Shown piece after piece: positions 1 through 64,000 of a stretch of DNA of 64,000 nucleotides. Numbering within the stretch: the first letter of the stretch is position 1; each line of letters begins with the position of its first letter. The notes under the pieces were generated by a model. The model searched no databases. It had not been told where the DNA came from and was given only the letters and a program-made list of their open reading frames with translations. This DNA is from Salpingoeca rosetta. Its lineage: Eukaryota; Protista; Choanoflagellata. The translations under genes were made by a program, and so were the position numbers. The DNA lies in contig JAWQFM010000016.1 in the NCBI GenBank assembly GCA_033442325.1, positions 1,345,679-1,409,678 of the forward strand. The letters are read 5' to 3'.

Positions 1-147
1 AACACACGCGACGCCCAGCGCATGTTGTGCCACCGGTGTTCGGATGTCATGTGCTTTATTGCTCGGCTTTATTGCTCGTTGCCTGTCATGCGCTGCTGTG
101 CTAACACATGCATGTGTTCGTTTGTGCGTGTGATTGCTTGCGTGCAG

Positions 148-514
148 ATCAACGCTCTCACTGCTGCCTCTGAGGCCGCGTGCATGGTTCTCTCTGTGGA
201 CGAGACGGTCAAGGCACCGACGTCGGACGTGGTGCGGGTTTTGCGTCTGCGTATGCGTTGTTTGGCTGTGTTTTTGTCTTGTGTTCTCACACGTTTGTCA
301 CGCCTTCCTCTCGCCCCCCCTCCCTTTTGCTCCCCCACAACCCAACGGCCTTCTTCTGGCGCCCACCGGCACCATTTCTCACCTCACCTCACGTCACCTC
401 ACACCACGTGCCGTGAATGTGTTTGCTGTGCAGGCCGGAGCCCAGGCGCAGGGCGGCGGCCACCCAGGCATGATGCCTGCCGGCCGCGGCCGCGGTATGC
501 CCGCTCGCCGATAA
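148..514 (+). CDS. CCT7: T-complex protein 1 subunit eta, last two exons (148-231, 434-514); 5' part lies outside the window
   Basis: Spliced peptide INALTAASEAACMVLSVDETVKAP...AGRGRGMPARR* matches the CCT7 C-terminus (INALTAASEAAC.IVSVDETIK...GRGRG); canonical AG/GT boundaries. Confidence 0.93.
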
Positions 515-559
515 GCGCACACACATCGGTATGCCCGCTCGCCGATAAGCGCACACATC
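493..559 (+). repeat. 34-bp tandem duplication containing the CCT7 stop codon
   Basis: cggtatgcccgctcgccgataagcgcacac starts at 493 and again at 527. Confidence 0.9.
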
Positions 560-1151
560 CGGGTGCACCACGGGAGGCGGGCGCATGCGGGTGAAGGGAG
601 CAGCAGTCGCCGCCCTCATCGTTGCACGTGCTTGGATGTTGGTGGTGGTGGTGTGTGTTGTAGGTGTTTTTGTTGCAGGGTGTTTTGGTTGCAGTGTGTG
701 TTGGGTATGTGTGTGTGTATGTCAGCAGCAGCTCCTTTCTGTGTGTCGGCAAGAGCGCCTCTGTGATGTTAACGACGTTGTGGTGTTGTCTTCGAAGAAA
801 CATAGGGAAGAAGAAGAGTGTGCTTGTTGTGTAATTTGGTGTCGTATGTGTGTGCGTGTGTTAGCTTTGTTTGTTGTTCCGTAAGTTGGTTGTTTTGCTT
901 GCGGTTGGTGTCGCATAAGGCTTTTGTGGAACAAGGAGAGTAAAACGCCACTCCACTTTGAAAAGGGCGGTGATGTGTGTGTGTGTGTTCGTCGTATCTC
1001 ACATCACCCAAATTGTTGTGGCAAGGTTCAACACGTCACACACACACACACACACACACACACAACCAAAACAACGCTCCTCACGACTGACTTCAGTGTT
1101 GTTGTAGTTGCTGGCGATTTGCTGTATTTTCACACACATTTCGGCGCCAAT

Positions 1152-1576
1152 ATGGATGTGGTGCGAGCCGTCAAGTCGGCTGTGTTCTACGCCTGCCGCA
1201 AGGTCAAAGGCCTCAAGGGCGTTGTGCTCGACGATGCCATGGTAAGCGCTGAAAAAGGCGGGGGGAGGGGTTGGGAACCACTACGTACTGTGTGCTGCGT
1301 GCTGTGGTTGCAGTATGTGTGGCGTGCGTAGCTTGTGTGCGTGCATGTTTGTGGTGAGTCGTGCAATGGCAATGTCATTGCACACGCTCCAGCACAGTGG
1401 CAACTCCGCAGCCAGTCCTTCCTCTGCCCCTCACGCTGGTGCTCTCTTGCTCAGTTTGATACAGTGTGCATGAGCATGGGGTGGAAGCGGCAGCCCCTGC
1501 AAGAGATGGAGGTGTGTAATCCATCGCAAAGGGGGACTTGCGAGTGGGGAATCGTGTCCAGTTCAAACCTGCAGAG

Positions 1577-1612
<36 letters not shown>

Positions 1613-1803
1613 TGGTGCACTCGGTCTGTGCTCTCACTGCGTTTGCTGCGTGCTGACTAACAACCTTGGTTGTTGATATCGATTGTTGGCGTGATGCTCG
1701 GGTTTGGCAGGTGTTCCAGTTGGATCGAGTCTCCTCACAACGAGAGCTGATGCCAGAGGTCGCGTGCATCATGATCCTTCGACCAACGCAGGTGCGTGCG
1801 TGC

Positions 1804-1854
<51 letters not shown>

Positions 1855-2358
1855 GGTCATGTGTGTGTGTGCGTTTGTCTTTATGTGTGTAGGTGTCGTG
1901 TGCCACGTGTGCCAAGGACAAGGGTGCACACTTGTGTCAGGTGTGGCTGCTTTGTGGGCTGGACTGAATTTTGTGCATTGTCGCTATTGTTAATAGATCC
2001 TCCAACCCTCATCCATGCACAGGAAAACTTGGACTTCTTGCGCGCAGAGCTGTCAGATCCAAAGTACCGCGAATACAACATCTGTACGTCGTTACCATGT
2101 GTCTCTATCATTCCCCTATCGCACGAGTGAACATCCACACCCGTATTCACCCTCTTTGCCGTTGAAACTTTGTCTTTGTTTTGCTTGTTTGACCTCTAAC
2201 TGCGACCTGCCCCAATCCACTGCTGCTGTTTCACGCAGTCTTCTCCAATGTTGTCACGGAGGATCAGCTGAAGGACCTCGCCATGGCCGATGCACACAAT
2301 CTTGTCAACGAGGTACGCGAGCGCACACGTGTGTATGCGGCTCTGTGTGTGTTGTATT

Positions 2359-2418
<60 letters not shown>

Positions 2419-3701
2419 GTCTTTGTGCAGGTGCGACAACAATACCTACGGTGCACGCACTTACTTTTGTGACGCCCCTCTGTCCGCGTGCCAGGTTGAA
2501 GAGCTGTACATTGACTTTTGGCCGCACGACTCGCACCTCTTCACCACCAACACCCTGGGCTGCCTCAGCTCCCGACACATGGTACCTGACTGTGCACGCT
2601 CGCTGTGTGTCTCTGATATGGCTGGGCGTTTGCAGTGGTTCGTGCAGCCATGGAACACATGTGTGGGTGCACGTGAGTGTACGTGTGTTCGTGTGTACGT
2701 GTGTACGTGCATGCGTGTCCTCACTGCATCCACCACATGTGTGTGTGTGTGCGTGTGTGTGCAGATCAAGGGCAGTGCCATGCAGTCGATGACATCGGGG
2801 CTCTACAGCGTCGTGCAGTCCCTCAAGCTCAACCCAGTCATCAGGTGACGCAATCGTGACGTGTACGTATGCGTGCGAGTGTTTGTGTGTATACGTATGC
2901 GTGTGAGTGTGTGTGCGTGTGAGTGTGTGTGTGTGTGTGCATGCATTATCTTACACATTCGAACACACGCCCTCTTACACACACACGCACCCGTCCCCCC
3001 TCCGCCATCTTGACATCGCCTCTGTGCTGCAGGTACCAGGGCGGGTCCAGTGCGTGTGAGGCCGTGGCTCAGCGGTTGAGTGCAATTCTCGGTGGTGGTG
3101 GACGTCCGGACCAGCAATCCGTTGTCCTCATTGTCGACAGGCGCGCAGACCCAATCACCCCGCTCCTCCTGCCCGTGAGTCACAGCGGTGGTGGTGATGG
3201 CTAATGGGTGTTCGCAGTTGTTGTCGTTGTTCTTCGCAGTTGTTGTCGTTGTTCGCGTTGAGCTGGCCCTGACTTGTTGCACTATTTCTTACGCCGCCAT
3301 GGCTTGCATGACACCTTGCACGCCCGTCCTTATGACCAATGCCGCCATCTTCGCAATCGTATCATCACCGCAATGGCTCCATATGGCACTGTCAGTGGAC
3401 GTACGGTGCGATGGTGCACGACTTCTTTGGGCTCGTCAAGAATCAAGTGGACCGCTCCCGTCTCAAGGACAAGCAGCTTGACGAGCCAAACTTCTCTCCA
3501 GCACACGATCACCTCCTCCGCGGCTGCCACAACAGCTTCTTCGCACAGGTACGCCTGCTGCGTGCATGACGCATGGGTGTGATGCGTGTTGCTTCCACTG
3601 CTCATCTTGGCTGCACGCCCCTCTATTCAACACAACAACGCACCCCTCACACACTGTATGCAACATGCGTGAATGCGTTTGTGTGATTGTGTGGCGTGAA
3701 T

Positions 3702-3762
<61 letters not shown>

Positions 3763-4079
3763 TGCAGCTATTTGACTCAGCCAAGCGGTTTGCAAAGATT
3801 GTCGATGAATACCAGCAGCTCAATGATCGCATCAAGACTCTCAGCCTTCAAGATATGGCGGTGTGTGTGTATGTGTGTGTGTGTGTGTGCGGACATGCGT
3901 GTCATGCCTTCAACCCCGCGCCATTGCAACAGAACTTCACGCACCACGAATACCCCCTACACAATATAATCCGCTGCATCTGTGCTGCTGGTGTTGGGTA
4001 TCAGGGGCTGGTGAACGAGCTGCCGAAGCTGAAGGCCCAACGTGACGTCGCCGCACTGGTGAGAACACATGCACACACA

Positions 4080-4113
<34 letters not shown>

Positions 4114-4628
4114 GCCGCACACACACACACACACACACACACATGCACATGCACATGCACACACACATATACATGTCGCTTGCCACCTCCTCACCACCCT
4201 GTCCCCCATCACAACCATCTCCCCCCCCCCTCCATCTCGGACCATCAGCACTTCAAGTTGGCCGGGGAGCTGCGACGGGTCATCAACGAATATCACCTCC
4301 ACGATTCCGACGAAGACAGCATCTTCCACGCACAGCTCGACATGCTCTCAAACAGACGCAAGGCGGCTGCTCTCAAGGTTGCTCGCTGTCGTTTGTACAC
4401 GTATGTTTGTGTGTGTGCAGGTCACATCGCTTTTGGATATGTGGTGTGCGCATATTTCCGTTTACCCGCGGCATTGCCGCCTACATGCAGCCCCTCGCCT
4501 TTGTCTGACACATGAACACACGAACGCGCGTACACATGTGCACAGGCGCTGCGCGCGATTATGGACGACCGCCGGTTCCGGAAATCAGAGAAGTTGAGGT
4601 GAGCACGTGATGGGCTCTCACGCACGCA

Positions 4629-4724
<96 letters not shown>

Positions 4725-5654
4725 CATATGCATACGCACGCGTTCTCTCACGCGCCTTACCCACGCGACACACTCATTCAACCACTAATGTGTCACGTGA
4801 CAGGCTTGTGCTGCTGTTTGTGCTGCGATACGAGAAGGACAAGCTGCCCATGGACGAAGTGACGGATTTGCTGTTTGAGGGGCGATGCACAGAGCGGCAA
4901 CGCCGGGTGAGATGGGCTCAACAGACGTGCGTGCGTGTATGTGTGTGTCTGTCTGTCTCTGCCTCTGTCTCTGTCTCTGTCTCTCTCGCTCTCTGTCTGT
5001 GCGTGCTGGTCTGCATGCGCTGCTCATTGTTTTGCATTGACCCGTGTTGTGGTACGCATGTGTGTTGACATGGGTGCAGCTGCCACGACTGCTGCTCCCG
5101 TACGCCGGCCGCGCCTCCGATGGCCGCACATCACACGACATCTTCAAGTCAGTCGCTCGCGTGCACATCACGTCGCAACGGGGACTGGGATTTGGGGGGG
5201 GGTTAGCAATTGCACCTTTGCTGCTCTTCATATTCATCGTCTGGATTGCCGTTCATACTCATCTTCGCACATGCACACGCATGCACACACACGTGCGCAC
5301 ACACCTGCACACACCTGCACACACACACACGCGCGCGCGCATTGGCTGGCAGGTTGGCAGCGCAGCCCACTGCGGCCAACGAGGAGGAGACGCAATTCAG
5401 CATCTGCGAACACACCCCGCTGCTGGCACACACACTCGACGCATTGATCAAGGTGTGTGTGAGTGTGTGTGTGTGTGTGTGAGTGAGTGCGTGTGTGTGT
5501 GCGTGTGTGTGTGTGCGTGTGTGTGAATGTGTGTGTATTTGACTTTTGTATTTGTGTCTGGTTCACGTCTCCATGTGTGTGTGTGTGTGCATATTCAGGG
5601 CGCATTGAGCGGAAGCGACTACCCAGCTGTCAACGACAGCGACACACGAACACC
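1152..5654 (+). CDS. VPS45: Sec1/Munc18-family protein VPS45, multi-exon, 3'-partial
   Basis: MDVVRAVK...VFQLDRVSSQRELMPEVACIMILRPTQENLDFLRAELSDPKYREYNIFFSNVV; VLIVDRRADPITPLLLPWTYGAMVHDFFG; EHTPLLAHTLDALIKG all follow VPS45 order. The expected final IIVF..GG.TYEE segment is not visible and probably lies in gap 5867-6126. Confidence 0.88.
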
Positions 5655-5802
5655 GTCAGTTGAAGAGGAGGAGACGGTCACCTGAAATGCCTCCCCACCA
5701 TTGGATGGATCTATGTCGTTTGCTCATATATAGCTTGCTCATATGTAGCTTGCTCATCCTCCCCATGCTCTCACGCACACACGCACACACGCACACACAC
5801 AC

Positions 5803-5844
<42 letters not shown>

Positions 5845-5866
5845 GTGTGTGTGTGTGTGTGTGTGT

Positions 5867-6126
5867 NNNNNNNNNNNNNNNNNNNNNNNNNNNNNNNNNN
5901 NNNNNNNNNNNNNNNNNNNNNNNNNNNNNNNNNNNNNNNNNNNNNNNNNNNNNNNNNNNNNNNNNNNNNNNNNNNNNNNNNNNNNNNNNNNNNNNNNNNN
6001 NNNNNNNNNNNNNNNNNNNNNNNNNNNNNNNNNNNNNNNNNNNNNNNNNNNNNNNNNNNNNNNNNNNNNNNNNNNNNNNNNNNNNNNNNNNNNNNNNNNN
6101 NNNNNNNNNNNNNNNNNNNNNNNNNN
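5867..6126. other. Assembly gap (N run)
   Basis: Run of N. Confidence 1.
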
Positions 6127-6183
6127 CATTTCTTTTTTTTTCGGGAAGAACAAAAACGGAAGCGAGTGAGGGGGGGGGGGGGT

Positions 6184-6354
<171 letters not shown>

Positions 6355-6435
6355 GCACGAATCAGTCGCAACGTCAAACGCAAAGCAACACACACACACA
6401 CAGACACGCACGCACACACTGCACAGTACAGTGGC

Positions 6436-6700
6436 CTACGCGTGTGTGCTCTGTGCGTGTGTGAGTGCGCGATCAACACGATCTGCCAGCACTTCGAGAA
6501 GTGCACGCGTGTGCGCGTTTGCGGAGGACATGAACGGTTCGAGTTTGACGCGTTTGTACTTGTAGAGCAGCTTTGCGGCCTGCTGCGCTGTTGCCTCACT
6601 CCTGTGCGGCCCTTTCGTCTCCTCACTCACACTCAGCCAGTACTCCCTGCAACGATGGTGATGATGATGATGATGATGATGGTGATGATGATGGTGATGG

Positions 6701-6732
<32 letters not shown>

Positions 6733-7362
6733 GTGATGGTGATGGTGATGGTGATGGTGATGGTGGAGGTGATGGTGATGGTGATGGTGGTGTATGGTTC
6801 GGGTAAGCAGTTATAACTGTGCAGATACAAAACATCCCATGTCTGAACACGCCCATGCAAGCAATGGCATGGACACGGTTGCCACATCACACCTCAGCAG
6901 TGTTTCGAACGCTTCCTCATATTGCATGATGGCAATGCACTCGTCCTGGCTCGCGTCTGNNNNNNNNNNNNNNNNNNNNNNNNNNNNNNNNNNNNNNNNN
7001 NNNNNNNNNNNNNNNNNNNNNNNNNNNNNNNNNNNNNNNNNNNNNNNNNNNNNNNNNNNATCAGCCAAGTATCTGAGTCACGACGCCCCTCTCACTTCCA
7101 ACTGCGTAGCGTAACAATGACAATCATCCATCGCCTTCACCCCCCATCATGATGGGCACCTCACCTCTGTGTTGCAAACTCCTGAGCAACAGCTAAGGCA
7201 GCATCGCCGCTCGTGTGGACGGGACGGCACTGCAGCGAAACAGACGCCGGCACCGCTGGCACCTCGTCCACGTCCGCCTGCAATCGTGCACGGTGGATTG
7301 GATGGAGAACAGTGATGGTGAATGAGTCAGGCAAAGCATGATGAAACCCGCAACACAACACC

Positions 7363-7401
<39 letters not shown>

Positions 7402-7685
7402 ATACACATGCACACACATACATAAACACACATACACAGGCACACAACCTTCATTGCCTGCGGCGTTCTGTATTCCTCCCTCAGGTGCAATGGCGCCGTG
7501 CGCACGTGTTTGACTTCTCCTTGAAGGTCATCATACTCTGTCGCTTCCTTCAGCCGCTTCTGAATCTGCTCCGCCTGCATCTCCAGTGAACCACCATGAC
7601 CGCCACCGCCACCAATCCCAGCACCCAATTCGTCATCCTTAACGTCTCTCCCACTCCTCTTCGCGCCATCACCATCGCCACCACG

Positions 7686-7721
<36 letters not shown>

Positions 7722-8582
7722 GTGTGTGAGTGCAGCAGCAGCGCTGGTTGCGCCCATGAGCGTGAGGATCTTGGTGCTGTCGTCGTTCAGCAGTGCAATG
7801 TTGCGTCGCCGTCGCTTGAGCGGCGCCTGGCGCCTGGTGTGGTGGTGGTGCGGTGGTGTGTTGGTGTTGATGAGTGGCCGTGGTTTCGGGAGCGGCAGCT
7901 GTAGCAAAATGCAGCAGGGGCAGCAGCAGCAGCAGCAGCGCTACAACGATCACGAGGACGACACGCACACACACGCACACACACGCACACACACGCACAC
8001 ACACGCACACGCACACACACACGCGCACACGCACACGCACACGCACACACACACACACAGCATGGACGTACGATGACTTGAGCTCCTTCATGACGACGTG
8101 CCCGCTCGCCTCCTCCTCATCGTGCACGGCGTCGTTCATGGAGATGTCATTCAGCGGATTCGACAGGGCCTGGTGGTGACGCAACGGTGATCGCGATGAT
8201 AGCGACGACGATGATGGTGGTGGTGATCACCATGGTGGTGGTGATGATGATGGTGGTGATCACGATGGTGGTGGTGATGATGATGGTGGTGTTCACGATG
8301 GCAAGACGAACCGAACAGAAGGTCAATGGTGCGGTACAGCAACGTAAGCGCAAACGCACAGACACAGACAGTCGCACATACAAACAGGCACACGAGCGGC
8401 AAGCGTACCACATCGAGGTGAGCCCTGATTTCGTCCTGCTTTTCACCGAGATCCGAAAACATGTCTTTGGTCTGGATGGAGTGTTTGTTCAGGCTACCCC
8501 GCTGGAAGATGGGCGAGAACCACACCTTCTTCCAGAACAGACTCTCCGGTATCTGCACGTGTGCGTGCGGTGTGCGTGCGGT

Positions 8583-8634
<52 letters not shown>

Positions 8635-9330
8635 TGAAGGACGCCCATAGTGGAGAGTGCCGTGCAGCACACAGACACACATACACGCCCTAACTTACAC
8701 ACACACGCGCGCACAACCGCACACACACACACGCGCGCACCTGCTTTGAGAGGACGTGCTGCTTGTATGCGTCCTCGACCGCCGGATAGAGTTTGAAGAT
8801 ACCCTTGATGACGTTGGTGGAGAGCTGAATCTCATTCCGCTGCCCGTCGCTACTCTCAAGCCGCACATACTGCGACAACAGCCCTGCACATGGTGTGTGC
8901 GTGTGTGTGTGTGTGTGTATGTGTGTGTGAGGAACAGAGCGAGCATGCAATGTAACCATCACCCTCCTGACACCTCCTCCCCAAACAGTCCCATCACGGC
9001 TGCCGCACCTGAGGAGATGCCGAGGTGCTGCCCTTTCTCATATGACGAGGCCTTTGACGACCGCCCAAGCTCGTCCTTGAACGTCTCCCAGAACAGGGAC
9101 TCCTTGATAAACTTCTTCTTCTTCACTCCGACGATGAACAGCTCCTTAAGTAAGGGGTTGCGTTCCAGCAGTGCTGCCTTCTTGCGCTTCAGCTCCTGCG
9201 ATTTCTTCCGCTCGTCTTCCTTCAGCCGCGCCTCCACCGTCTCCAACGACTCCTTTGACTCGTCTGGTCGTGGTGGTGGCGGTGGCGGTCGTGGTGGCGG
9301 TGGATGTCACGGTGATGCAGTAACTGGGAG

Positions 9331-9368
<38 letters not shown>

Positions 9369-10853
9369 AACACACACAAACACACACACAAACACACACA
9401 CAAACATGCACACACACACACACAAACATGCACACACACACACAAACACACACAAACACACACACACACACAAACACATAAACACTCTCTCGCACACACA
9501 CACACATACACACCTTCTGCGAGGGCGGAGTGCAAGTGCTCCTGTTCCATGCTTTGCTTGCTGGAGCTGTTGTACACTTCCACAATGAGTTTGATGGCCT
9601 CATCACGTGCCGCTGCAGCCTCTGTGGGCGTGCCGGCCAGGAAGCGAAACGTGTACTCGTGCTGGTCCACCGTCGTCAGCTGTGCACGTGTGTGTATTCG
9701 TGAGGCGGTGGGTGAAGCAGGACAACACATAGACAGCATCGGCCGTCGAGTAGTGGAGAGAGAAAAAGACACATATCAGATCCAAGCATACACACACACA
9801 CATTCACACACACATACACACACACACACCGTCATCTTCATGCCTGCGGCGGAGGAGATCTTGCGGGGGCGACGCTTCAAATCGCGCGCTGCAATGCTCA
9901 CCTATGTGACGCACAGACATAAACATGCGTGAGTACATACGCAGTTGCCAGGGGCGCATGAGCACAGTAATGGCAAAGACAGTGACAGAGACCATGTGGA
10001 AACACACCCAAACACACGTGCACGCAGATGAAGTGCACACAGACACACACAGACACACACGCAGACACACACACGTACACACACAGACACACACACAGAC
10101 ACACACACGTACACACACACTCACACACGTACACACACACGTACACACACACGTACACACACACGTACACACACACGTACACACACACACACACATACGC
10201 ACACACCTCGGGGTGGAGGGGCGCCTTTCTTCTGCCAGGCAAGCGCTTGTTGGTGACGCGTTGTAGGTTCGGCACGTGCGATGCCTGGCTCCACACACAT
10301 TCACACACACATACACACACACACACCGTCATCTTCATGCCTGCGGCGGAGGAGATCTTGCGGGGGCGACGCTTCAAATCGCGCGCTGCAATGCTCACCT
10401 ATGTGACGCACAGACATAAACATGCGTGAGTACATACGCAGTTGCCAGGGGCGCATGAGCACAGTAATGGCAAAGACAGTGACAGAGACCATGTGGAAAC
10501 ACACCCAAACACACGTGCACGCAGATGAAGTGCACACAGACACACACAGACACACACGCAGACACACACACGTACACACACAGACACACACACAGACACA
10601 CACACGTACACACACACTCACACACGTACACACACACGTACACACACACGTACACACACACGTACACACACACGTACACACACACACACACATACGCACA
10701 CACCTCGGGGTGGAGGGCGCCTTTCTTCTGCCAGGCAAAGCGCTTGTTGGTGACAACAAAGAAGCCATCGCGGTCTCCCTTGCGCACATCAAAGTGCTTC
10801 AACACCTTCTCGCCATAGTGCAGGTGGAAGTCTTGCAGGAAGTCATACGACAT
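6436..10853 (-). CDS. GTF2H1: TFIIH subunit p62 (PH domain plus BSD domains), multi-exon, spans gap 6960-7059
   Basis: N-terminal PH-like region (exon 1, 10853-10704); BSD repeats [12 protein letters not shown]...IKESLFWE and [16 protein letters not shown]...[12 protein letters not shown]; C-terminal ETLLREYW...RVKLEPF resembles p62 ELLRHFW...TKLCPF. Confidence 0.88.
6960..7059. other. Assembly gap (N run)
   Basis: Run of N. Confidence 1.
9795..10755. repeat. 497-bp-period tandem duplication covering GTF2H1 exon 2, intron 1 and the end of exon 1
   Basis: The 72-nt exon appears at both 9830-9901 and 10327-10398 with matching flanks. Confidence 0.93.
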
Positions 10854-11033
10854 TGTGACCGCAGCAGCGAGTGTTGTGGCGTTGTCCTCTCGCTTGTTGC
10901 AGTGTCGCGCACTACAGTTTATGGTGATCTTTTCCATATCCGCTGTTGCATTCTTCCTTTTCCAAACACGCACAACCACCAGCAGCCAGCGACCTCACGC
11001 ACGTCACGAACCATCCATCCCCACGGCAGCACC

Positions 11034-11882
11034 ATGGATGAGGACGAACAAGGTGTTGCCGGCATGCGTGTGCGAAGCGCTGATGACCACGCAGGAGAAC
11101 GACAGCTTGAAGAAGCACGAGAAGCTGTCGAAGAAGACGACCGCGAAGAAGAACGGGGCTCCCCACAACAGGAGCCAGGTAATGCAGACAACACACATGA
11201 CGACGACGAGGATGACGAGGATGTTGAAGGAGATGGCGTTGATGGTGAAGGCCTCGGTGGTGGCAATGGCAACGGTGCCAGTGTTGATCAGGATGAAGCA
11301 ACCACGGTCGACGCCATGATCAACAACAGCACCAGCATCCACAATACTCACACCACCACCACCACCAACAACAACAACAGCGGGTCGTCGCCTGTGGTAG
11401 AGGCAGACATGTCTGAGATTGCCCTGACTGTCGCCGCGACAAACACGGCCATGGACGTGCTTCAGCGCCTGAGTAACGTTTCGCTGCGCTCCCCCACACC
11501 CACGCACCGCCCGCACCCCGTGGCGGTGTGGCCCTCGGAGACTGCGTCAGCGCCTGCAACCGAGGGGGACGACACAACTCCAACGACCACCGCGGATGCA
11601 GCGGGCGTCTCCGTTGCTGCCACACCTTCGCCAGCAACGGGCCCCGCTGTTGCTCTGACTGCTGCTCCGACTGCCGGTGTGAACAGCCGGGGTCGTGGTC
11701 GGCACCACCGCCGAGCCCAGCAGCACGCGCATGCGCAGCACGCTCAGCACGCCCGTGCCCATCAGCAGCAGCAGGTACAGCAGCGCCAACACCAACACAG
11801 CACCCACCAGCACAATCACCGCCACCACCACCACCATCACAACCACAACCCCAACCACCACCACCGCTATCAACAGCACCGC

Positions 11883-11926
<44 letters not shown>

Positions 11927-13044
11927 CCCACCACCACCGTCTTCATCATCAGCACCATCGGCCCACCACGCGCCGACGAGCCGCAACGGCGGTGACGGCA
12001 GCACGCAGCGCATGCAGCGCCTTGCCCACCAGCGCCACATGCAGCAGTATCACCGCAACGCCGCCGCCGCAATCGCTGCAACAACAGGTGTCATGCCAGT
12101 GCAGGCAGCAACACCATCAGCAACAGCAGCAACGGTGGCGAGTGGGAGGCAGCAGGGCGCTGCCATGTCCCCGGTGACGCCCAACACGGCGGCAGACGCC
12201 CCAACGGCAGAGGCGCTTGCACTTGCGGTGCTAGCGGACGCGGGCACTACAGCCACACCATCAGCAACCGGCGAGAGGGGTGGCGGTGGCAGTGGAGATG
12301 GAAGAGACACCACCACACCTGGCACCGCCAGCAACGATCAAGCCATGACGGCTGCTGCCGTGCTGGCTGACGAGGAAGAGGACCCCACGATGGGGTGGGA
12401 CCAGGAGCTGTTTGTGCATCCTCCGGACGAGCTGCTACGCTGCCCCGTGTGCGGCCTTGTCATGCGTGACGCCGTGCAGTGTCCGCAGCAGCACTGCTTC
12501 TGTCGACCGTGCCTCACCACCGCCCTGGCGCACAAGGCAGCGTGCCCCGTGTGCCGCAAGATCATGTCGTGGGAGGATGCGCAGCCGAACCGCATGGTGC
12601 GGGCCATGGTGGACCGTTTGGTTGTCCGCTGCCGCAACCACACGCACGGCTGCAGCGTTGCCCGCCCCGTTGGCGAGATTGAGTCGCACCACAAGGCGTG
12701 CGAGTACGCCATTGTGTGCTGCCTCAACCAGGAGTGCCACCACCGCCTCCCGCGCAACGAGATGGGCGACCATCTTGCCACGTGCGAGTTCACGCGCATC
12801 ACGTGCGAGGACTGCGGCGATCGCTTCCTCGTCTCCGACCGCGCCCGCCACTCGTGCCTGCGCTTTGTGCTCGGGCAGGTGCGCAGCTTGGCAGATGCGT
12901 TGCGTCAGCGCGATGACGAGATTGCGTCACTGCAGCAGAAGAACAGGGACCTTGAGGCGCGCGTGCTTATGCTTGAGGAGCACTCGTACCACATGCAGCA
13001 GGACGCGTCCAGGCACGACACGCCCTCCCCTTCCTCAGCAACGT

Positions 13045-13124
<80 letters not shown>

Positions 13125-13794
13125 ACGTTGCTTGCTCGTGCGATGGAAGCACACTTTGTGACTACACGCCCACGCACATGCACTCACAAATACACACACA
13201 CACACGTGCACATACTTTCACACACACACACTCACTCACTCACTCACTCACTCACTCACTCACTCACTCACTCACTCACTCACTCACTCACTCACTCACA
13301 ACCCTCTGCACCGCATGTACACGTGCTGGTCCATGTGCAGGCACCGCCCCCGCCGCCCTGCCCCAGGGGACATTGTTGTGCTGTCACACGACTATGAGAC
13401 GTATGCGGACGCGTGCGACGGCCCGCTTGACATTGGGTGGGCTGGCTGGGTGCTGGCTGACGACCTCACAGATGACCTCCCCATCCGCGTGCACGTGCAC
13501 ACGCGCGGGGAGTGGTGGTACGCTGCTGGGGCGCTGCGCGTGATTGCGCACCCGGGGGACGTTGTTTCGCGCCAGATTGCCATCAAGGGCCTGCCTGTGG
13601 TGCGAGGGCTCAACTGGAAGTGGGGCATGCAGGACGGGGGTGCGGGCAAGGTTGGCTTCATCACGCGGTGTAAGGGGGACTGGTGTGACTGCACGTGGCC
13701 GCACGGTGATATGGAGAACGCGTACAGGATTGGGCCGCACAAGTTTGATCTCCTCGTCGCCAATATGGTGGCCATCCCGCCCACCGCGTACTGA
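11034..13794 (+). CDS. TRAF/RNF41-like C3HC4 RING E3 ligase: low-complexity N-terminus, RING, TRAF-type zinc fingers, coiled coil, mib-repeat-like SH3 fold, MIB/HERC2 domain; exons 11034-13042 and 13341-13794
   Basis: CPVC..CPQQHCFCRPC..CPVC RING; CRNHTHGC..HHKACEY and CLNQEC..HLATCEF fingers; VVRGLNWKWGMQDGGAGKVG..W..YRIG..FDL matches the MIB/HERC2 signature; the phase-2 GT-AG intron joins the frames. Confidence 0.87.
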
Positions 13795-14224
13795 CGCATG
13801 CGGCAGATGGGACGCCAAGGAAAGCAGGATTCGGTGTGTCTGTTGTGTGTCTGTTGTGTGTCTGTGTGTGTGTCTGTTGTGTGTCTGTGTGTGTGTCTGT
13901 TGTGTGTCTGTTCCTACCCCTTCGCTGTTTGCTTGCATGCATGCTGTTTGACACTTCTTACTTATGAATAAGAGACATTGGTATTGGTGCCCACAGTGCT
14001 CCGATGAAGAAGAGGGGGCGGGGGGGGGGAGCGCAAGTGAGACAGTTCTGTTCTTCTCTTCTGCTGCTGTTCTGCCTTTCCTTTCCTTTCCTTTCCTTGA
14101 CTTCTTGCTGGAAATTGCACACGTGCACACACACGCGCACACAATCGACACTTCCCCCAACGACAAAGACAAGACACGAACTCCGCTGCCTACTGCCACA
14201 ACCTCACAAGCCAGCCAGCCAGCC

Positions 14225-16089
<1,865 letters not shown>

Positions 16090-16582
16090 ACACATCCCTT
16101 CCACCCCATCCAACCAGCCATCATCTCCCACATCCAATCATGATGACGATGGCGGCAGCTGCGCCCGCATGTTTGCACACTTGCGTATTGGGTGTGATGT
16201 CATCACAATGTGATGTGACAGCATTTGTGTGCGTTCATATGTGCGTGCCTGTGCGTGTTTGCCATTGCTGCCTTCAACCCTTTCCTCTTTTGTGCTTGCT
16301 TGTTTGCTGTTTGCTGTGTGCAAATGAACAATGGCGAGCAGACAACCAAGTACTTGGCATCCGATGAGCAAGTGGCATTATCTTTTACTTGCACAAACAC
16401 ACCCAAAACAACCGCAAACTGAATGAACTCAGACAAGGAACCACAGATCACATCTTAACAGCCAGCAAGAGCTTAACGCGCGCACACACATCTATCATGC
16501 ACACACGCGCACACATCTATCATTCACACACACACACACATCACGTCACACACCACATCCCACGCCTCGCAGTGCGGTGCGG

Positions 16583-18166
16583 CTACTGGGGCTGGTCTGG
16601 TTTCGCTTTGGCGAGGCCTCGGATGCTGAGATCATACACAACTTGCTCCACATTCTTCACATCGTACTTCAGGGAATCAAACCTGTCAAGGGAAGGGGGG
16701 TGTAGTAGGTGATGGTGAACGGGCGGTGGGAGGACTCATTCGCACACGCATACGGACACACACACTCACTCACACCAACACATCACCGCACACAGACACG
16801 CACATACAGACACAGACACACACACAGAGACAGACACAGACACATACAGACACATACAGACACAGACACACACACACAGCCACACGCAAACGGACTTCCT
16901 GCGGAGGGAGTCGTTCTTGAGGTTGAGGAGCTTGAATGCGTCGTAGAGGTTGGAGATGAAACGGGAGATGGTGACCGGTCGCTCAAAGTCGCCCATGGTC
17001 ACGCAGTTGGTGGCCAGGCGCGTCAGCTCAGATGGCAGGCTGCACAGTCCCATCAGGTAGTCTTCAACGTCAATGTGGAAGTCTGCGGGGTCGTTGGACG
17101 TGACTGGCAGCAGCAACACCGTTTGTGGCGTGGTGTGTGGGTGATGGAGGCCGCGATGCGTGAGAATACTGTGGGTCAACGTTGAATCGTGCGCTCAAGC
17201 CATACTCACACGTACGAACATGCACACGGATCACGCACAACACGCACACTCACAGATCACCCACCACACGCACACTCACCACACACTCACACACACACAC
17301 ACACACACACGCACGCACACACTCACTCACACGCACACACACACACGTACACACCTCCGAGAAGGTTCTGGATATCCTGGAGCTGGATGACGCTGCCGTC
17401 GTTGAGGAAGGTCATGAGGGCAGCAAGGTACACGGTCTGCTGTGTCACCCAGCGCCAGTGCATGTTGTAGCGGTAGTACTCGCCAGGCGGCACCTTCTCC
17501 GCAAGCTGCGCATACAGCGCCTTCATGGCCTCAAACCCCTTGGCTGCCTCGGCCGTGCACACTCCAACTGCAACCCGCAAACATCACACACACACACACA
17601 CACACACACGCACGCACGCAGGCCACAACAGAACCCAAGGCATGAGCACAAGCACGGGTAGGCGAGCAACTTGAAAATCACACAGACGTTGCTGCTGCTG
17701 TTGAAGTGCACACACGGCCGCTTTGAACGGCTGCACTTTCCACAAGAAGAGAATGCAGGCTGTGCTTGAATCCACGCATCATACCTTTGTCGGCAGGGAG
17801 GTGATGGCACTGTTGCAGGGCGCGCTCGATCTCGCGCATCTTCGGCTCAATGGTCTTCACCACATCCTTGATGGCCTGTGCACACGTGATGGGTCGACAC
17901 CGACGCAGCATCCAACAAATCAGCAACCACAAACAGCCCCTTGATCTCTCTCGTGCACACGTCGTTCACACAGAGAGAGAGAGAGAGAGATCACGCAGCA
18001 CACTGCACAACTGACACAGCACACTGCACACTGCACACTACACACTTCACGCAGCACACTGCACACTGCACAACTGACACAGCACACAGCACACAGCATG
18101 CACACGCACCTCCCGCTTCTCTTGCTCGGCGTCTGCCACATCCTGGAACCACTGGAACATGCTCAT
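16583..18166 (-). CDS. TSN: Translin, 5 exons
   Basis: EYYRYNMHWRWVTQQTVYLAAL; FHIDVEDYLMGL..L.SELTRLATNCVTMGDFERP; FKLLNLKNDSLRRKFDSLKYDVKNVEQVVYDLSIRGL. Confidence 0.96.
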
Positions 18167-18250
18167 ATTGGCTGCTGTGTGCGCTGCTGCGAGCTCAAGG
18201 GTGTTATGCGGGTTGTGGCGATTGTATGAAAATACACATAATTTTCAGTC

Positions 18251-18266
18251 GCCGGGAAATTTCAAA
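18251..18266 (+). promoter_or_regulatory. CDE-CHR-like cell-cycle element in the TSN/ERCC6L divergent promoter
   Basis: GCCGGG-AAAT-TTCAAA fits BSSSSS-N4-TTYRAA, about 140 bp upstream of the ERCC6L ATG. Confidence 0.4.
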
Positions 18267-18405
18267 CAGCAGCTTCCGTCCACCAAGCACGACGAACTGT
18301 GTGGCTGCTTCCACAACCCCGCACACGCACTCTCCCTCCATCTCTCGCTTGCTCTCACTCTCGCTCTCCGTCTGTCACTGTGACCGTTGAGTGGAGAAAG
18401 TGAGC

Positions 18406-21400
18406 ATGCCACTGACGGAACTGTGCAGCGGCAATGACGCTGGTGCTGGCGTGAGCGCAGCGCCGCAGAAGAAGCAAAAGAGCTGCGATGGCAACGTGCA
18501 TGAACGTCAACAGCACGGCGAAGAAAACGCAGGCGCAGGCAGGAACCCGCAGCTCTTGTTCAAGCGACTGATCGCAAAAGCCAAAGAGAAGCAGGCAGCC
18601 TGCCAGTACAGGGCCGCCCTCAAGAAGTACGAGAAGGCCGCCACCCTCTTCACCACTCCAAAGGTGTTTATGGACGGTGCAGTTGTTTGTGTTTCACATG
18701 CGCATACAAGTCGAATGCATGCACCCAGGAAACACGAGTACTCACACACACACAAGTACTTACACACTCACAACCACACTCACACACAAGTACTCACATT
18801 CACACACACACACACACACATGTATCCACACACACATGTGTTTTTTCGCGCTTGCATTGACGTAGCTGGCGAAACGCATCGAAAAGCTCAAGGCCATCAT
18901 TGCGCAGTGCAAGCCGCTCGGGGACGGGTTTGTGCTGGACCCAAACACGGGCTGCTGTGTGCTGGATGAGCGCTTCTTCTTGCCCCAGGACACGTACGAG
19001 AAGCTGTACAAGCACCAGCGTGAAGGTGTCAAGTGGCTCTGGACGCTCTTCAAGAACCAGCACGGTGGCATCCTCGCCGATGACATGGTACCAACGTGCA
19101 GCCTGTGTATGTATGTATGTGCGTGTGCACATATGTGTCTATGCTTTCAGTGTATTCTTGTGGATGCTTGGTTTGGAGGTGTGCTGTGCATCCCCGTGAT
19201 ACATATCTGGTTGCACCCCCAAACCACTTGCGACCAGCATTGCATGTCACATGGATGCCAAACCTCACCACACAACCACGCGGCCTGCCAATGATGGCAG
19301 GGTCTGGGCAAGACCGTGCAAGTGTCGTCGTATCTCGATGGCCTCTTTGCCTCGGAGCTGATCCACTCCGCGCTGATTGTGCTGCCACTCTCGCTCGCCG
19401 CCACGTGGAAGAAGGAGCTCGCGTTTTGGGCACCAAACGTCAACGTGCAGGTGTGTTGTGTCGTGTTGTGTTGTGTTGTGTCGTGTTGTGTTGTGTTGTG
19501 TTGTGTTGTGTTGTATTGTGTTGTGTTGTATTGTTTCGTGCCGTGTAGGAAACTCTGTGCTTGTTGGCTTGCGTGTATGTGATGTAGACTATGCGCGGGT
19601 CGTCACACGCACGCAGTTGTTATGTCGCCGCGCTTGTGCTCACAGAATGCAATGTCTACTCGTCTGCAGGTGTTCCACGGCACACGAAAGGCCGCACGGA
19701 GGAAGGCCCTCATGTCCGTCCTGGTTCGTGCGCCTCACATATCATGCAAACACACATAGCGCGTGCACACACGCACACACACATACACAGCCTGCTCCAT
19801 GTGTTACATCTGCTCTTCAGTATGCAATTCCTGCTTCAACCTGGGGTGTAACGTCTGCGTGCGTTCGTGTGAGGCAGAAGGAAGGCGGCATCTGTCTGAC
19901 CACGTACGGGATGGTGCTGTCGTCAACGGATGACCTCAACCACGAAGGTCACGTGTGGGACTACGTCATTCTTGACGAAGGTGTGTATGTGTACGTGTGT
20001 GTGTGTGTGCGTGCGTGTGTGTGTGTGTGTGTACGTGTGTGAGTGTGTGTGTATGTGCGTGTGTGTATGTATGTGTGTGTGCAAGTGTGTGTGTGTGTGG
20101 CACGCGGATAGTGAGCAGCTCATTTGGTGGATGCCATGTAGCCCCAATTAACGCAAGTTCTCACTTGCCATCGTTGCAATGGTATTGTAGGGCACAAGAT
20201 CCGAAACCACACAAGCCAGAGTGCAAAGGCAATTCGCGAAGTGAACACAGACAACAGAATCATTCTCAGCGGTATGAGCACATGCATATGTATGCATGTG
20301 TGCGTGCATGTGTGTGTGTGTGCCCTCCCCTCCCGCGCATACTGTCACTTCTGAGGAGATGGACGCCGTGTGGGAGGAAGAATGGCGCACCTGTCGTCGG
20401 TAGTGGTGGTGGTGGTGGTGGTGGTGGTGGTGGTGGCATGTGAAACAAGTTGGTATGCTTCTCCTGCGTACGGCGGTCCCTGTCACCTTTGTACGCCTTC
20501 ACACAAAACTTCGGAACACTTTTCGCGCGCGCTGCTGCAGGCACACCCATCCAGAACAAGCTGGGCGAGCTGTGGGCGCTGTTTGACTTTGTGTGCTTTG
20601 GCACGCTGCTTGGATCCCGTCGCACCTTCACAAATGAGTTTGAGAAGACAATTGTGCAAGGTTCCGACCGAAAGGCCACCAGAATGCAGAAGCTGGACGC
20701 ACAAGAGGTGAGTACGCCAGAACAAAACGCATTTGCACAAGTTGTGTACGCGTGCACTTGCCTGTCTGTGCAGCAGCGCATGAATAACGTTGTTGACGTT
20801 CAGCGCAGGCACGGTCGTACAACACAAACGAGCATGCCTCCACATTCACCATCATCCCCACTCTGTAATCCATTCCATGTTCTCATCTTGCATCTCAAAG
20901 GTTGCGGAGACGCTGCGGAAATTGATTCAGCCACACTTTCTCCGACGCGAGAAGAAAACAGCGCTTTGCTCAGGTGTGTGTGTTTGGCTGTGTGTGTGTG
21001 TGTGTGCCTGCGTGTGTGTATTTGGCTGTGTGTGGGTGTGTGTGAGTTGTATGTGTGTGTGTGTAGCTGTCGTGTGTATGTGTGTGTGTGTGTGTGTGTG
21101 TGGCTGTCGTGAGACACAATTGACGTTTCTAGCTCACACGTTCCACACTGCCATTGTGTCAACGCTGCTGCAACAACAGGAGGTGGCGACCAGGGCAAGA
21201 CAGCACAAGATGCCGTGCTGGCTGGCTGTGCTGTTGTGGACGACAGCCCTGACCAAGCAGCCTCCGCATGCAAACAGCTGCCAACGGATGCCAACGATGA
21301 TGACGATGATGCTGGCGGTGCAGTGAAGCATGAGAGCGGCGCGCCCAAGTCGCTACCACGCAAGGACGATCTGGTGATGTGGATTCGGCTGTCTGAGCTG

Positions 21401-22961
21401 CAGGAACGCATCTACACGCATTTCCTCAACTCCGAACGCGTGCAAGAGATTCTCAACTCGACCAAGTCCCCGCTCGCCGCCCTCAATGTCATGAAGAAGG
21501 TCTGCACTTGCGTTTTTGTGTTTGTGGTGTGTAGGTTGTGATTGTATGCTGATAGACGTTTGTGTGTTTGACTGTGTTGTACTTTGTATCCTGTATGTTG
21601 TGTTGTGTCGCACACACACACACACCATGCTGCCGTGGTTCGCTGTCTGCACGAAATTATTTCGCTTCCTTCGCTCACATCCTCACACCACCTGCGCATA
21701 CACACACATACGCACCTACATTGCTGCACAATCCACCTCCACAACACAAACATCTCTTCAATGCAGTTGTGTGATCACCCGCGCCTGCTGCGTGGACAGC
21801 AGCAGTACCACGTTGCTCTTGGTTTCCGCGACGCTGATGAGAAAACAGACACTGCACGTGACGACAGCACAAACGGACGTGGAAGCAGCAGCAGCAGCAG
21901 TCGCAACAACAGCTATGATCACGGCGCTGGAGATGATGATGATGATGACGACGATGATGATGGTGTGGGCACGCTTGGTGTTGAACGGTTGGACTTGAAC
22001 ACGACAGCAGCAGCGCTGAACGGAGCAGATTCACAGCTGCACGCTGGCATGTCCACTGTTCTCGATGAAGAGACGGTCAACGCAATCTTCAACCCGCATG
22101 TGTCATTGCACGATGTGGTGAAGCAATCTGGCAAGCTGCGCTTCTGCGTGCATTTGCTTGAGCAGTTGCGACAGGAGGGCCACCGCGCTCTCCTCTTCAG
22201 CCAATCCCTCAAAATGCTCGACATCATCAGCGCCGTCCTCAACGAACAGGGCGTCAAGTGCGTTGTGTGTATGTGTGTGATGTGTGTGCGTGCGTTGTGT
22301 GTGTGTGTATGTATGTGTGTGTGTGAGTGTGTGATGTGTGTGCGTGTGTGTGCGTGCGTGTGTGTGTACTCATGCCTGCGCTTGGCCACAAGCAATACTC
22401 CATGAACTCCAACAGTGATAATGCAGCACAGTTCTCATCACAGCCTTGTGCTTGCGCGTTTCGTGTATCCACCATCGCAGACATTCGCGCCTGCATGGTG
22501 CCATCAGCGACACGGATGAGCGGCAGAAAATCGTTGATGACTTCAATAGCGACGCGTCCATCTTCTGCATGCTTCTCACCACGCAAGTTGGTGGTGTTGG
22601 TCTCACACTCACAGGGGCAGACCGCGTCATCATCTTCGATCCAAGCTGGAACCCGTCCACAGACGCACAGGCCGTCGACAGAGCGTGCGTGTTGCCTCTG
22701 CGTCAGTGTGTGTGTGCATGTGTGGATGCGAGTGACTGCAGCAGTGAGAGAGAGAGTGTGTGTGTGTGTGTGTGAGTAAGAGAGTGAGTGAGTGAGTGAG
22801 TGAGCGAGTGAGTGAGAGAAAGAGAGCGAGTGTGTGTGTGTGTGTGTGTGCATGTGTGGATGCGAGTGACTGCAGCAGTGAGAGAGAGAGTGTGTGTGTG
22901 TGTGTGTGAGTAAGAGAGTGAGTGAGTGAGTGAGTGAGCGAGTGAGTGAGAGAAAGAGAGC

Positions 22962-23001
<40 letters not shown>

Positions 23002-23283
23002 CATCGCCCCTCCCCCTTTTCGATCTACAGCTCCACCTCAGCCGTCGATGCAACGAGTGACATGTCCGTCATCTGCAGTTTAACCTCATCGCCTTTCTCT
23101 TGCGCATGTGTGCACGCGTTTTGCTTCAACAGCTACCGAATTGGGCAAACGCGCCGTGTTGTTGTCTACCGCCTCATCACGTGCGGAACAATCGAGGAGA
23201 AGATTTACCGCAAGCAGGCGAGTACATGAATCTGCACTTGTTGAAAGCCACACAGCAGTGCACATGTGCTCTCGTGCGTTCGT

Positions 23284-23324
<41 letters not shown>

Positions 23325-25419
23325 CATTCTCTTGTTTGGGCATTTCAAGACTCGTTGCAGGCGACAGGATTGTTGTTCACAACCAGGTTTCGTTCACGTG
23401 CGTGCATGTGCGTGTCATTGCCACTGCAGGTGTTCAAGGACGGGCTGTCTCGTGTGGCGACGTCATCGCAGAATCCATATCGCTACTTCTCCCGCAATGT
23501 ACGCACTCACCCAGACTGACATCAATGAAGGAGGTGGTTGTTGTGTATTGTAGCTGCTTTATTCTTGTTTTGGCGGTGGTTGACACGCTACTACACCGCA
23601 AGCACCCACGTGTGCTCACACCTGCTCGATCGTGTTCTCATCCGTGTGTGCATACACTGAACACGGTCGTTTTCACGTGTGCGCAACACAGGAGATCAAG
23701 GCTCTGTTTAAGCTGGAAGACACGTCCGTCTCCGAAACATTTGTGCAGCTGCAACAGCTCCACGGCAAGCAGGTGTGTGTGTGTGTGTGTGAATGTGAAT
23801 GTGTGGTGTGGTTGTTGCTTGATTGGTTGGTGGGTTGATGTAGTTTGTATGAGTGCCCGTGAGTTTATTTGACACGTGTGAACTCAAATGACAATTCAGA
23901 TTGACTCGAACGTACTGTGCTGCTCACCTTCCCTGTATCGAACTGCCTCTCCCGCCTCGATAAATGCTCCCTTGTCCAGATTGATGATGAGGAGCTGGAG
24001 GCACACGTGCGGGCACTGCCGGCCACAGAGCTGTCTGCGACATCAAATCACGCATTGCTGTTCAGCAAAGCAAACCAGGACGAGGCTGTGGACCATTGTG
24101 ATGCACACGGCGCCCGCACACGCGCAGCAGACAAAGGGGAGCGGCTGCGACGCGAGGGGCAGGATGCAGGACAGCAGTCGCGAACACACGCACAACACAA
24201 GCACAAGCGCCGTGTGGCTCATGAATCTGATGATGATGGTGATGGTGATGGTGATGGTGATGGTGATGGTGATGGTGATGGTGATGGTGATGGTGACGCT
24301 GAAGATCACGGTGAAACACACGACGGACACGCCAGCAGCACCTTAGAATATGAGGATGAGGGCGAAAACGAAGAAGAAGAAGAGGAACGCAATCACCCAG
24401 GACAGCAAGATGATGAACAAGAAGCGGAATGCACAGGTGAAACGATGGAACAAGCGATGGACGAGGCAGATGTGGGCCTTTGCAGTGATGGCCATGATGA
24501 ACATGCTGACAGCGATGGCTGTGCAGATGATGAAAACGCATTCGGCGACGCAGACAGTCCAGTCGTTGGCAGTGCCCACCGCCCCTCTCAATTGATTGTC
24601 ACCTCAGAGGAGGAGGAAGAAGAAGGAGAAGGTGCGGCATCAAGACACGATGATAGCAGTGATGATGGCGCTGACTATGACGATGCAATCAACTCCTTCA
24701 CACACGATGAAAGGGATGAAGACGGTGATGAAGAACTCCACAACGACACTGCCGGTGATGGCGATGACGAGGAGGAGGAGGAGGAGGAGGAGGAGGAGGA
24801 GGAGGAGGAGGAGGAGGAGGAGGAGGAGGAAGAAGACAGTCGTGGCGATGAGTGCTTCGGTGATGAACATGGCAGTGTTGTGATGCCTGCGGCCACATCG
24901 TTTCTTGAAAAGTATCAGGGCGCGAGCATGATTGTCATGGATGACTCCTTTGGTCATGGCAGCGCTGGTGAGGACGACGATGAGGAGGAGGACGATGCAG
25001 AGTCATTCGACACATGCGCAAGCGATTTGGACATGGATGTTGCTGGTGCCAAGGAGGGTGATGCTGGTGATGTCGGCCGAAGCAGCGCTGCTGGTGTTGA
25101 GAACCAAGGTGACATGGAGGATTCCTTCTACACGGCCGACGAGCGTGATGATGAAGAGCACGGTGATGATTCTGCTGACTGTGAGGAGGTGTATGATCAG
25201 CACGATGGTGTTGGCACTCCGTCTGCACCGAGCAGCCCCGTCGCCCCGTTTGAGGTGCATGGCCGCATGTTTTCCTCGCCAGCGGCTTTTGTGATGTCAC
25301 CACAGTCACGTGTGGACACAACAACCGCTCCAGTCTGTTCTCGTCACCAGTCAACCAAGGTAAACCCGTGTTTGTATGCAGGTGTGGGCTTGCACGTGTA
25401 TGCGTGTGTGTAATTGTAT

Positions 25420-25461
<42 letters not shown>

Positions 25462-25781
25462 TGGTGTGGGTGTGGGTGTGGGTGTGGGTGTGGGTGTGTG
25501 GGTGTGTGGGGGTGGTGGTGTGGTGGTGGTACGAGCAATAGTCTTGTTGTTAATCAGACCAGGGGATTAGTGCAGATCTCATCAGTCATGCTATCTTAGT
25601 GCGAGAACCAGGTAGCTTCGGGGGCTCAATTGCCGTCTATTGCGGTTCTAACGGTTCCTCAGACAGACCAAATCGCCCTACTCTCAGGCCAGAATAGACA
25701 AGATTTCAAAAGTCCAGAGTCGCCGCCCCTCCCCCAAGCCGCTCTACCATAGGGTATCCAAGCCAGCAAGCGAATTCAACA

Positions 25782-25826
<45 letters not shown>

Positions 25827-26384
25827 TGTGGTGTGGTGTGGTGTGGGTGTGGGTGTGTGGGTGTGTGGGTGTGGGTGTGTGGGTGTGGGTGTGTGGGTGT
25901 GGGTGTGTGGGTGTGGGTGGGTGTGGGTGGGTGTGTGTGGCGAACCTGATGCCTCAACACAAACAAACTCACACATCGAATGTCATGTGTGTGTGTGTTT
26001 GTGGCTGTGCTTTTAGGTGCGTGTCAATCGATGCCGCTGTCATGTGGGCGCAGAAGAACTGCAGGAGTACACGGCACTGGCTGCAATGGCAAGGTGAGGA
26101 CAGCGCGTGAGTGAGAGAGTTGGTGAACGATGCAGTGAGTGCATTTGGACTTGTGTTGTACGTGCACCATCCTTGTTTGTATCCACTCCGATCAGTTTAT
26201 TGTTCCACTTGCCCAACACAGTACTAGCTCACGCTTCTCTCATCCTCGCAATGACAGACACAAGTCAACACCGGCCCGCGCAGCCTTTGAGATGGCAATT
26301 AAAGCCCTGGACATTTGCAGCGACGATGAGGAGATGCACGCGCTTGCCCTGAGACTTGCGGCTGATATGGGTCTCGAACTGTGA
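18406..26384 (+). CDS. ERCC6L: PICH/ERCC6L SNF2-family DNA translocase, multi-exon
   Basis: N-terminal TPR; [13 protein letters not shown]; [14 protein letters not shown]; [16 protein letters not shown]; PICH-specific [23 protein letters not shown]; acidic linker; C-terminal [24 protein letters not shown]. Confidence 0.94.
22707..22985. repeat. 134-bp tandem duplication in an ERCC6L intron
   Basis: catgtgtggatgcgagtgactgcagcagtgaga... at 22717 and 22851. Confidence 0.92.
23218..23429 (+). other. GC-AG intron in ERCC6L
   Basis: CAG|GCGAGT donor is required to join IEEKIYRKQ to VFKDGL in frame. Confidence 0.85.
25548..25781. mobile_element. Candidate solo LTR or other short insertion (234 bp) in an ERCC6L intron
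   Basis: TGTTAAT...ATTCAACA ends, flanks CTTGT/ATTGT (4/5 match), microsatellite-free composition. Confidence 0.4.
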
Positions 26385-26638
26385 CACAGAAAGCCCCGAT
26401 TTGCGTGGATGTATGCGTGCGTGTATGTGTGTATGTGTGTGCGTGTGTGTGTGTGCGGGTGTTTTGTATGTGTATGTGTTGTGTGTTGCGGTACTTCTTC
26501 CCGTTTTGTGCATCTGCTTGTGCGTACTTTTCGTTTATTGCAACCAACCAACTGAATTGGCAAGTAAGTGTTCCTGATGAATAAAATACGTCAAATGCAC
26601 ACAGTTGACATGGGCAGGGCAGCAACGCAGGCGTGCGG

Positions 26639-26886
26639 TCATGATTGGATCTTGGTGCCGCCGTGCACGAGGAACGTTTGTGGCGACTCTTCAAGGATGT
26701 GACTTGCAGACCACTGGTAGTGCAAAGCATCGTGTCAACAAGGAATGTGAGCCAAAGACATGTCAATTGCAATGGCTCGCGGCATGTACACATGTACACG
26801 CATGTGCGCAAGCACAAGCACAAGCACGCACACACACACACGCACACACACACACACACACGCACACACACACACACACACGCACG

Positions 26887-26918
<32 letters not shown>

Positions 26919-27781
26919 CACACCTTGCCACGCCACCAGTTTTGGATAAATGGGGACGCGATGAAACGATGGTAGTGCTGCTGAACAAAGTCAAAGTGTT
27001 TGGAGTGAAACAGGAACGACGCAAAGTCCACATCATATGCCCGCCCCGTATCTGATGCCTGCATGCAGAGAAGCATGTAAACGCACGTGGAAGAGTATGT
27101 GTGTGTGTGTGTGTTGGAGGCAGAACGACTGAAGCTGAATCGCAGTGGGTGCAGGCATGCATGCGCTGATTGGCCTTCGGGGAGCACGAGAAGCACGTTG
27201 CAGACCAGACACACAAGGCCGGCATCAAACCAAACCTGGTATGACCGAAGTTCGCCTTTATCCTGTGTGTTCTGGAACGCGTTGGTGCGAACGCTGTGGC
27301 GGACGCCCGCAAACACGGCACTGCGAGTGTTGTAGATGGCGTTGCCGTTGAGATGAAGGCGATGGCTAACGGGTCGTGGATACCGGACCTTTGGCGCGCG
27401 CGGCACTGATCCAATCACCCAAGGCCCCTCTGCGCATAACAGGAATGCGTGCGAATGAGCGAACACGGGCGTGCATGCAGGCAAAAGCGTTGATCGAGTG
27501 TTGCCAGCGTACGCACGCCTTTGCACCCATCGTCTGCACATGAAGCGCAGCACACAAACAAAGCGCACCTTCATCTCCAATGAGGCGTGCGTGTGTTGAA
27601 ACGACGTCACACATGGCATCAAGCCAGCCTTTGATCAAGAAGCATGTGTGTGCGTGCATGAGTGTTGCGTGTGTATGTGGTGAGCTGACGCAGTGCCTTT
27701 GCTTGCAAGCTTTAAAAAGGGAGGGGCACGGGAAGCCGGAAGCATATACATGGCATGCGCGTGAGGGTACATACACACATG

Positions 27782-27848
<67 letters not shown>

Positions 27849-29044
27849 ACAAACACAAACACACACACACACACACGCATGCACTCATGCACGCATGCAT
27901 GCATACACAAGCAAACACACATGACAAGCCCATACCTGGCTGGAGTACGACGACATCTGGCTCAATGAGTAGCGTGTAGTCGAACCTTCCTTGCACCTGC
28001 AACGCCAGTGCAGATGGAGGTGTTGAGAACAAACACGAAAGGAATGATGTAGACAGAGTGAGGTATGCAGCTCCACGTACGTTCGTTTGCAGACACGAAG
28101 GCACATGTGCACACGATTGGATACCTGGTCAAGGGCTGCGTGAAACTGGAGAGAAGCGCCTTTGGGATACGTGTCCTGGGCTGGTGTCAGCTGTGCTGAA
28201 CGAAACTCCACCTCTGGGAAGCACTACCAATCCGTGACAACGATCGCATGTGGTGGTCACCCGTGAGTGGCCTCACACACAGAGGCAGGGAGGCAGAGAG
28301 AGAGACAGACAGACAGACAGATAGGGAGAGGGGGAGACAGACAGAGAGAGAGAGAGGCAGAGACAGAGACAGAGACACTAGAGAGACAGACAGACAGACA
28401 CACATGCACACACATGCACACACGCTCGCGCGCGCACACACAGACACACAACCGCGTGCATGCAGGCAAGGGCTTTTCACACCATAGTTCACACTTACGC
28501 CTGTGATGGTATCCGCCTTCAAGTGCTCCGTGAGCTCGTCAACCTGAGCAGCACCCCGTGTTCATGAAGCAATGAGACCAAGATCGACACAACCACTCGC
28601 ATGCAAAGAAACGAAGCTCCCTTGTATCCTGCACCCGAAACACACACACGCATTCCCTGTACGCACCGCGAGCTGCTTGGACTGCTCCGTCTCGGTGAAG
28701 ATGATCAGTGTGGCTGGGGTGTGAAAGCATGGCTTCATGGCCTGCAGCTGTTGCAGGAACGCCACGGCATCGGCGAGTTGCTTGCCTGCATGGAAGGTGA
28801 ACAGCACAGCCAAGCTCGTGTCTGCGCACTGGTGCAATGGAACAGGTCGCCACGGCTCCGGCTGCTCCTGGCTGCTCATGCGACGAGGGTCCTCCTGTGG
28901 CAGCTCGCTGCCCTCAATGCTGGTACCAGCGGCGCTGTCTCCACGCAACCGCGGCAACACAACAGCGTGCAGCCCGACGCCAGCCAACAGACACACCACA
29001 CATGCCATAACCGCCAACACAGGCGAAACAACCACACTGCGCAT
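26639..29044 (-). CDS. Type II membrane protein, putative GT-A-fold glycosyltransferase, multi-exon
   Basis: N-terminal TM (VLAVMACVVCLLAGVGLHAVVL) and stem; exons join in frame giving DTYPKGASLQF, YTLLIEPDVVVLQPGWLD (DxD-like), PWVIGS, HLNGNAIY, AYDVD, FIQNWW, TFLVHGG. The function is inferred. Confidence 0.6.
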
Positions 29045-29376
29045 CCTTGCCTGGTTTTGTTGTTTGTTGACGAGTTGATGAGGTGAATGTGCGGACTCTC
29101 TGCTTGTTGTCCTCGTCGCCGCTGTGCTCGTTCTTTCGATTCATTGTTGGGTATGGACACGGGCAAACAGGCAAGCAGGCAAAGCAGGCAAGCAGGCAAA
29201 CATGCGCGCCAGCTGTCCAAGCAAAGCGCATGAACTGGAAACAACTACATATTGAATGAACACAGGCAGCATCGTGGGGTCAGCAAAGCAAGTCAACAGC
29301 AAAGCAAGTCGTGGTGGGGAAATGCCCATCGCAGTGCAAGATTGACTCCATACGCACACACACACACTGCTTTGTG

Positions 29377-34937
<5,561 letters not shown>

Positions 34938-35401
34938 AATGATTGAGAGGCAAAGGCAAATGAATGAATGTAGTGTAATGTGGGCCGATTTGGTCTTGTG
35001 TCACCAGACGTTGGGTGGGCGCCAGCAAACCAGAGCTCGCTCGATTCAGCCCCAGCGATCTCGTTCGTTACTCTCTTGCTTGCGTCTTCGTGTAGAAAGC
35101 AGAAATGCCTCAACACAAGCAACACGGTCGACACTGAACTGCAAGCACAGGTGTGGCAGGCAGTCCTTTGTCCTGCTTTCTCTTCACAACAACCAAGCAC
35201 GCCCGGCAGCAGTCCTTCCCCACTGACTGCGTCCTCAAACCACACGATGCCTGCAGGCAAGGGGAAGGGCTGCGTGCAGTCAAGGAGGAGTGTCGAGCTG
35301 TTGTGGTTGTTGTGCTGGTTGCTGGCCGCGAAATGTCACTGGAAATCATGCATAAATTTCGTCAACAGCAACGACTGCGAACAACAACAAAGACGAGCAA
35401 C

Positions 35402-36900
35402 ATGAGCCGGAATGACGACGACGAGGCCCGCACTGGAGGGCGTGCTGCTCTCGGTGATGGTGATGGCGGTGGTCCTAGCCCTTGGGTGGTGGCACTGCAC
35501 GTGCAGGTGGCAGCAGCGGGTGCAGGGGACAGTGCTGTGAGCTGGGGTGCAGACGCGTTGTTTGCTGCGGTGTTTGCGGCCTGCGCCCCTCGTGGGGGCG
35601 TCAAGGTGACGACTTGCGCCACGTCGCAGTGTCCACTGGCCATGCAGCTGCTCAGACAGCTGGGCATGGAGCTGAACCTCTCTGCACAGCAGTGCCGCGA
35701 TGCCCTCCACCTGCACAACTTTGCGTTGGAGAGCGATGCACGCGGCCCTGACGCTGCCACAGGCGATCAGCCAGCACAGAAGCGCAGCAAAACCGGTGAT
35801 CAGGAGCAGCACAGTGGCACCACCAACAACAACAACAACTGCAGTAGCGACAACAGCAACAGCAGTAGCAGTGGCGGGATGCAAGGCCTCAGTGCACAAG
35901 GAAACACGCCGCGCCATCGGTTCTTCGCGCTGGCCACGCCAGATCAGCTCGCATCTACAGTGCGCTCGCTTGACAAGGAGGCAGCTGAAGGTGGGGCTGT
36001 CCAACGCGCGCTTCTCGGCATCCCATCACCCGCAACACCAGCAACATCCGCGCAGGAACAGCAGCACGTGCACTTGTTCGAGTGGAGCAGCAAAGGGGCG
36101 ACGGACCCCAAGGGCACCCATACAGCCCTGCACACAGAGACAGCGCCATCGGCAGCAGTGCCAGCCGGCATCGACGTTCCGCCGGGCCTGGCGTTTGTTG
36201 GCTCACTGCCACTTGGCCATGCCCCCAGCACAGGGGTTGATGCACGTGTTGCCGTCTCTAACCTAAGGCACGTGCTGACGGCTCGCAACACAAAGGCGGC
36301 CACCGCTTGGAACACCATTGCGCGCGCGTTGGAGGCACTGGCGTGCGGCGCCCCGATTCGGCTGCACCTGGCGGCACCAACAGCTGCCGTGCTGGGCCAC
36401 GTGGAGACACAACTTGACAAGCTCGTTGCCTACACGCGCCGCTTCTCTGTCACTGGCAAGACGACCGCGTCCACCGGCGGCAAGAAGCAAGACATCCTGG
36501 CGGTGATCAGCCAGCAGCGCCTCAGGGATGTTGCCACGAGCAAAGAAGAGGTGTCCTTGGAAGAGATGAAACGCCGCGCAGCGTCGCAGCCGCCTCCCAT
36601 CGACTTTGCTGCCCGCTTGCGCGCGTGTCAGCCCATGGCGGTGATGGCGGAGGTGAAGCGGGCATCCCCAAGTCGCGGGGACATTGCGCCAGATATGAAG
36701 GCCGACGAGCAAGCGCGCCGGTATGCACGTGGTGGGGCTGCTGCCATATCCGTGCTGACGGAGCCCACGTGGTTCAAAGGCACGCTGGACGATCTGCGCG
36801 CTGCACGTAATGTGTTTCATGACGACGGCGACAGACCCGCTTTCCTTCGCAAGGACTTTCTCCTCGACGAATACCAGGTGTGTGTGGGGGGGGAGTTGGG

Positions 36901-36983
<83 letters not shown>

Positions 36984-38212
36984 GACACCTTGGTTGATTG
37001 TGTGTGAGCGACTTGGTTGATTGCCCTGTTCTGTTCTTCGTGCTCTCCCGGAACGCAATGTAACACCCTTGTCACCCACAACACTAACCCCCGTGCATGT
37101 TGAAGGTGTACGAGGCACGCGCATACGGGGCAGACACGTGCCTCCTGATTGTGGCAATCCTGTCAGACGCACAGCTGTCATCACTCATGGCCACGTGCCG
37201 CAGTCTTGGCATGGAGCCCCTGGTTGAGGTGGCCACCCCAGGCGAGATGGCCCGCGCTGTCGCTGCAGGCGCTGCTGTCATTGGCATCAACAACCGCAAC
37301 CTGAAAGATTTTTCCGTCGACACCAACACCACCGCCACCGTGATTTCGAGCGTGCAGGGTGGCCTGCGTGCATCCACGATTGTGTGTGCCCTCAGTGGCA
37401 TTAACACGCGCCTGGATGTCCAGCGGTACCGGGCAGCAGGATGCAAGGCGGTGCGTCGGCTTCTGTGTGCGTGTGCGTGTGTATGTGTGTGTAATGGTGT
37501 GTGTGACGGTGTTTGTATGTGTGCGTGTTTATATGTGTGCATGTATGTGTTTTTGCGTGTGTGCGTGTGCGTGTGTTTGTGTGGATGTGCGTGTGTTTGT
37601 GTTTATGTGCTTCCTTTGTACGTGTTTGCGTGGTTGGTTGCTTGACTTTTTCGTGTCGAGCACTTGCTACAACATGTCTTCATCATCACCACGTCACACT
37701 ACGGCTGCTGTGTTTTTTCCCTCCTTCCTGCCACCATTGCCCTCAACAGGTGCTGGTCGGTGAATCGCTCATGCGCGCGCCCGATCCTGCCGTGAAGATT
37801 GCGCAATTGCGCGGGTTGGAGCCTGCACTTGCACCCCCACCCACACCTGCTTCCACGACGGCTGTGCCCTCGACCACGCCCCTTGGTGTCCTCGTGAAGA
37901 TCTGCGGCGTCAAGACGCCTGCAATGGCGATGCACGCGATCACGTGCGGTGCGGACATGGTTGGCCTCGTGTTTGCAGAGGGGTCCACACGGAAGGTGAC
38001 GGTGGAGCAAGCGAGCGCTATTGCTGCTGCCGTTCGCAAGTTGGCGGATCTTCCACCAGCACTCACACCCGGCATCCGCAGCCGTGTCCGCGCTGCTGAC
38101 GAAGGTGTGCATTTGTGTTTGTGTGTCTGTGTGTGTGTTTGTGTTGGTGTGTTAGTGTTTGTGTTTGTATTCATGTTGTCGCTGCTACACTTGCTTTTTG
38201 CAAATACTCAGT

Positions 38213-38292
<80 letters not shown>

Positions 38293-38890
38293 AAGTTTCC
38301 ATCATAGCCCTGCTTCCTAATTCTCCTTTCACATGCGCTTTACAGACGTGTTTGCCAACTATGCGCGTGCGGCCTCGCGATTGCGTATGCTGGCGGCGTA
38401 CCGGCCGCTTGTTGTTGGTGTATTCGCCAACCAAGATGCAGCCGCTGTTGCCGACATTGCACGCGCTGTACCACTTGACGTCATCCAGCTGTCTGGCACC
38501 GAAGGGATTGACGCTGCGCGGGCGTTTGATTCCACCTCCATTGTCATCAAGGCCACGCACATCGCCCCAACCACCACTGCTGCTGACGTGGCACAGCATG
38601 TACGCGCGGTTGAGCCTGGCGTGCAGCCTGACGCAATCCTCCTCGACACCAAGAGCAAAGGCGCCCTTGGCGGCACGGGCATTGCGTTTGACCACGCGCT
38701 CGCCGCGTCGTTGGTGCGGGAGCACGGGCTGCCGCTGATGCTGGCTGGCGGGCTGACTGTGGACAACATTGGGGAGAAGGTGGCGGCGGTGCGCCCGTTT
38801 GCAGTGGATGTTTCGTCCGGTGTTGAAACGGATGGACGCAAGGACAGGGACAAGATTGAGACGTTTATTCGCGCTGCTAAACTGGCCTAG
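35402..38890 (+). CDS. trpCF: Indole-3-glycerol-phosphate synthase / phosphoribosylanthranilate isomerase fusion with a ~350-aa N-terminal TrpD-like domain; exons 35402-36877, 37106-37450, 37750-38104, 38346-38890
   Basis: IGPS motifs AEVKRASPSRG, ISVLTEPTWFKG, LRKDF, IGINNRNL, VLVGESLMRA; PRAI motifs VKICGV, GLVF, LLDT..GGTG, LAGGL, VDVSSGVET. Upstream in-frame ATGs exist, so the start is uncertain. Confidence 0.93.
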
Positions 38891-39226
38891 TGTGCGTTGT
38901 ATTCGTGTGTTGTGTGTGTGTGTGTGTGTTCGTGTGTTGTGTGTGCGTGTGTGTTTGTGTGTTCGTGTGCGTGTGTGTTGTGTTCGTGTAACAGAGGCAG
39001 AGAGACAGTGCACATGTGTGCATGTGTGTGTGTGCATGTGTGTTCTTGGCCTAGGCTAAACCCATCGGTAAGAGCAGCAACTAGTCGAACAAGGGATTAA
39101 AAGTCGAATACCGTCAAATAAAATACGACATTGAATCAGGTGTCAGAATGAACCTCTGGGCACGAGCGTGACATTGAAGCAGGAGGTGCGTACAGGTGAA
39201 AAACCGTAACCACATTTAGCTTCAGC

Positions 39227-39723
39227 TTACGCATCATCATCATCATCCTCTTCACCGTAGTCGTCATCATAGTTGCCTTCGTCATCGTCATTGTATCCCT
39301 CGCCGTCTTCCTCCTTCCTTTCGTTCCCACCACCACCATCAACAGCGCTGCGCTCTGGAAGTTCCCAGTACTTGAGAATGTCGTGCGCGTGTACATATGC
39401 AAACAGCTCTCGGATGTCCTCTTCGTAGAAGCGAAGGAGGGAGTGGTGCGTTGATAGCAGCATGGGGCCGTAGTGGGGCTTGCCTGATTTGGACTGCATC
39501 TCCTCCAATACCGTGAAGCCGCGCTCATTCGTGCGCGCATGTGTTGCGTAATCGGCACGCGGGATGCCAAGAAAGTCCTGTACGATGGTAGCGTGTGGGT
39601 GAGTGGGGAGGGGGGGAGGATTGTGGGTGGCCGTGGCGATGGTGACGGTGGGGAGGAAGATGAAGAGGAAGAGGAGCAAGAGGAGCAAGAGAGAACTGAA
39701 CGAGACGCACGCATAAATAAACA

Positions 39724-39782
<59 letters not shown>

Positions 39783-41439
39783 ATGGTGTCGATGGTGGCG
39801 AGCATGTCGGCTTGCATGGCCTCTGTCAAGAGGATGAGGAGTTGGGAACGATCAAAGTGCTGCAGCCACCGTCGAATGGCAGCCGCGTACAGCCCGCGCC
39901 GTAGCACCATGCTGTTGGTTGGCGTCATGGTGATGGCTGCCGATTCATCCACAGCACCGTTGGCCTGCATGCGCACAAACACGTCGAAATCGCGCGCACT
40001 GCACGGGTGGTGCAGCAGCTGCACATCGCCCACCTCCGCGTGCGCCTGGAACGCCTTGTTGACGAAGCGAACAACAGATTCACGTCGCCGCTTGTTCTTC
40101 CCGCGCAGTGTGGACGGCATGCTGATGACGCGGCCGCGAATGTGTGCCGGCAGGTGCGCGCTGGCGTTGCTCACCTTCCACACGCGTCGCTTGAAGCAGT
40201 TGTGTTGGAAGTGGCTGTATGCGCGTGCTGCTGGTGACCGCAGCAGGAGAATCAGCTTCGCACTCGGCAGCACGCGGCGCACGCGTGCGATGGCTTCCTC
40301 CCGCATGAACACATAACTGGAGGGCAAGGGTGTGTGTGTGTGATTGTGTGCGTGTGTAGAGAGAGTAAGCGTGTGTGATTGTGCATGCGTGTTGTGAGAG
40401 TGTGTGAGATGACAGAGCTTCCACGCTAGCTGGGTGAGTAAGTTGGTGCCTGCGCCAAAAATGGCACAACATTGCACACACACACACACAACACAGATAC
40501 ACAGATACACACACACAACACAGATACACAGATACACACACACAACACAGATACACAGATACACACACAACGCAGATACACAGATACAAACACACACAGC
40601 GCGCCTCACCTGGGGGTCTTTTCGAAGGTGTATGTGATGGCTGGGCTTTCCGTTGCGTTGAGGGCAAGGCCACGCCGGAGATAGTTGGAAAGCCAGGTTG
40701 CCTGCAGGTTTGCATCGCTGTCCACCTTGTCAAAGTAGTGCGCCTCGCCAGATCCACTGATCCACGCACCTCCCCAACGATGCAGCAGAGGGTGTTGGCC
40801 CAGCCAGCTTTGAACCTCTGCTGTTCCTCCCTTCATCACGCCAATGATCAAGAACGATGGCAGACACATCACTTCACCACTGATGCTGCTGTTGCTAGTA
40901 TTGCTGTTGCTGCTGCTGCCATGGCCGGTGGCAGTATGGCTGGAACGCAATTCCAGCGATGGTGATTCAGCAAGCCGTATGCACACGCCGGCATCCAGCT
41001 TGAACGGGCTTGGCACGCCGCATGCTTCTGGACTGGCTTTAGCTTCGGGCGCAACAACGACCACTGGTCGTGGCGAAATTCTAATGCCGCCGCTGTAGCG
41101 AGGCACCATGCGTGTTTCGCCCTCACCACCGCCATTGTTCCCACTGCTCATTTCACACAATGACGCGTCTGTTGGAACCATCTCCACTTCACTCGTCGTC
41201 CACGCAGCCAGCGCCGCCTGCCCTCCTACCAGCTCAAATGTTGTGCGCTCACTGCCACCCTCACTACCAGTGCTGCGCAGGGGTAGGGTAGTGATCAGCA
41301 CTGCTGCTAACAATACAGTGCGGAGGCCAGCACACCGATGGCACACAGCGCTGCCACACCAGCCACACCACACCCATGTCCACCTCTTCTTCCTCATCAT
41401 CGTCCGCACAACCGTGGCCGTTGTAGAGGATTTGTGCAT
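39227..41439 (-). CDS. Membrane-anchored sulfotransferase of the HS3ST/NDST sulfotransferase-domain type; 3 exons, start uncertain
   Basis: 5'-PSB motif LPSFLIIGVMKGGT; EAHYFD; FEKTPSY; 3'-PB motif LLRSPAARAYS; RGLY..IRRWLQHF; DFLGI; N-terminal hydrophobic anchor. Confidence 0.88.
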
Positions 41440-42242
41440 ATTTTCATCTGATCCTCCACAAAGCGAATGCTGTGACGTGACAAGCGAGCCGACAAAGCAA
41501 CACAGACCACCAACAAGTGCGTGCGAGGTGAGGGAGATTCCGAAGCAAGTGCGTGTGCCTGTGTTTGTTGGCAATGTGTCCTTGGTGCGTGGTGCGCCTC
41601 CTTGCTTGTTGTGCCTTGGTGTGTGTGTGTGTGTGTCAATGCTTATTCGTTTTTGGAGTCGAGGCCATGTTGCTCACGGTGTCGAATGCGCCGACCTTCT
41701 TCCGTTTCTGCCACCTTGTGTGCCTTGATGGTTGATTCATTGCAGGTATCGAACCCCTCTTCCTTCCTTCGAGGACCTCCCTTATTCACCACCATCACCC
41801 CCTTTGTGCGCTCGCTCGCTTCCACGCTGCCAACTCCCACGGATTCTCGACTTGGCCGCTTCGCCTCCGCTGATTGATAGAAGTTCGTGTTTCTCATCCC
41901 TCTCTTCCCTTCGAAGGGTCGTGTTGGATGGGCGCACGTCACTTTCCTTCCTGCCCTTGATTCACCACGACCCCCGCAATCGACCGCTCAGCCACCCAGT
42001 ACAAGTCGAAGCAAACAGCGCGAAGCGCACAGACGAAGGAAAGGCCTCGCCTTGTTCTGACTGAAGCGTGAGGTTATCGTCACGGCCGCAACAGCAACGA
42101 CAACGACTGCAGCTGCAACGACAACACTTGCATAACGATTGCACAGAGACACGAGCATACACTGGTGACGAGCACCCTCGATATTGAGCCAGGCAGAGAG
42201 GAAGCGGCAACAAGCGCAGAGCAGCACAGCGCTGGGCGCGGC

Positions 42243-43513
42243 ATGGCTGAGCATCAGCCCCCGCCCGCTTGCATTGTTGCTCACTTGCGCCGCGTTGGTA
42301 TCGAGGATACAATCACATATGGTTCTTACATTGCAGGCATCATCAACGAGACAAGCAAATCAGACCAACATGAGGTGCGGTTGCGTGCGTGTGCGTATGC
42401 GTGTGTCTGTGTCTATGTGTGGGTGGGTGTGTGCGTGTGTGTCTACCCGTCTGTGTGCAGGCAAATCTGTGCATTTGTCCCTTTCGCTTGCCTGTGCAGT
42501 TGTCCTTTTCGCTTGCTTGTGGTTTTGACCCTTTCCGCTTGCCTGTGCAGTTGTCCCTTTCGCTTGCCTGTGTATTGCTTCTCCAACACAGCTCCGCCAC
42601 GCATGTGTCAACATCCGTTTCGCCGTGCTCATACCCTCACACTCCCGCCAACCAACGCTGCTCACGACCTCTCTCCACCCCATGCACAGGTCCTGTCAGA
42701 GGTGCTGGAGCGTATGCTGCGCACGTGCAAGCTGTCCGGCTCAGGCACCCACCTTGCAACCGCCATCCTCGACGACTACCACAAGCCCGCCAAGCCCAAG
42801 CCCAGCCGGAAGGTCATCAAGGTGAACGGAAGCGGCAGCCGTGCACGCTTTGTGGCGGAGAAGGTGCCAGCAAGGAGCGTGTGGGCGCCACCACCACCAT
42901 CGTCGTCGTCATCGCCGTCGTCAGCGACATTGACAGCAAAGAGCGGTGCCGTAAGGGGCACTGGTGGCAACTGGGCACGCCCGCGGCCAGTGCAGACGCG
43001 CAGCGCCACGAATGTCGCCAGCAGCAACAGCAACACGAACACCGGCAGCAGCAACGCTGGTAACAAATGGGCCAAGGGAGGGAAGGGAAAGAACACCAGC
43101 ACCGCTAGCACGTCATCAAGGCCGGCGGGTGGCGGCAACGCGTGGTTTCAGAACGAAAAGGGGACGCTTGCAAGCACCATTCTGAACAAGAAGTCATCGT
43201 GCAGTGGGGAGGAGGAGAGCAACAAGAAACCGCAGCTTCGCATCACACGCACAAAAGCAAAGGGGCGCGCGAAGAGCAAAGCAGGAACAGCAGCGTCGTC
43301 GTCATCAGCACCGCCGTCAACAAAGACATCGAGCGCTTCGACAAGCAGTGCCAGCAGTGTTGGCCGTGGCACGAGCAGCCGCAGCAGCATGACAACAAGC
43401 TTCACAGACACGGACACGGACACTGGCGGCGGTGTGGTGGCGACCATCCCCGAACTGCCAGCGCTCTCAATTGCGCCCTTGTCATCATCGGCAGTGCCTT
43501 ATGTTCCTTTCAC

Positions 43514-43570
<57 letters not shown>

Positions 43571-43572
43571 GC

Positions 43573-43610
<38 letters not shown>

Positions 43611-45346
43611 ACGGGTGTGGACACGGCACATGCGCCCGCATACCTGCCTCCTTTCCAAATAGGTGACACCACCACCACCACAATGACCACCACCGCAATG
43701 ACCACCACCGCAATGAACCCAACTGGCAGTACTGGCACGCTTGCACCCCTGCAGTCGCTCCCTGATCTCTCCGCTGTTGTGCCGCATGCTGACGGCTACA
43801 CCGGTGACAATGTTGGTGACACCAATGCCAGCAACAATGCGAATGTCAATGCAAGCGTGTTCGGTGCGAGCAGCATGCACGTTGGCAATGGCATCAGCAA
43901 TGACATCAGCAGCAGCAGCAGAAGAAGAAGAAGCGACGGAGGTGGTGGCGACAGTACTGTTGCATCGACGCCTGCACTGCACCTGCTCATCTCGCTTGAC
44001 TCCCTCTTCCGACACGACAGCTTTGACCGCGATGTGCAGAACAGCAGCAGCTTCACGCTCAACGACGGTGCCCTCCCTTACACGCCGTCCACGGCCGCAG
44101 CGACCAACCCCACGTCTACCGCGTCACCTCACGTCCTTGGTGGTGCACACGGCGCCACCAACGGCAGCGCGTTTGGCAACGGGCTTGAGCATGCGTCGCC
44201 GTTGCTGCTGCAGTTCAATGCAGACAAGAATGCCGCAGTCCCTCATGCCGCTGGTGCTGAGATCCACGATCCCTTTGAATCGCACAAGCGGCAGCACAAC
44301 CCACCCCATCAGCCACATCAGCCACATCAGCAGGGGCAGGGGCAGCGTGGCGTTGGCGTTGGCGTTGGCGTTGGCGTTGGCGTTGGCGTTGGCGTTGGCG
44401 TTGGCGTTGGGCTGCTCGGGTACGGGGCTGTCGACTCATCCGCGCCACTGGCAGATGTGATGTCGTCCCCACTGCAAGCCTCGGCATCAATGCACAGCTA
44501 CACGGGCCACCACCATCATCACAATGGCGATGCTGATGACGAGGAGGTGTTGCGTGATTTGGAGGCGCGCACGTCACGCATGCTCGACTTTCTCGACGAC
44601 GGACACGACGACGACGACAACAATAGCATGCCCACTGGCGCTGATGATGTCTTTGACGATGATGGTGACGGCCAACTTGAGGTCACCTTGCAGCAGCAGC
44701 AGCAGCTCCCAGTGTTCGAGCTGTCGTCGTCACCGCCCGACGGTATTGGCGAGAGCGGCATGCCAGCGCTGAGCAGTGCAGCGCGCATGCAGTCTGCAAC
44801 CAGCGCCGCCCCCTACACCCCCTCGTCCCCTGCACCGCTACTGCCAATGATGGCGACAACAGCAGCAGCACCGCCGATGGCCACAGGTTCCATGGCAACG
44901 ACAACACCGCCAGCAACCCACCCCACCACCATGCATAGCGCTGGTGGTGCTGATGGTGATGATGGTGATGGCAGTAGCAGCAGCAGTGGTGGTGGTGGTG
45001 GTGGTGGTGTGTTTGCGCTGCCAGTGGTGGTGCTGGATGTGCTCGAGGCGTTGGCGGGACAGGACAGCGACACGGCGTATCGAATGCTACAGCTCAACAA
45101 CACTGAGCTGATGCCTGTGCTGAAGACGCTGATTGGCCACGGTGACGACACTGCTGGCCCGGGCCCGTGCAAGTTCTTCATCAAGGGCGGATGCAGGCGG
45201 GCAGGTGCGATGCTGTTTGCGGGGAGCAAGAGAATTGCACGAGTGCGCGCGCGTGTGTGTGTTTGCTTGTGGTTGCTTTTGTGTGTGTTCGTTTGTGGTT
45301 GCGCTTGTGTGTGTGTGTATGTGTGTGCTTATGGTTGCTTTGTGTG

Positions 45347-45377
<31 letters not shown>

Positions 45378-46616
45378 CTGTGTTTCATTGTGCGTATTGT
45401 TGCGTTGTGCGCTTCTTCTTCTCCTTTGTCTTTTTGTTCACCGCATCAATGTGACTCCATGAGCGCCCCACACGTGCCTCTCCTCAGCTCACCCGTCATC
45501 GTGCTGCACCCCCCCCCCCACAAACCACCACAAATGCGTTTCAGACTGCTTCTACTCGCATGACCTGAAGACCGTTCCTTGCCGCTTCTTCCAGAACGGG
45601 TGGTGCATCAAGGATGACGCATGCCCCTACCAGCACGATCATATCAGTGTCTGCATGCAAAACCATCTCCCCCACATCCGCCGCCTGTTGCGCCAGGGCC
45701 CCGCTGCCATTGCACGTGAACTTGGGCGGGAGGACGACACGCCCGCCTTTACGCAATCGATGGCGGAATTTCCATCCCTTTCTGCCGGCGTGGGAGCACG
45801 CGGGGGCAAGCAGGACGACGACAATGGTGACGATGCTCGTGGCGATGATGATGCTGGTGGTGCCCGTGTGCAGGGTGAGGACGACAAGCTGCTGCTGCAG
45901 ATACCTGTCAAGGCACAAGGCAAAGGCAAGAAGAAGAAGAAAGGCAAGAACAAAGCGAAGAACAAAGGAAAGGCGATGACAGTGACCATTGCAGCACCAC
46001 CAACACCACCCTCCTCATCGTCGTCATCATCAGCAGCAAAGGCAGCGCCATCATCAAGCAAACCTGGTGTTGGAAGTGGCGGTGCTGGGAGCGTGTGGGG
46101 CGGCCAGCAGGCGCGCGCTGGCGGGGTGTGGCGCAGTGACCACCGCACATCCGCAACAGCACCGCTGCCAGACATTGCTGTCGTCTCCGAAGCAGAACGG
46201 AATGCGCTGTTTGAGGGCGTGGCGTGGGATGCTGCCAAGCACATTGCATGGCGGGAGCTTGTGTCCACGTATCCGCACGTTTGGGAGGACAGGCTCTTCA
46301 AGACCTTCAAGGAGCACGCGTTTGATTTGAAACAGACCATCGCTGCGCTCAGCAAGACGTACGGCGCACCACACAAGCCAAAGTCAGTCAGCTTGTGTGT
46401 GTGTGTGTGTCTGTGTCTGTGTGTGTGTGTGTTGGCGAGGGGGGCGGTCACGTACACATCTCTGTGTGTGTTGTGTGCGGAAACAAGGTGTGTTGTTGTT
46501 GTTTGTCCATGCCTCTCACGTGCTTTTGTTTGCATCCTCAGGTCAAGTGTTGCCAAGACCGCCAAAGGATCGAAACCGCCGAGAAAAGGTCTGGCAATGA
46601 CCCCTTTCGGGTCGCA

Positions 46617-46657
<41 letters not shown>

Positions 46658-64000: not shown

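What the first reader, a model, noticed from the sequence alone, without database searches (positions are those of the whole stretch)
35402..36480. Degenerate anthranilate phosphoribosyltransferase (pseudo-TrpD) fused to TrpC-TrpF
Seen: the N-terminal ~350 aa lack GATase (TrpG) motifs but follow the TrpD C-domain in order. AAVFAACA..GVKVTT resembles AFVAAA.GV.VAKHGN; LLRQLGMELNLSAQQCRDALHLHNF resembles VLEALGV.L.LSPEQ..RCL...GIGF; NLRHVL...ALEALACG...GHVETQLDKLVAYTR resembles the TrpD terminal helices. The PRPP-binding GTGGD and KHGN motifs are eroded and the N-terminal helical domain appears absent. Known: fungi have TrpG-C-F and enteric bacteria TrpC-F; TrpD makes the labile PRA that TrpF uses. 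Inference: a relic of a TrpD-C-F fusion kept as a catalytically dead scaffold or regulator, with an active TrpD encoded elsewhere. The alignment is by eye.
Basis: partly seen in the sequence, partly recalled or inferred. Interest (0 to 1): 0.8.

Follow-up and report, generated by a model that had tools for sequence, protein, structure and literature searches.

The report
Dead TrpD relic on TrpC-TrpF enzyme
In the choanoflagellate Salpingoeca rosetta, the first ~360 residues of a tryptophan-pathway enzyme (TrpC-TrpF) are the eroded, catalytically dead remains of a third enzyme, TrpD, which is still intact in the same fusion protein of a related choanoflagellate; this shows a biosynthetic domain decaying in close relatives of animals.

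Summary
Window 35402-36480 (+) encodes residues 1-360 of a four-exon Salpingoeca rosetta gene (906 aa). Its C-terminal two thirds are intact IGPS (TrpC) and PRAI (TrpF).

- **No standard match.** The N-terminal part has no Pfam, NCBIfam or PDB sequence hit.
- **Intact relatives.** The closest relative, Choanoeca perplexa, carries an intact TrpD-TrpC-TrpF fusion. So do Lapot gusevi and, on a partial sequence showing TrpD-TrpC only, Diphylleia rotans.
- **Profile match.** A profile of the S. rosetta N-domain plus its one orthologue (metagenome contig L001) matches a TrpD profile colinearly. P is 5e-5 and the score 41.3, against 15.6±2.9 for 200 shuffles. TrpG and TrpC-F control profiles do not match.
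- **Last helix and linker.** These align with C. perplexa at E 3e-17.
- **Catalytic motifs.** GTGGD, KHGN, the anthranilate/PRPP segment and the DE metal site are gone, as is the N-terminal helical bundle. Low-complexity inserts replace the core.
- **Rate.** The domain evolves about five times faster than IGPS but stays an open frame in both species.

So this is a TrpD-derived pseudo-domain, not a glutamine amidotransferase as the NCBI name says. A scaffold or regulator role, and a separate active TrpD, remain untested. It is a new variant of a known kind, of moderate interest.

The parts
35402..35515 (+). Residues 1-38: D/G-rich leader plus a short strand (WVVALHV). It sits where the ~70-residue TrpD N-terminal helical bundle (PF02885) should be, and that bundle is absent.
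   Evidence: Alignment with intact D-C-F fusions. No PF02885 hit. tblastn finds no TrpD-like exon upstream in the window.
35516..35740 (+). Residues 39-113: the best-preserved TrpD core. It runs from AGAGD (in place of GTGGD) through KVTT (in place of KHGN) and LLRQLGMELNLSAQQ (for LEALGxxLxLxxxQ) to NFALE (for GFLFA).
   Evidence: hhalign P=5.3e-5 and score 41.3 against 200 shuffles with a maximum of 26.5. The custom TrpD HMM hits residues 55-104. BLASTP to the L001 orthologue over 78-141 gives E 4e-4.
35741..36205 (+). Residues 114-268: eroded middle with N/S-rich low-complexity inserts. It replaces the TrpD anthranilate/PRPP segment (HPAM..R.E.G.RT.FN.LGPLTNP) and the DGLDE metal site.
   Evidence: Alignments. 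Identity to the orthologue is 7-20% with 30-67% gaps. AF2 pLDDT is below 50 over 113-180.
36206..36394 (+). Residues 269-331: helices colinear with the C-terminal helices of the TrpD alpha/beta domain (NLRHVLTAR, ALEALACG).
   Evidence: They lie inside the long BLASTP segment with orthologue P0121. They are colinear in the hhalign mact 0.2 alignment. AF2 pLDDT is 76-88 when TrpD sequences are in the alignment.
36395..36490 (+). Residues 332-363: last TrpD helix (GHVETQLDKLVAYTRRFS) and the D-C linker. This is the only strongly conserved part of the N-terminal third.
   Evidence: BLASTP to C. perplexa gives E 3e-17 from residue 332. Identity to L001 is 57% with dN 0.42.
36491..36877 (+). Residues 364-492: first half of IGPS (TrpC), holding AEVKRASPS (E417, K419) and LRKDF (K484). 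Exon 1 ends at CAG|GT.
   Evidence: Pfam PF00218 E 9e-34 on exon 1. Splice sites read. The gene model equals P0001.
37106..37450 (+). Exon 2: second half of IGPS (LVEVA E533, GINNRNL, ALSGI).
   Evidence: Pfam PF00218 E 2e-37. PDB IGPS 3qja E 3e-48.
37750..38104 (+). Exon 3: end of IGPS (LVGESLMR), the C-F linker, and the start of PRAI (KICGV, Cys659).
   Evidence: Pfam PF00697 E 1e-4 on this exon alone, just under the curated cut-off on its own. The spliced model equals P0001.
38346..38890 (+). Exon 4: rest of PRAI (LLDTKS Asp826, GGTG, AGGL, DVSSGVE) and the stop codon.
   Evidence: Pfam PF00697 E 2e-31. PDB PRAI 1lbm E 3e-25.

Best explanation
The gene encodes a bifunctional IGPS-PRAI (TrpC-TrpF) enzyme of Salpingoeca rosetta. 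Its N-terminal ~360 residues are the decayed remnant of the anthranilate phosphoribosyltransferase (TrpD) domain of an ancestral TrpD-TrpC-TrpF fusion, which is still intact in Choanoeca perplexa.

The remnant has lost the N-terminal helical bundle and every PRPP-, anthranilate- and Mg-binding motif, and it has gained low-complexity inserts. It therefore cannot catalyse the TrpD reaction.

I take it to be mostly vestigial. It stays an open reading frame because translation of the still-needed TrpC-TrpF part starts upstream of it. Only two parts remain under real constraint: a short beta-alpha core (residues 39-113), and the C-terminal helices with the linker (269-363), the latter probably as a structural cap or tether for the IGPS barrel.

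Shown here: the homology, the motif loss, the shared state in a second species, and the unequal rates. Inferred: the vestigial status, the structural role of the last helices, and that PRA comes from a separate TrpD.
For: 1. **Nearest relatives are intact D-C-F fusions.** C. perplexa P0002 has PF02885+PF00591+PF00218+PF00697 and is 54% identical over C-F. L. gusevi and D. rotans are similar, and so is the genomic contig L082.
2. **Tree.** The C-F tree puts S. rosetta+L001 (SH-aLRT 99) with C. perplexa (90), outside the fungal G-C-F clade (95).
3. **Profile match.** Profile-profile comparison to TrpD gives P 5.3e-5 and score 41.3, colinear. No shuffle out of 200 reached it. Controls: TrpG P 0.73, TrpC-F P 0.14.
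4. **Independent HMM hits.** The custom TrpD HMM hits the same place in S. rosetta and in the orthologue independently.
5. **Last helix and linker.** BLASTP E 3e-17 to C. perplexa.
6. **Motif loss.** AGAGD for GTGGD, KVTT for KHGN, no R.E.G.RT.FN.LGPLTNP and no DGLDE. The orthologue has poly-Ser at the GTGGD place.
7. **Shared state.** Orthologue L001/P0121 has the same degenerate domain. It was the only hit in an exhaustive phmmer of 1.8 billion representatives.
8. **Rates, S. rosetta against L001.** N-domain 29% identity and dN 0.91; IGPS 76% and 0.18; PRAI 59% and 0.36; C-F linker 26% and 1.30.
9. **Open frame.** p~1e-4 under shuffling, and codon-position GC resembles the C-F part.
10. **Transcription.** Probable transcriptome assemblies hold 100% of the N-domain words but only 76-85% of the span that includes the introns.
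11. **TrpC and TrpF motifs are intact**.
Against: - No curated family model detects TrpD here, even at E<=10.
- hhalign probability is only 67%. The significant columns are about 71, plus the last helix.
- Pairwise BLASTP upstream of residue 332 is not significant.
- The unbiased AF2 model is unusable (pLDDT 39.5). The TrpD-like model (pLDDT 55.6, Foldseek TrpD E 4e-7) was built with TrpD sequences in the alignment, so it is not independent.
- dS is saturated, so dN/dS cannot separate weak constraint from neutrality.
- The conserved islands could reflect a function I cannot see.
- No separate TrpD was found. I could only search this window, not the genome.
Confidence: 0.6

Rival explanations
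1. Functional pseudoenzyme. The TrpD-derived domain is dead as a transferase but is kept by selection. It might act as a scaffold that stabilises or oligomerises TrpC-TrpF, as a docking site for a separate active TrpD so that labile PRA is handed on, or as a ligand-sensing regulatory domain.
For: - Conserved islands between two species that are otherwise saturated at silent sites: residues 61-120 at 33-37% identity and 271-300 at 40%.
- The LGME.NLS..Q helix is kept in both species and matches the TrpD consensus.
- The open frame is kept in both species.
- N-domain dN (0.91) is lower than that of the C-F linker (1.30).
- TrpC and TrpF remain constrained, so PRA must come from somewhere.
Against: - That bundle is deleted here, so canonical pairing with an active TrpD looks unlikely.
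- All ligand-binding motifs are gone, and the GTGGD place is poly-Ser in the orthologue.
- Domain length differs by about 80 residues between the two species, with large low-complexity inserts.
- An open frame is required anyway for translation of the downstream domains.
Confidence: 0.25
2. Chance resemblance. The N-terminal third is a lineage-specific, largely disordered extension unrelated to TrpD. Only the last helix and linker are shared with the C. perplexa protein.
For: There are no Pfam, NCBIfam or PDB sequence hits. BLASTP upstream of residue 332 is not significant. The AF2 model made without TrpD sequences has low confidence. The ESM-Atlas feature search gave only sub-threshold, unrelated hits.
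Against: The profile-profile score is about 9 sd above column shuffles and sits at the colinear position, while control profiles fail. Two orthologues hit the same TrpD HMM positions independently. The extension occupies the place of TrpD in the closest relatives' fusion, and it is continuous with a significantly conserved last TrpD helix.
Confidence: 0.07
3. The region is not part of the mature enzyme. Translation starts at an internal Met near the IGPS domain, or the region acts as a 5' leader or targeting extension that is removed. The open frame would then be incidental.
For: I obtained no protein-level or read-level evidence. GC-rich sequence gives long ORFs in other frames as well.
Against: The frame is open over 331 codons with p~1e-4, against 6 and 12 stops in the other two frames. 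The same holds in the orthologue. Codon-position GC resembles the C-F part. Indels between the species keep the frame. The public annotation starts at the same Met.
Confidence: 0.04
4. Highly divergent but still active TrpD, or a degenerate TrpG as the NCBI product name ('trifunctional protein with glutamine amidotransferase') implies.
For: For TrpG, only the database name. For an active TrpD, only that TrpC and TrpF need PRA.
Against: The TrpG profile comparison gives P 0.73, and there is no PF00117 hit. All TrpD positions that are at least 80% conserved in 80 TrpDs and tied to catalysis are replaced or deleted. The C-F part lies outside the fungal G-C-F clade.
Confidence: 0.03

Closest known systems
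Intact TrpD-TrpC-TrpF fusion proteins of other eukaryotes: Choanoeca perplexa EP00045_P004817 (P0002), Lapot gusevi (P0010), Diphylleia rotans (P0090, partial, D-C only); also genomic contig L082
   Same: Same domain order and length class (884-920 aa against 906). The C-F part is 54% identical to C. perplexa. The last TrpD helix and the D-C linker (TRRFS..STGG..DIL.VIS) are shared.
   Different: Those proteins have full PF02885+PF00591 (E 1e-81 to 1e-88) with GTGGD, KHGN and GLDE. S. rosetta has none of these, lacks the helical bundle and carries low-complexity inserts. I found no paper describing this D-C-F fusion in the library I could search.
Fungal trifunctional TrpG-TrpC-TrpF (for example Malassezia, Orbilia and Ascobolus proteins P0013, P0041, P0042). 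This is the family the NCBI name points to.
   Same: An N-terminal extra domain followed by IGPS and PRAI. The C-F part is 40-45% identical.
   Different: In fungi the N-domain is a class-I glutamine amidotransferase (PF00117). The S. rosetta N-domain does not match a TrpG profile (P 0.73), and its C-F part lies outside the fungal clade.
Bifunctional TrpC-TrpF of enteric bacteria (E. coli, PDB 1pii), and the bacterial trpD-trpC-trpF gene order (metagenome loci L045, L023, L036, L024)
   Same: IGPS followed by PRAI in one chain. The bacterial operon order D, C, F mirrors the eukaryotic fusion order. Those loci show 54-62% identity to S. rosetta TrpC in their best segments.
   Different: The bacterial proteins have no N-terminal TrpD-derived domain in the same chain. 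In those loci trpD, trpC and trpF are separate, overlapping ORFs.
TrpF-TrpC pseudoenzyme fusion of Leucomyxa plasmidifera (PMC11528492)
   Same: A eukaryotic tryptophan-pathway fusion protein in which catalytic residues have been lost while the protein is retained. The paper interprets it as a pseudoenzyme in an organism that lacks the early pathway.
   Different: There the TrpF and TrpC domains themselves are dead (Cys to Ser, Lys to Ala). Here TrpC and TrpF keep their catalytic motifs, and the dead part is a much more deeply eroded TrpD domain.

Membership tests
Anthranilate phosphoribosyltransferase TrpD (Pfam PF00591 Glycos_transf_3 + PF02885 Glycos_trans_3N) | Match to the curated family models at or above threshold | tested here: not met
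   No PF00591, PF02885 or NCBIfam TrpD hit, even at E<=10. phmmer against the PDB gave nothing.
Anthranilate phosphoribosyltransferase TrpD | Homology of the alpha/beta domain (common descent), tested by profile-profile comparison and by context | tested here: met
   hhalign P 5.3e-5 and score 41.3, with no shuffle out of 200 reaching it; controls negative. Last helix at BLASTP E 3e-17 to C. perplexa. The closest relatives are D-C-F fusions.
Anthranilate phosphoribosyltransferase TrpD | N-terminal helical bundle domain | tested here: not met
   Only 38 residues precede the GTGGD-equivalent position, against about 97 in C. perplexa. There is no upstream exon with TrpD similarity in the window.
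Anthranilate phosphoribosyltransferase TrpD | PRPP-binding glycine loop GTGGD and the KHGN(R)..SS..GSAD motif | tested here: not met
   AGAGD (39-43) and KVTT (68-71) in S. rosetta; poly-Ser at the GTGGD place in the orthologue.
Anthranilate phosphoribosyltransferase TrpD | Anthranilate/PRPP segment (H.AM.H....R.E.G.RT.FN.LGPLTNP) and the Mg-binding DG.DE | tested here: not met
   Replaced by QKRSKTGDQ plus an N/S-rich insert, and by a Pro/Ala/Thr/Ser-rich stretch (IPSPATPATS).
Anthranilate phosphoribosyltransferase TrpD | Catalysis of anthranilate + PRPP to PRA | not testable with these tools
   Needs an enzyme assay or trpD complementation.
Class-I glutamine amidotransferase TrpG (PF00117), as the NCBI product name implies | Match to a GATase profile | tested here: not met
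   No PF00117 hit. hhalign to a fungal TrpG profile gave score 11.3 and P 0.73. The catalytic triad was not examined separately.
[quoted passage not shown] | Family model match and catalytic Glu/Lys/Lys/Glu/Asn/Ser motifs | tested here: met
   PF00218 E 2.9e-84 over 368-627. AEVKRASPS (E417, K419), LRKDF (K484), LVEVA (E533), GINNRNL and SGI are present and invariant among the D-C-F relatives. Activity was not assayed.
Phosphoribosylanthranilate isomerase TrpF (PF00697) | Family model match and the catalytic Cys and Asp | tested here: met
   PF00697 E 1e-35. KICGV (Cys659) and LLDTKS (Asp826), plus the phosphate-binding GGTG, AGGL and SSGVE. Assigning these as the catalytic residues rests on my memory of the T. 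maritima and E. coli enzymes. Activity was not assayed.
Pseudoenzyme domain (a catalytically dead homologue retained in a protein) | Homology to an enzyme, loss of catalytic residues, and retention under selection | tested here: inconclusive
   Homology and loss of catalytic residues are met. Retention is shown only as an open frame in two species with a few conserved islands. dS is saturated, so selection on the domain itself is unresolved.

The most novel reading that the evidence does not exclude
The eroded domain is the only TrpD that S. rosetta has. The pathway would then be broken at its second step, while TrpC and TrpF have stayed under purifying selection since before the split from the L001 species. 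That would mean either a non-canonical source of PRA or CdRP (for example from prey metabolism) or a new role for the TrpC-TrpF enzyme. [quoted passage not shown]
Probability: 0.2. Interest if true: 0.75.

Novelty: new variant of a known kind. Interest (0 to 1): 0.5.

Why it matters
Animals lost tryptophan synthesis, and choanoflagellates are the reference point for how that happened. This gene shows one pathway domain caught in advanced decay inside a multi-enzyme fusion, while its two neighbours remain intact. An intact version survives in a sister lineage and a second decayed copy in an uncultured relative.

- **Annotation.** It corrects a public annotation: the N-terminal part is not a glutamine amidotransferase.
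- **Fusion architecture.** It documents a TrpD-TrpC-TrpF fusion in several eukaryotic supergroups, which I could not find described in the library I searched.
- **Test case.** It offers a tractable test of whether dead domains in fusion enzymes are scaffolds or just relics. I recall that S. rosetta is genetically tractable.

If no other TrpD exists in the genome, it also raises the question of what TrpC and TrpF are doing.

Tried and rejected
- **Family and structure-sequence scans.** Pfam, NCBIfam and PDB sequence searches of residues 1-360 and of sub-pieces found nothing. The only hit was a chance DUF6127 match at E 0.9.
- **ESM-Atlas feature search.** The best hit was fucose pyrophosphorylase at 0.79, below the level at which shuffled proteins also score. 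I rejected it.
- **Word-index search with the N-domain.** It returned only the protein itself. Low-complexity words may have crowded the candidate list.
- **Pairwise BLASTP of residues 1-335 against the C. perplexa TrpD domain.** Not significant.
- **AF2 with only the two pseudo-domain sequences.** pLDDT 39.5, unusable except for the order of secondary-structure elements.
- **AF2 with TrpD sequences in the alignment, then Foldseek.** It gives TrpD, but the result is circular, so I use it only as a compatibility check.
- **dN/dS.** pS is 0.63-0.74, saturated, so I report only the dN contrasts.
- **Read laying.** No read-level evidence was obtained.
- **Metagenome scan with pseudo-domain patterns.** No relative found.
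- **Metagenome scan with the full alignment.** It returned mostly bacterial trpD/trpC/trpF loci. Locus L043, a bacterial-type contig from a human-gut metagenome, was left out of my local analyses.
- **Literature.** I found no paper on a D-C-F fusion or a pseudo-TrpD. The supplements of Richter 2018 and of Erives and Fassler 2015 hold nothing on TRP4/TrpD.
- **Earlier notes of this scan.** Nothing on tryptophan genes.
- **Stand-alone TrpD elsewhere in the S. rosetta genome.** I could not test this.
Full report
**What is there.**
The window is eukaryotic DNA with (GT)n-rich introns. The finding lies in exon 1 of a four-exon gene on the + strand: 35402-36877, 37106-37450, 37750-38104 and 38346-38890. 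I read GT/AG borders and phases from the sequence. The spliced translation is identical to a public 906-aa protein of Salpingoeca rosetta, P0001. NCBI calls it 'trifunctional protein with glutamine amidotransferase'.

Pfam finds IGPS (TrpC) at residues 368-627 (E 2.9e-84) and PRAI (TrpF) from about 650 to 901 (E 1e-35). The finding's coordinates, 35402-36480, are residues 1-360. That stretch has no hit in Pfam, NCBIfam or PDB sequences, even at E<=10. An ESM-Atlas feature search gave only sub-threshold noise.

**Is the N-terminal third real coding sequence?**
- The frame is open over 331 codons. Only 1 in 10,000 mononucleotide shuffles is open, and the other two frames carry 6 and 12 stops.
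- GC by codon position (0.69/0.57/0.66) resembles the TrpC-TrpF part (0.68/0.50/0.68).
- Assemblies whose size suggests transcriptomes (24-34 Mb) hold 100% of the sampled words of 35402-36480. They hold only 76-85% of the gene span with its introns, and the introns make up 21% of that span. This suggests, but does not prove, that the segment is in the mature mRNA.
I have no read-level evidence. I sent none of those letters to any later search.

**What the relatives say.**
A word-index search with the whole protein found that the closest relatives are intact TrpD-TrpC-TrpF fusions, not fungal TrpG-TrpC-TrpF proteins.
- Choanoeca perplexa: P0002 and P0003, 54% and 51% identical to S. rosetta.
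- Lapot gusevi: P0010.
- Diphylleia rotans: P0090, a partial sequence.

Each has PF02885 and PF00591 (E 1e-81 to 1e-88) ahead of IGPS, and the two complete proteins continue into PRAI. A Choanoeca-like genomic contig, L082, shows the same TrpD-TrpC continuity across introns.

In a maximum-likelihood tree of the C-F part, S. rosetta groups with a metagenomic orthologue (SH-aLRT 99). That pair then groups with C. perplexa (90). The fungal G-C-F proteins form their own clade (95).

**Is the N-terminal third derived from TrpD?**
- **Pairwise BLASTP.** Against C. perplexa it is significant only from residue 332 onward (E 3e-17). That part covers the last TrpD helix and the D-C linker: GHVETQLDKLVAYTRRFS..STGG..DIL.VIS. 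Upstream it is not significant.
- **Exhaustive phmmer.** A search of residues 1-362 against 1.8 billion representatives found one relative, P0121 (E 6.6e-7). It lies on ENA metagenome contig L001. There I reconstructed an 853-aa orthologue with one intron and the same degenerate N-domain, about 80 residues shorter.
- **Profile-profile comparison.** A two-sequence profile of the N-domain, cut at residue 331 to exclude the already significant helix, matches a 114-sequence TrpD profile. P is 5.3e-5 and the score 41.3. Residues 42-113 align to C. perplexa 101-171, that is from the GD of GTGGD to FLFAP.
- **Extended alignment.** With a laxer alignment threshold the match runs colinearly over 39-351 against 98-359, with no gain in score.
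- **Controls.** Two hundred column shuffles gave 15.6±2.9 with a maximum of 26.5. Control profiles fail: TrpG scores 11.3 (P 0.73) and TrpC-TrpF 19.1 (P 0.14).
- **Independent HMM hits.** A plain TrpD HMM hits the same positions independently in S. rosetta (residues 55-104 to HMM 97-145) and in the orthologue (30-51 to HMM 123-144).

**State of the domain.**
Against the 80% consensus of 80 TrpD sequences and the hhalign alignment:
- GTGGD is AGAGD in S. rosetta and poly-Ser in the orthologue.
- KHGN is KVTT.
- The segment H.AM.H....R.E.G.RT.FN.LGPLTNP is replaced by QKRSKTGDQ and an N/S-rich insert.
- DGLDE is replaced by a Pro/Ala/Thr/Ser-rich stretch (IPSPATPATS).
- Only 38 residues precede the GTGGD place, against about 97 in C. 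perplexa. The helical bundle is therefore gone, and no upstream exon resembles it.

The functional roles I attach to these motifs come from my knowledge of TrpD structures, not from a test here.

AF2 with only the two pseudo-domain sequences is poor (pLDDT 39.5). It predicts an alternating strand/helix order consistent with the start of the TrpD alpha/beta domain, as I recall that fold. With TrpD sequences in the alignment, pLDDT is 55.6 and the model is confident only over 79-110 and 281-350. Foldseek then returns TrpD structures (E 4e-7, TM about 0.47-0.5). That result is not independent of the input.

TrpC and TrpF keep their catalytic and phosphate-binding motifs.

**Rates between S. rosetta and the L001 orthologue.**

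| Region | Identity | dN |
|---|---|---|
| N-domain (aligned positions; about 100 further columns are gaps) | 29% | 0.91 |
| Last helix and D-C linker | 57% | 0.42 |
| IGPS | 76% | 0.18 |
| PRAI | 59% | 0.36 |
| C-F linker | 26% | 1.30 |

Silent sites are saturated, so dN/dS is not meaningful. Within the N-domain, identity peaks at residues 61-120 (33-37%) and 271-300 (40%). It falls to 7-20% with many gaps in between.

**Reading.**
The decay of TrpD predates the split of the two species, yet TrpC and TrpF stayed constrained afterwards. I conclude that the N-terminal third is a TrpD-derived, catalytically dead pseudo-domain left from an ancestral D-C-F fusion.

I think it is mostly vestigial. 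Its frame must stay open for the downstream domains to be translated. Its last helices and linker are probably kept as a structural tether for IGPS.

A true scaffold or regulator role is possible but unsupported. The deleted helical bundle is, as I recall, the TrpD dimer interface, which argues against canonical pairing with an active TrpD.

Continued constraint on TrpC and TrpF implies a source of PRA. The likeliest source is a separate TrpD. I could not search the genome for one, and this window holds none.

**Literature.**
I found no description of this fusion or of a pseudo-TrpD.
- Erives and Fassler (PMC4339202) noted weaker conservation of early tryptophan enzymes in choanoflagellates.
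- A dead TrpF-TrpC fusion has been reported in Leucomyxa (PMC11528492).

**Verdict.**
On the interpretation, the origin of the domain and its catalytic death are supported, while its role and the existence of a second TrpD are open. It is a new variant of a known kind (a dead domain in a multi-enzyme fusion). Interest is moderate (0.5).

Noticed in passing
window 35402-38890 (protein P0001): The public product name 'trifunctional protein with glutamine amidotransferase' is a misnomer. There is no GATase domain. The extra domain derives from TrpD.
   Followed up: yes
L045:4896-6648, L023:563-3241, L036:1901-3794, L024:2-1553: GC-rich (65-73%) metagenome contigs carry trpD, trpC and trpF as separate, overlapping ORFs in that order. 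Their TrpC is 54-62% identical to the S. rosetta protein in the best segments. The eukaryotic D-C-F fusion mirrors this bacterial gene order, which hints at an operon-derived, possibly transferred, origin.
   Followed up: partly
proteins P0004 (823 aa) and P0009 (850 aa), JGI metagenomes: Shikimate dehydrogenase domains are fused to IGPS-PRAI, N-terminally (truncated) in P0004 and C-terminally in P0009. P0004 sits next to the choanoflagellate clade in the C-F tree. These could be real fusions or merged gene calls.
   Followed up: partly
window 36878-37105, 37451-37749, 38105-38345 and flanks: All three introns and the 3' flank are dominated by (GT)n/(CA)n-type microsatellites. The orthologue on L001 has only the first of the three introns, at the same position (after DEYQ).
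   Followed up: partly
   Followed up: no
They lie in the repeat-rich 3' flank after the stop codon. I worked beside them and masked them in local searches.
   Followed up: no
P0003 versus P0002 (Choanoeca perplexa): The second isoform carries a 34-residue insert inside IGPS, after LVE. It looks like a retained intron in the transcriptome assembly.
   Followed up: no
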